From: Candidatus Krumholzibacteriota bacterium
GTDB taxonomy: Bacteria > Krumholzibacteriota > Krumholzibacteriia > JAJRXK01
Length of the DNA stretch: 64,000 nucleotides
Direction of reading: 5' to 3'
NCBI GenBank assembly: GCA_963764625.1
Contig: CAVXTH010000008.1
Location: 1-64,000 of the forward strand
Shown here: in pieces, positions 1 through 64,000 of the stretch
How the letters are laid out: each line of letters starts with the position of its first letter
How positions within the stretch are numbered: position 1 is the stretch's first letter
Position numbers and translations under genes: made by a program
Notes under the pieces: model-generated
Seen by the model: only the letters and a program-made list of their open reading frames with translations
Databases searched by the model: none
What the model was told of the DNA's origin: nothing

Positions 1-155
1 CCCGCCGCCTGGGCCGGTCGGCGCCGTGGATTTGGGAGCCTCCTGGCGCTGACCGGCCGCTTGGGCTTAACTATGGCCTTCGGCTGTAGCCGTGGCGCCC
101 ATCGCCGCGGGCGCCTCTCCTTCTTTCTTTAGCCGTCCGCCCGCGGGGGCATTTC

Positions 156-1970
156 ATGCAGATTCGCAACGTCGCGATCATCGCCCATGTCGACCACGGA
201 AAGACCACCCTGGTCGACCAGATCCTCCGCCAGTGCCACGTGTTCCGCGAGGGACAACAGGTGCGCGAGCGGATCATGGATTCGAACGATCTCGAACGGG
301 AGCGTGGGATCACAATCACGGCCAAGAATCTCGCTGTCACCTACCGCGACGTCCGCATCAATCTCATCGACACTCCTGGCCACGCGGATTTCGGGGGCGA
401 GGTCGAGCGCGTCTTGAAGATGACCGACGGTGTCCTGCTTTTGGTCGATGCCTTCGAAGGGCCCATGCCCCAGACCCGCTTCGTGCTGCAGAAGGCCTTA
501 CAGTTGGGCCTCAAGCCTTTGGTCGTCATCAACAAAGTCGATCGGGCGGACGCTAGGCCCCACGAGGTGCTCGATGAGGTGTTCAAGCTCTTCTGCGAGC
601 TCGACGCCAGTGACGAACAGCTCGACTTCCGGGGTGTTTATGCCGCGGGTCGAGACGGCTGGGCCGTCGAGGAGCTGGAGGACGAGCGCCGGGACCTCTC
701 GCCCCTACTCGACATGATCGTGAGCCAGATTCCCGCCCCCAAAGTGGAAGAGGGGCCGCTGCAGATGCTGATCGCTGCGATGGACCACAGCGATTTCGTC
801 GGGAGGATCGGCATCGGACGCATCGTGCGCGGCAGTCTCCACGCCACCGAACGCGTGGTCCTTCTCAAGAGAGACGGCGGCATCACGAAAACCGCGGTGA
901 AACAGCTCTTCGTGTTCGACAACCTGAGCCGCAAGCAGGTGGACGAGGTGCGCTGCGGAGACATCTGCGCGGTGGTCGGTCTGGAAGGAGTGGACCTCGG
1001 CGACACCCTGGCCGATTTCGAGAACCCAGAGGCCCTGGCTCTCATCGCGGTCGACGAGCCCACCCTGCGCATGCGCTTCATGACCAACGACGGCCCCTTC
1101 TTCGGCCGGGACGGGAAGTACGTCAACAGCCGGCAGCTACGGGAACGGCTCTACCGTGAGACCGAACGTGACGTGGCTCTGTCGGTGACCGATACCGTCA
1201 CGAAAGATGCCTTCGAGGTGAACGGACGGGGCATCCTGCATCTTTCCATTCTCATGGAAACGATGCGTCGCGAGGGTTACGAGTTCATGGTGGGCCAGCC
1301 GCGCGTCATCTATAAAGAACTCGCCGGCCGCAAGACGGAACCCATCGAGATTCTCTCGGTGGATGTTCCCACCGAATTCGCCGGTACCGTCATCGAGTAC
1401 GCGGCCACTCGCAAAGGCGAGATGATCTCGATGGAACAGAGCGAGGGACGCAGCCGGCTCGAATTCCACATTCCGAGCCGCGGCCTGATCGGCTTCCGCA
1501 GTCGCATGATGCAGTCCACCGGCGGGGAAATCGTGATGCACCATCGCTTCTACGGCTACGAGTACTTCAAGGGAAGTATCCCTCAGCGGCAGAACGGCAG
1601 CATCATCAGTCTGGGGCAGGGACCCGCCGTCGCCTTCGCGCTCGACGCTCTTCAGGATCGCGGCCGGTTTTTCGTGCAGCCCGGCGACGAACTCTACCAG
1701 GGGCAGGTCATCGGAGCGAACAGCAAGGAAGGCGACCTGGTAGTGAACGCCCAGAAGGCCAAGCAACTCACGAACCTGCGGGCGGCAGCCGCCGATCGAA
1801 AGATGAAACTGGCCCCCGCGCTGAACCTGAGCCTCGAAGAGGCGCTCGAATACATCAACGACGACGAATACCTCGAAGTCACCCCCAAGCACTTACGTTT
1901 GCGCAAGGCCCTCCTGAGCGAGAACGCACGCAAGAAGGCGAAGAAAGCGGTCCCGCAGGGCGAGGAATAG
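156..1970 (+). CDS. typA: Translational GTPase TypA/BipA
   Basis: RNVAIIAHVDHGKTTLVD G1 motif, DTPGHADFGGEVER, NKVD, and BipA C-terminal 'LEEALEYINDDEYLEVTP'; 604 aa. Confidence 0.97.
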   Translation: MQIRNVAIIAHVDHGKTTLVDQILRQCHVFREGQQVRERIMDSNDLERERGITITAKNLAVTYRDVRINLIDTPGHADFGGEVERVLKMTDGVLLLVDAFEGPMPQTRFVLQKALQLGLKPLVVINKVDRADARPHEVLDEVFKLFCELDASDEQLDFRGVYAAGRDGWAVEELEDERRDLSPLLDMIVSQIPAPKVEEGPLQMLIAAMDHSDFVGRIGIGRIVRGSLHATERVVLLKRDGGITKTAVKQLFVFDNLSRKQVDEVRCGDICAVVGLEGVDLGDTLADFENPEALALIAVDEPTLRMRFMTNDGPFFGRDGKYVNSRQLRERLYRETERDVALSVTDTVTKDAFEVNGRGILHLSILMETMRREGYEFMVGQPRVIYKELAGRKTEPIEILSVDVPTEFAGTVIEYAATRKGEMISMEQSEGRSRLEFHIPSRGLIGFRSRMMQSTGGEIVMHHRFYGYEYFKGSIPQRQNGSIISLGQGPAVAFALDALQDRGRFFVQPGDELYQGQVIGANSKEGDLVVNAQKAKQLTNLRAAAADRKMKLAPALNLSLEEALEYINDDEYLEVTPKHLRLRKALLSENARKKAKKAVPQGEE

Positions 1971-2016
1971 ACGCCGCGCGACGGCGAGGTCTCGGTCGGC
2001 GCTTTCGATTCCAGTC

Positions 2017-3078
2017 TCACATGAAGCGTTTGAAGAAGCCCAACACGCCCTGGTCCCAACCCACGCGGTGAGTGACCCCGGGACGGCTATGGGCCAGCTC
2101 GTCCTTGTGGGCGAGATACCACTTGTGGGAAGTGATCAAGGCCTGCGAATTCGAGTACTTGGGCTTCCAACCCAAGAGTTTCTCGATCTTCTCGGTGGAC
2201 ACGTAGCTGTCCTTGTCGGCGGTTCCGTACACCCACTTGTAGAGCGGAGAGACGTGGATGAACTCGAAGAAGGCCAGTGCCGGTTTCACCAGCGCGGCCG
2301 GCACCGGCTTCACCTTGGCACCGTTGCCCGCGAACTCACAGAGATCTCCCACATCCTGCCGCACCTGTTGAAAGCGCTTCGCGCCCACGTTGAAGGTGTC
2401 GTTTGCGATTTCATGAGGTGAGGAGGCGGCGAGTGCGATCGCTTCCGTGAGATCGGTGACTTCGAGAAGTTGGTAGCGGTTGAACCCTTTTCCGATGATC
2501 GGGATGTGCTTGCCCGAATCGACCCAATCGTACAGGATCTGGAACACGCCCAATCGCGCGGTTCCAATGAAGGTCTTGGGGCGAATGATGGCGATGCTCA
2601 TTCCCCGTTGGCGAAACTCCTCGCAAATCTGCTCGCCCAGAATCTTCGCCTCTCCGTAGGCTCCTACCCCTTCCACCGGATCGCTTTCTACCAGGGGGTG
2701 CTTTTCGGGCACCCCATATACCGCGGTGGAGGAAATGAACACGAAACGCTCGACTCCACATTCTTCCGCCACTTCCAGAGTGGTGCGCAGCCCCCCCACA
2801 TTCGTGGAGAAGATCTCCTCTTTCTTCCACAGGGGCAGCGCGGCCGCGGTGTGAACGATCACGTTGATCTTCTCGTCGCGAATCAGTCGGCGCATGGCCT
2901 CCTTGTCGCGAACGTCGGCGTTCACCAGAGTGGAACCCTGCGGATATTCGTCCGCAAAGAAGGGAGCAATGTCGTTGAATGCCATGTGAGCGACACCGAA
3001 AGCCGGAAGCTCCTGGGCCAGGTGATAACCCAGGAAACCGGCGCCGCCCGTGACGAGGATGCGTTTGTCATTCAGCAT
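2017..3078 (-). CDS. NAD-dependent epimerase/dehydratase (extended SDR, 3-beta-HSD-like)
   Basis: ILVTGGAGFLG Rossmann motif, ISSTAVYG, catalytic YGEAK; start reset to ATG at 3078 (MLNDKRILV). Confidence 0.88.
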   Translation of the reverse strand: MLNDKRILVTGGAGFLGYHLAQELPAFGVAHMAFNDIAPFFADEYPQGSTLVNADVRDKEAMRRLIRDEKINVIVHTAAALPLWKKEEIFSTNVGGLRTTLEVAEECGVERFVFISSTAVYGVPEKHPLVESDPVEGVGAYGEAKILGEQICEEFRQRGMSIAIIRPKTFIGTARLGVFQILYDWVDSGKHIPIIGKGFNRYQLLEVTDLTEAIALAASSPHEIANDTFNVGAKRFQQVRQDVGDLCEFAGNGAKVKPVPAALVKPALAFFEFIHVSPLYKWVYGTADKDSYVSTEKIEKLLGWKPKYSNSQALITSHKWYLAHKDELAHSRPGVTHRVGWDQGVLGFFKRFM

Positions 3079-3208
3079 GGAGGAGCCTCGTGGACAAGGG
3101 ATTGGTACCGAATTTGAGCACCGCATATATAATACGCAAAGAGACCCAAAGCCACTGAACCTCGCCCGAGAGCCGAAATCGTCGGCGAGGGCGCGCACTT
3201 CGAGTCTC

Positions 3209-4909
3209 TCACGCCTCCGGCGAAGACGCGGGATGAGCACTGACGAGCGGCAGATACACGCAAAAGGTGGTGCCCTTTCCGAGGCCGCTGCGAACGGAGA
3301 CTCCTCCGCCCAGACGAGTGGCGATGTGCTTGACGATGCTCAAGCCCAGGCCGGTCCCTCCCTGTTCGCGCGAGCGCGCGGTATCCACTCGATAGAAGCG
3401 CTCGAAGATGCGGCTTAAGTGTTCGTTCGAGATCCCGATGCCGCTGTCCTCCACCTCGGCCCAACCCAGTCCCCGCTCTTCCCGCAGACGCATCGTGATG
3501 CGCCCCCCTTCGGGGGTGTAGCGGACGGCATTGCTCAGAAGGTTGTCGAAGACTTGGCGCAGCGCCTCGCCGTCGCCTTCCACCCAGACCGGCTCCTCGG
3601 GTAATTCGGTGGTGAGACTCAGTTCTTTCTCCTGCACCGGTAAGGAGAATCGTTCGAAGGCGTCGAGGATGGGCTGTCGCAAATCGAGCTCCTCTCTCGC
3701 CAACGGCAGATCCTCGCTCTCGAAACGTGAGAGCGCGATCAAGTCGCGCACCAGGTTTCCCAATCGTTTCGTCTGATCGAACATCCGCAGAAGGAAGTGT
3801 TCCTGCGTTTCACTCGTCATGGTGGGATCATCGATCATGGTTTCCACGATGCCCTGGATGGCCGACAGGGGCGTTTTGATTTCGTGCGAGACGTTGGCTA
3901 CGAAATCCTGCCGCACACTCTCGAGATGGCGCAATCGGGTCAGGTCGTGAAACACCAGCACTGCTCCACCCATCGTGCCTTCGGCTTCTTCGAGGGGAGC
4001 CGCTCGCAGTTCCAGAATCCGTTTACCGGTTCCAGACTTCGCATCGTCGCGGAGCGTGATCTCCGTCTCGGTCACCTCGGTCAGAGCCGAATCGAGGGCG
4101 TCGAGAATCTCGGAATTGCGCAGTACCTTCCACACGGGAACCCCGATGCACCGCGCGGGATCCAGCTCGAAGAGCGTCCCCGCCGCCGCGTTCATGTGGA
4201 CCACTCGCTGCTGCGCGTCGACCGCGACCACGCCGTCGCTCATGCTCGAGAGGATCGTGGCCAATCGCTCGCGACTCCCAGCTGCCTCGACTTCCGCGGC
4301 CTTGGTGCGAGCCGAGAAAGGGCGAAGCGCGCCGCGCACCAGGTAGAGTCCGAGAAGGAGGCTGATCCCGCCCAGGACGAGAGCCTCCGCCAGGATAATC
4401 CTGCGCGTGGCCTGAAATTCGCGCGAGACTCTCGCCGTGGGAATGGAGGTACGCACGAATCCGCACGGCCCCCCGCCGCATTGCAAGCGCAAGGCGCAGT
4501 ACATCGTCATCTGCTGCTGGGTAGTGCTGAAGCGGCTTGCGAAACCGATTCCGTCGGTGGATGCCTGAACGATCTCCTCCCGCTGCCGGTGGTTTTCCAT
4601 CTGGGCGGGATCGGCCGCCGAATCCGCCGCCACCTCACCGTCCTCCTCAAGGACCGTGACTCTCAAGTCTCCGGAGGGATCAATCCCGGCCACGAGTCCC
4701 TGGAGAGCGCGGAGCGATGAGCCTTGCGCCGAATTGGAGAGCGCTAACCGCGCGATGATCTCGGCTTCCTCGCGCAATTGGTCCTTGGTGCGGGCCAGGG
4801 ACTCTCGCTGGATGTTGCTCGATATCGTCGCCCCCACCGTGATACTCACCAGGAGCACGAGCAAAATGTAGCCAATGGAAAAACGCTTCAGCTGGGATTG
4901 AGGAGTCAT
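3209..4909 (-). CDS. PhoR-like membrane sensor histidine kinase (2 TM, PAS, HisKA, HATPase)
   Basis: DFVANVSHEIKTPL H-box, NLLSNAVRY, FERFYRVDTARSREQGGTGLGLSI; periplasmic 'MENHRQREEI' motif typical of PhoR homologues. Confidence 0.9.
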   Translation of the reverse strand: MTPQSQLKRFSIGYILLVLLVSITVGATISSNIQRESLARTKDQLREEAEIIARLALSNSAQGSSLRALQGLVAGIDPSGDLRVTVLEEDGEVAADSAADPAQMENHRQREEIVQASTDGIGFASRFSTTQQQMTMYCALRLQCGGGPCGFVRTSIPTARVSREFQATRRIILAEALVLGGISLLLGLYLVRGALRPFSARTKAAEVEAAGSRERLATILSSMSDGVVAVDAQQRVVHMNAAAGTLFELDPARCIGVPVWKVLRNSEILDALDSALTEVTETEITLRDDAKSGTGKRILELRAAPLEEAEGTMGGAVLVFHDLTRLRHLESVRQDFVANVSHEIKTPLSAIQGIVETMIDDPTMTSETQEHFLLRMFDQTKRLGNLVRDLIALSRFESEDLPLAREELDLRQPILDAFERFSLPVQEKELSLTTELPEEPVWVEGDGEALRQVFDNLLSNAVRYTPEGGRITMRLREERGLGWAEVEDSGIGISNEHLSRIFERFYRVDTARSREQGGTGLGLSIVKHIATRLGGGVSVRSGLGKGTTFCVYLPLVSAHPASSPEA

Positions 4910-5619
4910 TCCTCGGCAGCATCTTCCCGGAACCGGTAGCCGATTCCACGGATGGTTTCGACGAGTTCCCGCGCGGCGCCGAGCTTTTTGCGAACCGAGC
5001 GAATGTGTACGTCGACGTTTCTTTCCGTCACCACCACCTCGTCTCCCAGGACCCGGGAGATGAGCTGATCTCGGGTGAACACTCTGCCCGGCCTCGAGGC
5101 CAGGACGCTCACGAGCCGAAACTCGGTGGGGGTGAGGTCAACTTTCTTGCCGTCGACTCGAAGCTCGTGCCGCGGGGGATCGATGACGAGCCGCTCCCTC
5201 ACGATCCGCTCGTCAGCATTGGACTCGTGGCGGATCTTCGCACGGCGAAGAACCGCTTTGATCCGCGCGATGAGTTCGCGCGGGCTAAAGGGCTTGATGA
5301 TGTAATCGTCCGCCCCCACGCCCAACCCCAAGACAATCTCACTCTCGTCGCCGCGGGCGGTCACCATGATCACCGGAATGGCGCGCGTTTGGGGGTCGTA
5401 CTTGATCGAACGGCAGATCTCGACGCCGTCCATTCCCGGCAGCATGATGTCCAAAAGAACGATGTTGGGAAGATGAGTCCGAAGGAGCGCGAGCCCGGCC
5501 TCTCCGTCTTCGGATTCGAGAACTTTGAATCCCTCACGCTCGAGGTTGTACCGCAGGATCTCGCGCAGATCGGGCTCATCTTCCACGATCAGAACCGTGG
5601 TCGTCTCTCGTTCAAGCAT
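4906..5619 (-). CDS. PhoB/OmpR-family response regulator
   Basis: REC domain (VEDE, LLDIMLPG, GADDYIIKPF) plus wHTH (ERNVDVHIRSVRKKLG, ETIRGIGY); 4-nt overlap with the kinase. Confidence 0.93.
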   Translation of the reverse strand: MLERETTTVLIVEDEPDLREILRYNLEREGFKVLESEDGEAGLALLRTHLPNIVLLDIMLPGMDGVEICRSIKYDPQTRAIPVIMVTARGDESEIVLGLGVGADDYIIKPFSPRELIARIKAVLRRAKIRHESNADERIVRERLVIDPPRHELRVDGKKVDLTPTEFRLVSVLASRPGRVFTRDQLISRVLGDEVVVTERNVDVHIRSVRKKLGAARELVETIRGIGYRFREDAAEE

Positions 5620-5662
5620 CCTCTGCAGACTCCGAAAGAGAGTTAAGTTCCAGCTGGACTTT

Positions 5663-5710
5663 AGGATAGCGCCCGTCCGGAATCAATGAATGAAGATTTG
5701 ATGAGGATTT
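5663..5710 (-). promoter_or_regulatory. Putative promoter with an 11-bp tandem direct repeat (pho-box-like) upstream of the response regulator
   Basis: Minus strand reads AAATCCTCATC AAATCTTCATT (5710-5689), then TTCATT-N16-TATCCT (-10 at 5668-5663). Confidence 0.5.
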
Positions 5711-8700
5711 CAGCCCAAGTCCAGACCGGAGACCGCCGAGGAGTCGCCGCCCTGCACGCGATGCCGGGCAGCGAAGGCTCGGATCCTGGCCAGGAAGGCG
5801 CGCCAAATCCAACAGAGCCGCACCCCCAGATAGTAGAGCGCGGGAATGGCGATGAGGATGAGGACGGTCGAGGAAAGAAGGCCCCCGATCGAGGAGAGCG
5901 CCAGATTCTCCCAGATTTCCTGCCCCTCGCCGCTGTCCGCGAGCACCGGGAAGAGATGCACCAGCCAATTCACCACCGAGTTGGCGTGCTGGGGGCCGAG
6001 GAACGAGAGCCAGCCCAAGATCCTGGTCTCCGAGAGGAGAAGCGGGACGAGTCCCAGTACCGTGGTGCCGCTGGTCAGGAGAATCGAACGGAGCCGAACG
6101 CTCACCCCCCGGCTCACCGCGCGGCGCAAGAGCCCGGGGCGCTCCTTCGGGGGCAACATCCACAAATCGCTTCCCCCGAGTTCCTTGATCATGCCGGGAA
6201 AGAGCGATGCCTCGCGCTGGGGTGAGCCGCCCAATTTTGCTTTCAGAATGAGACTGCTCTCGTGCCGGAATCGGCTGACGAGCAGAATGGCGTTGTTCAC
6301 CACGATTCCGAACAACAAGACCAGGCCGATTCGGGCCGACGAATCGAAGGGCGTGTTGCTCTTCCAGTAGGTCAGCACCACCCCCACCAAACCCATGGGG
6401 ATGGAAAACGCAACCAGAAGGGGAAGCGAGACGCTCTCGAACAGGGCCGCCATCACCATGAATATGAACGCCGCAGCCAAAGCGAGGGTCAGGGTGAGTT
6501 CTTCTTCCTCCTCCGGGGTAAAGAAGGTCTGCTCGCTTTCCTCAGCTTCGTATCCGTAGGGAAGATCCAAACCCGCGAGGACGTTCTTGATGTAGGCCTC
6601 CCGCATGCGATCGGTTCCGATGTACTCCCAATTCACAAATACGCTGTAACGCTGGTTTTCGCGGGTGACATCCCCGGGGATGTCTTCTTTCGAGAGAGTG
6701 ACGAGTTCACCCAGGCGCACTCGTTCGCCGCTGGGCGTGCGGATGAGAGTCTGAGCCAGCGCGTCGTAGTCCATCGTTTCGGAGTCGTCGAAGCTCAGGA
6801 GAACCCGCTCCTGCTTGCCTTCGAACATCATCGACCAGGGTATGTCCACCCCGATGAGTCTCCTCACACTGGCGACCAGTTGCGAGACGCTCATCTGGTA
6901 CGAGGCCAGACGTTCGCGGTCGATACTGATGACGCTTTCTTCAGGAGGCGTGGCGCGGAACTGCGAAGAGGTCGAGATCCGCGCGTTACGCACACGACGC
7001 TGCCGACGGACGACGTTGACCGCATCATCGGCGATTTGGTCCAATTTGTAGGAGTTGTACCCGGTGATCTTGATGAGACTGTTGCCCGAAGCTCCGCGGA
7101 GATTCCCGCGAAAGTACGGGGTATCGGCGAAACCGCGAATGAAGACGTTTGCCCCCGCGGTCTGATCCGCAACCGCCACGAGCTCGGCCCGGTAGCGCAG
7201 AGGGATCTCCGTTTTGACCACGTCGTCGTCGAAGTCGATCTCGATGAGGGCGATGCTTCCGAAGCACCTGGCACGCGCGTGGACGCCCGGCGCGACCGGC
7301 ATGATAGAGTCTTCGAATTTCTGTAGAATATCCGAGGTCGTCTCGATTCTGGTGCCCGCCGGCATTCGCAAGAACAAGAGAATCTGCTGCGGATCGGGGA
7401 AATGGAAAAACCCTGCCTTGTCCACTTTCTTGTCGTAGGTCGTCCAGCTGTAGAAGAAGAGCAATCCCAAGAGTGGGACGATGACCCACCACAGCCGTTG
7501 GTTCCATTCGATGATCTTCTCGAAGAAGCTGGGCGGGCGCTCGAGGTCGGGAATCTCCTCCACGAAGCTTCCCAGCTCATTCTCGTCGACGCATTCCCTA
7601 GCACCTTCCGGAGACTTGCGCACGACCGAGCGAACCCAACCCTGGTTGAGCACCATCGGAATCCAACCGAACGCCACGAAAAGGGAAGCGCCCATGGCCA
7701 TGGCGACCGCCACCGCCAACGGCACGTAGAACAGAGCCAGCCGCCCCGAGAGGAAGATGAACGAGAGGAATGCCACGATGGTGGTAAGCGTCGTCGCCAT
7801 GACGGGAAAAAGCACCTCTTGGGTGCCGGCCACGATGTTTCGGGCCGCGATCTCGAGCTTGTCTTTGCGACTCAGACCCGCCGCGTTGGCCCGATCCAGA
7901 CTTTCCAGGCGCCGGTGAATGGAATCCAAGACTAGAATGGAATTGTCCAAGAGGAGTCCGAAGCAGATCGTGAGGCCACTGATCGTGATGAAGTTCACCG
8001 AGATGTGAAAAAAATAGAAAAGGCTCAGACAGATGACGATGGAGAAGAGAATGCTGCCGATGACGATGGCGGTGAGCCGAATTTGTTTCAGACTGAGAGC
8101 CAACAGCAGAAAGAGCACCACCAGGATGATGATGCTGCGCACCACGAGATCCTCGAGCTTGTCCCGTAGCTCCTTCCCCTGGTCGGTCTGCACTTCGTAG
8201 TCGACCGGGAAGGGGACCCGCGATTTGATGATGGGAAGCTGCTTCTTCAGATTCCGGCTGACGGTGACCGTGTTCGCCCCGCTGCGCTTCTCGACGATCA
8301 CATCGACCACGTTCTTACCGTTCGTACGCACCAGAACGGTAGGATCCTCGAACGAAGGGGTCACCGTTCCGAGCATCCCCAGCGTGTACTCGCGTCCACC
8401 GCGACGCGCGACCAATTCCTGCGGCAGGTTCGCGATGGTCACCGGGTCGCGCAGGGACACCAGTTTTTCCAGGCCGAACTGGTTGATGGTGCCGGCGCCC
8501 GAGAGATCGTCGAGCTGCGAGACCACGCGAAACACCTCTTCGGCCGTGATTCCGTAGAGATTCAGCTTGGTCCGGTCGAGAGTGATACGGAGAAGTTTCC
8601 GCGCGCCTCCGCGGACTTGCGCGTCCGCAACCCCGTCGACGGCCAAAACCTGGGGGAGAATCCAGGTCTCGGCTCGTTCGCGTAGCTCGTTCGCGCTGAG

Positions 8701-9141
8701 CGTCGATTGCAGGCTGAAGACAAAGAATTCCTTGGTCTGCACTTCCTCGGGGACGAACGCGACGATCTGCGGTTGGGTGGCCGTCAGTGGCAAATTGCGC
8801 CGCACCGTACCCAGCTGCTCGTTCAAATCCAGGCGGGCAAAGTCGAGCTCTCGGTCGCGGGAGAATTCCACCTCCACCCGAGATTGCCCCATGCTCGAGG
8901 TGGATTTCACGTTCTCGACGCCCTTAACCTTCCGTACCGCCTCCTCGATGGGCAGAGTGATCGCTCTCTGGATCGACTTGGGAGAGGCTCCGTTCCAACT
9001 CGTGGTCACGGTGAGACTGGGCAGCGCCACCTCGGGCATCGCTTCCACTTTCAGCTTGGGAAGCGAGTAGATTCCCATCACCACGAATGCCGTGAACAGC
9101 ATCCAGGTGGTCACGGGATGGCGTACGAAGAACCGTGTCAC
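5710..9141 (-). CDS. RND efflux permease (AcrB/AcrD/AcrF family), subunit 2
   Basis: MTRFFVRHPV start, two large periplasmic loops, GLLLDNSILV (TM4), GIVVNNAILLV (TM10), RLRSILLTSGTT (TM11); 1143 aa. Confidence 0.93.
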   Translation of the reverse strand: MTRFFVRHPVTTWMLFTAFVVMGIYSLPKLKVEAMPEVALPSLTVTTSWNGASPKSIQRAITLPIEEAVRKVKGVENVKSTSSMGQSRVEVEFSRDRELDFARLDLNEQLGTVRRNLPLTATQPQIVAFVPEEVQTKEFFVFSLQSTLSANELRERAETWILPQVLAVDGVADAQVRGGARKLLRITLDRTKLNLYGITAEEVFRVVSQLDDLSGAGTINQFGLEKLVSLRDPVTIANLPQELVARRGGREYTLGMLGTVTPSFEDPTVLVRTNGKNVVDVIVEKRSGANTVTVSRNLKKQLPIIKSRVPFPVDYEVQTDQGKELRDKLEDLVVRSIIILVVLFLLLALSLKQIRLTAIVIGSILFSIVICLSLFYFFHISVNFITISGLTICFGLLLDNSILVLDSIHRRLESLDRANAAGLSRKDKLEIAARNIVAGTQEVLFPVMATTLTTIVAFLSFIFLSGRLALFYVPLAVAVAMAMGASLFVAFGWIPMVLNQGWVRSVVRKSPEGARECVDENELGSFVEEIPDLERPPSFFEKIIEWNQRLWWVIVPLLGLLFFYSWTTYDKKVDKAGFFHFPDPQQILLFLRMPAGTRIETTSDILQKFEDSIMPVAPGVHARARCFGSIALIEIDFDDDVVKTEIPLRYRAELVAVADQTAGANVFIRGFADTPYFRGNLRGASGNSLIKITGYNSYKLDQIADDAVNVVRRQRRVRNARISTSSQFRATPPEESVISIDRERLASYQMSVSQLVASVRRLIGVDIPWSMMFEGKQERVLLSFDDSETMDYDALAQTLIRTPSGERVRLGELVTLSKEDIPGDVTRENQRYSVFVNWEYIGTDRMREAYIKNVLAGLDLPYGYEAEESEQTFFTPEEEEELTLTLALAAAFIFMVMAALFESVSLPLLVAFSIPMGLVGVVLTYWKSNTPFDSSARIGLVLLFGIVVNNAILLVSRFRHESSLILKAKLGGSPQREASLFPGMIKELGGSDLWMLPPKERPGLLRRAVSRGVSVRLRSILLTSGTTVLGLVPLLLSETRILGWLSFLGPQHANSVVNWLVHLFPVLADSGEGQEIWENLALSSIGGLLSSTVLILIAIPALYYLGVRLCWIWRAFLARIRAFAARHRVQGGDSSAVSGLDLG

Positions 9142-9165
9142 CTCAGCCTCTCGTTCTCGAGACTC

Positions 9166-12100
9166 TCATTTCTTGCCCGTTTTGATGTGGTGGGCCATCT
9201 GATACAGAATCGGAGTGTAGAAGAGAGTGAGAGCGGTGGTCAGAGTAAGTCCACCGATGATTGTCACCGCCAGGGGGCGCTGGAGCTGTTCTCCGCTTCC
9301 CAGTCCTATGGCCATGGGGAGCATGCCCAGCACCGTCGTCACACTCGTCATGATGATCGGGCGCAGGCGTAACGAGCTTGCCCTCATGATCGCCTCGTAG
9401 CCGTCCATCCCATCCTCTCTGAGGCGCTGAATCGTATCGACTTTCACAATTGCGTCGTTTACCGCAATTCCGATCAGCGCGACCACCCCGATCATCGACA
9501 GCATGTTGAGACTGTTGCCGGAGATTCCAATGGCCAGGAACGCACCGGCCAAGCCAATGGGCAAAATGGCTGCGATGAGCAGAGGATCGAGGAAACTCTC
9601 GAACTGCGCGGCGAGGATCATGTACACCAGAACCACGGCCAAAAGCATGGCCCAGCCCAGATCGCGGAACGACTTGTTGCGCTCGCTTCGCTCCCCGCTC
9701 TGGATGAGGCTCACGTTTTGGTCGGCCACCAACTCCTGGCCGATCGCCATTGCGTCCTCCCAAACCTTGTCCAGCGATCGCCCTTCGACATCTGCGCTGA
9801 CCGTGACCATGCGGTTTTGATTCTTGCGCACCAACTCACGAACCGGGCGCTCTTCCTTTATGCTCAGGAAAGATGAGAGCGCCACGGTCTTGCCATTGGC
9901 GACTTTGATCGCGTCGTGCATGACCTGATCGAGGTTCTTGCGGGTGTTCTCATCGAAGCGCACTGCGATGTCGATGCGCTGTTCGACTTCGTTGAATGTG
10001 GTGGCTTCGGTACCGGCAATACGGTTCTTCAGTTCGGTCGCGATCATCTGGGGATCGAGACCACTGCGCAGGATTGCTTCCCGGTCCAAGCGAACCACGA
10101 CATTGGGGTTGCCCAGGACACGATCGACCTGTACGTCCTTGAGTCCTTCGACCGCCTTCAATCGCTTCGCCAGCTCGTCCGCGACTCTCACCGCCAGTTG
10201 CGCGTCTTCGGACACCACTCCCATCTGGAATCCCCCACCTCCCGCCGACAAAACCTCTTCCAGCCCGATGCCCTCTTCGCGAAACGCGAAGTCGATGCCG
10301 TCGTAGGACTTCATGTGCTCGGTGATTTCCCTCTCGAGGCGCTGTCCTTCGCGCGAGGCTTCCCGAGAGGGCTTCAGCAAAATGCGCAGGCGCGCAGTGT
10401 TGGGAGCAGTGTAGTCCTGCAGGGAACTGAGGGTGTGTTCGGTGCTCCCGACCTGGCTGAAGACGGTCTTCACCACCTTGTCCGCTTCGATCCACGATGC
10501 GAGATCGCCGGTGAACGACATCGTCTCGTCCAAAGGAGTGCCGGCGGGCAATTCCAGATCGAGGCGCATGTCTCCACTGCTTCGCTGTGGCATGAAGGTG
10601 CGCTTGAGTTCCACTCCGTAGACAAACGAACCTGCCAAAAAAACGGCGAGTCCGATCAACATCCAGCCTCGGTGACCCATCGCCTTCACGAGCGCGCGGT
10701 GGTAGAGGTCGTGGAAGGAGTTGAACGCGTTCTCGAACAAACGGAACATCCCCTTGGGCTCGCTCCCGATCTTCAGGACTCTCGAAGCCAAGACGGGTTG
10801 GAGGAGCAGCGCCGCCAGCACCGATACCAGAAGCGAGAGCGTCACCGTTAGAGCCTGATCGCGAAAAAACGCCCCCGCGATGCCTGGTACGTAGACCACG
10901 GGGAAGAAGACGGCAATGGTGGTGAGGGTGCTCGCGATCACCGGCCTCGTCATCTCCATGGTTCCCCTGGCCGAGCAATCGGCCACCGTACGCCGCTCCC
11001 ATCCGTAACGAGCAGCGGGAATACTCGCCGGCTTTTCAAAGTCCGCTCTCTTGCCGCGGCTCTCCTTCAGGTGCCGGTTGATGTTCTCAAGCACCACGAT
11101 GGCGTTGTCCACCAGCATTCCGGCCGCGAGTGAGAGCCCTCCCAAACTCATCAGGTTCAGGTTGACTTTGCTGAAGTAGAGCAGGCCAAAGGTGATGAGG
11201 ATGGAGACCGGAATCGCGATCCCCACCACCACCGGGCTGCGGAAATCGCGCAGGAAGAAGAACAGCACCAGAAACGCCAGGATGGCCCCGGCCAGAAGTG
11301 AGTTGCGAAGCCCGCGAAAGCTCTCCTTCACGTAGTCGGCGTCGCGATAGATGAACTGGGATTTGAAATCCCCATATTCCCCACGCAGATTCGCGAGGCT
11401 CTTATCCACTTCCTTGGAGACCTGAATCGTGTTTGCCGCCGGTTCCTTGTATATGAGGAGCGCGACCACCTGCTCGTCCCCCGATAGCGCGGCTCCCTCG
11501 GGCTCCTTCGTGGCATCGAGCACTTGCGCTACATCGCCGATCCGAATGGTCGCGCCGCCGGATTGAGCGATGTCGGTGGCGGCGATTTCATCCAGGTTTT
11601 CGTACTCGCCCGCGATTCGGAGAGAGAGCTGCAGCGGTCCCTGCCGAATGCGTCCTCCGGGAAACGAAACGTTCGAACGCGCTAGAGCATCGCGAATATC
11701 CTCGATCTTGATGCCGTAGACCGCGAGCTTCCTCGGGTCGGGCTGTACCCGAATTTCCCGGGTGACCCCCCCGATCACTTCCGCCTGACTCACGCCATTC
11801 ACCTGCTCCAGCGCCGGCTTCACGACTTCTTCCGCGAACTCGGTCAAGTTCTGCAGGCGCCGTCCATCCGCCTGCAGGACCAGATTGGAGATGGGCCGCC
11901 CGGTCGGATCCCAGCGCAAGATGGAGGGGCGGTCGGCGTCCTCGGGGAAGTCGTCACGGAATGCGACGCGGTCGACGGCTTCCCTGAGATGGAGATTGGC
12001 GAAGTCCATCTCCGTTCCCCACTCGTATTCGACCGTAATGGCGGAGATTCCCTCGCGGGTGCGTGAGGTCACTCCCCGCACCCCCGACAGGGCGGTGATC

Positions 12101-12303
12101 ACTTCCTCCAGCGGCCGCGTGACCAGTCGCTCTAGATCTTCGGCGGGGATGTCAGTGTAGGAGGTGATGACGGTCAGACGCGGGTAGACGATCGAGGGGA
12201 GCAGATCCACCGGGAGACGCTTGTAGGAGATCACGCCCAACAGCACCAGGGCGAGAAAGAGCATGCTGACCGCAATGGGCCTCTGGATCGCTCCTCTCAG
12301 CAT
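9166..12303 (-). CDS. RND efflux permease (AcrB/AcrD/AcrF family), subunit 1
   Basis: Start reset to ATG at 12303 (MLRGAIQRPIAV), overlapping the adaptor stop codon; GMLVDNAIVVLENI, AAQFESF, RLRPIIMTSVTT. Confidence 0.94.
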   Translation of the reverse strand: MLRGAIQRPIAVSMLFLALVLLGVISYKRLPVDLLPSIVYPRLTVITSYTDIPAEDLERLVTRPLEEVITALSGVRGVTSRTREGISAITVEYEWGTEMDFANLHLREAVDRVAFRDDFPEDADRPSILRWDPTGRPISNLVLQADGRRLQNLTEFAEEVVKPALEQVNGVSQAEVIGGVTREIRVQPDPRKLAVYGIKIEDIRDALARSNVSFPGGRIRQGPLQLSLRIAGEYENLDEIAATDIAQSGGATIRIGDVAQVLDATKEPEGAALSGDEQVVALLIYKEPAANTIQVSKEVDKSLANLRGEYGDFKSQFIYRDADYVKESFRGLRNSLLAGAILAFLVLFFFLRDFRSPVVVGIAIPVSILITFGLLYFSKVNLNLMSLGGLSLAAGMLVDNAIVVLENINRHLKESRGKRADFEKPASIPAARYGWERRTVADCSARGTMEMTRPVIASTLTTIAVFFPVVYVPGIAGAFFRDQALTVTLSLLVSVLAALLLQPVLASRVLKIGSEPKGMFRLFENAFNSFHDLYHRALVKAMGHRGWMLIGLAVFLAGSFVYGVELKRTFMPQRSSGDMRLDLELPAGTPLDETMSFTGDLASWIEADKVVKTVFSQVGSTEHTLSSLQDYTAPNTARLRILLKPSREASREGQRLEREITEHMKSYDGIDFAFREEGIGLEEVLSAGGGGFQMGVVSEDAQLAVRVADELAKRLKAVEGLKDVQVDRVLGNPNVVVRLDREAILRSGLDPQMIATELKNRIAGTEATTFNEVEQRIDIAVRFDENTRKNLDQVMHDAIKVANGKTVALSSFLSIKEERPVRELVRKNQNRMVTVSADVEGRSLDKVWEDAMAIGQELVADQNVSLIQSGERSERNKSFRDLGWAMLLAVVLVYMILAAQFESFLDPLLIAAILPIGLAGAFLAIGISGNSLNMLSMIGVVALIGIAVNDAIVKVDTIQRLREDGMDGYEAIMRASSLRLRPIIMTSVTTVLGMLPMAIGLGSGEQLQRPLAVTIIGGLTLTTALTLFYTPILYQMAHHIKTGKK

Positions 12304-13661
12304 TACTTCACCCGATCGAAGGATGCCCAGGCGTCGGGGGGGGCCACTCTCTTCTTCACGTTGATCTTTGCGTCGTGAGCGAGCGTCAAATGATTGGAGA
12401 TGATCACCGGGGTTCCCGGATCGAGAGGACCACCCTGCAACACCCGCTCGATCTCCACGAACAGATCGTTGCTCGCGCCCAGCTTCACGTAAACCCACTT
12501 CGAATGGTCATCCACCACTTTGAAGAGCAGGGGTCGGCCGTCGCGGGTGAGAATGGCGGCCCGAGGTACGAGGAGACGATCCTCGAGAATCTCCCCCGCG
12601 ATGAAGGCGCGGACGAACATCCCCGGCCGCACACGGCCGTCCTCGCTGTGCAGGCGCATCAAGACTTCGCAGGTACGGCTCTCAGAATCGATCCGCGGAC
12701 TGATCACGTCGACCCGCACCGGGATGGTATCTTGCAGGGCCGGCATCGCGAGCAATACGGGACGGCCGATCTTTAGATCCTTGAGGTCACTCTCCAGAAC
12801 CCCTACCACCGCCTCGATGTCCACGTTGTCCACCAGCGATGTGAAAGTTTGGTTGGCGTTAACCCACTCTCCGTTGGCGAGAGTGAGCCCGGTGAGCACC
12901 CCCGAGAACGGCGCGCGGATTTGCGTCTTCTCCAGGTTCAGCCGGGCCTGCTCCTCGTCGGCCCGCGCCTGAACCATCCCGCTTCGCGCTTCCACCAGTT
13001 CTCGTCGGAAACCGCCCTGGCCGACCGCTTTCATTCCCAATTGGATTTCGCGATCGAGCCGTTCCTCGCGCGTGATTTCGCCCTTGGCCTCCAGTTCCGC
13101 CAGCTTCCTCATACCGGCGTGAAACTCGTCGTCTTGCGAGGAATCATTGGGCAGAGTGGCGCCGTCCTCTTCGACCGCGACTTTTCCCAGAGCCTGTAGA
13201 TAGCGGCTGTGCGCCTCCTCGATGCGGATCGAGTACTCGCGCCCATCCAACTCGGCCAGAAGCTGGCCCTTGCGTACCTGCTGGCCTTCTTCGACCAGAA
13301 TACGTCTGATCTTGCCCGAAATCTCGAAGCGGAGCTCCGCGGTGTGGCGCGCGCGGATGGTTCCCTCGGCCACGACGGGCACCACGAGTTCCCCTCGAAA
13401 CGCATCGCACACGTTCACGCTGACTGCTTTCTCGGTTCTCTCTTTGTCCTGCGAATCGTCCTGCGAGTCCTCGTCGGACGCATCGGACGACTCGGTCTCA
13501 TCGGAGTTGGCCTTGGCCTCCTGCTCGTCGCTGGTTGCCTTGTCATCCTTGGCTTCGTCGGGATGCTTCGAACACGCGTTGACAGTAAGAAGAACGAGGA
13601 GAATCGAGAGCAAGAAGGCGCCGAAGAAAATGCCTCGCTGCGTGGACTTTCGTGGAACCAT
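12303..13661 (-). CDS. RND periplasmic adaptor (membrane fusion protein), probable lipoprotein
   Basis: GAGGAG RBS before ATG 13661; hydrophobic signal ending TVNAC; lipoyl motifs VEEGQQVRKGQLLAELD and IRAPFSG; RPGMFV. Confidence 0.92.
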   Translation of the reverse strand: MVPRKSTQRGIFFGAFLLSILLVLLTVNACSKHPDEAKDDKATSDEQEAKANSDETESSDASDEDSQDDSQDKERTEKAVSVNVCDAFRGELVVPVVAEGTIRARHTAELRFEISGKIRRILVEEGQQVRKGQLLAELDGREYSIRIEEAHSRYLQALGKVAVEEDGATLPNDSSQDDEFHAGMRKLAELEAKGEITREERLDREIQLGMKAVGQGGFRRELVEARSGMVQARADEEQARLNLEKTQIRAPFSGVLTGLTLANGEWVNANQTFTSLVDNVDIEAVVGVLESDLKDLKIGRPVLLAMPALQDTIPVRVDVISPRIDSESRTCEVLMRLHSEDGRVRPGMFVRAFIAGEILEDRLLVPRAAILTRDGRPLLFKVVDDHSKWVYVKLGASNDLFVEIERVLQGGPLDPGTPVIISNHLTLAHDAKINVKKRVAPPDAWASFDRVK

Positions 13662-13701
13662 CTCGCGGAACTCCTCATCGAATGGCCGGGTGGCGGAGAA
13701 A

Positions 13702-13742
13702 GGCGGCAAGAGGAAAACGCCGCCGCATTTCCTCCTGCCGCC
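13702..13742 (-). terminator. Intergenic 15-bp hairpin, terminator/attenuator-like, between the beta-propeller gene and the RND adaptor
   Basis: Minus strand GGCGGCAGGAGGAAA-N11-TTTCCTCTTGCCGCC followed by TTTCT. Confidence 0.6.
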
Positions 13743-13761
13743 GAGCACCATCTGCTAGGAC

Positions 13762-15060
13762 CTAGTTCATTCCCAGTTGTGTGCCGTCGAGCTTGTAGCA
13801 GATCACTGACATGGGCTCGGGGTTCTCTTCTTCGAGAACGTCTGCGCTGCCCCCATTCGCGGTCATGGCCGCGGACAGGAAGTCGGTGACCACGAAGAAG
13901 CGATCTCCTGAGATGAAATAGCCGTCTTTCATGGGATCGCCGTCACCCTTCAGAGTGACCTGCTGCCGGAAGTGTCCCTTGGCATCGAATACGTCGAAGA
14001 CCCCGACCGTGCCCTCGGGAGCATCCAGTTGGCCGCGGCTCGAGAGAACCCAGACGCTCCCATCCTCGCGGGGGAAGATCTGTCCGACGTCACGATCGTT
14101 GTCCTCGATCTTCCAGGTCGAATTCGGGACCTGTCTCTTGGTGAATTCATCGTAGATCTTCTGCCAGCGATCTTTCTCCTCGCCGGTTCGCTTGCGAGGC
14201 TCATAGGCCCGTTCGATGTAGCGAACGGCGCCGCTGCCGTCACAGACCTTGATCTGGTACTTGTTCCATTCGGTAGGAATGTACGCGAGCCCGTCTTCCC
14301 CCACGGTCCAAACTCGATCGAAGGAAGACCACTCGCTCTCGGTAAAGATCGGCGAGCTCATGGTTAGTGAGCGCTTCTCCGAATGGAGGGTCTGCTGGAT
14401 CGCACCCTTGCCGTCGATGGCCACGACCTCCCGCGTCTGATCGAAGACACCTTCGGCAAAGTGGTTGATACCGATGGAGAGAACCAGGTTCTTACCCACC
14501 GCGCCACCACCGCGATACAGCAGCACGAAACCACCCTCGTCCGCGCTGGGAAGAGAATGATCATCCGCGGGTTCTCCATCGGGCTTGAGGACGACCAGCC
14601 GCCCGGGGAATACCTGAAGGACCGCGATGTTTCCGCTGGGCAGGAAGAACATGTCCTGAGCACCGCGGAATTCCCCGGGGCCTTCACCCTCGCGCCCGAT
14701 CGTGCGCAGGTACTCTCCCTCGGGGCTGAAGACCTTGATCTCCGAGAGTTGGGAATCAAGAGCGTAGAGGTCTCCCTTGTCGTCGGTGAGGATCTTCGAG
14801 ATGAGCCCGAAAATCTGATCGTCGTCGTCGGTGTCTCCGCCGATGCGCCATAGCTCCTTCAGTTCGACCGTCTTGTTGCCGTCAGAGGGATCGGCGGGGC
14901 TGACGACGTGAACTACACCGTCGGCGTCCTTGCTCTCGGTGCCCTGCCACTGTGCCCCAAAAGCCCAGGGTGCGCACAGAAGGACGAGGGCGCCGACGAG
15001 AACGAACAGTAGGCCTTTCCTCAGCGAGGTCGAAGGCGTACGAAGTGCAAGCATATTCAT
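13762..15060 (-). CDS. Secreted 6-bladed beta-propeller protein (NHL/DUF5128-like)
   Basis: Signal peptide (…CAPWAFG|AQW); 'IKVFSPEGEYLRTIGREGEGPGEF' NHL-type motif; 'FDVFDAKGHF'. Confidence 0.85.
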   Translation of the reverse strand: MNMLALRTPSTSLRKGLLFVLVGALVLLCAPWAFGAQWQGTESKDADGVVHVVSPADPSDGNKTVELKELWRIGGDTDDDDQIFGLISKILTDDKGDLYALDSQLSEIKVFSPEGEYLRTIGREGEGPGEFRGAQDMFFLPSGNIAVLQVFPGRLVVLKPDGEPADDHSLPSADEGGFVLLYRGGGAVGKNLVLSIGINHFAEGVFDQTREVVAIDGKGAIQQTLHSEKRSLTMSSPIFTESEWSSFDRVWTVGEDGLAYIPTEWNKYQIKVCDGSGAVRYIERAYEPRKRTGEEKDRWQKIYDEFTKRQVPNSTWKIEDNDRDVGQIFPREDGSVWVLSSRGQLDAPEGTVGVFDVFDAKGHFRQQVTLKGDGDPMKDGYFISGDRFFVVTDFLSAAMTANGGSADVLEEENPEPMSVICYKLDGTQLGMN

Positions 15061-15215
15061 CTTCTCCTAAAAATCGGGGCAAATCGATGCGAGCCACTCA
15101 TCTGCATCACGAAGCCTGGGATCGACCGGGCCTGACACCCATGGCTGCTCCTACGCCCTTTCGGTGCTCGAGGTTGCGCCGCAAGGGCCGAAATTGATCA
15201 TGAACTTCCTTCTCA

Positions 15216-16502
15216 CTATTGCGCGTGCGAGAGGTCCAGGGGAAGCGCGAAGGCCTGGATCTCCAGCGGCTCGGGCTCGCCCATCTCTCGTCCTCGTCCT
15301 CCTCGTCGGACCCGACCGCGATCCGGATTCCTCCTCCGAAACCGGCCGCCCAGGACTTCAGGGCGCCATTGAGCTCCTTGATCCGGTAGAAGCGGTCCTT
15401 TGTGAGCACGAAGCCATCCTCGCGCTCATCATAGTCCAGCCGCAGCCGAACCACGTGCTGAAAATGGCCCTCCGTGTCGAAGACGTCGAAGCTGCCCAGT
15501 CCCTCCTCATCCTCCCCGGACGAGCGACTGGTCCGGACCCAGAGTTCCCCGTTGGGCCGGACGAAGAGACTCCGGATGTCGGGCTTAAAGTCGGGAAAAT
15601 CTGGCTCCATTTCCATTCCCCGACTCCGTGAAGTCTTCTCGAAGTTCTCCTGGCGCCGCTTTTTTTCCTTCGCGGTGAACGCTAGTGGCTCGTAGTCCCT
15701 CTCGATGATGCGCTCTACCTTTCCGTCGAGCCCATACACCTCGATCCGGTACCCCGCGGGTTCATTCACCACGAAGACCCGTCCGTCGGGTCCCACCGCC
15801 CATTCGCGCGCGAAGCGTTCGTCTCCCATGCTGATCCGCATCCGTCCGCCGCTCACGTCCATCACTTTGGATTCCTCGCCGTAGGTCAGAATCTCCTCGC
15901 CTTTCGCGTCGAGGGCGAGGAGACGATTGATGTTCTTGACCTTTCCCTCGCTGAACGATCCCATCGTCTCCTGCATGATAACCCGATCCTTCGCCGACTC
16001 CACTTGAGCCACCATGGCGAATCCTCCCTGCCCGGGAATCGGATAGTCGTCGAGACCCTGACCCTCTTTGTCCAACACCGCAATGCGGCCAGGCATCATT
16101 TGCGAGACGCCGATCCTGCCCTGGGGCAAAAAGAAGAGAGCATTTGGGTTGGTGAATTCTCCGGGGCCTTCACCTTTGTGACCCAAGGTCCGGAGATATT
16201 CACCCTTCGCATCGAAGACCTTGATCTCGTAGATCTGTTGGTCGAGCAGGTAGGTGTTGTGCTCGCCGTCGACGAGAATCTGCTGCACCAGTCCGAAAAG
16301 TTGGTTCGGATCCGTGCTATCCCCGCCCAGAGTGAACAGGGGCTTCAAGCTCACGCTCAACTCACCCGCGGCCGGAGAGGACGGATTGTGGACGGTGGGG
16401 ACTCCGGCGATGGTCTCTTCGCTTCTTTCCCACTTTGCGTGCGCGCCGCCGACAACACCCACCAGAGCTGAGAACGCACAGGCAAAGCGCGAGAGTTCGC
16501 AT
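15216..16502 (-). CDS. Second secreted 6-bladed beta-propeller (paralog of 13762-15060); two apparent frameshifts (~16470, ~15285)
   Basis: AAGGAAG RBS and ATG 16502 (MRTLALCLCV) shift into SALVGVVGGAHA|KW; IKVFDAKGEYLRTLGHKGEGPGEF; C-terminus in the shifted frame EPEPLEIQAFALPLDLSHAQ* matches the paralog's NPEPMSVICYKL. Confidence 0.8.
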
Positions 16503-16608
16503 GGCACTTCCTTGGGCTTGGGAGTGAACGGGCCGACTCGAACCGCGCTCGAAGGGATGGAGGACATGGCAATATTAGCCCACCGGAGCTGACATTTCCA
16601 AGAAATCC

Positions 16609-17884
16609 CTACGCGACGGGGGATTCTGGATCCTCGTTCACCGCCGCGAGCGCTGGGTGACCCGCCAGCCAAAGCAGGGCCAGGAGCGCTACTGACGATC
16701 TCCAGGGCTCCCGACGCGATGATCACTTTCACCACGCTGGTCGCATCGGCGATCCAGGTTCCCAGTGCGAGGGACGCGACACTCAGGGGGCCGAAGAGAG
16801 GTCCCAGCCAGGAGAATGCTCGACCGCGGTACTCCTGTGGCACCCGGGCTTGAAAAAGACTGGTGACACGAACCTGGAGCATGCCGGCCACGAATCCGAA
16901 CGCGCCGAAGAGAGCCATGGCCGGGGCGATGTGGGTGGCGAGACCGAAGGCCACCAGCGCCCCGCCGTCCAACACCGTCGCGATCGGCATGATCAGAGTG
17001 GCGGAAACCCACCGTTTGCTCAGCGGCGCCATGATCGAACCCAGGATTCCCCCCACCCCCATCATGGAGATCAGAGTGCCCAGCTGCGGATCGCTTCCCT
17101 GCAGAACGTCCTTCACGAAGACCACCACCAGCGGCTGTTGCATGCTGGAGATGAAGGTGCCGAGAGCAAAAAACACGATGGTGAAGCGCAGGGCGGTGTC
17201 CGCGGTCAAAACACTGAGGCCTTCGCGGATCTCGCCGAAGAATTCCCTCCAGGCTCTGCTTGCTTTTGCAAGGGTCTCCTTTGCCGCTGGCCGGGGGCAA
17301 CGGCCCAGCCCAATCAGGGTCACCGCGCTCAAGAGATAGGTGGCGGCGTCCACCCGAAAGCACGCAGTCAAACCAAAGCGGCCCGCGAGGAGTCCCGCCG
17401 CAGCCGGACCCACGATGAGAAGGAGATGCAAAACCGAGGAGAGGGCGCCGTTCGCGTTCAATACCTGATCATCTCGCACGATCTCGGGCAGCACTGCCAT
17501 GCGCGCGGGATCGGCGAACTGCCGCGCGATCGCCAAAAGCGCCGCAATGAATAGGATCTGTCCGAGCGAGTTCGTCAGGGGAAGGAGCAGCACCAGGAAC
17601 GCCTGCAGCAGGTCCAGGCCCATCATGAGACGTCGCCGTTCGACCCGGTCGATCACCCATCCGGCCAGGGGGGCCATCACGGTACCCGGCAACACCTGGA
17701 CGATGGCTAAGAGACCGAGATCGAAGGTACGGCCCGTCTTGGCATGAACCAGAAGGAGAAGCGCGAAGATGTGAATTCGATCGCCGAAACCGCTGACGGT
17801 CTCGGCGGCGAAAAGGCTCCGGAAGCGGCGGTTGTGCCGCAGCGGGAGCGCTTCAGAGAGTTCTGCTGAAGGATTCGGGTTCAC
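16609..17884 (-). CDS. MFS transporter (DHA3/macrolide-efflux-like); apparent frameshift ~16690
   Basis: 'LRHNRRFRSLF', 'GWVIDRVERRRLM' motif A, 'QARVPQEYRGRAFS'; last TM continues in the alternate frame VALLALLWLAG…SPVA* (TAG at 16611-16609). Confidence 0.85.
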
Positions 17885-17924
17885 GAGCGCGAGCTTAGCC
17901 GCAGCGACTTGGCCGTGCCAGCCT

Positions 17925-19322
17925 TTAACTGACCATCGAGCTTCCCGGCTGGTAGCGCGGACGGCAATGTCTCGTTACTTCCAGAATGCGCACGCCGGGG
18001 AGTCGTGCCATGAGGCCATAGCTCCTCTGGTCGATCCGCAGGCGAACCTCAATCGGATCCTTCTCGTAGTCGATCGTGAGGACCTCAGCGAATTCGTGCA
18101 GCAGAGCCAGGCTCCTCGGATGCGCGAGATCGACGGCGAGCAACACGTCTCGTTCTTTGGCCACGAGCCTGCTTCCCACCGCCGTGAGCAGCTCCGGCTG
18201 TCCGAGACCCAAGAGTGCATTGGTGAACACCGCGTGAGGCCAACGCAGCCGGGCGTATTCGAGCCAGCTTTCGTCGGTGACGGTGTCGATCTTGTTGAAG
18301 ACCATGACCTGTTCCGATTGCTCCCCGCAGACACTCTCGAGTACGCCCTCCACGGCCTCGATCTGCGCATCCACATCGGATGCGCCGGCGTCGACGACGT
18401 GAAAGAGGAGATCCGCCTCGTCGACTTCACCCAGAGTGGCGCGGAAACACTCGACTAGATGGTGAGGAAGCTTGCGCAAGAAGCCGACCGTATCGGTGAG
18501 CAAGAAATGCCGGCCCCCCTCCAGCTCGATTCTCCGGGTGGTGGCATCCAGGGTCGCAAAGAGCTGATCCTTCACGTAAACCTCGGCTCCGGACAGGAGG
18601 TTCATGATCGAGCTCTTGCCGGCGTTTGTGTAGCCCACCAACGCGACTCGATACTCGTTGGCGCGTTGCTTATGCTGGGTCTGGACGTTGCGATCGATTT
18701 CTTTCAACTCCCGATTGAGTTGGCTGATGCGCCGTCGAATGAGCCGCCGGTCCGTCTCGATCTGCGTCTCTCCGGGACCTCGCGTGCCGATACCACCGGC
18801 CTGCCGCTCGAGATGCTTCCACATGCGCGCGAGTCGGGGCAGAAGGTACTGATGCTGGGCCAAACTCACCTGAAGCCGTGATTGGCGCGTGCGAGCATGG
18901 CGCGCGAAGATGTCCAGAATGAGTTCGGTTCGATCGAGCACCCGCACGCCCAGCAGACGCTCGAGATTGCGTCCCTGCGCGGGCGATAGATCATTGTCGA
19001 AGATGACCAGATCGGCGTGTGTGCTCTTGACCAACTTTTTCAACTGGTCGGCCTTGCCCTTGCCCAATAGGCTTTTGACGTCGGGACGCAGCCGCCGCTG
19101 TTCGATCCTAGCCACCACCCTGGCACCGGCGGTATCGGCTAGACGTTCCAACTCATCTAAATCGATCCAATCGATCGCACGGACTTGGGTCGGATTTTGG
19201 TGATAGACCATGGTGGGAATGGTGAACTGCACTCCCGCGAGCACGGCTTTCTCCACGAGAGCCTCGCGCGGTGGCTCGTAGTAACAATCAGTCGACCTGG
19301 ATCTCGGCCTTTTCTCACTCAA
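17925..19322 (-). CDS. hflX: GTPase HflX
   Basis: LDRTELILDIFARHA, GIGTRGPGETQIETDRR, VGYTNAGKSS, LFATLD, TDTVGF, NKID. Confidence 0.97.
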   Translation of the reverse strand: MSEKRPRSRSTDCYYEPPREALVEKAVLAGVQFTIPTMVYHQNPTQVRAIDWIDLDELERLADTAGARVVARIEQRRLRPDVKSLLGKGKADQLKKLVKSTHADLVIFDNDLSPAQGRNLERLLGVRVLDRTELILDIFARHARTRQSRLQVSLAQHQYLLPRLARMWKHLERQAGGIGTRGPGETQIETDRRLIRRRISQLNRELKEIDRNVQTQHKQRANEYRVALVGYTNAGKSSIMNLLSGAEVYVKDQLFATLDATTRRIELEGGRHFLLTDTVGFLRKLPHHLVECFRATLGEVDEADLLFHVVDAGASDVDAQIEAVEGVLESVCGEQSEQVMVFNKIDTVTDESWLEYARLRWPHAVFTNALLGLGQPELLTAVGSRLVAKERDVLLAVDLAHPRSLALLHEFAEVLTIDYEKDPIEVRLRIDQRSYGLMARLPGVRILEVTRHCRPRYQPGSSMVS

Positions 19323-19349
19323 GGGCTAGAGTGCTCCTCGGACACTGAC

Positions 19350-21506
19350 TCAGGATGATGGTTCTTTGACATAATAAGCATTCTCGGCGTATTCGCGCAC
19401 CATGCGCTCGGCGCTGAACTGGGGAGTGATGGTGGCCATGCAATGCTTCATCCGCCGCACCCACTTCAGAGGAATCCCCTCCTCGTTCCGCTCGTAGTAG
19501 AGGGGAATGATCTCATTCTCGAGGGTTTCGTAGAGGGAAAGGCTGTCTTCGCGGTCCTGGGTTTCGCGATCCACGTAGTCCTTGGGTTGCCCGATGGTCC
19601 AGCCGTTCTCCCCGTCGTAGGCCTCGGGCCACCACCCGTCCAGAACGCTGAAATTGAGCGCCCCGTTCATGGCCGCCTTCTGCCCGCTGGTGCCGCTCGC
19701 CTCCATGGGCCGCATCGGTGTGTTCAGCCAGAGATCGACCCCTTGGACCAGAGCGCGCCCGATTCTCATGTCGTAGTTCTCCAGGAAGATGACCCTCCCG
19801 GCTAAGTCGCTCGTACGCGAAATCTGAAAGATGTGCTGGATGAGTTCCTGGCCCGGTCGATCGGCCGGATGCGCTTTTCCCGCCAGGAGAATCTGCACCG
19901 GGCGCTCCGAGTTGCAAACCAGGCTTCGCAAACGATGCATGTCGCGGAAGAGGAGGTCGGCCCGCTTGTAGGTGGCGAAACGTCGCGCGAATCCGATGGT
20001 GAAGATCTCCTCGTTGAGCCAGCCGTCGAGCTCTCGCAGTTCCTCCGGACTGTGCCCGTGACGCGCGAACTGCTGTCGCAACAATACGCGGGTGAACCGG
20101 GCCATGCGACGCTTCTGAATGAGATGCGCCATCCAGATCTCTTCGTCGGGAATGTCATCGATGGCCTTCCAGTCCTCCACCGTGAGCCGGCGCTCTTTCC
20201 AGCCGATCCCCAAGTAACGATTGTAGAGCTCGAGCAGATCCAGTCCGAGCCAGGTGGAGATGTGAACCCCATTCGTGATGCTTCCGATCGGCTTCGCCTC
20301 CGCCGTCACGTTGGGGTAGAGATGCCGCCACATGCCATTGCTGACTTCAGCGTGCAGTTTACTCACTCCGTTGGCGTGTCGACTGGCTCGAATGGCGAAG
20401 GCGGTCAGGTTGAAGGGTTGTTGTGAACCCGCGTAGTCATCCGAATTTCCCAGGTTCAAGAGCTCCTCGTAGCTCGTACCCAGGGCCTCCACCCATGGTT
20501 TCACGTACCGGCTCACCAATTCGCGATCGAAGACTTCGTTGCCCGCGGGAACCGGAGTGTGGGTAGTGAATACAGTATCGGCCCTGACTCTCTCGAGCGC
20601 TTGCTTCAGATCGAGCTTCTCGCGCTTCGCGAGCATCCGAATTCGCTCCAACTGCAAGAGTACGCTGTGGCCCTCGTTAAGGTGCCACACGTCGGGTTGG
20701 ATTCCCAGGCTATCGATGGCCTTGACCCCACCAACCCCCAGAACCAACTCCTGGATCAAACGCATCTCTCGGCCGCGCACGTAGAGGATGTTCGCGATGG
20801 GTCGATCGGACGGGTCATTTTGCGGAATGTCGGTATCCAGGAGTACCAGAGACACGCGCCCGACCTGCGCCAACCAGAGTTTCGCCGAGATTTCACGGTC
20901 GGGGAAGGGAATCCTGACCACCACACTACGCCCGGTGGGACCCGCGATCGGTCGCAGCGGCAGACGCGTGAAGTCGTAGTGCAGGTAGGTGTGTTGTTGC
21001 AGTCCGTCCGCGTCGATGGTCTGCGTAAAGTAGCCTCGCCGGTAGAGCAATCCCACCGCCACCAGGGGAATGCCGAGATCGCTCGCCGCCTTGAGATGAT
21101 CTCCGCTGAGAATTCCGAGCCCGCCGGAATAACCGGGAAGGCACTCGTGGACCCCATATTCCATGGAAAAGTAGGCCACACTGCGCGGTGTATCCCCGCC
21201 GAAGGTCCGCGAGTACCAGGAATCATCCTCGGACTCCAAGTAATTTTCGAATTCCCGAACCACCGACGCAAAGGTCGTCATGAAGGTTTCGCTCGTGATC
21301 AGCCGCTCCCAGTGATCTGGCTCCACGTTGATGAGCATCTCGACCGGATTGCGGTAGTGAGTCCACGCCACGCCGTCCACCGCGCTAAACAATCGACGCG
21401 CCCGCGGAGACCACGCCCACCACAGGTTGTAGGACAGCTCGTAGAGCTTGGCGAGTTCCTTGGGCAACTCGATATCTGCTACGTTGAGAGTGGGAATCCG
21501 CATCAA
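19350..21506 (-). CDS. glgP: Alpha-glucan (glycogen) phosphorylase, GT35
   Basis: YNLWWAW, AYFSMEYG, YSGGLGILSGDHLK, FARRFATYKR, EASGTSGQK (PLP lysine). Confidence 0.95.
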   Translation of the reverse strand: MMRIPTLNVADIELPKELAKLYELSYNLWWAWSPRARRLFSAVDGVAWTHYRNPVEMLINVEPDHWERLITSETFMTTFASVVREFENYLESEDDSWYSRTFGGDTPRSVAYFSMEYGVHECLPGYSGGLGILSGDHLKAASDLGIPLVAVGLLYRRGYFTQTIDADGLQQHTYLHYDFTRLPLRPIAGPTGRSVVVRIPFPDREISAKLWLAQVGRVSLVLLDTDIPQNDPSDRPIANILYVRGREMRLIQELVLGVGGVKAIDSLGIQPDVWHLNEGHSVLLQLERIRMLAKREKLDLKQALERVRADTVFTTHTPVPAGNEVFDRELVSRYVKPWVEALGTSYEELLNLGNSDDYAGSQQPFNLTAFAIRASRHANGVSKLHAEVSNGMWRHLYPNVTAEAKPIGSITNGVHISTWLGLDLLELYNRYLGIGWKERRLTVEDWKAIDDIPDEEIWMAHLIQKRRMARFTRVLLRQQFARHGHSPEELRELDGWLNEEIFTIGFARRFATYKRADLLFRDMHRLRSLVCNSERPVQILLAGKAHPADRPGQELIQHIFQISRTSDLAGRVIFLENYDMRIGRALVQGVDLWLNTPMRPMEASGTSGQKAAMNGALNFSVLDGWWPEAYDGENGWTIGQPKDYVDRETQDREDSLSLYETLENEIIPLYYERNEEGIPLKWVRRMKHCMATITPQFSAERMVREYAENAYYVKEPSS

Positions 21507-21533
21507 AGTACTCCTGGACTGCGGGAATTCGAA

Positions 21534-23123
21534 TCAGACGAACACACCATAGTCGATCCAAGAAAATATCGGATCGAGATAACGCAGTCGCTCGACTCTA
21601 TCCATGTCGATACGACCATCCTCGATCATCTGAGCCATGGCGTGAAAATTCGTGATGTGCTCGCGGAATCTGCGTACCGCGTACGGAACGGAGGTTTCCA
21701 TGCTCACGATGAACGCCCAATCCGAACTCTGTGCGAGTAGCAACTCACGGGCCGCTTGATCAAGCGCATCCTTGAGAATTCCTCCGGCGTCGGGATAGCT
21801 CTTGGCGAGAGCCTCCATGCGAAGCTCGGCCTCGTGTTGATGACGATAGAACCAGGCGTTGCTGCCGTTCAACCACACCCGGAAGTAACCTTCGTCACCC
21901 CAGGTGCTCATGTTCGGTACCTGTTCCTGCACCGCGAGCTCCCGGTCGATGTAATCACCAGGGGTGATCAGCTCGAGCTCGTCCTGTTGGGTCGCGGCCT
22001 TCCTCAAGAAATGCTCCAGGAACCACGGCCCCTCGAACCACCAATGCCCAAAGAGCTCGGCGTCGTACGGACTCACGATCAGAGGTGGACGATCCAAACC
22101 CCCAGCTAACCAACGCACCTGCGCTTGCCGATTGAAGAGAAAATTCCCGGCGTGGTCCTCCGCTCGCTGACGGGCCTGGTCCACGTCCCAGTAGGCTTTT
22201 TGGTGCAACGGCACCTCTCCGGTGACGCGATGATACTTTAGCCCGACGCCTCGGCGTACTCCATCATCGTGGAGAAACGGCCGGATGTATTCATAATTGC
22301 AGTCGTAGCCGAGGTCGCGATAGAACTCGCGGTACCACTGGTCGCCGGGATACCCCTCTTTCGAGCTCCATACTTGCTTGGAGGATGCGGGATCGCGAGG
22401 GAAGGCATAAACTCCGGCCGGGGTGCAGACCGGTGCGTAGAGTCCGAGCGCGGGGTGCGGCTCACCGAAGAGCACGCCATGACTGTCGGTGAAGAAGTAC
22501 TCGATGCCGTTCTGGGCGAGAATTTCGTCCAGACCCTCCTGCCAGCCACACTCCGCCAACCAGATTCCGCGCGGATCACGCCCGAAGGCCCGGCGGTAAC
22601 TCTCCACCCCCACTCTGACCTGCGCCCGCTTCGCGTTCAGGGTGGACATCGTGGGAAGCAAACCGTGGGTGGCGGTGCAGGTGACTAACTCGACGCGGCC
22701 GGTATCTTGCGCGTGCCGGAGGGCGTCCCTGAGGTTTCCACCCCAGCGGTCTTCCACGTAGAGCCTGGTCTCACGGAGCCACTCCGCGTAGAAACGGGCC
22801 GTCTTTCCCAGAGGGCTGAACTCGGGATGTCCCGCCACTTCCCGCGCTGCCAGATCCTGCAATTTTTGCAGGTGACGGCGGTAGCGGGTTTCCAACAGGG
22901 GATCGGCCAGCATCGACGCGAGAGAGGGAGTGACCGTCATGGTAAGCCTAGAGGCGATGCCCTCGAGGTCCAGCGTGTCGAACGAACGCAGCAGTGGGAC
23001 GTAACATTCGGTGATGGCCTCGAAAAGCCAGTCCTCTTCCAGAAAATCCTCGTGCTCTGGATGGCGCACGTAGGGAAGATGCGCGTGAAGAACCAAGGCC
23101 ATGGAGCCGACCGGGTAATTCAT
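21534..23123 (-). CDS. GH57 1,4-alpha-glucan branching enzyme (DUF1957 type)
   Basis: LVLHAHLPYVRHPE, EEDWLFEAITECY, GIWLAEC, PYDAELFGHWWFEG, ELLLAQSSDWAF; ATG 23123 overlaps the glgA stop (ATGA). Confidence 0.93.
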   Translation of the reverse strand: MNYPVGSMALVLHAHLPYVRHPEHEDFLEEDWLFEAITECYVPLLRSFDTLDLEGIASRLTMTVTPSLASMLADPLLETRYRRHLQKLQDLAAREVAGHPEFSPLGKTARFYAEWLRETRLYVEDRWGGNLRDALRHAQDTGRVELVTCTATHGLLPTMSTLNAKRAQVRVGVESYRRAFGRDPRGIWLAECGWQEGLDEILAQNGIEYFFTDSHGVLFGEPHPALGLYAPVCTPAGVYAFPRDPASSKQVWSSKEGYPGDQWYREFYRDLGYDCNYEYIRPFLHDDGVRRGVGLKYHRVTGEVPLHQKAYWDVDQARQRAEDHAGNFLFNRQAQVRWLAGGLDRPPLIVSPYDAELFGHWWFEGPWFLEHFLRKAATQQDELELITPGDYIDRELAVQEQVPNMSTWGDEGYFRVWLNGSNAWFYRHQHEAELRMEALAKSYPDAGGILKDALDQAARELLLAQSSDWAFIVSMETSVPYAVRRFREHITNFHAMAQMIEDGRIDMDRVERLRYLDPIFSWIDYGVFV

Positions 23124-25138
23124 CGTGGGACCCCCTTTCGGAGCCTTCGGACACGAGACGAACCCGAAGGTTCCCAATGTTCCTCGAGTCCGTAGGATGG
23201 AATCTCCTCGCCGTTAGTCAATGCCTGCCGCCGCTTCGCGGCGAGATGGCGTCTGCGCCTCTCCTCCGCTTCGATCCAGCGCGCATCGTGATTGGGTGAA
23301 GCCGAGTCTCGCGGCGTCGTTACCAGATTGCTCTGCAGGACAAGGCGGCCTTCTTGATCGTGGATTCGTACCCGGTAGCTGCGAGCGGGGGAGGTGCCGA
23401 TCCAATGCTCTCCGACTTCGCCGTACTCTCCTCCTTCGGTCCAGCTCTCCCCTTCGCGTTCGACCTGCAGACTCAAGGGTAGGCTGGCTCGTCCCGGTGC
23501 GACTTCCCAGTACACGTAGAGTTGGGTCGGGGACTGAACCATGAGCCGGATCCGGTCTTTGTGATAGCGCTCGGGAAGAGTCGGTCCCCAATCAATGAAC
23601 GGAGCCGACGGGGCGTATGTGGTCTTTCCGGCCATCGGCAATTCGACGGAGAAGCGCCACGGCTTGTGTTCGAAGATCTTGCGATAGAGTTCCTCATACG
23701 AGGGCAGTGCGTTCTCCCAGGACCAATCCTGGTCCATGACGGTGCGCATCAGACGAGTCCACTTCTCGTGATTTCCATAGAGTTTGAGCGCGCGGTTGAG
23801 ACATAGCGAGAGCGCCCGGGAGGTTTCAGTATTGAAGACGAATCCGGTTGCGCGCCCCGCCGATAGAGAGGCTGAGGTAGCGCCCCGCACCGTATCCGCC
23901 AGTCCGCCGACTCGATGCACCACGGGAATGCTGCCGTAGCGCATGGCCTGCATCTGGGTGAGACCGCAGGGCTCGAAGCGCGAGGGCATTATGATCATGT
24001 CCGCGCCGGCGAGAACGCGACGCGCGAGAGTGCGTTCGAAACCCACGTAGATGACCATCTGTCCCGGAAAGCGCTCCGCGAGCTTGCGTCCGCGCTCCTG
24101 CAATTCCTCGTCTCCGCTCCCCATGATGACCAGTTGAGCGCCCTTGGAGAGAATGGAAGGAGCCGCATCGTAGATAAGATCGAGGCCCTTTTGCGGGACC
24201 ATGCGGCCCAGGAACGCGAGCAGCGGAGCGCGAGGACCTCCGGCGAGTCCGAGATCCTTGCTGATCCGGTCCTTGCACACTCGCTTTCCTTCAAGATGGT
24301 CGCGATCGTAGGTGCGGCTGATGAGCGAATCGTCCGCGGGATTCCATTCCTCGTAGTCGAGTCCATTGAGGATTCCGTGCAAGCGATCGCGACGCAGCCG
24401 CAGGAGAGCGTCCATTCCCCGACCCTCGGCGGGAGTGAGGATCTCCTCGGCGTACCGCGGACTGACGGTGTGCAGCGCATCCGCGAGCAGAATACCTCCC
24501 TTGAGCCAGCTGACTTCGTCCTCGTGCCCCAGTAGATTCCACAATCCCAACTCCCGCGAGAGCCCGAGCGCGTCGAGCGTGTAGCTCTTGAAACAGCCCG
24601 GATGCGCCAGATTGTGAATGCTCTGGATGACTCTCACCTGCGCGAGCGCGGGATCGTTGCGGTAGTGAGTAGCCAGAAGGACGGCGGAGAGCGCCGCGGT
24701 CCAATCGTGGAGATGCAGAACCTGGAAGTTCCATCGCTTGGCGAGTTCGCAGGCAGCCTTCGCCAGCACCGCGAAGCGCAGGTGATTGTCGGGATAATCG
24801 AAACCTTTCTCGGCGTAGATCCCATCGCGGTCGTAGAGTTCGTCGCAGGCCAGGAAATGAAGCGTCAGACCGTCGCTTCCGCTCGCGCTGAGCACCTGGG
24901 TGTCGTAGTCGCGGCCGGCGAGTTCGACGCTCAGAAGCGTCGCATCGAAAAAATCCGGTTCGTTCGGCCCGTTCTTGACCGTGCGATAGTAGGGAAGCAG
25001 GATCTCGACCTGCCATCCCGCGGCGCACAACCGTCCGGGCATGGCTCCCACCACTTCAGCCAGGCCGCCAGTGGAGGCGAAGGGAGCCGCTTCGGGACTG
25101 ACCCACAGAATGCGGGGGCGTGAAGTGATTTCGGTCAT
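23120..25138 (-). CDS. glgA: Glycogen synthase GlgA (GT5) with a C-terminal DUF4912-like extension
   Basis: PFASTGGLAEV, HLHDW, GILNGLDYEEWNP, MPSRFEPCGLTQMQAMRYG; roughly 180 extra aa including 'LPERYHKDRIRLMVQSPTQLYVYWEV'. Confidence 0.9.
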   Translation of the reverse strand: MTEITSRPRILWVSPEAAPFASTGGLAEVVGAMPGRLCAAGWQVEILLPYYRTVKNGPNEPDFFDATLLSVELAGRDYDTQVLSASGSDGLTLHFLACDELYDRDGIYAEKGFDYPDNHLRFAVLAKAACELAKRWNFQVLHLHDWTAALSAVLLATHYRNDPALAQVRVIQSIHNLAHPGCFKSYTLDALGLSRELGLWNLLGHEDEVSWLKGGILLADALHTVSPRYAEEILTPAEGRGMDALLRLRRDRLHGILNGLDYEEWNPADDSLISRTYDRDHLEGKRVCKDRISKDLGLAGGPRAPLLAFLGRMVPQKGLDLIYDAAPSILSKGAQLVIMGSGDEELQERGRKLAERFPGQMVIYVGFERTLARRVLAGADMIIMPSRFEPCGLTQMQAMRYGSIPVVHRVGGLADTVRGATSASLSAGRATGFVFNTETSRALSLCLNRALKLYGNHEKWTRLMRTVMDQDWSWENALPSYEELYRKIFEHKPWRFSVELPMAGKTTYAPSAPFIDWGPTLPERYHKDRIRLMVQSPTQLYVYWEVAPGRASLPLSLQVEREGESWTEGGEYGEVGEHWIGTSPARSYRVRIHDQEGRLVLQSNLVTTPRDSASPNHDARWIEAEERRRRHLAAKRRQALTNGEEIPSYGLEEHWEPSGSSRVRRLRKGVPR

Positions 25139-27542
25139 CGTACACCTTCCAGGATTGACTGCACGAGATCTTCGCTGATCCCTAGTTGCCGTCCCACCAC
25201 CTTCGCGCTCTTGTGCGACGCGAGAGCCGATCCCAACTCGAAGAACCGCTCCTGTGCGCGATAGAGTTGAAGAGGAATTCCCAGCTCGTCGACCCAGCCG
25301 AGAATGCTCTCGATTCTCTCCAGCTCCACGCGATCGAGAAGCTCACGATGACCGCTTCCACTTTCGAACGGGAAGCTGACCAGTCGATGTCCATTCCGCA
25401 GCTCCGAGCCAACTCCGCGCTCTTCTTCAGCTCCTCGAGCGCTCCATCGGTGCGACTGGATAGCACGCGCCAAAGTGATTCCGAAAGGGCGGCGTCGAGG
25501 GAAATGCGAGCTAACTCGCTCAAGAGATTCTCTTCGTCCAGGCCCAGACGTTCGACCCCGGCTAGCAGATATTGATGATCGTGATGAAGCCGGGACAAGC
25601 TTCGCTGGAAGTTCTCGTAGCTCCGCTCGATGAGCGGCGCCAGCAACTCCCTTCCCCCTCCGCGCAACAGGCTCTCGGAGTTGAACTTGAGATCGTTGAA
25701 TTCGTCTTCGAGAACGGCGGCTTCCCTCGCTTCGGCGAACGCTCCCCCGAGCCGGCGCCCCGCCGCACCGAAATCCTCTTCGCTCATGTTCAGTGCAACG
25801 TGAGCCTGAAGATCGAGATCGCCCTTCTCGAGAACGGCAACCGCTCCAAAGAAGGTACGTTGGGTTTGGGACAACTGCACGGCGACGCGACCGGTGTGAA
25901 GGAGACAACCCTCTCTCTCTTGCCGCTCGCGAGTGGAGACCTCCCAGTTCCATTCACCGGCTCCGCCCCTGACGCGCTGACCCTCATCGGTGCGCAGAAG
26001 AGCGTGGACGAGGATTTGCCGCGGATCGACCGTATCCGAGGTGACGATCCCGCGGAACAGCTCGGTGCCGTTTCCCACCTGGGCGAGGTTACTCTTCGCT
26101 TGCGTCAACTCCTCGAGGAACGCGCTAGCTGGCGGCTCTCCACCCAGTTCGGTCCAAAGATCGATCGCTCTGGCGGAATAGCGGAGGACTTGGCGGGATT
26201 CGAGCCCGCCGATGTCGTCGAAGAACCAACCGCAGCTCGTGTATTGCAGCATGAGCTGATGCTGCATCTCCAGGAGCGAGAGCGCGCGCACTCGCTCTTC
26301 GTCAGTAAGTTCGCCGCGTCCATGTTCGCTCAAGAGCGCATGACAGTATTCACGACTCGGATGTAACAACACTCGAATGTAATCGTCGCGCGCGGACCAG
26401 GGATCGTGGAAGAGCTTCCCCGCCTCTGCCTCGAAATAGGGCCGCGCTTCATCGCGCAATACATCGGCGGCCCGCCTCAAGTACGTCCTCCAGCCCTGAT
26501 TCCAGCCTTGCTTGTGGGAAACGCTGCACCCACAATCTCGTATCCAACGGCTCACGCCGTGCTCGCAGCTCCAGGAACTTCCCTCACCTTCTCCGCCCAG
26601 ATCGAGCTCCACCTCCCAACTCGGCGGACACACGTCGAGCGCGTATCCGTAGTTGGTCACCCGGTATCCCTCTTTAGGAAGAACGCGAGTGAGGGCGTGC
26701 GAGAGCACACGATCGCCCCAGGCGTGGTGATGACCCGCGGATTCGCCGTCCGTGGCCAGGTGCACGAGTGGGCCGGCGTCCGTTTTCCGCGTCGCTTCGA
26801 AAACATGCTGCGTGAAGCGACTGGTTTCGTTCAATGCGTCGCCGAAAGCGACTTCGTGCGCGAGCGGTCCGTCGTAGAAGAACACCGTGATGCCGCGACC
26901 ACTACCATCGCGATGGTGATAGAGATAGGGCTGCGAACAATCGATCTTGGCTCCGCTGAGGTCTTTCCACCTCTTGGTTCCGAGGGGGCGAATTCGAGCC
27001 GCCTGCCGAGGAGAGAGAATCACGAATCGCATGCCCTGCTCGATGAGTTCATCGAGTACTTCGTGATTCGCCGCGGTCTCGGGCAGCCACAAGGCTTCCG
27101 CGTCGCGCTCGAACTGGTCCTTGAACGCCGCGAGACCCCAGGAGATTTGCGTCGTTCGATCTCTCCGGTTCGCCAGGGGCAGAATCATGTGGTTGTAGGC
27201 CTGGGCGATCGCGTTTCCGTGCCCGCCGTTCGCCTCCGCGCTCTTTCGATCCGCCGCCACCATGCGCTCCAGAGTGAGCGGATCGTGCTTCTTCAACCAC
27301 CGCACGAGGGTCGGGCCGACGTTGAAGGAAATGAACTGGTAGTTGTTCACGATCTCCGCCACGAGCTGCTTCTCGTCGAGAACCCGGCCGTAGGCGTTGG
27401 GGCGATAGCACTCCTGGTCGACGCGCTGGTTCCAGTCGTGGTTGGGCGCGGCGCTTTGCTCCCTCGAGACCAGGCCGGTCCACGGATTCTCCCGCGGAGG
27501 CTGGTAGAAATGACCATGAAAGATGAAGAGTCTCTCTGACAT
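25135..27542 (-). CDS. GH57 protein with DUF3536 domain; apparent frameshift ~25345
   Basis: HGHFYQPPRENPW, AYNHMILPL, WLPETA, ATDGESAGHH, SWSCEHGVSRW, YTSCGWFFDD; shifted frame ends at 25135, coupled to the glgA start. Confidence 0.88.
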
Positions 27543-27566
27543 CGACTCACTCCGGATTCTTCAGAC

Positions 27567-29755
27567 TCAGCCGTCGAGGGTTTCGTCGGCCATCGCGGGC
27601 GCCGAGGGAATCAGACGAAGCTTCAGGCGCAGCCGATCTTCGACGAGCCAGTCGAAGACGAAGCAGCTTCCCTGACCGATTTTCTCCAGGCCCGCTTCGG
27701 AGGAAGAAACCGTGTGCACTGGCGCCCAGCGAAGGTGCGCCGGGGGGCTAAGCTTTACTCCCAGCTTCCGATCTCCTCCACCGCGCACCCGCAGGTGCTC
27801 GCAGTTCTCCTCTTCGCCGTAAGGGGCGGATTCGTACGCGCGACCCGCTTCGCCCTCAATCAGCTCGTCCAGCTCGTCGTTTCCTCCGCCCTTCGCGTAT
27901 TCGAGGTCTTCAGGGGTCCAACCGACGAACAGATTCCATTCGCTCAAGAATCTCCGGGGACCCTGCAGTGCCACCACTTCGATCTCGAATTCGAGCGACG
28001 CGTCCTGAGCGTTAATGTGTGTCGTCTGAGTAACGCGCAGTCCGTGCTGCTCGGTGTGCATGGTGATCATTCCGCTATCATCGACACGGACGATGTCCCA
28101 GCGTGCGTCCAGTCGTGACGCGCATGCGTCCAGCTCGCGGGGATCTTCGATCATCACTTCGGCGGGAGCCGACCAGGCGATGGCCGCGACTCTCCCGTGG
28201 GTGTCGACCCTCAGATCGCTGGTGTCCACGCCTGGCTTGACTCTCAGCTGGCCGTGAATGGTCGACACTTCGCTCTCGGCTTCCTTCGAATCGAGTTCTT
28301 TTCCCTCTTCGTCCACGTAGATGACGTTTCCCTGGCGCAGCGCCTCGTGGAAGGGCTCTTCGTGCCGTTGCATCACCGTGACCCAGTTCTCGCAGGCATC
28401 GCACAGGTCCCAGCTCAAGAGCCTGCCGCCCTTCGGGTCGAGAACGAGGTGGGTGTGCGGATTGGCAAGCTCGGCTTCATCGGCTCCGTCGGCGTCGAAA
28501 TCGACAAGGCGGGCCGTGGTCCAATCGAAATGCCCCTTGTCCAATCGGTCGAGAGTCCGCTCGGCGCGGATGAGCGCGCTCTCGAGCGCGCGGCGGAGAT
28601 GGGGCAGATAGAGCCCTCCGAACACCCCGTGCCAGTACGCATCGTTGCACTGACCCCGGTAGAGATCGCGGAGGGCTTCGCCCAGCCGTGCATCGCTCGT
28701 GCCCTTGTCTCTTATGTCACGGTGCTTTCGGCTCACCCGCAACATCCGCTTGTGGAGCCGGTTCGATTCGGGATACTTGGCGAGAAAGCCACGCCAGTGG
28801 CCTCCGCGTAAAAAAGGAAGCAATCCGGCCGGATCGTCGTTCTCGAGCCGGTGGAGAAGGATCTCCATTCTCGACCGCGCCTTCGTGGGCATGGCCCACA
28901 CCGTCAGTTCCGGATAACTCGCGGCCGGAGGATAGACCCGGCCCAAAGGCACGTGCGCTCGAGATGATCCTTCAGATGCACGAGCGAGATGGAGGAATCC
29001 TCGCGTAGCCGTTCCAAGAAGTCCCGCAACCATCCCTTGGTGAAAACCCATTCGTGCGTGCCGGGCCACTCGCCGAATTTTTCCGCGTCGTCAGCGTAAA
29101 CCACGAGCGGGGGATTCGCCCCAAGGCGCGGCAACTCGTGCACGAGCTTCAGGGATTCTGCCGGCGGCCGGAAGGGAATGGTGTAGCGCAGCGCTTTCGA
29201 GGCCGGGAAGAGCGCCAAAGGCAACCCGCTGTCGTCAGTGACATAGTGACCCGTCATTTCGTTCGGCTCGATTCCGGCCCAACGGAAGATCGTGTCGTCC
29301 AGGATGACGTAACGGACTCCGGCGCGCGCGAGCGGGTTGGGCAAGCGGGGCTCCCACACCCGTTCGGTGAGCCACGCCCCTACCGGAATCTGACCGAATC
29401 GCTGCTCGAGCTCCAGACTGAGCGCCCGCACTTGACCGATCGCGTCCTCTTCGGGCAGAACTCCCAGGATGGGTTCGCAGAGACCGCCGGTGAGAAGTTC
29501 GACGCTTCCCCGTCGCACCATGCGTTCCAGGATGCGCAGGATTTCGGGATGGTGCCGGTCGAACCACTCCAGGAGAATCGCGTTGAAGTGGAGATGCAGT
29601 TTGAGCTCGGGATAGTCGAACAGGAGCTCCAGAAGCGGCGCGTAACACGAATCGGTTACTTTCTCGAAGACCTCACCGAAGTTTCCCACCGGCTGGTGGA
29701 AATGCAACACGAACGCAAGGTGGGACCGTGTGCTGATCTCAGAGATTTCGTGCAC
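27567..29755 (-). CDS. GH57 alpha-amylase/4-alpha-glucanotransferase (DUF1925/DUF1926); apparent frameshift ~28960
   Basis: N-half HFHQPVGNF, WLTERVWEP, DDAEKFGEWPGTHEWV; C-half GRVYPPAASYPEL, KYPESNRLHKRM, QCNDAYWHGVFGGLYLPHLR, SSSEAGLE. Confidence 0.88.
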
Positions 29756-30998
29756 GATTTTCCGGCGAGTCCTTTCCCCTCGGAATGGCGATGACGCCCC
29801 CCGGAGAGACGTGGAAGCGCTCCTTGTCGCGGTCCAAATCGAAACCGATCTTTTCGTGGGGTGCGATGTGGTTGTTCTTGTCTACGATGACGTTGCGCAG
29901 ATTGACTCCGCGATCGATCCAGCAGTTGTCCAGGATGATGCAGTTTTCGACCATTGCTCCTTCGTCGACGAGAACGTTGCGCCCCAAAACGGAGTCCTTT
30001 ACGTATCCGCCGGAGAGAATGCAGCCCCCAGCCACCGTCGACTGCACTGCCTCGCCTCTACGACCGTCCTCATCGAAGACGAATTTTACCGGCGGATCGC
30101 TGTAGCTGACCGTTCGGATGGGCCAATCCCAGTTGTACAGGTTGAGACGCGGCTGGACGTTCTTCAGGTCGAGATTGGACTTGAAGTACGCGTCGAGAGT
30201 TCCGATGTCGCGCCAATACGCCGACTCCTCCACGCTCTCTAGCGGAATACGGTTGCGCTTGAAATCGTAGGCGTAGACCGGCATGAGGTGGATCATCTTG
30301 GGCAAGATGGACTTGCCGAAATCGTGCAGGGACTCGGGGTCCCCAGCGTCTTCCTCGAGGTAATCGACGAGAGTGTGCGTGTTGAAGATGTAGTTGCCCA
30401 TCGAGACCAGACTGTAGCCGGGACGACCCGGAATCTCCGAGGGCGTTTCGGGCTTCTCCTCGAAGCCGCTGATGCGCCCATCCTCTTCCACTTTGATCAC
30501 CCCGAAGGATTTCGCCATGGAGGACCTCACCGGCAGACAGGCCACGGTGGCCACCGCGCCGGCCTTTCGGTGGAAATCGATCATCTGCCGCACGTTCATC
30601 TTGTAGATGTGATCGGCGCCGAATACCGCGACCAGATCGGGGCGCGAGCGATCGAACAGGCGAATGTTCTGGCGGATGGCGTCGGCGGTCCCACGATACC
30701 ACGCGTCCCCGGCTTGCATCTGTGCCGGCACCGCGGTGATGAAACTGGTGGGACTAAAGACGCGCACCCAGGCCATCTGGAGATGCTCGAGCAGCGATTG
30801 CGCCTTGTACTGCGTCAGTACGTAGATGCTCTGCACGCCTGAATTCACCAGGTTGCTCAGGACGAAGTCGATGATCCGCCATTTTCCGCCGAATGGCACT
30901 GCGGGTTTGGACCGTTCGAGGGTCAGAGGGTACAGGCGTTGGCCTCGCCCCCCGGCCAGGACCACCGCGAGAACTCTTGCTTCCCGCTCCACGACCAT
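29739..30998 (-). CDS. glgC: Glucose-1-phosphate adenylyltransferase
   Basis: VLAGGRGQRLYPLT, KPAVPFGGKWRIIDF, WYRGTADA, DHIYKM, YWRDIGT. Confidence 0.96.
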   Translation of the reverse strand: MVVEREARVLAVVLAGGRGQRLYPLTLERSKPAVPFGGKWRIIDFVLSNLVNSGVQSIYVLTQYKAQSLLEHLQMAWVRVFSPTSFITAVPAQMQAGDAWYRGTADAIRQNIRLFDRSRPDLVAVFGADHIYKMNVRQMIDFHRKAGAVATVACLPVRSSMAKSFGVIKVEEDGRISGFEEKPETPSEIPGRPGYSLVSMGNYIFNTHTLVDYLEEDAGDPESLHDFGKSILPKMIHLMPVYAYDFKRNRIPLESVEESAYWRDIGTLDAYFKSNLDLKNVQPRLNLYNWDWPIRTVSYSDPPVKFVFDEDGRRGEAVQSTVAGGCILSGGYVKDSVLGRNVLVDEGAMVENCIILDNCWIDRGVNLRNVIVDKNNHIAPHEKIGFDLDRDKERFHVSPGGVIAIPRGKDSPENRARNL

Positions 30999-31211
30999 GA
31001 ATCTTTCCTTTCCGCCGTTCGTTGCCGAGTGCCATCGACTGTCAGTATAGGAAAGGCACCTGCGACGGGCAGCAGGAAAACTCAGATAAGTCTATTTTTT
31101 ACCGGAACTTGAGTTTCATTGGATGGCCTTACAGCAGTTTGGATGGAAGCGCCGCGCCGGAGCGTATTCCCGCCCTCGCGGTCGCTTCTGCCGGTCGGAG
31201 GGGCGAGCGTG

Positions 31212-33218
31212 TCAACCCCGCTCCATGAGCCGGTTTAGTTCCTCCCAGCGCTTCATCTTGGCGGCGAGGGTGGTCTCGAGCCGACCCGCGTCCTGCGCTG
31301 CCGTGGCCAGTTGGGCCGAGCTGAGCTCGCCCCGACTCATGCGCTGGCCGAGTACCTCTAGGTCCGCTTCCAGCAGGGAGATTTCCTCCTCGAGATCCTG
31401 AATCTCCCGCCGGATCTTGCCGAGCTGGTTTTTGGAGAGCTGACGCTTGGAAATCGAGACGTCGAAGCGGAGAGGGGCGTCCTCCGCCACCGTTTGGGCC
31501 GCTTTCGACGGGGGCTCCGACGGCGCGGCACCACGCACCGGGGGATCCACCGTCATGGAGCGAGCCTCCGCTGCTGCTTCCTTCTCCTGCTTCTGCTTGC
31601 GCCGGTACTCGTCATAGTTGCCCAAGACGAGGCGCACGCCGCTAGCGCTCGCGGTAGCCTCGAGTCCCCCGCCCGCCTTTGTTTCGAACGCGAAGATGCG
31701 ATCACAGATGCGGTTCAGGAAGTAGCGATCGTGAGAAACGCAGATGAGCGTCCCCGGATAGTGTACCAGGGCCTCTTCCAGCGCCTCCCGGCTGTCGGTA
31801 TCCAGATGATTGGTGGGTTCGTCCAGAAGGATGGTGTTGTGTCTCTCGAAGATCAGATGCAGCAAAGACAATCGCGCACGCTCCCCGCCGCTGAGGGAAC
31901 GCACCGGTTGATCGATCATGTCCTCTCCGAACCCGAACGCGGCGAGCAGCGAGCGTAGATCTCCGTCGCTGGCCAAAGGATCGAGGGCCCGTAGCTCGCC
32001 GAGCACGGTGTTGTTGTCGTTGACCAGGGAGAGACTCTGATCGTAGTACCCCAGGTCGGTGTTGTGACCCTGCGTGATGCTTCCTTGGCTTGGAACGATC
32101 TCGCGACTGAGTATTCGCAGCAGCGTCGTCTTCCCGGTTCCGTTGGGACCGATGATTCCCACTTTGTCGCCGCGCAGAATCTGGAATTCGAGATCCTGGA
32201 ACAGAGTCAGCTTCGCGAAGCAGTGGCTCAGCTTCGCCACTTCGAACACGACCTGTCCGCTCGGGCGCTCGGGGTTCAGATCGAAATTGTATTGCCGGCC
32301 CTCGCTGGGCGGCGCCTCGACGCGCTGCAACCGCGCGAGCTGTTTGCGTCGGCTCTTGGCCTGGTTGGTGCGTTGGCCGGCGATATTCTTGCGAATGAAG
32401 GCTTCCGTCTTGGCGATCTGTTGGCGCTGCCGGCGGTAGCGCGTTTCCCATTCCGATTTCTGCTCGCTCCATTGCCGCATGAACTTGGTATAGGAACCCT
32501 GGAAGCGATCAAGCCGCCCGTTGTAGAGGTGCAGAGTGAAACTCGTGGTGTTGTCGAGAAACGCCCGGTCGTGCGAGATCGCGATGAGCGCGCCCTTGCG
32601 CGCGTTGAGAGCTTCTTCCAACCACTCACGCGCATCCAGATCGAGGTGGTTCGTCGGTTCATCGAGAAGGAGCACGTCGTGCGGCGCCAGCATGACAGCC
32701 GCGAGTGCTGCGCGACGCTTCTGGCCTCCGCTCAGAGTGTTCACTGCCTGCTCGAAACGGCTCTGGCTGAAGCCGAGTCCCATGAGGGTCGCCTCGCAAC
32801 GCGCCTGCATCGTGTAGCCGTCGGCCGTCTCGAAGCGTTCGTGGAGACGACCGTACTCTTCCAGCAGGACCTCGTCGTCTTCGCCCTGCCCCATGCGCTG
32901 GGAGAGTTCTTCCAGGCGGCGCTCAACCCCGAGCAAGCCGGCGAAGGCAACGGCCCGCACCGCCTCGAGCAGAGGTTCCTCGCTCTGCAGACTGGTGTCC
33001 TGGGTCAGATAACCCACCGAAACCCTGGAGGCGCGTTGGACTTCGCCACGCAAGGTGCGAAGCTCTCCCGCCAGAAGCCGGATGAGAGTGCTCTTGCCCG
33101 CTCCGTTCACCCCCACCAGGCCGTAGCGCTCTCCCTCGTTCAAAGTGAGGTTCGCGCCGTCGAGGATGACCTGCCGGCCGTAATCGAAACTGACATTTTG
33201 CAGGGTAATGAGGGACAC
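31212..33218 (-). CDS. ABC-F family ATP-binding protein (Uup/YheS-like)
   Basis: Two ABC domains (GVNGAGKST, LSGGQ, LDEPTNHLD twice), no TM segments, C-terminal coiled coil; probable GTG start at 33218. Confidence 0.93.
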   Translation of the reverse strand: MSLITLQNVSFDYGRQVILDGANLTLNEGERYGLVGVNGAGKSTLIRLLAGELRTLRGEVQRASRVSVGYLTQDTSLQSEEPLLEAVRAVAFAGLLGVERRLEELSQRMGQGEDDEVLLEEYGRLHERFETADGYTMQARCEATLMGLGFSQSRFEQAVNTLSGGQKRRAALAAVMLAPHDVLLLDEPTNHLDLDAREWLEEALNARKGALIAISHDRAFLDNTTSFTLHLYNGRLDRFQGSYTKFMRQWSEQKSEWETRYRRQRQQIAKTEAFIRKNIAGQRTNQAKSRRKQLARLQRVEAPPSEGRQYNFDLNPERPSGQVVFEVAKLSHCFAKLTLFQDLEFQILRGDKVGIIGPNGTGKTTLLRILSREIVPSQGSITQGHNTDLGYYDQSLSLVNDNNTVLGELRALDPLASDGDLRSLLAAFGFGEDMIDQPVRSLSGGERARLSLLHLIFERHNTILLDEPTNHLDTDSREALEEALVHYPGTLICVSHDRYFLNRICDRIFAFETKAGGGLEATASASGVRLVLGNYDEYRRKQKQEKEAAAEARSMTVDPPVRGAAPSEPPSKAAQTVAEDAPLRFDVSISKRQLSKNQLGKIRREIQDLEEEISLLEADLEVLGQRMSRGELSSAQLATAAQDAGRLETTLAAKMKRWEELNRLMERG

Positions 33219-33223
33219 GGCTC

Positions 33224-34360
33224 TCAACTCATGCGGCGCTGCAACCACAGTCCGAAGAAAGGATCGACGAAGCGGATGTCGGCGCCGTTACGATTCAGGA
33301 TTTCCCGCTCGGACAGCACCCGCAGGTTTTTTGCCACGGTGCTGGGCGAGCCCAATCCCAAACGTACCACCATTCTCTGAGAGTGCAGCTTCTCGGTGAA
33401 ACCCTGGGCGATGGCCAGGGCCAGCGTCTTCTGGTGAGCGGAGAGCTGGTCCCACTGGAACTTGAACGCGTACGCCTGTCCTTCCAGGACGTGTGAGAGC
33501 GCGGCCTTGAGGTCGTCGCTGGTGGCGGTGCCCTTCTCCTGCGCCTGTTCGTAGAGGGAGTGCGCCAGCATCTGCACGTAGTGCGGAATGGTATCGGCCA
33601 GGCGCAGAAGCTCGTGGAGGAGCGCGTGCTCGATGCCCACCCCCCGTTCCACGAACAACTGTTCGAGCCCTTCGACCATCGCACCCCGCGGCACCGGCTC
33701 CAGCCGCATTGATTCGGCCAGTCGGTAGAATGGGCTGTGCGGCTCCTCGAAGAGCCGTTCGATGGTGGTGTCCTTGCGCAGGACGAAGACGTAGCTCACG
33801 TGAATCTGCTTGCGCGCCGCATTCGCCACCTCGCGCAAGAGTCCGGGCTGCGCCACCGCGATGAGGTCTTCGAAATCGTCGAAGATGACGGTGAGGGGGC
33901 GGCCACTGCGGCTCTGCATTTCGGCCGGAACCTCGAAAATCCGATCCATCAGGGCCTGAATGTCGCGCTCCCGGTCCCACAGATCCAGTTGCAGGGCGGG
34001 CCGGCCCTCGCCGCTCAGGGTGACCCGGGGCGAGAAATTGGGAATCAACTGCCGGAGAGCCTCCTGCGTGTCCTGCATGGTGCGCGATGGGCTCAGGGTG
34101 AGGGCCGAGGCGTAGAGCTCGGCGAAGCGACGCGGGTTCAAGGCGGGGAGCAGATCGACGTAGGCCAGGTCCATCTTCCCCTTGGCGCCCGCCCTCGCGA
34201 CCGCGGCCAAAAGGCTACTCTTCCCGATGCCCCGCGGACCCACCAGGGCCAGATTGCGGGCCTCGAGCAGAAGGGTCAGAATCCGCTCCCGTTCGGCCTC
34301 GCGGTCGATGAGGAGCGCCTGGTCGACGGGACTCCCGAAGCGGAAGGGATTGGCGGGCAT
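33224..34360 (-). CDS. AAA+/STAND-like ATPase (archaeal ATPase family) with C-terminal winged helix
   Basis: MPANPFRFGSPV…DRE, Walker A GPRGIGKSS, Walker B VIFDDFE, 'IPHYVQ', C-terminal FVDPFFGLWL. Confidence 0.85.
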   Translation of the reverse strand: MPANPFRFGSPVDQALLIDREAERERILTLLLEARNLALVGPRGIGKSSLLAAVARAGAKGKMDLAYVDLLPALNPRRFAELYASALTLSPSRTMQDTQEALRQLIPNFSPRVTLSGEGRPALQLDLWDRERDIQALMDRIFEVPAEMQSRSGRPLTVIFDDFEDLIAVAQPGLLREVANAARKQIHVSYVFVLRKDTTIERLFEEPHSPFYRLAESMRLEPVPRGAMVEGLEQLFVERGVGIEHALLHELLRLADTIPHYVQMLAHSLYEQAQEKGTATSDDLKAALSHVLEGQAYAFKFQWDQLSAHQKTLALAIAQGFTEKLHSQRMVVRLGLGSPSTVAKNLRVLSEREILNRNGADIRFVDPFFGLWLQRRMS

Positions 34361-34471
34361 GAAGGCGATCCTCGCTCGAGCGAAGGGGAAGCAAGGCGCG
34401 CGGTCTACAACGAGACGGCGATCTCTCACCCAGCGGCACTTTACTACTTGGTGCAATACCAGAAAAGATAC

Positions 34472-34500
34472 TTGCACACCACTTGCCAGTAAAGTATACA
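34472..34500 (+). promoter_or_regulatory. Sigma70-like promoter for the downstream intergenic RNA
   Basis: TTGCAC(34472-77)-N17-TATACA(34495-500) in an AT-rich patch; ACTTGC repeated at an 11-bp period (34470, 34481). Confidence 0.55.
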
Positions 34501-34505
34501 TGGCC

Positions 34506-34790
34506 ATGATCCTGGGCGGTAGAATGGACGAGTTTCTCGTTCTGTCGTCGTTTGGTCGGACGGTGCGGATCGGGGGGCGTGGGGCACCCGGATTGCGTTG
34601 TCCTTCACCACGGTCTCTGGGCAATTGCCCGTAGGATATCGGCTTTGCCGGTGACCCCCGTGGCTTGAACGAAGAGCAGAGGCTGATGGCGGCCTACCGC
34701 CCGGATCACTGGATTACCGGAAAACGGTGAACGTGGTTAGCCGAACGGTGATCGAGAGAGAAGGGGGCCTTCGTGGCCCCCTTCTTCGTT
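34506..34790 (+). ncRNA. Candidate structured ncRNA (~200-nt rod; 6S-like or novel)
   Basis: Closing stem TGATCC(T)GGGCGGTAG 34507-22 / CTACCGCCCGGATCA 34694-708, with nested G-U-rich helices; starts at the predicted +1; terminator-like hairpin downstream. Confidence 0.6.
34759..34785. terminator. Intrinsic terminator-like hairpin, possibly bidirectional
   Basis: AGAAGGGGGCC-TTCGT-GGCCCCCTTCT, perfect 11-bp stem with pyrimidine tails on both strands, between convergent units. Confidence 0.8.
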
Positions 34791-34825
34791 CCGCGCGAGT
34801 TTTCTAAGCCTGGCCGGCGCCTCCG

Positions 34826-35542
34826 CTAGCGCCCGTCCCGCAGCCTCCGCCAGGAGTACTCCGGTAGTCCCGCTTCCTGGTACGCGGCAACGGTTTTCTC
34901 GATGTCGTACTCCAGACGAATCTGGTCGAGGCGGGCCGCGGCGGTGTCGACCACGCAGTAGGCGCTGCGATTGTCGCGATCGCGCGGTTGGCCCACGCTC
35001 CCCGGGTTGATGAGGTAGCGCCGGTCGTATTCGAGCTCCATCCCCTCCAGCGGTCCTGCCGCGAGGCGGCTCCCATCGTGCACGAACTGCAGATGGGAAT
35101 GGCCACAGAAGGTGAGCCAATAGCGGGCGTGGCCCAGCATCCCCTCGATTTGGGGCAGGAAAATGAGATACTCGTCGCGGTCGTCGGGAGAACCGTGCGA
35201 GAGCTGGATCTCCTCTCCGATCACCAGGGTGGGCTCCAGGGTCTTCAGGAACTCGTATTGTTCTTCTTCGATCGCGCTGCGACTGTACTCGATGGCCAGC
35301 CGGGCGAATTCGTTGAATCTCCCGGCAGTGGGTTCGTTCAGAAGTGCCGCCTCGTGGTTTCCCTGGAGAATGCGGCAGTCGAGCGCGCGCAAGAGCTCCA
35401 GGCATTCTCCGGGATGAGGACCGTAGCCCACCACGTCGCCCAGGCAGGCGTATCCGTCCACCTCGCGCGCGGCCGCGTCTTGAAGCACCGTCTCGAGCGC
35501 GGCGAGATTGCCATGGATGTCGGCCAGAATGCACAGGCGCAT
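34826..35542 (-). CDS. Metallophosphoesterase (calcineurin-like, YfcE/PPP-related)
   Basis: ADIHGN, LGDVVGYG, GNHE, HGSP, GHSH, NPGSVGQPRD; start ATG at 35542. Confidence 0.92.
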   Translation of the reverse strand: MRLCILADIHGNLAALETVLQDAAAREVDGYACLGDVVGYGPHPGECLELLRALDCRILQGNHEAALLNEPTAGRFNEFARLAIEYSRSAIEEEQYEFLKTLEPTLVIGEEIQLSHGSPDDRDEYLIFLPQIEGMLGHARYWLTFCGHSHLQFVHDGSRLAAGPLEGMELEYDRRYLINPGSVGQPRDRDNRSAYCVVDTAAARLDQIRLEYDIEKTVAAYQEAGLPEYSWRRLRDGR

Positions 35543-35644
35543 GGGAGAGCGACCTTTCGAAGATGAGGTGTCCCAAAACGTACCACACCCGGAGCCCCGC
35601 CGCCGTAGGGAAAGCGGCACGGCGCTTGCCTTTGCGAGGCTGAA

Positions 35645-36384
35645 ATGACCCCTCTCCTCATAGCCCACCGAGGCGACAGCGCCCACGCACCGGAAAATAC
35701 TCTGCCCGCGTTCGAGCAGGCGGTGGACCGGGGCGCCGACTGGATCGAGATGGACCTGACGCTCGCACGCGACGACGAAGTGGTCGTGAGTCACGATTTC
35801 AGCCTCTGGCGGCGCGCCCGCTCACGCCGGCGGCTGCGCGATTTGAGCGCCGGCAACTGGCCCGCGTCGACGTCTCCCGCGGCTTTCCCGCTTTCTCGCC
35901 CACCGGCGTACCCCGCTTCGAAGAGGTGTTGGCCAGGGTCGGCACCCAGGTTCCTCTCTACCTGGAGCTCAAGTCACAAGGGGAAGGAAGGCGCCGCGCC
36001 GCGAATCGGCGCCTGCTCGAGCGCTGCCTCCGGCTGGTCCCGCGCTCCTCGCCGCATGCCCTGGCCTCGTTCGACACCGGTCTGGTGCGAGGCGCCTTGG
36101 AGGCGAAGCGCCGGGCCATCTTGATTCTATCCGACCCGGCGTCTCTGGCGCGGCTGAATCCCGCGCAGCGTCGCGCGCTCTACGCGGTGAGCGTACGCTA
36201 CGACCTCATCTCTACCGTCTTCTTTGAGCGATTGCTCGAGGAAGGACATAGAGTCTGGGTCTGGACGGTGGACGATCCGCGCCAGGTGGAGCACGCGCTC
36301 AAGCGCGGCGCCAAGGGAATCTGCGGAAACGACGTCGCCAAAATCAAAGTCGCGTTGCGACGCCACGAGGGGAGCTCGAAGTGA
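35645..36384 (+). CDS. Glycerophosphodiester phosphodiesterase; apparent frameshift ~35852
   Basis: IAHRGDSAHAPENTLPAF, IEMD, VSHD in the first frame; YLELK, SFD, WVWTVDD in the second frame. Confidence 0.85.
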
Positions 36385-37946
36385 ACGCGCGCGACATCAC
36401 CGAGCTCGCCGCGCGTCGATTCGACCTGATCGTGGTGGGAGGCGGCATCGCGGGTTGTGGCATCGCCCGTGACGCCGCGCTGCGTGGCCTTTCGGTTCTG
36501 CTCGTCGAAAAGGACGATTTCGCTTCGGCCACCAGTAGCGCCAGCTCCAAACTGGTCCACGGCGGTCTGCGATACCTGGAGTACTTCCGCTTCGGTCTGG
36601 TTCGCGAGAGCCTTCGCGAGCGCGAGACCCTGCTGCGCATCGCACCGCACCTCGTCCGTTCCCTTCCGTTCCTACTTCCGGTCTATCGCAATACAGGGCG
36701 CCCGCTCTGGAAACTCCGCGCGGGACTCGCGCTCTACGATCTTCTCTCGGCGCGCATGAGCTTGGGCCGGCACCGAATGCTTTCGGCGGAAGAAATCGCC
36801 GCCGAAGAGCCTCGCTTGCATACGGCGGGGCTGAGCGGTGGCTTCCACTTTCACGACGCCCAGATGAACGACGCGCGCATGGTCCTGGAAAACGCGCTCG
36901 ACGCGCAGGCCCATGGGGCGCTGTTGCTGAGTCGCGTCGAATGCAAAGATCTGCTGGTGCGAGACGGGCACGTCGTCGGAGTTCATCTCCGCGATACTCT
37001 CGACGGTCAACGGGTCCAGGTACAAGCGAAGATCGTGGTGAACGCGGCCGGTCCCTGGTACGCGCGCGTCTTGGGCATGCAGAGCCTTACGCAGAGGGTA
37101 CGGCCTCGGCTGAGCCGCGGTACTCACATCGTCATTCCGTCCATCACCCAGGGACATGGAGTTCTGCTCCAGTCCCGCCAGGATCGTCGCGTGCTGTTCG
37201 CCCTGCCCTGGAAAGGTCAGAGTCTGGTCGGAACCACCGAGGCGGAACACCAGGGAGAGCCGGAGGACCTGAGAGTCCCCCGGGAGGACATCGAGTACCT
37301 GCTGCGCGAGATCAACAGCTACTTTCCGAGCCGGAAGGCGGGTGAGTGGAAAGTTCTCTCTTCCTTCGTGGGTCTGCGCACGCTTCTCCCCGACGACTCC
37401 AAGCTGGGTGAAGTGAGCCGTGAGGCACAGGTACGAGAGGAAGCGCCCGGCCTGGTGTGCGTACTGGGCGGCAAGTTCACCACTTACCGCGCGGTCGCCG
37501 AGCGCACGGTCGATCTGGTCTCGCTTCTGATCGGGGTGAAGTCCAAGCTGGCGTGTCGAACCGCGGAACTCCCACTACCCGGCGGCGACATTCCGGAGAT
37601 GAACGATTACTTCCGCGTGGCGGAAAAGCTCCTGGTCCGCGAGACGAATCTGCCTCTGCCGACTCTGCGCTATCTGCTGGGAACTTACGGCGGCCGTCAC
37701 ACCGCCATTTTGAAATCGCTGCGCGAGCACCCGGAGTGGGCTGAGCCCTTGGAGAAAGATCTCCCGTTCACCATCGCCGAGGTCGTGCATGCGGTTCGCC
37801 ACGAACACGCGCTCACTCTCTCCGACCTGATCTGGCGGCGCACATGGAGAGCCTATCTCGGACCCCTGGACGACGTGGCGGCCGGCCGCTGGGAGGCGGC
37901 ACTCCGGGAGGGACTGCAGGGAAAGCCGCGGCGCATCCTGGTGTGA
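36381..37946 (+). CDS. glpD: FAD-dependent glycerol-3-phosphate dehydrogenase
   Basis: DLIVVGGGIAG, DFASATSSASSKLVHGGLRYLE, GGKFTTYR; GTGA-coupled to the GDPD gene. Confidence 0.92.
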   Translation: MNARDITELAARRFDLIVVGGGIAGCGIARDAALRGLSVLLVEKDDFASATSSASSKLVHGGLRYLEYFRFGLVRESLRERETLLRIAPHLVRSLPFLLPVYRNTGRPLWKLRAGLALYDLLSARMSLGRHRMLSAEEIAAEEPRLHTAGLSGGFHFHDAQMNDARMVLENALDAQAHGALLLSRVECKDLLVRDGHVVGVHLRDTLDGQRVQVQAKIVVNAAGPWYARVLGMQSLTQRVRPRLSRGTHIVIPSITQGHGVLLQSRQDRRVLFALPWKGQSLVGTTEAEHQGEPEDLRVPREDIEYLLREINSYFPSRKAGEWKVLSSFVGLRTLLPDDSKLGEVSREAQVREEAPGLVCVLGGKFTTYRAVAERTVDLVSLLIGVKSKLACRTAELPLPGGDIPEMNDYFRVAEKLLVRETNLPLPTLRYLLGTYGGRHTAILKSLREHPEWAEPLEKDLPFTIAEVVHAVRHEHALTLSDLIWRRTWRAYLGPLDDVAAGRWEAALREGLQGKPRRILV

Positions 37947-37950
37947 ACTC

Positions 37951-38730
37951 TCAGATGCTGCGCATCCGTCCCCCGTCGATCGCGATGCTCTGCCCGCGCA
38001 GGTAGGCCGCCTCGGGCGAGGCGAGGTAGGCGATGAGTTCGCCCAGTTCGCCCGGTTGCGCCAACCGGCCCTCGGGAATCTGAGCCAACCATTCTCTCTC
38101 GATCAGCTCTTGATCGACTCCCCGCGAGCGCGCCAGAGCGCTCTTGAGCTCGGCCAGCCGTTCGGTGTCGGTGAAGCCGGGGAGCACGTTGTTGATCGTC
38201 ACGCCGGGCGGCAGCTCCTGCGAGACCGACTTGGCCCATCCGGCCATCGCGGCGCGCGTCGTGTTACTCACCCCCAAACCGGGGATGGGTTCGTAAACGG
38301 AAGTGGACACCACGTTGATCACGCGTCCGAAACCCTCCGCCCGCATCCCCGGCAAGCAGATCTGCACCAGGAGGTGTGAGGCGAGAACGTGACGCGAGAA
38401 CGCACGCAGGAAATCTTCTCCGCCCGCGTCCAGAATGGGGCCCAAAGGGGGACCACCCGTGTTATTCACGAGCACATGAATCACACCGTGCTCGCTCAGG
38501 TGCTTCCGGACGCTCTCCTCCAGCTTGGGGCGATCGTCCAGGTCAGCCGCCAACACCTCGACCGTCGGCGCGCCCTCCTGCCTCAGTTGCCCGGCGAGCT
38601 CCTCGAGAACTGGTCCTCGACGTGACAAAAGCGTCAGGGCATGTCCTCGTCGCGCCAACGCGACAGCGGCCGCCCGGCCGATTCCCATGCTGGCTCCGCA
38701 GACCAGCGCGTGGTGAGTTCGTGGAGACAT
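37951..38730 (-). CDS. Short-chain dehydrogenase/reductase
   Basis: ALVCGASMGIG, VLVNNTGGP, SNTTR (atypical catalytic motif), PGFTDTER, IDGG; start ATG at 38730. Confidence 0.88.
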   Translation of the reverse strand: MSPRTHHALVCGASMGIGRAAAVALARRGHALTLLSRRGPVLEELAGQLRQEGAPTVEVLAADLDDRPKLEESVRKHLSEHGVIHVLVNNTGGPPLGPILDAGGEDFLRAFSRHVLASHLLVQICLPGMRAEGFGRVINVVSTSVYEPIPGLGVSNTTRAAMAGWAKSVSQELPPGVTINNVLPGFTDTERLAELKSALARSRGVDQELIEREWLAQIPEGRLAQPGELGELIAYLASPEAAYLRGQSIAIDGGRMRSI

Positions 38731-38952
38731 GATTTGCTCGCTTTCCCTCTGGTGCCCCCACCGGTGCTGCCTTTTCGCAGCGGGGCTCGAACTCGGCGTG
38801 GGCTCGCCTTGAAACTCCCGGGCTGAGCTTAGATCTTGGCCGGATTCGACTCCAGCCTTTCCGGAAGCCGCTCGCGTCCGCCCTCGATTCCTGGTATTCT
38901 CTTTTGGCGCTGATTGGGCTCTACTTCGCATCACTCCGCTCGCAGGTCGGCC

Positions 38953-40668
38953 GTGGCACCCTCTTCTGAGAATGACGAACTCCTGAAGCAATATCGCTGT
39001 CTCGAGGAACGGCTCGCCGAACTGGAAGAATTCAAGCTGAAACACGAAGCTACCGAGCGGGCCCTTCGTGAGAGCGAGGAGAAATTCCGTCTCATCTCCG
39101 AACAGTCCATGATCGCGATCTCCGTCATCCAGGACGGCGCGTTCAAGTACTGCAACGAGACCTTCCTGCGCCTGGTCGAGTATCAACTCGACGAAATCCG
39201 TGAAATGAAATCGCTGGAGAGCATTTCCCGGCTCATTCATCCGGACGATCGAGAATTCGTCGTCGGGCAGATCACGCGCAAGATGCGTGGCGACAAAGAC
39301 GTGGTCACGAACTATCCCATGCGCTTGCTCACCTCCTCCGGCTCGGTCCGCTGGGCGGAGATCTACTCGAAGACCGTGATCTTCCAAGGGCGGCCCGCCG
39401 ATCTCGTCACGATGACCGACATCACCATGCGCAAGCGCGCGGAAGAAGAGCGTGCCAGCTTACAGGCTCAGGTTTTCCAGGCCCAGAAACTGGAGAGTCT
39501 GGGTGTCTTTACCGGCGGCATCGCTCATGACTTCAACAATCTGTTGTGCAGCATTCTGGGCAGCGCCGAACTGGCCCTACGCGAACTTCCCCAAGGCGAT
39601 AGGGCTAGAGCCCACATGGAGGAGATCCACCACGCGGCCGAGCACGGAACCGAACTCTGCCGTCAGATGCTGGCCTACGCCGGTAAGGCCGCGCCCGGGA
39701 GGGTCGCCATCGATCTCGTCGAACTCATTCGCGAGATGGACCGACTGTTTCGAATCTCCATTTCCCGCGACATCGAATTGCAGGTGGAAGCACCCTCGTC
39801 TCTGTCCACGATCAACGGTGACCCGAGCCAGATTCGACAGATCCTCCTCAATCTGGTCATCAATGCCTCGGAAGCTTTCGAGGGAAAAATGGGCAGCATC
39901 ATGATTCGGTTGGGAGAGGAACACTGCGAGCCAAAGGTGTTGACCTCCCCCTGGCTGAATCAGGATCTCCCGGCGGGGGAGTACGTCTACCTAGAGGTAG
40001 AGGATGACGGGAGGGGGATGGACGAGGCCACTCTCTTGCGGGTTTTCGACCCCTTCTTCTCCACCAAGTTCACGGGCCGCGGTCTCGGTCTGGCATCGAC
40101 GCTGGGGATCATCAAGGAACACAAGGGGAGCATCCAGGTCGAGAGCGCCTTGGGTAAGGGGACCCGGTTCCGCATTCGCTTTCCCGCCGCCGAGGGCGTG
40201 GCGGCGCAACGCAAGCGGATCGAGGCCGACCGGGAATGGGCGGGCAGTGGACTGGCCCTGCTCATCGAAGACGAGGAATCGGTTCGGGTGGTCACGCGAC
40301 GCCTGCTGGAAAACCTGGGCCTCCAAGTAGAAATGGCGAACAACGGGGTGGAGGGACTGGCAAAGTTCGGGGAGAGACCGCAGGATTTTCAGCTCGTGAT
40401 CGCGGACATGATCATGCCCCAGCTCGGCGGCGAAAAGGTTCTCGAGGAGATTCGCAAACGCCGGAGTGACCTGCCCGTCCTGTTGACCAGCGGATTCAAC
40501 CAAACCGACGCCGCTCACACTCCGGCGCGTGATCCCAAGACGGAATTCCTGCCCAAACCCTTTGGTCTGAGCGAGCTGCGCAAAATCCTCGCCCGCCTCT
40601 TGCAACCGGGACCCGATCAGTCGACGAAGAAGTCGGGAAAGAGCTCGGCTCCGGGTTCCATCGCGTAG
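38953..40668 (+). CDS. Soluble hybrid PAS sensor histidine kinase/receiver (CckA-like)
   Basis: PAS (LIHPDDRE, DITMRKRAEE), AQKLESLG…GGIAHDFNNLL, NLVINA, FDPFFSTK, C-terminal REC; start uncertain (38914 or 38953). Confidence 0.9.
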   Translation: MAPSSENDELLKQYRCLEERLAELEEFKLKHEATERALRESEEKFRLISEQSMIAISVIQDGAFKYCNETFLRLVEYQLDEIREMKSLESISRLIHPDDREFVVGQITRKMRGDKDVVTNYPMRLLTSSGSVRWAEIYSKTVIFQGRPADLVTMTDITMRKRAEEERASLQAQVFQAQKLESLGVFTGGIAHDFNNLLCSILGSAELALRELPQGDRARAHMEEIHHAAEHGTELCRQMLAYAGKAAPGRVAIDLVELIREMDRLFRISISRDIELQVEAPSSLSTINGDPSQIRQILLNLVINASEAFEGKMGSIMIRLGEEHCEPKVLTSPWLNQDLPAGEYVYLEVEDDGRGMDEATLLRVFDPFFSTKFTGRGLGLASTLGIIKEHKGSIQVESALGKGTRFRIRFPAAEGVAAQRKRIEADREWAGSGLALLIEDEESVRVVTRRLLENLGLQVEMANNGVEGLAKFGERPQDFQLVIADMIMPQLGGEKVLEEIRKRRSDLPVLLTSGFNQTDAAHTPARDPKTEFLPKPFGLSELRKILARLLQPGPDQSTKKSGKSSAPGSIA

Positions 40669-41441
40669 TTCTCGAAATCGCGCACCCCTTCTTCGCGCAA
40701 TACTTCCTCGTCCAAGTAGAACCGCCCGCTGTGATGACGACTCTCTCGGGTCAAGATGGCGTGCGCCGCGTCGCCCATGATCGATGGTTTGCGGCTCCTG
40801 CGAATCACGGGCTCGCCGCCCAGGAGGTTGCGTACCGCCGCGGTGGCAATGGCGGTCTTGGGCCACAGAGCGTTCACCGCTACGCCACGGTCCTTAAATT
40901 CCGCGCTCATCCCGAGCACCCAAACGCTCATGCCGTACTTGGACAGGCTGTACGGCGCGTGGTCCTTGAACCACTTCGCATCCCAGTTCAACGGAGGCGA
41001 GATGTTCAAGACATGGGGGTTCTCCGCTTTTAAGAGCCAGGGAAGACAGCTTTGCGTGCAGAGAAACGCGGCGCGGGTGTTCACCGCGAAGAGCCGGTCG
41101 AAGGTGCGCACTTTCGTTTCGAGGGTGCCGGTGAGAGAAAGCGCGCCCGCGTTGTTCACCAGAATGTCGAGTTTGCCGAAGTGCGCGACCGTTGCCTTTA
41201 CCGCGGCCACGACTTCCTCCTCGTGCCGAACGTCACATTGCAGGGCGAGTGCTTTCCCGCCGGCTTGTTCCACCTCCGCCGCCGCGGTGTGGATCGTGCC
41301 CGGGAGCTTGGGGTTTTCGCGCACCGTTTTGGCAGCCAGCGCCACACCGGCCCCGTCTTTAGCCGCGCGGAGGGCGATCGCCTTGCCGATGCCACGGCTC
41401 GCGCCGGTGATGAAGAGGACTTTTCCTTTCAAATCGCCCAT
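40617..41441 (-). CDS. SDR, HSDL2/citronellol-dehydrogenase-like
   Basis: LFITGASRGIG, PKLPGTIHTAA, ENPHVLNISPP, YSLSKYGMS, NALWPKTAIATAA. Confidence 0.9.
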   Translation of the reverse strand: MGDLKGKVLFITGASRGIGKAIALRAAKDGAGVALAAKTVRENPKLPGTIHTAAAEVEQAGGKALALQCDVRHEEEVVAAVKATVAHFGKLDILVNNAGALSLTGTLETKVRTFDRLFAVNTRAAFLCTQSCLPWLLKAENPHVLNISPPLNWDAKWFKDHAPYSLSKYGMSVWVLGMSAEFKDRGVAVNALWPKTAIATAAVRNLLGGEPVIRRSRKPSIMGDAAHAILTRESRHHSGRFYLDEEVLREEGVRDFENYAMEPGAELFPDFFVD

Positions 41442-41673
41442 GGAACCTCACTTGCCGATGCCGCGGACACGAACCCACGCTTTAGATGGCTCCCGGTCCC
41501 CGGTGTTTCCCGCGTTTCTGCCCGCCTTCTCTTCGGTCCATTCTGCGCGCGACCACCCAAGGCGGCAAGCCGTGAGCTCAGCCACCTTGAATCCCCTGCA
41601 CCGCCGCTCTATGTTCAGGATCCACATTCTGAGAGCCCAGTTTTTTCCAGGTCCCAGTTTCAGGGGGGCAGGC

Positions 41674-43359
41674 ATGGCCATCGTAGAGTGCGTTCCCAAT
41701 TTCAGTGAAGGCCGCGATCAAGCGGTTCTCGAGGCGATCGTGGCCGCGATTCAGAGCGCGGATGGTTGCCAGGTGTTGGATGTGGATCCGGGCGCGGCGA
41801 CCAATCGCACCGTGGTGACCATCGTGGGCGAGCCCGAGGCGGTGCTGGAAGGCGCGTTCCGCGGAATCGCGAAGGCGGCGCAGCTCATCGACATGAGCAA
41901 GCATCGAGGGGCCCACCCCCGCATGGGGGCCACCGACGTGTGCCCTTTCGTGCCGGTCTCCGATCTCAGCATGGACGACTGCGTGGAGCTCGCACGTCGT
42001 CTCGGCCAACGTGTGGGCAAGGAACTGAAGATTCCCGTCTACCTCTACGAGTACGCCGCCTCGCGACCCGAGCGCGTGAACTTGGCCGACGTGCGAAGCG
42101 GCGAATACGAAGCCCTACCCGAAAAACTGAAGAAAGCGGAATGGAAGCCCGACTTCGGTCCCGCCAGCTTCAATGCGCATACCGGCGCCACCGCGATCTC
42201 CGCCCGCGAGTTCCTTCTGGCCTACAACGTCAACCTCAACACCCAGGACAAATCGAAGGCCAGCGACATCGCCCTCGATCTGCGCGAACAGGGCCGAGCC
42301 AAGCGAGACGAAAAGGGCGAGATCGTCCGTGACGGATCTGGCAATGCGGTGAAAGTCCCCGGGCGGTTCCAACACGTCAAGGGGGTGGGTTGGTACATCG
42401 ACGAGTACAAGCAGGCACAGATTTCCATGAACCTGACCAACTACAAGGTGAGCGCTCTGCACGATGTGTTCGATGCCGCCCGTGAAGAGGCGGTCAAGCG
42501 CGGCTTGAGGGTGACCGGGAGCGAGCTGGTTGGATTGGTGCCGCTGGAGCCGATGCTGATGGCCGGCCGGCACTACCTGCGCAAACAGGGAAAGAGCGCC
42601 GGCATTCCCGAGAGCGAAGTCGTCGAATGCGCCATTCGCAGCATGGGCATGCGCGACGTGGCGCCGTTCGATCCCCAGGAGAAGATCATCGAATACCGCC
42701 TCGCGAAGGGGCAGACCGGCCTGGCCGACCTGACTCTCTCTGGGTTCTGCGACGAACTCTCCAGTGAATCTCCGGCCCCGGGCGGCGGAAGCGTCGCCGC
42801 GCTGGTGGGGAGTCTCGCAGCCGGCCTAACCGCCATGGTGGCGAACCTGACCGTGGGCCGGAAGGGCCAGGAAGAAGTCTGGGAGGAGATGAACGAGTTG
42901 GCGGTGCAGGCGCAGGCCCACAAGGACTGGCTGATGGATGCGGTCGACGCCGACACCGAGGCCTTCAACGCGGTGCTGGCGGCCCGCCGTCTGCCCAAAA
43001 ACGGCGCGGACGAGGTCACGGCGCGCGAGGAGGCCATCCTGCAAGCCAACCGCGAGGCGACTCTCGTGCCTTTGACTGTCCTAGAGCGCACGCACGCGGT
43101 GCTGGAGCTCACCGCAAACGCGGCTGACAGGGGCAACCCCAACAGTCTCAGCGATGCTGGGGTTGCGGCGCTCTGCTGTCTCGCCTGCGCCGAAGGGGCC
43201 TACTACAACGTCCTCATCAACCTGGCCGGGCTGAAGGAGGACCAGCCCTGGGCCGGGGAGACCCGGCGCCGGGCCGAGGCGGCCCTGAGCGAGGCCCGAA
43301 AGAGCGGAGAATCCATTCGCGACGAGGTCGCGGCCCGCCTCCGGGTGGCGCTGGACTGA
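41674..43359 (+). CDS. ftcd: Bifunctional glutamate formimidoyltransferase / formimidoyl-THF cyclodeaminase
   Basis: IVECVPNFSEGRD, HPRMGATDVCPFVP, followed by the cyclodeaminase domain 'SPAPGGGSVAA', 'GNPNSLSDAGV'; start ATG at 41674. Confidence 0.93.
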   Translation: MAIVECVPNFSEGRDQAVLEAIVAAIQSADGCQVLDVDPGAATNRTVVTIVGEPEAVLEGAFRGIAKAAQLIDMSKHRGAHPRMGATDVCPFVPVSDLSMDDCVELARRLGQRVGKELKIPVYLYEYAASRPERVNLADVRSGEYEALPEKLKKAEWKPDFGPASFNAHTGATAISAREFLLAYNVNLNTQDKSKASDIALDLREQGRAKRDEKGEIVRDGSGNAVKVPGRFQHVKGVGWYIDEYKQAQISMNLTNYKVSALHDVFDAAREEAVKRGLRVTGSELVGLVPLEPMLMAGRHYLRKQGKSAGIPESEVVECAIRSMGMRDVAPFDPQEKIIEYRLAKGQTGLADLTLSGFCDELSSESPAPGGGSVAALVGSLAAGLTAMVANLTVGRKGQEEVWEEMNELAVQAQAHKDWLMDAVDADTEAFNAVLAARRLPKNGADEVTAREEAILQANREATLVPLTVLERTHAVLELTANAADRGNPNSLSDAGVAALCCLACAEGAYYNVLINLAGLKEDQPWAGETRRRAEAALSEARKSGESIRDEVAARLRVALD

Positions 43360-43389
43360 GGGTCTCGGCCAAATTCTGAATAACTGGAC

Positions 43390-43444
43390 TTGATTCTCCT
43401 TTCCCCGCGTTCCATAATGGGAAAAATATTCGAACGAATGTTCG
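43390..43444 (+). promoter_or_regulatory. Sigma70 promoter and palindromic operator of the had-oah-dch-bcr operon
   Basis: TTGATT(43390-95)-N17-CATAAT(43413-18); CGAAC-GAAT-GTTCG (43431-44) just downstream of the predicted +1. Confidence 0.7.
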
Positions 43445-43460
43445 GACGGGTGAGGGAATC

Positions 43461-44528
43461 ATGTCACAATCGCCTGTTGGATACGGATTTAGCCTCAAGG
43501 CGGCCGGAGAGCCGCTGGAACGACTCGAACTGACCGAACTCTCCCCTGGCCCCCAAGAGGTACTGGTGGAGGTGGCCGGCTGCGGGGTCTGCCACACGGA
43601 TCTGGGATTCTGGGCCGGCCAGGTGCCCACCCGCCATCCTCTTCCCCTGATTCTGGGACACGAGATCTCCGGGCGCGTGGTCCGCGCCGCACCGGACGTG
43701 CGGGAATGGGAAGGGCGCGCGGTGCTCGTGCCGGCGGTGGTGCCGTGCGGGGAGTGTCCCGCCTGCCGCGCGGGACGGCCCACGATCTGTCGTCACCAAT
43801 TCATGCCCGGCAACGACGGGCACGGCGGATTCGCCACCCACGTCCGCCTGCCCGCGCGCGGTCTGTGCGAAGTCCCCGAGCCCTTGCCCGAGGGACTCTC
43901 ACTCGCCCACCTTTCGGTGGTGGCGGACGCGGTCACCACCCCCTACGAGGCGATTCGCCGCAGCGGATTGACGGCCCAAGACGTCGCCGTCTTCGTCGGC
44001 GTGGGAGGGGTTGGAGGATTCGGGGTGCAGATCGCGGCCGCCCTGGGAGCCGCGGTCGTGGCGATCGACGTCGACGAGGATCGTCTCGCCCTCGCTTCGG
44101 CCCACGGGGCGAACCTGACTCTGGATGCGTCGTTGAGCGATCCCGGCGAACTCAAAAAGAAAGTCCGGCGCTTCGTCAAGGCCGAGGCACGCGGTGGCAT
44201 CGGCCTGAAAGTATTCGAGACCAGCGGCACGACCGCCGGTCAGGAGACTGCATTCAACCTGCTCGACTTCGGCGGGTACCTGGCCGTAGTCGGCTTCACT
44301 CCTCAAAAGGTCACGCTCCGCCTGAGCAATCTCATGGCTCTGGATGCCACCGCGCGCGGCAATTGGGGCTGTCCTCCGCAGTGGTATCCTGACGCGCTCG
44401 CCCTGATCCTCTCGGGAAAAATCGATCTGGCCTCCTACGTTCAGACCTTCCCACTGGACGAGGCGGCGACCGTCATGAACGAAGTGGCGAACCATCGCAT
44501 CCAGAAGCGTCCCATTCTGGTGCCCTGA
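43461..44528 (+). CDS. had: 6-hydroxycyclohex-1-ene-1-carbonyl-CoA dehydrogenase
   Basis: Zn-ADH motifs GCGVCHTD and GHE; 'MPGNDGHGGFA', 'SVVADAVTTP', 'RLSNLMALDA…GNWGCPP'; bcr context. Confidence 0.92.
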   Translation: MSQSPVGYGFSLKAAGEPLERLELTELSPGPQEVLVEVAGCGVCHTDLGFWAGQVPTRHPLPLILGHEISGRVVRAAPDVREWEGRAVLVPAVVPCGECPACRAGRPTICRHQFMPGNDGHGGFATHVRLPARGLCEVPEPLPEGLSLAHLSVVADAVTTPYEAIRRSGLTAQDVAVFVGVGGVGGFGVQIAAALGAAVVAIDVDEDRLALASAHGANLTLDASLSDPGELKKKVRRFVKAEARGGIGLKVFETSGTTAGQETAFNLLDFGGYLAVVGFTPQKVTLRLSNLMALDATARGNWGCPPQWYPDALALILSGKIDLASYVQTFPLDEAATVMNEVANHRIQKRPILVP

Positions 44529-44549
44529 CTCATCGAAGCGAGGAAGACC

Positions 44550-45638
44550 ATGCAGAACCACGATCTCACGGAGAGTTTTCGACCCCGGCACATCCTCTAC
44601 GAGCACAAGGCGGTTCTCTCTCGCGAAGGGGAAGCCGTCGAGGGGCTCCACAACGTCTGGATCTCGCTCAACAACCCCCAAGAGCTCAACTCGTATACCA
44701 CCGACAGCATCAAGGAGATCATTCTCGCCTTCCGGGCCGCGAGCAACGACCGCGCGGCGGTGGCGGTGGTCTTCACCGGGGTGGGAGATCGCGCCTTTTG
44801 CTCGGGCGGAAACACGCGCGAATACGCCGAAGTCTATGCCAATGCGCCCGGGGAATACCGGCAGTACATGAGGCTGTTCAACGACATGGTGAGCGCCGTT
44901 CTGCACTGCGACAAACCGGTCATCTGCCGGGCGAACGGCATGCGCGTGGGTGGTGGACAGGAGATCGGCATGGCCTGCGATTACACCATCGCGAGCGATC
45001 TCGCCGTGTTCAGCCAGGCCGGGCCCAAGCACGGATCCGCCCCCGACGGAGGGAGCACCGATTTCCTCCCCCTCTTCGTGGGCATCGAGAACGCGATGAT
45101 GAGCGGGACCCTGTGCCATCCCTGGAGCGCGCACCGCTTCTATCGCCTCGGAGGTCTCACCGGCATCGTGCCCGCTCTGCTGGTGGACGGGGGGTTCGTT
45201 CCCAATCCGCTGGTCGTCACCGATCGCTACCTGGACGAGTACGGGCGTATCGTGCACGGCGAGTTCAAGTCGGGGGAGGAACGCACGAAGGGCAAAGAGA
45301 TCCTCGCCAAGGGGGAAGTGAACCTGAGCCAACTGGACGCGGCCACCGACGCTCTGGCGACGGACCTTCTCTATACCATGCCCGACTGTCTCACCAAGAC
45401 CATCGAGAGCCTCCGCAAGCACAAACTGGAACACTGGAATTCCAATAAGGAGGGCAATCGCGCATGGCTGAGCCTGAACATGATGACCGAAGCAAGTTGC
45501 GGCTTCCGGGCCTTCCATTACGGGACGAAGAGCCAGCGTGAAGCCGACTTTCCCCTCCTGCGTCGCCGTCTGGCCGAAGGCGCCCGTTGGGACGAGAGCT
45601 TGATGCGGGAAGTCGCTCCCTGGATCGAGAGGGGATGA
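44550..45638 (+). CDS. oah: 6-oxocyclohex-1-ene-1-carbonyl-CoA hydrolase (BamA/BzdY)
   Basis: 'NNPQELNSYTT', 'FCSGGNTREYAEVY', 'QAGPKHGSAPDGGSTDFLP', 'RAWLSLNMMTEA'. Confidence 0.95.
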   Translation: MQNHDLTESFRPRHILYEHKAVLSREGEAVEGLHNVWISLNNPQELNSYTTDSIKEIILAFRAASNDRAAVAVVFTGVGDRAFCSGGNTREYAEVYANAPGEYRQYMRLFNDMVSAVLHCDKPVICRANGMRVGGGQEIGMACDYTIASDLAVFSQAGPKHGSAPDGGSTDFLPLFVGIENAMMSGTLCHPWSAHRFYRLGGLTGIVPALLVDGGFVPNPLVVTDRYLDEYGRIVHGEFKSGEERTKGKEILAKGEVNLSQLDAATDALATDLLYTMPDCLTKTIESLRKHKLEHWNSNKEGNRAWLSLNMMTEASCGFRAFHYGTKSQREADFPLLRRRLAEGARWDESLMREVAPWIERG

Positions 45639-46432
45639 CGGTGGATGAAACCAAGGTGAGAGTCGAATTCTCCCACGACGAACGAGTCGTGAGTCTGATC
45701 CTCGCCGCACCCAAGGCGAACGTGCTCGACAAAAGCATGACCACCCAGCTCACGAAGGCGCTGGTTTCCCTGCACGAGCGAAAGGTACTCCGCGCCATCG
45801 TGGTCCGTCCCGAGGGCCCTCACTTCAGCTTCGGGGCGAGCGTGGAGGAACATCTGCCGGAGCAAATCGCCGGTGCACTCGCACGCTTGCGCGTGCTCCT
45901 GACCGCGCTGCTGGAAGCCCCCGCTCCCACCATCGCCGCCGTGCGCGGGCAGTGTCTGGGAGGTGGGTTGGAGCTTGCGCTGGGCTGCGACCTGATTCTG
46001 GCCGAGGAGAGCGCGAGTCTGGGACTCCCCGAGATCAAACTCGCCGTCTTTCCCCCGGCGGGCGCCGCTCTCCTTCCGCCTCGTATCGGCGCGAGCCGCG
46101 CCGCCCGGCTCGTGCTCCAGGGCTGCAGCCTGAGTGGCAGCGAAGCCCTCGCGGCGGGACTGGTGGCCGTTGCCGCACCGGCCGGAGAGCTCGACGCCAA
46201 GCTCGACGAGCTGCTCGAAAACGACTTTCTTTCCCGCTCCGCCGCCGCGCTCCGCTACGCCGCCAAGGCCTCGCGCCGAAGCCTTCTGGTCGCGGTAAAC
46301 GAGGATCTTCCCGAGCTCGAGCATCTCTACCTCGAGAAATTGATGGCCCAACCCGATGCGGAGGAGGGGATCCGGGCCTTCCTGGAGAAACGCCCGCCGC
46401 GCTATCAGGGCGGCGAAGGGCGGTCGTCGTGA
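45635..46432 (+). CDS. dch: Cyclohexa-1,5-diene-1-carbonyl-CoA hydratase
   Basis: Crotonase with 'PKANVLD', 'EGPHFSFGASVEEH', 'GQCLGGGLEL', 'PEIKLAVFPP'; ATGA-coupled to oah. Confidence 0.92.
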   Translation: MTVDETKVRVEFSHDERVVSLILAAPKANVLDKSMTTQLTKALVSLHERKVLRAIVVRPEGPHFSFGASVEEHLPEQIAGALARLRVLLTALLEAPAPTIAAVRGQCLGGGLELALGCDLILAEESASLGLPEIKLAVFPPAGAALLPPRIGASRAARLVLQGCSLSGSEALAAGLVAVAAPAGELDAKLDELLENDFLSRSAAALRYAAKASRRSLLVAVNEDLPELEHLYLEKLMAQPDAEEGIRAFLEKRPPRYQGGEGRSS

Positions 46433-47607
46433 ACTCCGCCCTGCAGAGCCTCGTGAGCCGGGCGGTGACGCTCCACGAAGATCTTGCCCTGGCCGCAGTC
46501 AGAGAATGGAAGGAGAAGCACCCGGGCGCGAAGGCGATCGGCCATCTGCCGATCTACGTGCCCCGCGAGCTCATCCACGCAGCCGGCATGCTTCCGGTCG
46601 GCATCATGGGCGGAGGAGAGGAGCTCGAGATCATTCGCGGGGACGCGTATTTTCAGAGCTACATCTGTCACATTCCGCGCTCCACCATCGAACTCGCTCT
46701 GAGCGGGCGGCTCGATTGTCTGGACGGGATGCTCTTTCCCTCCATCTGTGACGTCATCCGGAATCTCTCGGGGATGTGGAAACTCCTCTTTCCCAAGAGC
46801 TACGTACGCTACGTCGACGTCCCGCAGAATTTTGTCCCGGGGGTGGGCGGCCTGTTCTGGCGCCATGAACTCGAAGGGCTGCGGCGTGATCTCGAAGAAC
46901 TCGGGGGGCGTCCGATCGACGACGAGTCTCTGAGAGCGAGCATCGAGATCTACAACGAGAATCGCCGGGCGATCGCCGAACTTTACGCGGCGCGCAGCCA
47001 AGAACCGTGGATCTATCCCAGTTACGAAATGTACCCGGTGGTGCGCGCGGGAAACGTCTTGCCTCCCGACGAGCACACCCAGATGGTACGGGACTACCTG
47101 GCCCTCGCCCGAAACGAGAGCGGCCGGGTCGAAATGGACCTGAGCCGAGTCGTCGTGGTCGGCACCTTCTGCGAACAACCTCCGGTCACCCTTCTCAAGA
47201 CCCTCGAGCGCGCCGGCTGCTTCATCGTCGACGACGACATGCTCCTGGGATTGCGCTGGCTCACCGGGGACGTCCCGCTCGAGGGCGATCCGCTGCAGAA
47301 TCTCGTCGAGGCCTATCTGAGCCACAGCGTGTCGACGGCCTCGCGCTACGAGCCCAAGGGCGACAAGGGCCGCTCCCTGTTGAATTCGGTCCACGACAAC
47401 GCGGCCGAGGGCGTGATCCTCGCCGCGCCCAGCTTCTGCGATCCCGCCCTTCTCGATCAACCCATGCTCGCTGCCGCGCTCGCGCGCGAGGGGATTCCCT
47501 ACACCCAATTCAAGTACTCCGAGGACATGGGTCAGTTCGCCGTCATCCGCGAACAAACCGGCACTTTCGCCGACTCCATCCGCCTCTGGAACGAACGGGA
47601 GGGGTGA
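46429..47607 (+). CDS. bcrC: Benzoyl-CoA reductase subunit C (BadD)
   Basis: 'EIIRGDAYFQSYICHIPRSTIEL', 'FPSICDVIRNLSG', 'SFCDPALLDQPM', 'IREQTGTFADSI'; GTG start overlaps the dch stop. Confidence 0.93.
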   Translation: MNSALQSLVSRAVTLHEDLALAAVREWKEKHPGAKAIGHLPIYVPRELIHAAGMLPVGIMGGGEELEIIRGDAYFQSYICHIPRSTIELALSGRLDCLDGMLFPSICDVIRNLSGMWKLLFPKSYVRYVDVPQNFVPGVGGLFWRHELEGLRRDLEELGGRPIDDESLRASIEIYNENRRAIAELYAARSQEPWIYPSYEMYPVVRAGNVLPPDEHTQMVRDYLALARNESGRVEMDLSRVVVVGTFCEQPPVTLLKTLERAGCFIVDDDMLLGLRWLTGDVPLEGDPLQNLVEAYLSHSVSTASRYEPKGDKGRSLLNSVHDNAAEGVILAAPSFCDPALLDQPMLAAALAREGIPYTQFKYSEDMGQFAVIREQTGTFADSIRLWNEREG

Positions 47608-47609
47608 CC

Positions 47610-48912
47610 ATGGCAAGCCCACGTCAGAATTCGAACGCTGCGGTCCAGAAGGACCTCAGCATGGATCTGCAGAAGAAGATGATCGCCGATCATTATCTCG
47701 CCCTGCAGAACGCACCCGAGCGCGGCGACAAGACGGTGTACACCTTCGTGCCGGGCAACCTCACCGAGCTCATTCGCTCCTTCGATCTGCTTCCGGTGCT
47801 GCCGGAGATCAATGCGCTCCAGTCAGGGAATGCGCGGTCTCTCGGCCGGGTACATCGCGGAGGCCGAAAAGGCCGGACACTCCGAAGACGTCTGCACTTA
47901 CGTGAAATGCGATCTAGGAATGCTGAAGAAGGGCAACATCTCTCCCACCGGAACGCGTTTGCCCAATCCGGACCTCTTGCTGCTGTCCTATACCGGCTGC
48001 TTCACCTTCATGAAATGGTTTGAGCTGTTGCGCGAGGAGTACGGGGCTCCCACCAGCATGCTCCACGTCCCCTACCAGTCCGACGGATCGATCCTCGACC
48101 ACCAAATCGAGTACGTGGTCGATCAGCTCAAGACCGAGGTCATTCCCAAACTCGAGAGCATCAGCGGAAAGAAGTACGACGAGGGCCGGCTCAGGGAGAT
48201 GCTCGCGCTCTCGGCCAAGGCCGAGGACGACCTGGTGTGGGTGTTGGAGAGCGCCAAGAATACCCCTTCCCCCATCGACGCCTATTTCGGGGGCGTCTAC
48301 TACATCGGGCCCATGTTCACCGCCTTCCGCGGCACCCAGGAAGCGGTCGACTACTACTCCGCTCTCAGGCGCGAGATCGAAGAGCGCCTGCGCAAGGGGC
48401 TGGGTCCGGTGACTCCCGAGGGCGAGGCCAAGAAGGAACGCTTCCGTCTCGTGGTGGAGGGCCCCCCCAACTGGACCAGCTTTCGGGCCTTCTGGAAGAT
48501 GTTCTACGACGAGGGCGCGGTGGTGGTGGCCAGCTCCTACACCAAAGTAGGAGGACTCTACGACCGCGGTTTCCGCCACGACCCCTCGCGACCGCTGGAG
48601 AGCCTGGCCGAGTACTGCATGGGGTGCTACACCAACCTCTCCCTTCCCGCCCGTATCGACCTCTTGGCCTCGTACGTGCGCGAGTACAACGCGCACGGAT
48701 TCTTGATCAACAGCGTGAAGAGCTGCAATTCGTTCAGCGCGGGACAGCTTCTGATTCTGCGTCAGCTCGAGGAGCGTACCGGCGTGCCGGGAGGATTCAT
48801 CGAGAGCGACCTGGTGGATCCGCGCTACTTCTCCTCCGCCAACATCAAGAACCGCATCGAGAGCTACCTGCAGATGCTCGAGCAGAAGGGGCGCGCGGAG
48901 GCACGCTCATGA
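47610..48912 (+). CDS. bcrB: Benzoyl-CoA reductase subunit B (BadE); apparent +1 frameshift in the GGG run at ~47826
   Basis: 'VYTFVPGNLTEL…LPEINALQSG' continues as 'MRGLS…GHSEDVCTYVKCD', 'SYTGCFTFMKWFE', 'SVKSCNSFSAGQ'. Confidence 0.92.
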
Positions 48913-50261
48913 AACACTGGAAGATCTACGTGGGCATCGACCTGGGCTCGACGACCACTAAAGCGGTCATCCTCGACGAGGATGGCGAGGTGCTCGGAAA
49001 GGGTATCACCAACAGCCGTAGCAACTACGACGTGGCGGCCGAGATCGCGCGCTCGGAGGCGTTCATCCAGGCGCGCTTTACTCTCTTGGGGTCGTTCATG
49101 CTACAACACGAGACCCTCGCGCGCGTCAATCAGACGGTCTTGCCCGCCCTGGAACTCGGCTTCAAGCTGCAGCAGTACCTCGAACAGCTGAGCCGCTTGC
49201 AAATCGAATTGCATCGAGCCGCGAAGTCCGCTCGCTTCGAAGGACGTCGTCAGGATCTCGATCCTCTCCTCGACCGCATCGTCGACGCGATGTCCGAGAA
49301 GATGAAAGAGGTCTTCGCCCCGGGTCAGGAACGCAAGAGCGACTTCTTTCGCGACCTGGCGGGCGCGGAGTACATGAAGCTGGCCGAGGAGTACAGCTCC
49401 CCCCAGGGACTCAGCTTCGAAGAACTCTGTGGTCTCTACGACACCGCGATCCTGCCGGTCGAAAACACGACGGGGAACACCGGCTTCGCCGAGAACATCC
49501 AGTCTGCGCTCTCCGTGGCGGTGCAGCGTCTCGCGTTGGACCCCACCTGGGATCCGCAGATCGAGACCGAACTGCGCGCCTGTGTACAAGAGGGCTCACA
49601 GGCGCCGTTGGACGAGATCGCCACCGTCGGTACCGGCTACGGTCGCGCACGCCTGCCCTTCCCCCGCGAACAGATCCGCAGCGAGATTCTCTGTCATGGT
49701 CTCGGAGCTCACCGGATGTTTCCCGGCACCGCCACCGTGCTCGACATCGGAGGACAGGACACCAAGGCGATCCAGGTGGACGAGAATGGCATCGTCACCA
49801 GCTTCCAGATGAACGATCGCTGCGCGGCTGGCTGTGGCCGCTACCTCGGCTATATCGCCGACGAAATGAACCTCGGCCTCCACGAGCTGGGACCTCTCGC
49901 TCAACGCGCCCGCAAGAAAGTGAAGATCAGCAGTACCTGCACCGTGTTCGCGGGGGCCGAGCTTCGCGACCGTCTTTCCATGGGACAGCGAAGGGAAGAC
50001 ATCCTGGCCGGCCTTCACCGCGCCATCATTCTGCGCGCGATGTCCTTGCTGGCTCGCTCGGGTGGGATCGACGACGAGTTCACTTTCACCGGTGGCGTCG
50101 CGCGCAATCCAGCCGCGGTGGACGCTCTCAGGGGTCTCATCGACGAGAACTACGGGCCGCGTACCATCAACATCTCGCCCGACTCCATCTACACCGGCGC
50201 CCTGGGCGCGGCGCTCTTCGCCCTGAGAGGAGGTCAGCCGCATGAGCTCAGTCGCAACTGA
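48909..50261 (+). CDS. bcrA: Benzoyl-CoA reductase subunit A (BadF, ASKHA ATPase)
   Basis: GIDLGSTTTKA, ITNSRSNYD, RKSDFFRD, RSEILCHGLGAH, FQMNDRCAAGCGRYLG; start ATG at 48909. Confidence 0.94.
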   Translation: MKHWKIYVGIDLGSTTTKAVILDEDGEVLGKGITNSRSNYDVAAEIARSEAFIQARFTLLGSFMLQHETLARVNQTVLPALELGFKLQQYLEQLSRLQIELHRAAKSARFEGRRQDLDPLLDRIVDAMSEKMKEVFAPGQERKSDFFRDLAGAEYMKLAEEYSSPQGLSFEELCGLYDTAILPVENTTGNTGFAENIQSALSVAVQRLALDPTWDPQIETELRACVQEGSQAPLDEIATVGTGYGRARLPFPREQIRSEILCHGLGAHRMFPGTATVLDIGGQDTKAIQVDENGIVTSFQMNDRCAAGCGRYLGYIADEMNLGLHELGPLAQRARKKVKISSTCTVFAGAELRDRLSMGQRREDILAGLHRAIILRAMSLLARSGGIDDEFTFTGGVARNPAAVDALRGLIDENYGPRTINISPDSIYTGALGAALFALRGGQPHELSRN

Positions 50262-51135
50262 CACACTCATCACCGCCGGGGTGGACGTGGGAACCAGCGC
50301 GGTGAAGACGGTGATTCTCGCATTCAAGCATCCGGAATCGATCGGTCGCTCGGTGGGTGAGGCCGATGTGGAGATCATGTCGTATCGCCAAGATCGGATC
50401 CGCCGCAGGGATCTGCGTGAAGTGGTGGACCAGAGTTGGGCGGTGGCGTTAGAGGCGGCCGGCCTGGCTCCCTCGGACGTGGCCTACGTGGCCAGCACCG
50501 GCGAGGGTGAGTTGGTGGAGTTTCGCCGGGGACACTTCTACGGCATGACCACGCACGCCAGAGGTGCCACTTTCCTATTTCCCGGAGCGTGCGCGGTCCT
50601 CGACCTCGGCTCGCTCCACGCGCGCGCGATGAGAGTGGATGGCCAGAGCCGCGTACTCGCCAATCGCATGACGAGTCAGTGCGCCTCCGGTTCGGGACAG
50701 TTTCTGGAAAACGTGGCGCGGTATCTCGGAGTCACCCTTCAGGAGGTCGGCGAACTGTCGACTCGCGCAGAGACTCCCGAGCCGGTGAGCAGTGTGTGCG
50801 CGGTGCTGGCCGAGACGGACGTGATCAACATGGTCAGCAGCGGCATTCGAACCGAAGACATTCTAAAGGGCATCCATCTCTCCATGGCCGGCCGCTACGT
50901 CAAACTCTTGCGCGCGATCGGAGGAGAGGGCAAAATCGTGATCACGGGCGGCCTCTCCGCCGATCGGGGTCTGGTGGAGGCCATGCGAGAGAAAGCCGCC
51001 GAAGACGATTTGCCCATGGAATTTCACACCCACGAACTCTCGGTACACGCCGGAGCGTTGGGGGCCGCCCTATGGAGCGGCTATCGGCATCATATTTTGT
51101 CCAAGCGGCACAACCCGAACGACGGCGCCTCCTAG
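50242..51135 (+). CDS. bcrD: Benzoyl-CoA reductase subunit D (BadG, ASKHA ATPase)
   Basis: AGVDVGT, RIRRRD, STGEGE, GHFYGMTTHARG, MTSQCASGSGQFLEN, SSVCAVLAETDVINMVS. Confidence 0.94.
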   Translation: MSSVATDTLITAGVDVGTSAVKTVILAFKHPESIGRSVGEADVEIMSYRQDRIRRRDLREVVDQSWAVALEAAGLAPSDVAYVASTGEGELVEFRRGHFYGMTTHARGATFLFPGACAVLDLGSLHARAMRVDGQSRVLANRMTSQCASGSGQFLENVARYLGVTLQEVGELSTRAETPEPVSSVCAVLAETDVINMVSSGIRTEDILKGIHLSMAGRYVKLLRAIGGEGKIVITGGLSADRGLVEAMREKAAEDDLPMEFHTHELSVHAGALGAALWSGYRHHILSKRHNPNDGAS

Positions 51136-51178
51136 CCTCAAGTCAACGGCTCGCGCACCGAGCGAAGACAGGGGAAGC

Positions 51179-51961
51179 ATGCACGCAGCCAAGTCTTCGA
51201 ATTTTCCACCACCCAAGGAGCCGCGGGAGTCGCCGCTCTCCCCGGTCTACTCGCGGGAGATGGAGGGCCGGGTCGCGATCGTCAGCGGCGCCGCCGGTGG
51301 CATCGGCCGGGCCATCATGGCCGAGCTTCTTGCCCACGGCGCGCGCGCGGTGGGACTCGATCTCTCGATTCCTCCCGACGCCAATCTCGACTGGGTGAAA
51401 GCTGACGTGGCGCAGGACAAAGACGTGCAGAGCGTCGTGGCCGCCGTCATGGAAGATTTCGGTCGCCTGGACTACGTGGTTCACGCCGCGGGGATCGCGC
51501 GGGACAAAGTCGTCTGGAAACTCCCGGTGGACGACTGGGATGCCGTGCAGCGCGTCAATCTGAAGGGTGCGTTCTTGCTGCTCCGGCACGCGGTTCCTGC
51601 CATGCGTGCGGGAGACGGAGGACGCTTCGTGTTCCTCGGTTCCATCAACGGTTCTCGGGGCAAGTTCGGGCAGACCGCGTACGCGGCCAGCAAGGCCGGG
51701 CTTCTCGGTTTGGCCAAGAGCGCTGCGCGGGAGACCGCGCGTTTCAAGATCCTGGTGAACGTGGTGGAGCCCGGAATGGTGAACACCGACATGACGAAAG
51801 ATTTGCCCGAAGCCGTACGGGCCGAGGCGCTCGACGAAATCCTGCTCGGCAAGCTCGCCGAACCGGTGGATGTGGCCCGCGCGGTTCACTTTCTCCTCGG
51901 CGAGGGGGCCGCGCACATCACGGGACAGCTTCTTCGCGTCGACGGCGGGCAGTATCTCTAG
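51179..51961 (+). CDS. FabG-like SDR (3-oxoacyl-CoA/ACP reductase)
   Basis: VSGAAGGIG, AGIARD, YAASKAG, VDGG; alternative start at 51260. Confidence 0.88.
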   Translation: MHAAKSSNFPPPKEPRESPLSPVYSREMEGRVAIVSGAAGGIGRAIMAELLAHGARAVGLDLSIPPDANLDWVKADVAQDKDVQSVVAAVMEDFGRLDYVVHAAGIARDKVVWKLPVDDWDAVQRVNLKGAFLLLRHAVPAMRAGDGGRFVFLGSINGSRGKFGQTAYAASKAGLLGLAKSAARETARFKILVNVVEPGMVNTDMTKDLPEAVRAEALDEILLGKLAEPVDVARAVHFLLGEGAAHITGQLLRVDGGQYL

Positions 51962-52013
51962 CACCCGTCGCGCGGGAACGCTGAGTGAATCTCGGAGTCC
52001 AAGGAGGACTGTC

Positions 52014-52508
52014 GTGGACACAGACCCCGGCCATGACATTTTCGAACAGCGCGGCATCTCCGTGCGGGCCATGCGCCAAGAGGATTGCGAGGTTCTCGTC
52101 AACATCGACGCCACGGCAACGGGGAAGCCTCGTCCGGAGTATTTCAAGCTCATGATGGCGCGCGCCCTCGAGCGCTCCACCATGCAGATCTCGCTCGTGG
52201 GGGAAATCGACGGCAATGTGGTCGGTTTCGTCATTGGATCGCTATATTATGGAGAATTCGGGCAGCTCGAGCCGGCCGCGGCCATCGACACCATCGGGGT
52301 TCACGTGGATTTCAGGAACATCGGGGTCGGCAGCGCGCTCATGGCCCAACTTCGCCGGAATCTCGGCGCTTTGCAGATTTCGAATGTCCGCACCGAGGTA
52401 GAATGGGATGATCTCGAGCTTCTGGGATTCTTCCAGGCGGAGGAGTTTCGACTTTCCAGTCGACTGTGTCTCGAATTGAAACTGGATCCCTCGCGAGTGC
52501 GGAGTTGA
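52014..52508 (+). CDS. GNAT acetyltransferase (possibly BadL-like)
   Basis: AAGGAGG RBS before GTG 52014; 'IDTIGVHVDFRNIGVGSAL' motif A; 'YGEFG', 'TEVEW…LLGFF'. Confidence 0.82.
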   Translation: MDTDPGHDIFEQRGISVRAMRQEDCEVLVNIDATATGKPRPEYFKLMMARALERSTMQISLVGEIDGNVVGFVIGSLYYGEFGQLEPAAAIDTIGVHVDFRNIGVGSALMAQLRRNLGALQISNVRTEVEWDDLELLGFFQAEEFRLSSRLCLELKLDPSRVRS

Positions 52509-52545
52509 GTCACCGGGCGGAATCCCCCTGGGGGAGGAGAATCAA

Positions 52546-53253
52546 ATGCGTTGTACACGTTGCGGACATGTGAGCGGAGAGAAGGACAACTATTGCTGTG
52601 AATGTGGAGCTTTCCTGCGCGACGCATACATCGATCAGAAACTGCTCTTCGCCCTCCAGCAGCAGACCGAGGGCAATGACAAAGAGGCGCGCCGCGCGCT
52701 GGAGCGGCTGATCGAAGACGATCCCAACCACGTGCTCGCCAACCACCTGCTGGGAAATCTCTACTTCCACCAGGGAACTCTGGAGAAAGCGATCAAGTGC
52801 TATCGTGCCGCCCTCAAGCAAGCCCCCAAATTTCTCCAGTGCATCTACGATCTGGGGGTCGCATGGTATCATCACGCGAACATGAAGGAGGCGATTCGAG
52901 CCTTCCAGAAGTGTCTGAACATCGATCCTCACTACAACGCGGCGCACTATCGGCTGGGAATCGCCCTGTTCCACGCGGGTGATATCGATGCCGCGCTCGA
53001 GCACTACGAGATGGCCTCCTCGCTCACTCCGGAGTATCGCATGGCCCTGTATCACATCGGCATCGTCCACGAGCGCAAGAGCGACACCGCCTCTGCGGCG
53101 CGCGCGTTCCAACAAAGCGTCGACGAAGCAGTGGGGGAAGCGAGCAGTTTCTATCATCTGGCGCAAATTCGGCGCGCGGAGGGAAAAGAAAAGGAAGCAC
53201 GGGAGCTTCTCGAACGCGCCGCGGGTTTCAAGGCCCTCGATTCGGTGGAATGA
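52546..53253 (+). CDS. Zinc-ribbon plus TPR repeat protein
   Basis: N-terminal CTRC…CCEC followed by about 5-6 TPR units (e.g. AHYRLGIALFHAG); GGAGGAG RBS. Confidence 0.85.
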   Translation: MRCTRCGHVSGEKDNYCCECGAFLRDAYIDQKLLFALQQQTEGNDKEARRALERLIEDDPNHVLANHLLGNLYFHQGTLEKAIKCYRAALKQAPKFLQCIYDLGVAWYHHANMKEAIRAFQKCLNIDPHYNAAHYRLGIALFHAGDIDAALEHYEMASSLTPEYRMALYHIGIVHERKSDTASAARAFQQSVDEAVGEASSFYHLAQIRRAEGKEKEARELLERAAGFKALDSVE

Positions 53254-53257
53254 ATTC

Positions 53258-54536
53258 GTGAGCGATCAGCCCAAGACCCCGCGCCCTTCCATCGACGAGT
53301 TGATCTTCGATTGGGAACAAGCCGGTCCCAACCATTTCGAGCGGGTCGGGCCACGTGATGATCGACGACGAGACCCTGCGCGACGGACTCCAGTGCCCCT
53401 CGGTCATCGATCCCGAAGTCGAATTGAAAGTGGAATTACTCCACCTCATGGACAGCCTGGGCATCGAGACGGCGGACGTTGGCCTGCCCGGCGCCGGGGA
53501 GCGACAGTGGAACGCCGTCATGAGGCTCTGTCGCGAGATCGTGGATCAAAGGCTCGCGATCCGTCCGAATTGCGCCGGGCGAACCGTAATGGCCGACATC
53601 CAACCCATGGCGGAAATTTCCCAGCGCGTGGGAATCGGAATCGAGGCCTGCGTCTTCATCGGAAGCAGTCCGATTCGGCAGTACACCGAGAACTGGCAGC
53701 TGGATCAGCTCCTGCGGCACACGAAAGAAGCGGTGAGCTTCGCGGTGGCCGAGGGGCTTCAGGTGATGTACGTCACCGAAGACACCATCCGCTCCTCCCC
53801 CGAACATCTGCGGCTGCTTCTCACCGCCGCGATCGACGCCGGCGCCTCACGGCTCTGTCTCTGCGACACGGTGGGCGCCGGAGTACCCGAAGGGGTGAAG
53901 AACCTCGTCAGCTGGACCCGCGACCTCATCGCCGAGTCGGGGACCGAGGTTGGCATCGACTGGCACGGGCACCGTGACCGCGGTCTCGATCTCCCCAACA
54001 CTCTGGCCGCAATCCAGGCCGGCGCCAGCCGGGTGCACGGCACCCTTCTGGGAATCGGCGAGCGGGTGGGAAACACCCCGATCGAACAGCTGCTGGTGAA
54101 TCTGAAACTGTTGGGGATGCGCGACGACGACCTCTCCCGGCTCCCCGAGTACGCGGAGCTGGTCTCCAAGGGGACGGGCGTTCCCATTCCGGCCAGTGCG
54201 CCCATCCTGGGTCGCGACGCCTTCCGCACCGCTACCGGGGTCCACGCCTCCGCGGTGGTGAAAGCCCAGGCGAAGGGAGACGCCTGGCTCGCCGATCGCG
54301 TCTACTCGGGAGTGCCCGCGAGCTGGATCGGGCGCAGCCAGGAGATCGAGGTCGGCCACATGTCCGGCAGCTCGAACGTCATCCACTATCTGACGACCCG
54401 TGGGCTGCCCTGCACCGACGAGGTGGTGCAGGCGGTTCTCACCGAGGCGAAGAAGTCTCCTTCCCTCTTGAAGGAAGACGACATCGTTCAGCTCGTGAGA
54501 AAGGCGGAGCGCGCGATCTCTCGCGATCCGGACTGA
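53258..54536 (+). CDS. LeuA/DRE-TIM family Claisen-type synthase lacking the regulatory domain; apparent frameshift ~53350
   Basis: 'LIFDW…' in the upstream frame, then DETLRDGLQ, LCDTVG, WHGHRDRG, GIGERVGN, GVHASA. Confidence 0.82.
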
Positions 54537-54571
54537 GTTCTTCCTTTCGATTCCAATATTCTGGCCCGCCC

Positions 54572-55006
54572 TCAGCTCACCGCATCGGGAAGCGTCTCCA
54601 CGAATTCCCGCAGCTCGTCGCGCACCCTACGGTAGTGGCCCAGGATCTCTTCCTCCTCCCGGGCCGACGAAGCGAGCCGGGGCGGATCGTCGAAGTTGCG
54701 ATGCACCACGCGGACCGGGCGCGGAAAGACGGGACAGCTCTCGTAGGCGTCGTCGCAAACCGTGATCACCACGTCGAAAGCGTGATCGAGCACCTCGTAA
54801 AGCTTCTTGCTGCGCTGGCTGGAGATGTCAACCCCGGCTTCTTTCATTACCCTGACGGCGTAGGGGTCGAGACCTTTGGGCTTTAGGCCGGCGGAATGCG
54901 CCTCGATGAGTTCACCGCGAAGCGTACGCGCCCACCCCTCGGCCATCTGACTGCGACAGGAATTCCCGCTGCAGAGAAAGAGGATCTTCATCTTGTCTTT
55001 GGACAT
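54572..55006 (-). CDS. arsC: Arsenate reductase, LMW-PTP (thioredoxin) type
   Basis: ILFLCSGNSCRSQMAEG, ITVCD…CP, FDDP, RRVRDE. Confidence 0.88.
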   Translation of the reverse strand: MSKDKMKILFLCSGNSCRSQMAEGWARTLRGELIEAHSAGLKPKGLDPYAVRVMKEAGVDISSQRSKKLYEVLDHAFDVVITVCDDAYESCPVFPRPVRVVHRNFDDPPRLASSAREEEEILGHYRRVRDELREFVETLPDAVS

Positions 55007-55024
55007 CGCTGCTATGGAACTCTC

Positions 55025-55843
55025 TCACTTCGGAATGGGGGCGGCCTTCTCCCACAGCATCTCGAAAATGGAAGAGAACCCGCGACTGAGCAACTCGTTG
55101 CGGATCTCGACCATGATGAAGCCATCTCCCTCGGCCGGACGGGGATCGGCCATCGGCAATCCGGTGATGCGATCGTCGAAGATCACCATGCGCATGGGCA
55201 CTTCCGGCAGCCAACGCAGGCTGGCTCCGCTGCGCAAATGGCCCCGCAAAATCTCTTTTGGCTCGGCGCCGAGGCCCTTGGGCAATTCGTAGAGCTGTTC
55301 CACTCGCACTCCGGCCTCCACCCGTTCGCGAACCAGCTCGGCGTCGTCCTTGACCACCAGCGGCAAGCGCGCGATCACACTCACCCGTTCGGTGGCGGCA
55401 TTCAGGAGAATCTTGTAGTTGCGAGCCGCGGCGTAACGCCCTTGGAACATCTTCACCCTGCCCTCGCGGCGATTGAGCGCGGCGCCGGAGCTGACGAATT
55501 CCTCCTTGAGCCGCTGCAACGCCTCTTTGGAACTCGACTCGCGGGCGCGCATGTCCTCGAGCAGCGGGCGGAAAGCCTCGTGGGGAGCGATCGCGGCGTA
55601 GCAGTTGACCGGCCCCAGCTGGCTCTCGCACAGCCCCCGTTGGATGAGGCGCTTGAGGGTGGAATAGACCTTGGGCTGGGGAACCCGGCTGTACTCGGCG
55701 ATTTCGGGCACGCGAGAACCGGGATGGCGGAGAATGGCCAGATAGACCCGGACTTCGTAGTCCGTGAGGCCCAAATTGAGCAGACCTTCGGAGATCTGAG
55801 CGTCAGTTCCGCTCACGGTTTTGGCCTTGCGGGCGGGACTCAT
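55025..55843 (-). CDS. TrmB-family transcriptional regulator
   Basis: 'LGLTDYEVRVYLAIL…EIAEYSRVPQPKVYSTLKRL' wHTH plus a C-terminal PLD-like sensing domain ('MVIFDD…FEMLWEKA'); start ATG at 55843. Confidence 0.87.
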   Translation of the reverse strand: MSPARKAKTVSGTDAQISEGLLNLGLTDYEVRVYLAILRHPGSRVPEIAEYSRVPQPKVYSTLKRLIQRGLCESQLGPVNCYAAIAPHEAFRPLLEDMRARESSSKEALQRLKEEFVSSGAALNRREGRVKMFQGRYAAARNYKILLNAATERVSVIARLPLVVKDDAELVRERVEAGVRVEQLYELPKGLGAEPKEILRGHLRSGASLRWLPEVPMRMVIFDDRITGLPMADPRPAEGDGFIMVEIRNELLSRGFSSIFEMLWEKAAPIPK

Positions 55844-55925
55844 CAGCTGAACCTCTGATGCTGCGAGGCCCTTCGAGTGTAGAGGGCGTGGTTGGGGATG
55901 ACCAGCGGGATGTGTCGCGAAAGGG

Positions 55926-55963
55926 GCGAAATGACGAAGGCCCGCCACAGGGCGGGCCTTCGT
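55926..55963 (-). terminator. Intrinsic terminator-like hairpin upstream of trmB
   Basis: Perfect 13-bp stem ACGAAGGCCCGCC-N4-GGCGGGCCTTCGT (55934-55963) followed on the minus strand by CATTTC. Confidence 0.7.
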
Positions 55964-56135
55964 AGCCGGGGCGCGCTCACACCCGAATCTTTCCCTGGCG
56001 CGATGCTCCCTGGGTCCAGGCGAAATCCCCCTCGACCTGCCGTCTGGTCCCAGCAGACGAGGTGGGGGGGCGACCCACACGGGAACTCGTCACAAGAGAG
56101 CGGGGGCGCAGCCACCGTCATCGTTCATGACAACT
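55926..56135 (-). ncRNA. Candidate structured ncRNA or leader RNA (5' hairpin, ~154-nt rod, terminator)
   Basis: TAGACG-N18-TAAAAT promoter (56171-56142); nested helices with G-U pairs valid only on the minus strand. Confidence 0.55.
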
Positions 56136-56323
56136 GCAATAATTTTAGCCGATTTTTGAATCCGGCGTCTACCCGCTCGTGGCCACGAGCCTGGATCGAG
56201 AGCTGGAACTCCTTTGATTCCAGCGATTATCTTCTCTTATCGCCACGCCGGTCGAGTGACTATCATGGGGGCTGCGCGTATCCCTGGATCGAGTTCTGAC
56301 CTTCCCGCCCTCCGGAGGCTTCC

Positions 56324-57382
56324 GTGTCGAGAGAGTGGAATGAGGCAAAAGTCAACGAGCACCCGGCCCCCGGCCAAGAGGAACTCCCCCACGGTCACGG
56401 CGCCGCGCCGGGGGAATGGGGGAAGGCCCCCGCCCACCCCCTGTCGCGGCCCAGCCTCTCGCGTCGCCTCCAACGGCTTTTCGCGCGTTCCTTGCGCATC
56501 CTGCCCAAGCGAGTGGTGAAGATCTTCGCCTCGCGCTACATCGCTGGCGAACGCGTCGAGGAGGGGGTGACCAAAGCCCGCGAGCTCTACGAGACCCACG
56601 GAATCCATTCCACTCTGGATATCTTGGGAGAGGACGTTCGCACTCGCGACCACGTGGAGGTTTATCACCGGCAATACCAAACCCTCATCCAAAGCATCGC
56701 CGATCTTCCCTACGCCAACGTCTCGATCAAGCTCTCCGCGCTCGGGCAGCTTTTGGACGAGGAAGATTGCCTTCGGCGCACAGAGGACATCGTGCAGCGC
56801 GCGGCCGCGGTGGACACTCTCGTGCGCCTGGACATGGAGGATCACACCACGACCAGCAGTACCCTGCGGATCTACCGGATCCTGAGGGAACGCGGCCACA
56901 AGAACGTGGGCATCGTGCTGCAGTCACGACTCTTCCGCACCACCGAGGATCTCAAGGATCTGGCCAGCCTCAAGCCCAACGTGCGACTCTGCATCGGCAT
57001 CTACCGCGAGCCTCCGGAAATCGCGCTGCAGGAAAAGCCCGAGATGAAACGACGCATGCTCGAACTTCTGGAAGGCATGTGGATGAACTCGCAGCACGTG
57101 GCCCTGGCGACCCACGAGGAGTGGTGCATTCGGGAAGCACTCCAGATCGCGGCGCGCCTTCGGATTCCCGATCCCGAAATCGAGGTTCAAATGCTGATGG
57201 GCGTACCCAGCCTGCCCTTGCAGAAGGAGCTGGTGGCGCGCGGCATCCGCGTGCGTCTGTACGTTCCTTACGGCAGACAGTGGTACGCGTACAGCATGCG
57301 CCGTCTCGAGAACAACCCGGACGTCTTTCTCTCCGTTTTCAAGAGCCTGCTGCGCGGCGTCTTCCATCCCGGGGCCAATTGA
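56324..57382 (+). CDS. Monofunctional proline dehydrogenase
   Basis: SRYIAGE, DILGE, SIKLSALG, RLDMED, VLQSRL, ATHE, YVPYG…WYAYSMRRL; start uncertain. Confidence 0.9.
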   Translation: MSREWNEAKVNEHPAPGQEELPHGHGAAPGEWGKAPAHPLSRPSLSRRLQRLFARSLRILPKRVVKIFASRYIAGERVEEGVTKARELYETHGIHSTLDILGEDVRTRDHVEVYHRQYQTLIQSIADLPYANVSIKLSALGQLLDEEDCLRRTEDIVQRAAAVDTLVRLDMEDHTTTSSTLRIYRILRERGHKNVGIVLQSRLFRTTEDLKDLASLKPNVRLCIGIYREPPEIALQEKPEMKRRMLELLEGMWMNSQHVALATHEEWCIREALQIAARLRIPDPEIEVQMLMGVPSLPLQKELVARGIRVRLYVPYGRQWYAYSMRRLENNPDVFLSVFKSLLRGVFHPGAN

Positions 57383-57441
57383 AGTACAATCGTTGACGCG
57401 CGGTAAGGGTCTCCGGTTTCACCAATGCGAACCGCGGTCAC

Positions 57442-58056
57442 ATGAGAACTCCGTTTTGCATCGCTATCTTCCTGCTCCTCACGGCACTGCTCGGCGCGGC
57501 CAGAGTGCCCACGAGCTCCGCGCGCGTTTTGAACTTCGACGAACTCGCTTCGGGAACTGTGGTCAACGAGCAGTACGCGTTCATGGGAGTGCATCTCTCG
57601 ACCGTGGGGACCGGGCTCAGTGCGGTCATCGCCACCACCGTGCCCGACTCCTGTGGAGGCGCGGCGCCCTCGGCTCCCAACGTGCTCTCGTACCGGGCCG
57701 AAGGAGAGTGTCCGGACGTTCACGATGAAACCGGCTGGTTCGAGGTCGATTTCGACACGCCTCAGAACCAGGTGTCGGTCACGGCCGTGAATCAAGGACC
57801 CAACTCCGCGGCCTACTTGAAGGCTTACGGAGCGGACGGTTTCGTCGAAATTGCCTGGAGCGTCCCGGGCGCAGCCATGACCGGAGTTCCTCAGACCCTG
57901 ATCGTGGCGCCACCACTGGATCGGCAACGCATCACCCGCGTTCAGTTCGGTGTCTACCACTCGAGCGATCCGGTGATCTTCGACGATCTCTCCCTCGATC
58001 TGGTCGTGCCCGCTCGCTTCACGAGCTGGGGCACTCTCAAGGCCCGCTGGGAGTGA
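57442..58056 (+). CDS. Secreted hypothetical protein with C-terminal SWG-x-x-K tail
   Basis: Signal peptide; beta-rich body ('LNFDEL…EQYAFMGV…IFDDL'); ends VPARFTSWGTLKARWE. Confidence 0.75.
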   Translation: MRTPFCIAIFLLLTALLGAARVPTSSARVLNFDELASGTVVNEQYAFMGVHLSTVGTGLSAVIATTVPDSCGGAAPSAPNVLSYRAEGECPDVHDETGWFEVDFDTPQNQVSVTAVNQGPNSAAYLKAYGADGFVEIAWSVPGAAMTGVPQTLIVAPPLDRQRITRVQFGVYHSSDPVIFDDLSLDLVVPARFTSWGTLKARWE

Positions 58057-58089
58057 GCGACCCGCAAGACGAGTCCTCCTCGAACGGCC

Positions 58090-58671
58090 CTAGCATCCGC
58101 TGCTCATGTTGTCTAGAAAGCGCCAGTAGGCGTTGAGGATGCAGCCGATGGTGGCGTAGATCTCGCCCTGCAGGAGCGTGCAGCGATTGAATTCCTCGAA
58201 GAAGGCGGCGATCGCGCAGGTGTAGAACTCCTTGCTCGATGCGACGGCGGGAGCTGGCCACACTTCAGCCTTCAGGCCTTGAAGGAGTTCAGCTCGGGAA
58301 TCCATCGGTTCTGGCGGCGCGTCGTACTCCTCCAACTCGGGCCAGCGGCTCTTTACCCCCGCGCTCAACAGCTCCTGCTGCGCCAGGAACGCTCCCAGGT
58401 CTTCCCGCGAGTACCCGAGGCGCTGAAACGCCCATGCGTCGTCACCGGCGAGAAAGTGAAGACGAATCTCCGTGCGCAGGACGGGATCGGCCAGTTTCTC
58501 CTGGATGTCCGCGAGAAATCGGAAGGCGTTCTGGAACCATACTTCCTGTAAGAGATCATCGACCCGCCGTGGCTGCGGTTCGGTCGCGCGTTCTTTCGCG
58601 CAACCGAACGAAAGACACGAGGTCATCAGGAGCAGGAGGAAAAGGACTGAAGTTCCGCGTACCTGTGACAT
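58090..58671 (-). CDS. Hypothetical lipoprotein with a Cys-rich C-terminus
   Basis: GAAGGGAG RBS; hydrophobic signal ending LSFGC; four C-terminal Cys residues. Confidence 0.65.
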   Translation of the reverse strand: MSQVRGTSVLFLLLLMTSCLSFGCAKERATEPQPRRVDDLLQEVWFQNAFRFLADIQEKLADPVLRTEIRLHFLAGDDAWAFQRLGYSREDLGAFLAQQELLSAGVKSRWPELEEYDAPPEPMDSRAELLQGLKAEVWPAPAVASSKEFYTCAIAAFFEEFNRCTLLQGEIYATIGCILNAYWRFLDNMSSGC

Positions 58672-58838
58672 GAGCTGTCTCCCTTCGCGGGAGGCGTGCT
58701 CTGGATTCAAGGCAGGACTCGTACCAATCACTCACGAGGGGAATACGACGGCCAATGAGGCCGCTCGGGCTCGACTCGAAGAAGCAGAAGCGTCCTCTGT
58801 CCCGGATTCCGGACGGCGCCACAAGCCCGAGGGCGGGG

Positions 58839-60182
58839 CTACTGTCCTCTCAGGGGAAGTCGCGTGCGCGAGAGCATGATGTCGTAGGGAGCGATCGGAA
58901 CCGGTTCTGCGAGCCGTGCGCGCGCGCCCTGGCCGAAGGCCTCGAGCTGTCGGGCTTGCTCGGACTCAGTGAGGGCCAAAAAGCCCTCCGCCGCCGCGCG
59001 CTTCGCGTATGGCTCGTCCCCGTGAATCACGAGCTTGGAGAGGTAGACCTGGTCGCCGCGACGCAGATCCATTTTCTCCAGCGCCAGAAGCGTGGAACTC
59101 AGGTGCCGTTCGAAGTGCACCTTGCCCCCCGCTCCGACCAACACGATGACCCCCACGCGAATCGACGCCTCATGCAGACAACCCACCAGTTCGATGGCCG
59201 CCTTCGAGGCCGGAGGCTTGCCCAGGATTCGCAGCACTTCGTCGTCACCCGACTCGAGGCCCAAATACACCCGCCGCACTCCAGCTTCGGCGAGCTGCGC
59301 GAACTCGCGACCGCTCTTGGGTGGATGGAATCCGTCGACGAAGGAATAGAATCCATCGAACCAGTTTTCGTGCTTCGCTTTGAACTCCTCACGAGCGCGA
59401 GCGCTCATGGAGGGATCGAGCAATGGCATGCGCTCGGTGACCGCCTGCAGCATGGGAAGCAGTCTACGGTTGTCCACCAGCAGGGCATTCGCCTGGCCCA
59501 AGAAAACGCGATGGTAACGGCTGAGCGACTTTCCCAGATAACTCAGGACGGCATCGAGATGGGCCATGAATTCATCGTAGTCCCGTTCACGATAGGGAGT
59601 GTCCTTGTAGAAACTGCAGAAGCCACAGCGGTTCCAGGAGCAACCCTCGGTGAGCTGGAGCACGAGGGACGAGTAATGATCAGGAGGCAGAATGGGAATG
59701 GGTAGATAGATGCGATGCGTCTCTTCTCGATCGTATTGCAAGGTGCGGGAATCGAAGCGGGCTGCGGCCGCGAGCGCTTCCTTGGCCCACCGGGAGGGAT
59801 GGGCCAGTCGGCCCGACAAGAGCTCACACTCCCCCCTCTCGTCCGAATCCTCCAGGAGCCGCAGCGCGGCCCGGGCATGGGCGTGTTGGTCCGCCAAGAA
59901 CTGCAAGGGGTCGGCCGGAGGATCGAGTCGCTGCCGCGCGCGGCGCGGTTGTCTCACCACTTTAGAGACGAGGATTCGACTGTCCAGGGTGCGCCGGTAG
60001 CTGACGCCGTCCTTCTGCACCAGAATCACCCGGCCAGCGTCGTCGAAGTGAATGGCATGGTCGTTTGGGAGTTCAAGCCGCAGGAGGTGGGGCCTCACTC
60101 CCAGAGCGAAGCGCGCCCCTTGTGATGTTCCGATCGCGACGACCGGTTCGTGACCCGCCTCGAACTGCCACGTCCCCTTCAT
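58839..60182 (-). CDS. Radical SAM protein with N-terminal extension
   Basis: LQLTEGCSWNRCGFCSFY (CX3CX2C), FLGQANAL, YLGLESG; ATGA-coupled to the upstream gene. Confidence 0.88.
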   Translation of the reverse strand: MKGTWQFEAGHEPVVAIGTSQGARFALGVRPHLLRLELPNDHAIHFDDAGRVILVQKDGVSYRRTLDSRILVSKVVRQPRRARQRLDPPADPLQFLADQHAHARAALRLLEDSDERGECELLSGRLAHPSRWAKEALAAAARFDSRTLQYDREETHRIYLPIPILPPDHYSSLVLQLTEGCSWNRCGFCSFYKDTPYRERDYDEFMAHLDAVLSYLGKSLSRYHRVFLGQANALLVDNRRLLPMLQAVTERMPLLDPSMSARAREEFKAKHENWFDGFYSFVDGFHPPKSGREFAQLAEAGVRRVYLGLESGDDEVLRILGKPPASKAAIELVGCLHEASIRVGVIVLVGAGGKVHFERHLSSTLLALEKMDLRRGDQVYLSKLVIHGDEPYAKRAAAEGFLALTESEQARQLEAFGQGARARLAEPVPIAPYDIMLSRTRLPLRGQ

Positions 60183-62083
60183 GTTCGCGGAGCGCTCGTG
60201 GGCTCGTCCCACCTCTTCCATTCTTCCCCCAACACTTCCAGGATCGCCGGCGCCATTTCGTAGTGTCCAAGCGGCGGCATGATGTAGGCCCCCTGCACGC
60301 GATCCTTCAGGTTCAAGAGCGATTCCTGGGCGATCTTCACGCCTTCCGCCCGCGCCGCCTTACCCGGTTTGACCGACTGCATGCGCCGGCGAATCTCCTC
60401 TGGAATGTCCATCCCCGGCACGTTGGCGTGCAAAAATTCCGCGTTCCGGTAGCTGGCCAGAGGAAGCAGGCCCAAAAGGATAGGAATCCCCAGGTGCTCG
60501 ACATCGTTCAAGAATCGCTCGACGCGTTGTGGTTCGTAGACAGGCTGGGTCATGACGAAATCGGCGCCGGCTTCGACTTTCTTTTCCAGTCGACGAATCT
60601 CACGTTCATAGTCCATGGCGGCGGGTTCTGCGCCCGTGCCCACCCAAAAATGCGTGGGCTCGTCGATAGGCTTCCCGGTCGGATCGAGTCCATGGTTGTA
60701 CGCGCGCACCCAATGCAAGAGCCCGATGCTGTCGAGGTCGTAGACCGCGGTCGCGTCCGGGTAGTCACCCACCTTCGGAGGATCTCCCGTGATGATGAGC
60801 ACGTTGCGAATGCCCAAAGCGTGCGCGCCGATCAGATCGCTCTGCAGACCCAAGAGGTTGCGGTCACGACAGCAGACGTGGAGCAACACCTCCGCATCCG
60901 TCTTCTCTCGCATCAGGAGAGCCATGGCCAGATTGCTCATGCGCACGCTGGCGCGTGGACCGTCGGCGATGTTGATGATGTCGACGCCGGCCTCGGTGAG
61001 CATTTGCGCCGCGTCGAGGCTTTCGCCGGGATCGAGCGAGGTGGGCGGATTCACTTCGACCGAGACCACGAATTTGCCCGCCGTCATCTTGCGAGCAAAG
61101 ACGCTTCGCTCCTCCACCGGAACCCGCTCCACTCCGACCGGATTGTCCTGCCGGAGTTCGACGGTGGTCGCGAGGGTCTCGTCTTTCCGCGTCACCGAGA
61201 TGGCGCCCCCCATCATGCGCACCGCGCTTCGCAGCCGCCGGATGTGCTCAGGCGTGGTCCCGCAACAGCCACCCACCGCGGAGATTCCCGCTTTCAACAT
61301 GCGCCGCCCCATCACCCCAAAGAACTCCGGGTTGGCCACGTAGATGGTGCGGCCCTCTAGACTCTTGGGGGATCCCGCATTGGGTTGGCAGATGACGGGG
61401 ACGCCGTGACCGAGCATGCGGCGGCTCACCTCGAAAACGAGCTGGGGCCCTTCCCCGCAGTTGGCGCCGATGGCGTCGGCCCCCCAGTCGACCAGTGCGT
61501 CTGCCACCGCCTCCGGGGTGCTCCCGTCGCCGAGCTTTTGATCGGTCTCGAAGCGGAGAGTTGCGACAAGAGGGGTGTCGGGAAAGCTGTCCTTCGCCAC
61601 CCGAATCACCAGGTGCGCTTCTGCGAGCTGCGAGAAGGTCTCCAGAAGAAGAAAGTCTACTCCGCCGTCGAGCAGGGCGCGCATCTGCTCGCGGTAGACC
61701 TCGCGGTATTCCTCTGCCGCCGGCCCCAAGAAGCACGCCGTGCCCAGACCGGTGGGGCCGATGGCTCCGGCGACCCATGCGCGCCGGCCCGCCGCCTCTT
61801 GGGCCAACTCCCCGGCCGCTCTGTTGATGGCCTCGACTTTGTCGCCGAGATTGAAGTGCGATAGGCGGGTGCGGTTCGCCCCGTAGCTGTTGGTGGTCAG
61901 AACTTCCGCGCCGGCTTCCAGATAATCCCGATGGACGCTGAGCACCAGACCGGGACGCGTCAGATTCAACTCTTCGAAGGAATTCGTCAGATAGACGCCG
62001 CGACGGTACAGTTCGGTGCCGATCGCGCCGTCGAATAGCAACGGACGATCCTTCAAGATCTCCAAGAACGGATGCGTGCTCAC
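60179..62083 (-). CDS. yitJ: Bifunctional homocysteine S-methyltransferase / 5,10-methylene-THF reductase
   Basis: DGAIGTEL, GANC, GGCCGTTPEHI, followed by the MTHFR domain 'NIADGPRA', 'CRDRNLLGLQS', 'TGDPPKVGDYP', 'TQPVY'. Confidence 0.92.
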   Translation of the reverse strand: MSTHPFLEILKDRPLLFDGAIGTELYRRGVYLTNSFEELNLTRPGLVLSVHRDYLEAGAEVLTTNSYGANRTRLSHFNLGDKVEAINRAAGELAQEAAGRRAWVAGAIGPTGLGTACFLGPAAEEYREVYREQMRALLDGGVDFLLLETFSQLAEAHLVIRVAKDSFPDTPLVATLRFETDQKLGDGSTPEAVADALVDWGADAIGANCGEGPQLVFEVSRRMLGHGVPVICQPNAGSPKSLEGRTIYVANPEFFGVMGRRMLKAGISAVGGCCGTTPEHIRRLRSAVRMMGGAISVTRKDETLATTVELRQDNPVGVERVPVEERSVFARKMTAGKFVVSVEVNPPTSLDPGESLDAAQMLTEAGVDIINIADGPRASVRMSNLAMALLMREKTDAEVLLHVCCRDRNLLGLQSDLIGAHALGIRNVLIITGDPPKVGDYPDATAVYDLDSIGLLHWVRAYNHGLDPTGKPIDEPTHFWVGTGAEPAAMDYEREIRRLEKKVEAGADFVMTQPVYEPQRVERFLNDVEHLGIPILLGLLPLASYRNAEFLHANVPGMDIPEEIRRRMQSVKPGKAARAEGVKIAQESLLNLKDRVQGAYIMPPLGHYEMAPAILEVLGEEWKRWDEPTSAPRT

Positions 62084-64000
62084 TTGATGAGCTTCTCCAT
62101 CTCGGTGAGAGTGTCTGAGAAGCTGTCGAGCGCGGCCTCGATGGCATCGGGCTTCGTCAGATCGACTCCGGCCTTTTTGAGCAGAGCCAGCGGGGGTTCA
62201 CTGCAGCCCCCACTCAACATGTCCAGAAAACCCTTCTGGGCCTGCTCCGGATGGTCCCCCCGCAAGCCCTGCGCGATCGCGATGCCGCTCGAGAGGCCGG
62301 TGGCATAGGTGTACACGTAGTACTTGTAGTAGAAGTGCGGAATGTACGCCCACTCCATGCCGTCGTTTTCATCAACCGTGTACGCCGGACCGTAGTAGCG
62401 GTGGATCAGGTCGGTGTAGGTCTTGTTCAGAAGGCTGGCGGTGACGGGAGTTCCTGCCTCCAGAAAGCCGTGCACGCTGCGTTCAAATTCGGCGAAGAGA
62501 GTCTGCCGGTAGATCGTGGTGCGAATCTTCTCGAGACGATTGCTCAAGAGATAGGCGCGTTCGGCATCGTCCTTCGCCTGAGAGAGAAGATAGTCACCCA
62601 GCAGGGCCTCGTTGCACGTACTCGCGATCTCGGCCAAGAACGGAACGTAGCGGAAGTTGGGATAGGGTTGGTGCGTCATCGCCAGATGGCTGTGAATGGC
62701 GTGGCCAAATTCGTGCGCTAGGGTAGACTCGTCGTCCTGGCGGTTCTGGAAGTTCAGGAGCACATAGGGATGATTGCCGTAAACGCTGGAGGAAAACGCT
62801 CCGCTCTGCTTGGATCGTTGCGGATAGATGTCCATCCAGCCGTTGCTCGGGTCGGTGCCCTCATTCAGTATCTTTTGGTAATCCGAACCGAGAGGTTTCA
62901 GGGCCTTCAAAATGACTGCGCGTGCCTGATCGAAGGTGACTTCCTTTTCCACTCCTGGAGTCATGGGGCGGTACAGGTCGTAGAGATGCAGATCGCTCAG
63001 CCCCATCGCCTTCTTGCGCAGCGCCATGTAACGGTGGAGCAGATCGAGACGTGAGTTCACCGTCGAGACGAGGTTGTCGTACACCTTCGTCGTCAGGCCG
63101 TCCTTGTCCAGGTACGCCTGCAGGGCGGTGTCGTATCCCCGCGCGCGGGCGTATTCCACGTCGAGTTGATCCTGACCCGATAGAGTGGCGGCGAAGGCGT
63201 GCTGGAACTGGTGGAGCGTACCGAAGAACGCGCTGACCGCTTCCTTGCGCACGTCACGGTTGGGTGAGCTGCGGAACCGTTCGTAGCTCGCGAGCGTCAT
63301 TTGCACTTCCTTGCCCTCTTCGTCGTGGACCATGGGCCAGGAAATGTCGGTGAGCAGAGAGGTGAACGCGGTCTCTAAGGGAGAAGGAATCTCATTGAGA
63401 TCGATCTCGGCCCAGAGGTTGTCGCCCATCAGACCGAGGATGTGTTCCGACTCGGGGCTGAGGACCCGGGAGCGGCGCCGGCGCAGATTCTCGAGATACG
63501 AGCGAAAGGTCTCCATGCCGGGTTCTTGCTCGTAGGCTTTCTGCATGGTGGCGTCATCGATCGCGAGCACCTCGCCACGGATGAAGGCCGACTTCTGCAT
63601 GAGCTCGTCCATCAGGGCCAGGGCCTGGGTCTCCATGGCCTGCGCGTGGTCGTCGTCCTGCGCCACGCTCGAGCGCAGATTCGCGTAAAGGGTGCAGTGG
63701 TTGATCCGATTGTGGAGATCGAAATAGAGAACCAGGCATGGCTCCAGTTGCTGAGGATCGCTCAGAGTTCCCTTGAACGCGGTAAGGCTGGGAATCTGCT
63801 TCTTTAGTCCATCCATTGCCGTTTGCCAGGCCGCCTCGTCTTGAAAGAGCGGAGTGAGATCCCATTTGTAGCCCACCGGCACCTCCTCGCGGGTCGCATT
63901 GGGGTCGGGAACGTAGGCAGCATCGCCGGCTCGCGCCGCCAAAGGCCTGGCGAACCACGACGCGACGACGACGCTCAGCAGCAAGACGAATGTGAAACCG
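62080..64000 (-). CDS. pepF: Oligoendopeptidase F (M3B) with N-terminal signal peptide; start probably lies beyond the window edge
   Basis: KWDLTPLF, KQSGAFS, LAHEFGHAIH (HEXXH), AEIASTCNE, RQTLFAEFE, IPHFY; frame is open to position 64000. Confidence 0.92.
   Translation of the reverse strand, partial: GFTFVLLLSVVVASWFARPLAARAGDAAYVPDPNATREEVPVGYKWDLTPLFQDEAAWQTAMDGLKKQIPSLTAFKGTLSDPQQLEPCLVLYFDLHNRINHCTLYANLRSSVAQDDDHAQAMETQALALMDELMQKSAFIRGEVLAIDDATMQKAYEQEPGMETFRSYLENLRRRRSRVLSPESEHILGLMGDNLWAEIDLNEIPSPLETAFTSLLTDISWPMVHDEEGKEVQMTLASYERFRSSPNRDVRKEAVSAFFGTLHQFQHAFAATLSGQDQLDVEYARARGYDTALQAYLDKDGLTTKVYDNLVSTVNSRLDLLHRYMALRKKAMGLSDLHLYDLYRPMTPGVEKEVTFDQARAVILKALKPLGSDYQKILNEGTDPSNGWMDIYPQRSKQSGAFSSSVYGNHPYVLLNFQNRQDDESTLAHEFGHAIHSHLAMTHQPYPNFRYVPFLAEIASTCNEALLGDYLLSQAKDDAERAYLLSNRLEKIRTTIYRQTLFAEFERSVHGFLEAGTPVTASLLNKTYTDLIHRYYGPAYTVDENDGMEWAYIPHFYYKYYVYTYATGLSSGIAIAQGLRGDHPEQAQKGFLDMLSGGCSEPPLALLKKAGVDLTKPDAIEAALDSFSDTLTEMEKLIK

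Follow-up and report, generated by a model that had tools for sequence, protein, structure and literature searches.

Background

The raiA, OLE, ROOL, GOLLD and HEARO RNAs are large structured bacterial RNAs that are represented in Rfam and whose function is unknown. Regulatory RNAs whose partners are other RNAs are a familiar kind, and examples are ChiX and the chb spacer, GcvB and SroC, CopA and CopT, and RNA I and RNA II. Several sRNA genes are divergent from the gene of their own regulator, e.g. OxyR/OxyS, GcvA/GcvB and SgrR/SgrS. To our knowledge there is no cultured model for Krumholzibacteriota.

We report that RNA A (positions 34507 to ~34791, plus strand, of the 64,000-nt window, i.e. 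the whole stretch of DNA that was analysed) is predicted to be a stand-alone structured RNA of about 285 nt that has not been described previously, and that both RNA A and a second, shorter RNA with a complementary loop, RNA B, are new at the family level. Judged from titles and the opening parts of abstracts, the literature searches gave no published regulatory RNA for Krumholzibacteriota among the papers listed, one of which was a CsrA survey.

RNA A has in common with 6S RNA (RF00013) that it is stand-alone, a few hundred nt long, closed by a long terminal stem, transcribed from a promoter of its own and present once per genome; however, 6S RNA is ~185 nt compared with about 285 nt for RNA A and is a rod with a central bubble, whereas RNA A is predicted to be branched and to have a 3' hairpin complementary to the second RNA. 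Ms1 RNA of Actinobacteria is reported to be a 6S-like RNA of ~300 nt that binds the RNA polymerase core (PMC9130861, PMC4191392). As described there, it resembles RNA A in being ~300 nt, stand-alone, clade-restricted and present alongside or instead of 6S RNA, but it belongs to a different phylum, it is set beside RNA A by description only, and nothing points to RNA A binding the polymerase. The complex conserved fold, the invariant unpaired nucleotides and the narrow distribution are reminiscent of raiA, OLE, ROOL, GOLLD and HEARO, although RNA A gave no cmscan match to any of these (E up to 10), is smaller than most of them and occurs in a single family.

Taken together, RNA A and RNA B are similar to the sRNA/sponge pairs and the kissing antisense pairs in that there are two separate transcripts with conserved and extended complementarity between loops, one of which is short and ends in a terminator. 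They differ from these pairs in that both partners are novel, are located on different contigs and are only predicted to pair, and in that neither is part of an mRNA or of a plasmid control region and RNA A carries a large extra domain. Finally, as for OxyR/OxyS, GcvA/GcvB and SgrR/SgrS, the RNA A gene is back to back with a gene for a putative DNA-binding protein, with a conserved dyad between the two; the neighbour is however an Orc1/Cdc6-like AAA+/winged-helix ATPase, not a LysR-type regulator or similar, and its role as a regulator is a prediction.

Results

The RNA A gene and its strand

The intergenic gap at positions 34361-34825 (465 bp) is flanked by two minus-strand genes, and the following features of the RNA A gene and its neighbours were assigned:

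33224-34360, minus strand: AAA+/winged-helix protein of 378 aa with an Orc1/Cdc6-like fold, divergent from RNA A
34472-34477, plus strand: -35-like hexamer TTGCAC, inside an invariant ACTTGC; conserved layout
34489-34500, plus strand: invariant GTAAAGTAT, identical in 13 of 13 homologues
34495-34500, plus strand: -10-like TATACA, overlapped by the invariant GTAAAGTAT
34507-34791, plus strand: whole predicted transcript of RNA A, with ends inferred from promoter and terminator
34760-34791, plus strand: intrinsic terminator, GAAGGGGGCC / GGCCCCCUUC and then a U-rich tail; stem kept in homologues
34826-35794, minus strand: calcineurin-like metallophosphoesterase, adjoining the gap

The original prediction, which was made from this one sequence, had placed a promoter at TTGCAC-N17-TATACA. 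These boxes with their 17-nt spacer are present, and the layout CTTGCN...GTAAAGTATNAA is common to all 13 distinct homologues; according to a pattern scan the GTAAAGTAT 9-mer occurs once in the 3.57-Mb genome. The strong 3' hairpin that had also been pointed out corresponds to the terminator. Its GC-rich hairpin (34760-34784) differs in stem sequence between genera with the pairing kept in every homologue, and the stem is followed by a T-run on the plus strand in all of them. A simple promoter/terminator scanner reported no terminator and did not list this promoter, its sole promoter-like site being TTGCCA-N16-CATGAT at 34483-34510, which overlaps it, and the assignment of promoter and terminator therefore rests on conservation. 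Promoter boxes and a terminator with a U-run are found on the same strand, a combination that serves as a criterion for an independent sRNA gene. The transcript consists of a conserved core of ~205 nt, followed by a 3' hairpin and then the intrinsic terminator; the size of ~200 nt given originally was too small, since the RNA also includes the 3' hairpin (34712-34753) as well as the terminator, for a total of about 285 nt.

The 205 nt from position 34506 fold to -99.9 kcal/mol with z = -3.54 compared with 200 shuffles (plus strand), i.e. better than shuffled sequence as had been anticipated, and the opposite strand of the region gives z = -3.72. As both strands beat the shuffles, the strand cannot be chosen from the folding energy by itself. 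The plus strand is favoured by the 115 G-U cells and by the pairing, which drops from 91.0% on the plus strand to 80.5% on the opposite strand; the early argument that the many G-U pairs speak for a plus-strand RNA is in line with this. These data also bear on the alternative that the region has no separate RNA gene and is a cis-acting leader on the minus strand, or a DNA element, that serves the ATPase gene. Such a reading agrees with the position between two minus-strand genes and with the z value of the minus strand, but the G-U cells turn into A-C mismatches on that strand, the promoter boxes and the T-runs are on the plus strand in all homologues, and the structured part is located upstream of both the dyad (see below) and the start of the ATPase gene, too far away for a plausible 5' UTR. 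We consider it highly improbable. The same applies, to an even greater extent, to a gene for a small protein. An ATG at 34506 does open a frame of 43 codons in this sequence; however, the frame is ruled out because close relatives differ by 1-nt indels (alignment columns 42, 55 and 167), the other genera are without the ATG and have a 16-nt insert, and substitutions follow base pairing and not codons, which leaves a coding function with a negligible probability. We conclude that RNA A is very probably a real ncRNA transcribed from the plus strand.

Distribution of RNA A

Using BLAST, the RNA A region was detected in all four other species of the genus and in part in one other genus. The covariance model R1, which covers the core (208 positions), identified one full-length copy in each of the 10 genomes of the family (four genera), and this Candidatus Krumholzibacteriota family is at the same time the whole order, with the same 10 genomes; RNA A was not found in 141 other genomes sampled from the class. 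The model R2, representing the P4 hairpin, scored 55-89 bits in all 10 family genomes, and among the 141 other class genomes it gave only seven marginal matches (L028-L034; 23-27 bits), which were discarded as they are without the promoter, the P4 motif and the 3' motif and look coding.

A pattern scan for the 3' hairpin among the genomes of 185,579 species resulted in five loci. Three of these belong to Candidatus Krumholzibacteriota/Krumholzibacteriia MAGs and one, from an "uncultured bacterium", matches the sequence of the family genome G009; the locus in Saccharothrix (L038) was rejected as a chance site. The corresponding scan of metagenomes gave seven loci, comprising three new variants (L042, L044 and L046), three that are near-identical to known sequences and one chance pattern match (L040). 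In total R1 scores 16 loci, which represent 13 distinct sequences. These comparisons indicate that RNA A is specific to one Candidatus Krumholzibacteriota family.

Fold of RNA A

The predicted structural elements, all on the plus strand, are:

34505-34522, plus strand: 5' strand of the closing stem P1, pairing with 34694-34711 (RNAalifold)
34526-34542, plus strand: local hairpin P2, GGACGAG-UUU-CUCGUUC (MFE fold; compensatory changes)
34544-34549, plus strand: 5' strand of P3, pairing with 34688-34693
34554-34609, plus strand: long hairpin P4 with many G-U pairs (consensus fold; model R2)
34577-34588, plus strand: P4 apex motif GCGUGGGGCACC, invariant in 13 of 13 homologues
34611-34685, plus strand: P5 domain, a stem of 34611-34618 with 34678-34685 around three hairpins
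34619-34630, 34634-34656 and 34663-34677, plus strand: inner hairpins of P5 (consensus fold)
34688-34711, plus strand: 3' strands of P3 and P1 (consensus fold)
34712-34753, plus strand: 3' hairpin with the stem GAUUACCG/CGGUGAUC, conserved in homologues
34730-34746, plus strand: AACGUGGUUAGCCGAAC, within the loop of the 3' hairpin, with a core GUGGUUAGCC that is invariant in 13 of 13 homologues

The comparative data suggest that the core has a branched fold (P1 to P5) kept by compensatory changes, and that it is not a rod. When the 13 distinct sequences were aligned to R1, 91.0% of the cells were paired and 38 of the 71 pairs changed on both sides, and the covariation among homologues that had been foreseen for a genuine RNA is hence present in this alignment, which was fitted to R1 and leans towards the structure of the model. 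None of 500 column shuffles reached any of the five measures, and slid partners gave 35-45% paired cells. Changes on both sides were seen for 10 of the 17 pairs in P1 and for 6 of the 18 pairs in P4; the length of P2 varies in other genera, and P5 is the part of RNA A that is most variable between genera. The core GUGGUUAGCC of the 3' loop is located in a loop in every genus and is the most strictly conserved part of the 3' half.

Because the R1-fitted alignment leans towards the model, the rod and the branched fold were compared on a MAFFT alignment of six sequences, not fitted to the model. For the branched consensus, which was derived from the same alignment as that on which it was scored, 94.7% of the cells were paired, 8 pairs changed on both sides and 0 of 500 shuffles reached these values. 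The corresponding data for the inner helices of the rod were 84.6% paired and 2 pairs with changes on both sides, with 232 of 500 shuffles matching this performance. Hence, the nested helices that had been drawn originally all exist in this one sequence but are not kept in homologues, and the segment 34526-34542, which had been drawn as one strand of an extended helix, folds back on itself as a local hairpin that shows compensatory changes. Two other elements of that drawing reappear in the consensus fold: the closing stem, as P1, and the apical GGGC/GCCC palindrome, as the hairpin at 34619-34630. A rod drawn from a single sequence can consequently be wrong even though the RNA itself is real.

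Comparison with known RNA families

A cmscan search of the whole window with Rfam 15 (4227 models) gave nothing at the gathering score, and for positions 34350-34850 with E up to 10 neither RF00013 nor any other family was detected, with only four weak terminator-like matches. A weak match on RNA A, to MH_s15, reached 20.4 bits compared with a cut-off of 123. Canonical 6S RNA is present elsewhere in the genome G000 (contig C6, 723021-723200; 55.7 bits), as are SRP RNA (77.8 bits), RNase P RNA (301.3 bits) and tmRNA (158.3 bits) on other G000 contigs. RNA A therefore comes in addition to the universal RNAs and is not a diverged version of any of them.

That RNA A could be a divergent 6S RNA had been offered as one option in the original prediction, and a related possibility is a second, Ms1-like RNA that would mimic open promoter DNA for the RNA polymerase. 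The size is of the same order, there is a long closing stem and RNA A has its own promoter and terminator; moreover, two of the family genomes (G005 and G006) had no RF00013 match at E up to 0.01. Against this, RNA A has no Rfam match, 6S RNA is found above cut-off at loci other than RNA A in 8 of the 10 family genomes, and it is the multi-branched fold that covaries and not the helices of the rod. We therefore judge a 6S-like identity to be very improbable and find it very likely that RNA A is not a member of the 6S family. The other option, a new class of ncRNA, agrees with the promoter-to-terminator unit, the covariation, the strand bias of the G-U pairs and the lack of any Rfam match.

Presence of RNA A in metatranscriptomes

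Part of the stretch is contained in 20 public runs, five of which are RNA libraries. Short contigs on RNA A (69-187 nt, 90-99% alike, within 34527-34763) were found in four of four metatranscriptome runs from four studies; the contigs, one or two per run and compared over 34000-35200, show presence only and not ends, strand or level. No contigs from the four RNA runs were located on 34000-34526 or 34764-35200, where absence does not count as evidence. One RNA contig has a loose end of 27 nt that resembles the P2 region of a sister species, and another ends at 34705 in adapter-like letters.

RNA B and its complementarity to RNA A

A genome scan for the loop motif of RNA A revealed that the 17-mer AACGTGGTTAGCCGAAC recurs on contig C5, within an element that we refer to as RNA B:

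G000 contig C5, 85135-85216, plus strand: RNA B, ~80 nt, with its own terminator near 85265 (comparative; intergenic)

By our estimate, ~0.1 matches of some 17-mer of RNA A are expected by chance in a genome of 3.57 Mb, and one such match is on its own no extreme rarity. Two other GTGGTTAGCC sites in the genome (C8:185637 and C9:30823) are deep inside long ORFs and were discarded. The 3' loop of RNA A looks complementary to 16S helix 18; pairing with 16S was not retained as a candidate, the genome scan for GGCTAAC[CT]AC having found no rRNA site in an assembly that may lack rRNA.

The RNA B element is intergenic and unannotated and is present in all 10 family genomes with 79-89% identity. Across genera its ~80-nt core has a mean column identity of 88%, which is higher than for RNA A. 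Compared with Rfam it gave terminator-like matches only, BLAST found it in 0 of the 141 other class genomes, and the model R3, built for RNA B, detected it in 9 of 9 sampled family genomes and in 0 of 142 other genomes of the phylum; the phyletic distribution of RNA B is thus that of RNA A. The predicted fold is closed by a 13-bp stem that contains invariant G-U pairs, and it further comprises two short helices and a ~25-nt apical loop; the terminator follows. The orientation was assigned from the G-U pairs and from promoter-like boxes (TTG...-N17/18-TATGCT) upstream of RNA B in the same orientation, and 98.1% of the cells are paired on the assigned strand compared with 83.3% on the other. On the assigned strand the loop reads GGCUAACCACGUU, which is the exact complement of the 3' loop of RNA A.

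In all 10 genomes the longest Watson-Crick run between the two RNAs falls at this one site and measures 13-18 nt, compared with a mean of ~7 and a maximum of 10-13 for shuffled RNA B (300 shuffles per genome). The complementarity is accordingly extended, and the site is in loops of both RNAs. Between genomes only one flank changes, from G-C to G-U, and the core is invariant in both RNAs; as both loop motifs are invariant, no compensatory change proves the pairing, and owing to common ancestry the 10 genomes are not independent with respect to the complementarity. Whole-length RNAduplex predictions compared with mononucleotide shuffles gave z values of -0.3 to -5.6. They were weak (-0.3 to -0.9) in 4 of 10 genomes, one of which, G005, has an optimum that misses the loop site completely, whereas the optimum takes in this site in the other nine. 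Since RNAduplex builds unrealistically long duplexes in GC-rich RNA, it was replaced by the longest-run test. R3 also has weak matches antisense to the 3' region of RNA A (26 bits in G004 and 23.7 bits in G001), and BLAST aligns RNA B with this region over 44 nt at 80%, which together hint that the two RNAs arose by inverted duplication. Based on the conserved loop complementarity, we lean slightly towards the pairing between RNA A and RNA B being functional.

The divergent ATPase gene and a conserved dyad

In all loci that were examined, the ATPase gene lies next to RNA A in divergent orientation, and the protein is full length with 55-90% identity. The phosphoesterase gene adjoins in two genera and is further away in others, and the 3.2 kb of sequence examined for G007 did not contain it. 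The ATPase has a Walker A motif (APRGxGKTSLL), a Walker B motif (DDFED) and a C-terminal winged helix, which places it among the AAA+/winged-helix proteins; with Pfam, nSTAND1 was above the cut-off and AAA_16 and ATPase_2 were below the curated cut-offs, and searches in NCBIfam, PADLOC and PDB sequences gave nothing specific. The structural model (pLDDT 76.5) has 2v1u_A among its best PDB matches (E 6.5e-10, TM 0.59), is also close to 2qen and 2fna, the archaeal AAA+ proteins PAB2304 and SSO1545, and its closest structures include archaeal Orc1/Cdc6 bound to DNA. A role as a defence system was considered and rejected, given that the only indication was a weak PADLOC match to mad8 (23.3 bits) through the P-loop region and that the locus occurs in one copy, in conserved gene order and among housekeeping genes.

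Orthologues with at least 55% identity are confined to the 10 family genomes, and homologues with 20-32% identity occur in 24 of the 141 other class genomes. Among ten of these distant homologues that were examined, most have a palindrome of the type TTACGCA-N4-TGCGTAA immediately before the start of their own gene, and the motifs of RNA A are missing there. The palindromes fit a family of putative DNA-binding autoregulators, and they make it plausible that the dyad between the ATPase gene and RNA A, which is of a different type, is an operator:

34438-34457, no strand assigned: imperfect dyad ACTTTACT-ACTT-GGTGCAAT (= ACTTTACTACTTGGTGCAAT), centred at ~-60 from the RNA A start

In another genus the dyad is a perfect palindrome, TTCACCGATCGGTGAA, and 12 of the 13 upstream regions have it at a matching position, the thirteenth (meta44) being only partly similar. 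It is a candidate operator between the RNA A gene and the ATPase gene. That the neighbouring ATPase controls RNA A is possible on these grounds, although we hold it with somewhat less than even confidence. The 9-mer CTTTACTAC is present both in the dyad and in the region upstream of RNA B, an occurrence that was judged to be compatible with chance.

Discussion

The explanation that we find best overall, and to which we give about an even chance, is that RNA A is a regulated RNA working via a loop-loop duplex with RNA B. The 3' loop of RNA A and the apical loop of RNA B would form a kissing duplex of 13-18 bp, and this would let one RNA titrate the other or mark it for decay, in the manner of an sRNA/sponge or an antisense-control pair, in either direction. 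Transcription of RNA A would be set by the divergent Orc1/Cdc6-like AAA+/winged-helix protein via the dyad at ~-60, and for the large core of RNA A there is probably yet another partner, which may be a protein or a ligand. A conserved core of 205 nt is more than a sponge would need, which we count against this explanation.

The main rival is that the partner of the core is the real function: RNA A would chiefly bind a protein or a ligand, as the RNA component of an RNP, as a sensor or as a scaffold, and the complementarity to RNA B would be secondary, either left over from an inverted duplication or serving to recruit RNA B into the same particle. A large, conserved and branched core in which unpaired motifs, e.g. 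GCGUGGGGCACC, are invariant, the single copy of RNA A in every genome of the clade and the conservation of RNA B over its whole length (88%), as is often seen for RNAs with protein partners, all agree with such a function, and so do the weak antisense matches of R3 to RNA A with their hint of a common origin. Two observations are at odds with it: the ATPase encoded next to RNA A has the appearance of a DNA-binding protein, and it is the loop motif that is the most strictly conserved part of the 3' half of RNA A and that is kept in a loop in every genus. We regard this rival as rather doubtful.

Extending the preferred reading, i.e. a regulated RNA A that acts through RNA B, RNA A, RNA B and the Orc1/Cdc6-like protein could tentatively be seen as a single regulatory module that is dedicated, confined to this clade and unlike any described so far, a reading that on balance we think is unlikely. 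In such a module an ATP-dependent DNA-binding switch would drive the large structured RNA A, whose core would sense or bind a partner and whose 3' loop would capture the small and almost invariant hairpin RNA B by kissing.

Our analysis provides two new RNA families that are well backed by comparative data, together with a concrete and testable prediction of an RNA-RNA interaction, and it points to a candidate regulator of an unusual, Orc1/Cdc6-like, type. If the pairing is functional, RNA A and RNA B would represent a rare conserved pair of stand-alone, trans-encoded ncRNAs that was identified from comparative genomics alone and in an uncultured phylum.

Rfam and 6S RNA searches

At gathering score, no Rfam family was detected on either strand of the full 64-kb window. 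The 6S RNA model (RF00013) matched in eight of the ten genomes of the Krumholzibacteriota family and was not found at E-values up to 0.01 in the remaining two whole genomes, G005 and G006, which are 93% and 95% complete, respectively.

The RNA A locus and its promoter

A 9-mer overlapping the -10-like box of the promoter preceding RNA A, the predicted structured ncRNA of the window, is invariant in all 13 homologues and occurs only once in the whole 3.57-Mb genome:

Window 34489-34497: GTAAAGTAT

The conserved boxes can alternatively be read as GAAACTT-N16-TAAAGT, and transcription of RNA A may therefore depend on a non-primary sigma factor. The genes at window 27567-33248 and 35926-39387 are of ordinary appearance; they encode alpha-amylase/4-alpha-glucanotransferase domains, a nucleotidyl transferase with hexapeptide repeat, an ABC-F type double ABC ATPase, a GDPD fragment, an FAD-dependent glycerol-3-phosphate-type oxidoreductase and a short-chain dehydrogenase.

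RNA B and its likeness to the strand opposite RNA A

RNA B, a second small RNA encoded outside the window, is unannotated and without match in Rfam; it is kept in all ten family genomes (loci L051-L060 and L072-L080) with a mean column identity of 88%. Its apical loop carries GGCUAACCACGUU, and the genes on either side of it are a peptidase M16 gene and one with a VanY domain. The RNA B covariance model also gave weak matches antisense to the 3' hairpin and terminator of RNA A in two genomes, G004 and G001. The coordinates of RNA B and of these matches are:

G000, C5:85135-85216 (+): RNA B, hairpin RNA of ~80 nt with its own terminator
G004, C4:273183-273276, antisense to RNA A 3' region: weak match, 26 bits
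G001, C30:9793-9877, antisense to RNA A 3' region: weak match, 23.7 bits

In the same two species the RNA A terminator stem is also similar to the complement of the RNA B 5' end, and together these sequence similarities may be a remnant of an inverted duplication.

The stretch separating RNA B from the next minus-strand ORF (L050:2941-3100; G000, C5:84940-85100) contains CAAGATCTTG-type palindromes and a CTGCCA...TGGCAG hairpin, both common to three species of the genus.

Palindromes upstream of distant ATPase homologues

The upstream regions of distant homologues (20-32% identity) of the Orc1/Cdc6-like ATPase divergent from RNA A were taken from other families of the class (L089-L098). Most carry, immediately 5' of their own start, a TTACGCA-N4-TGCGTAA-type palindrome that adjoins a TTGACA box and is frequently present in double copy. 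The palindrome has the appearance of an autoregulatory operator belonging to this AAA+/winged-helix family.
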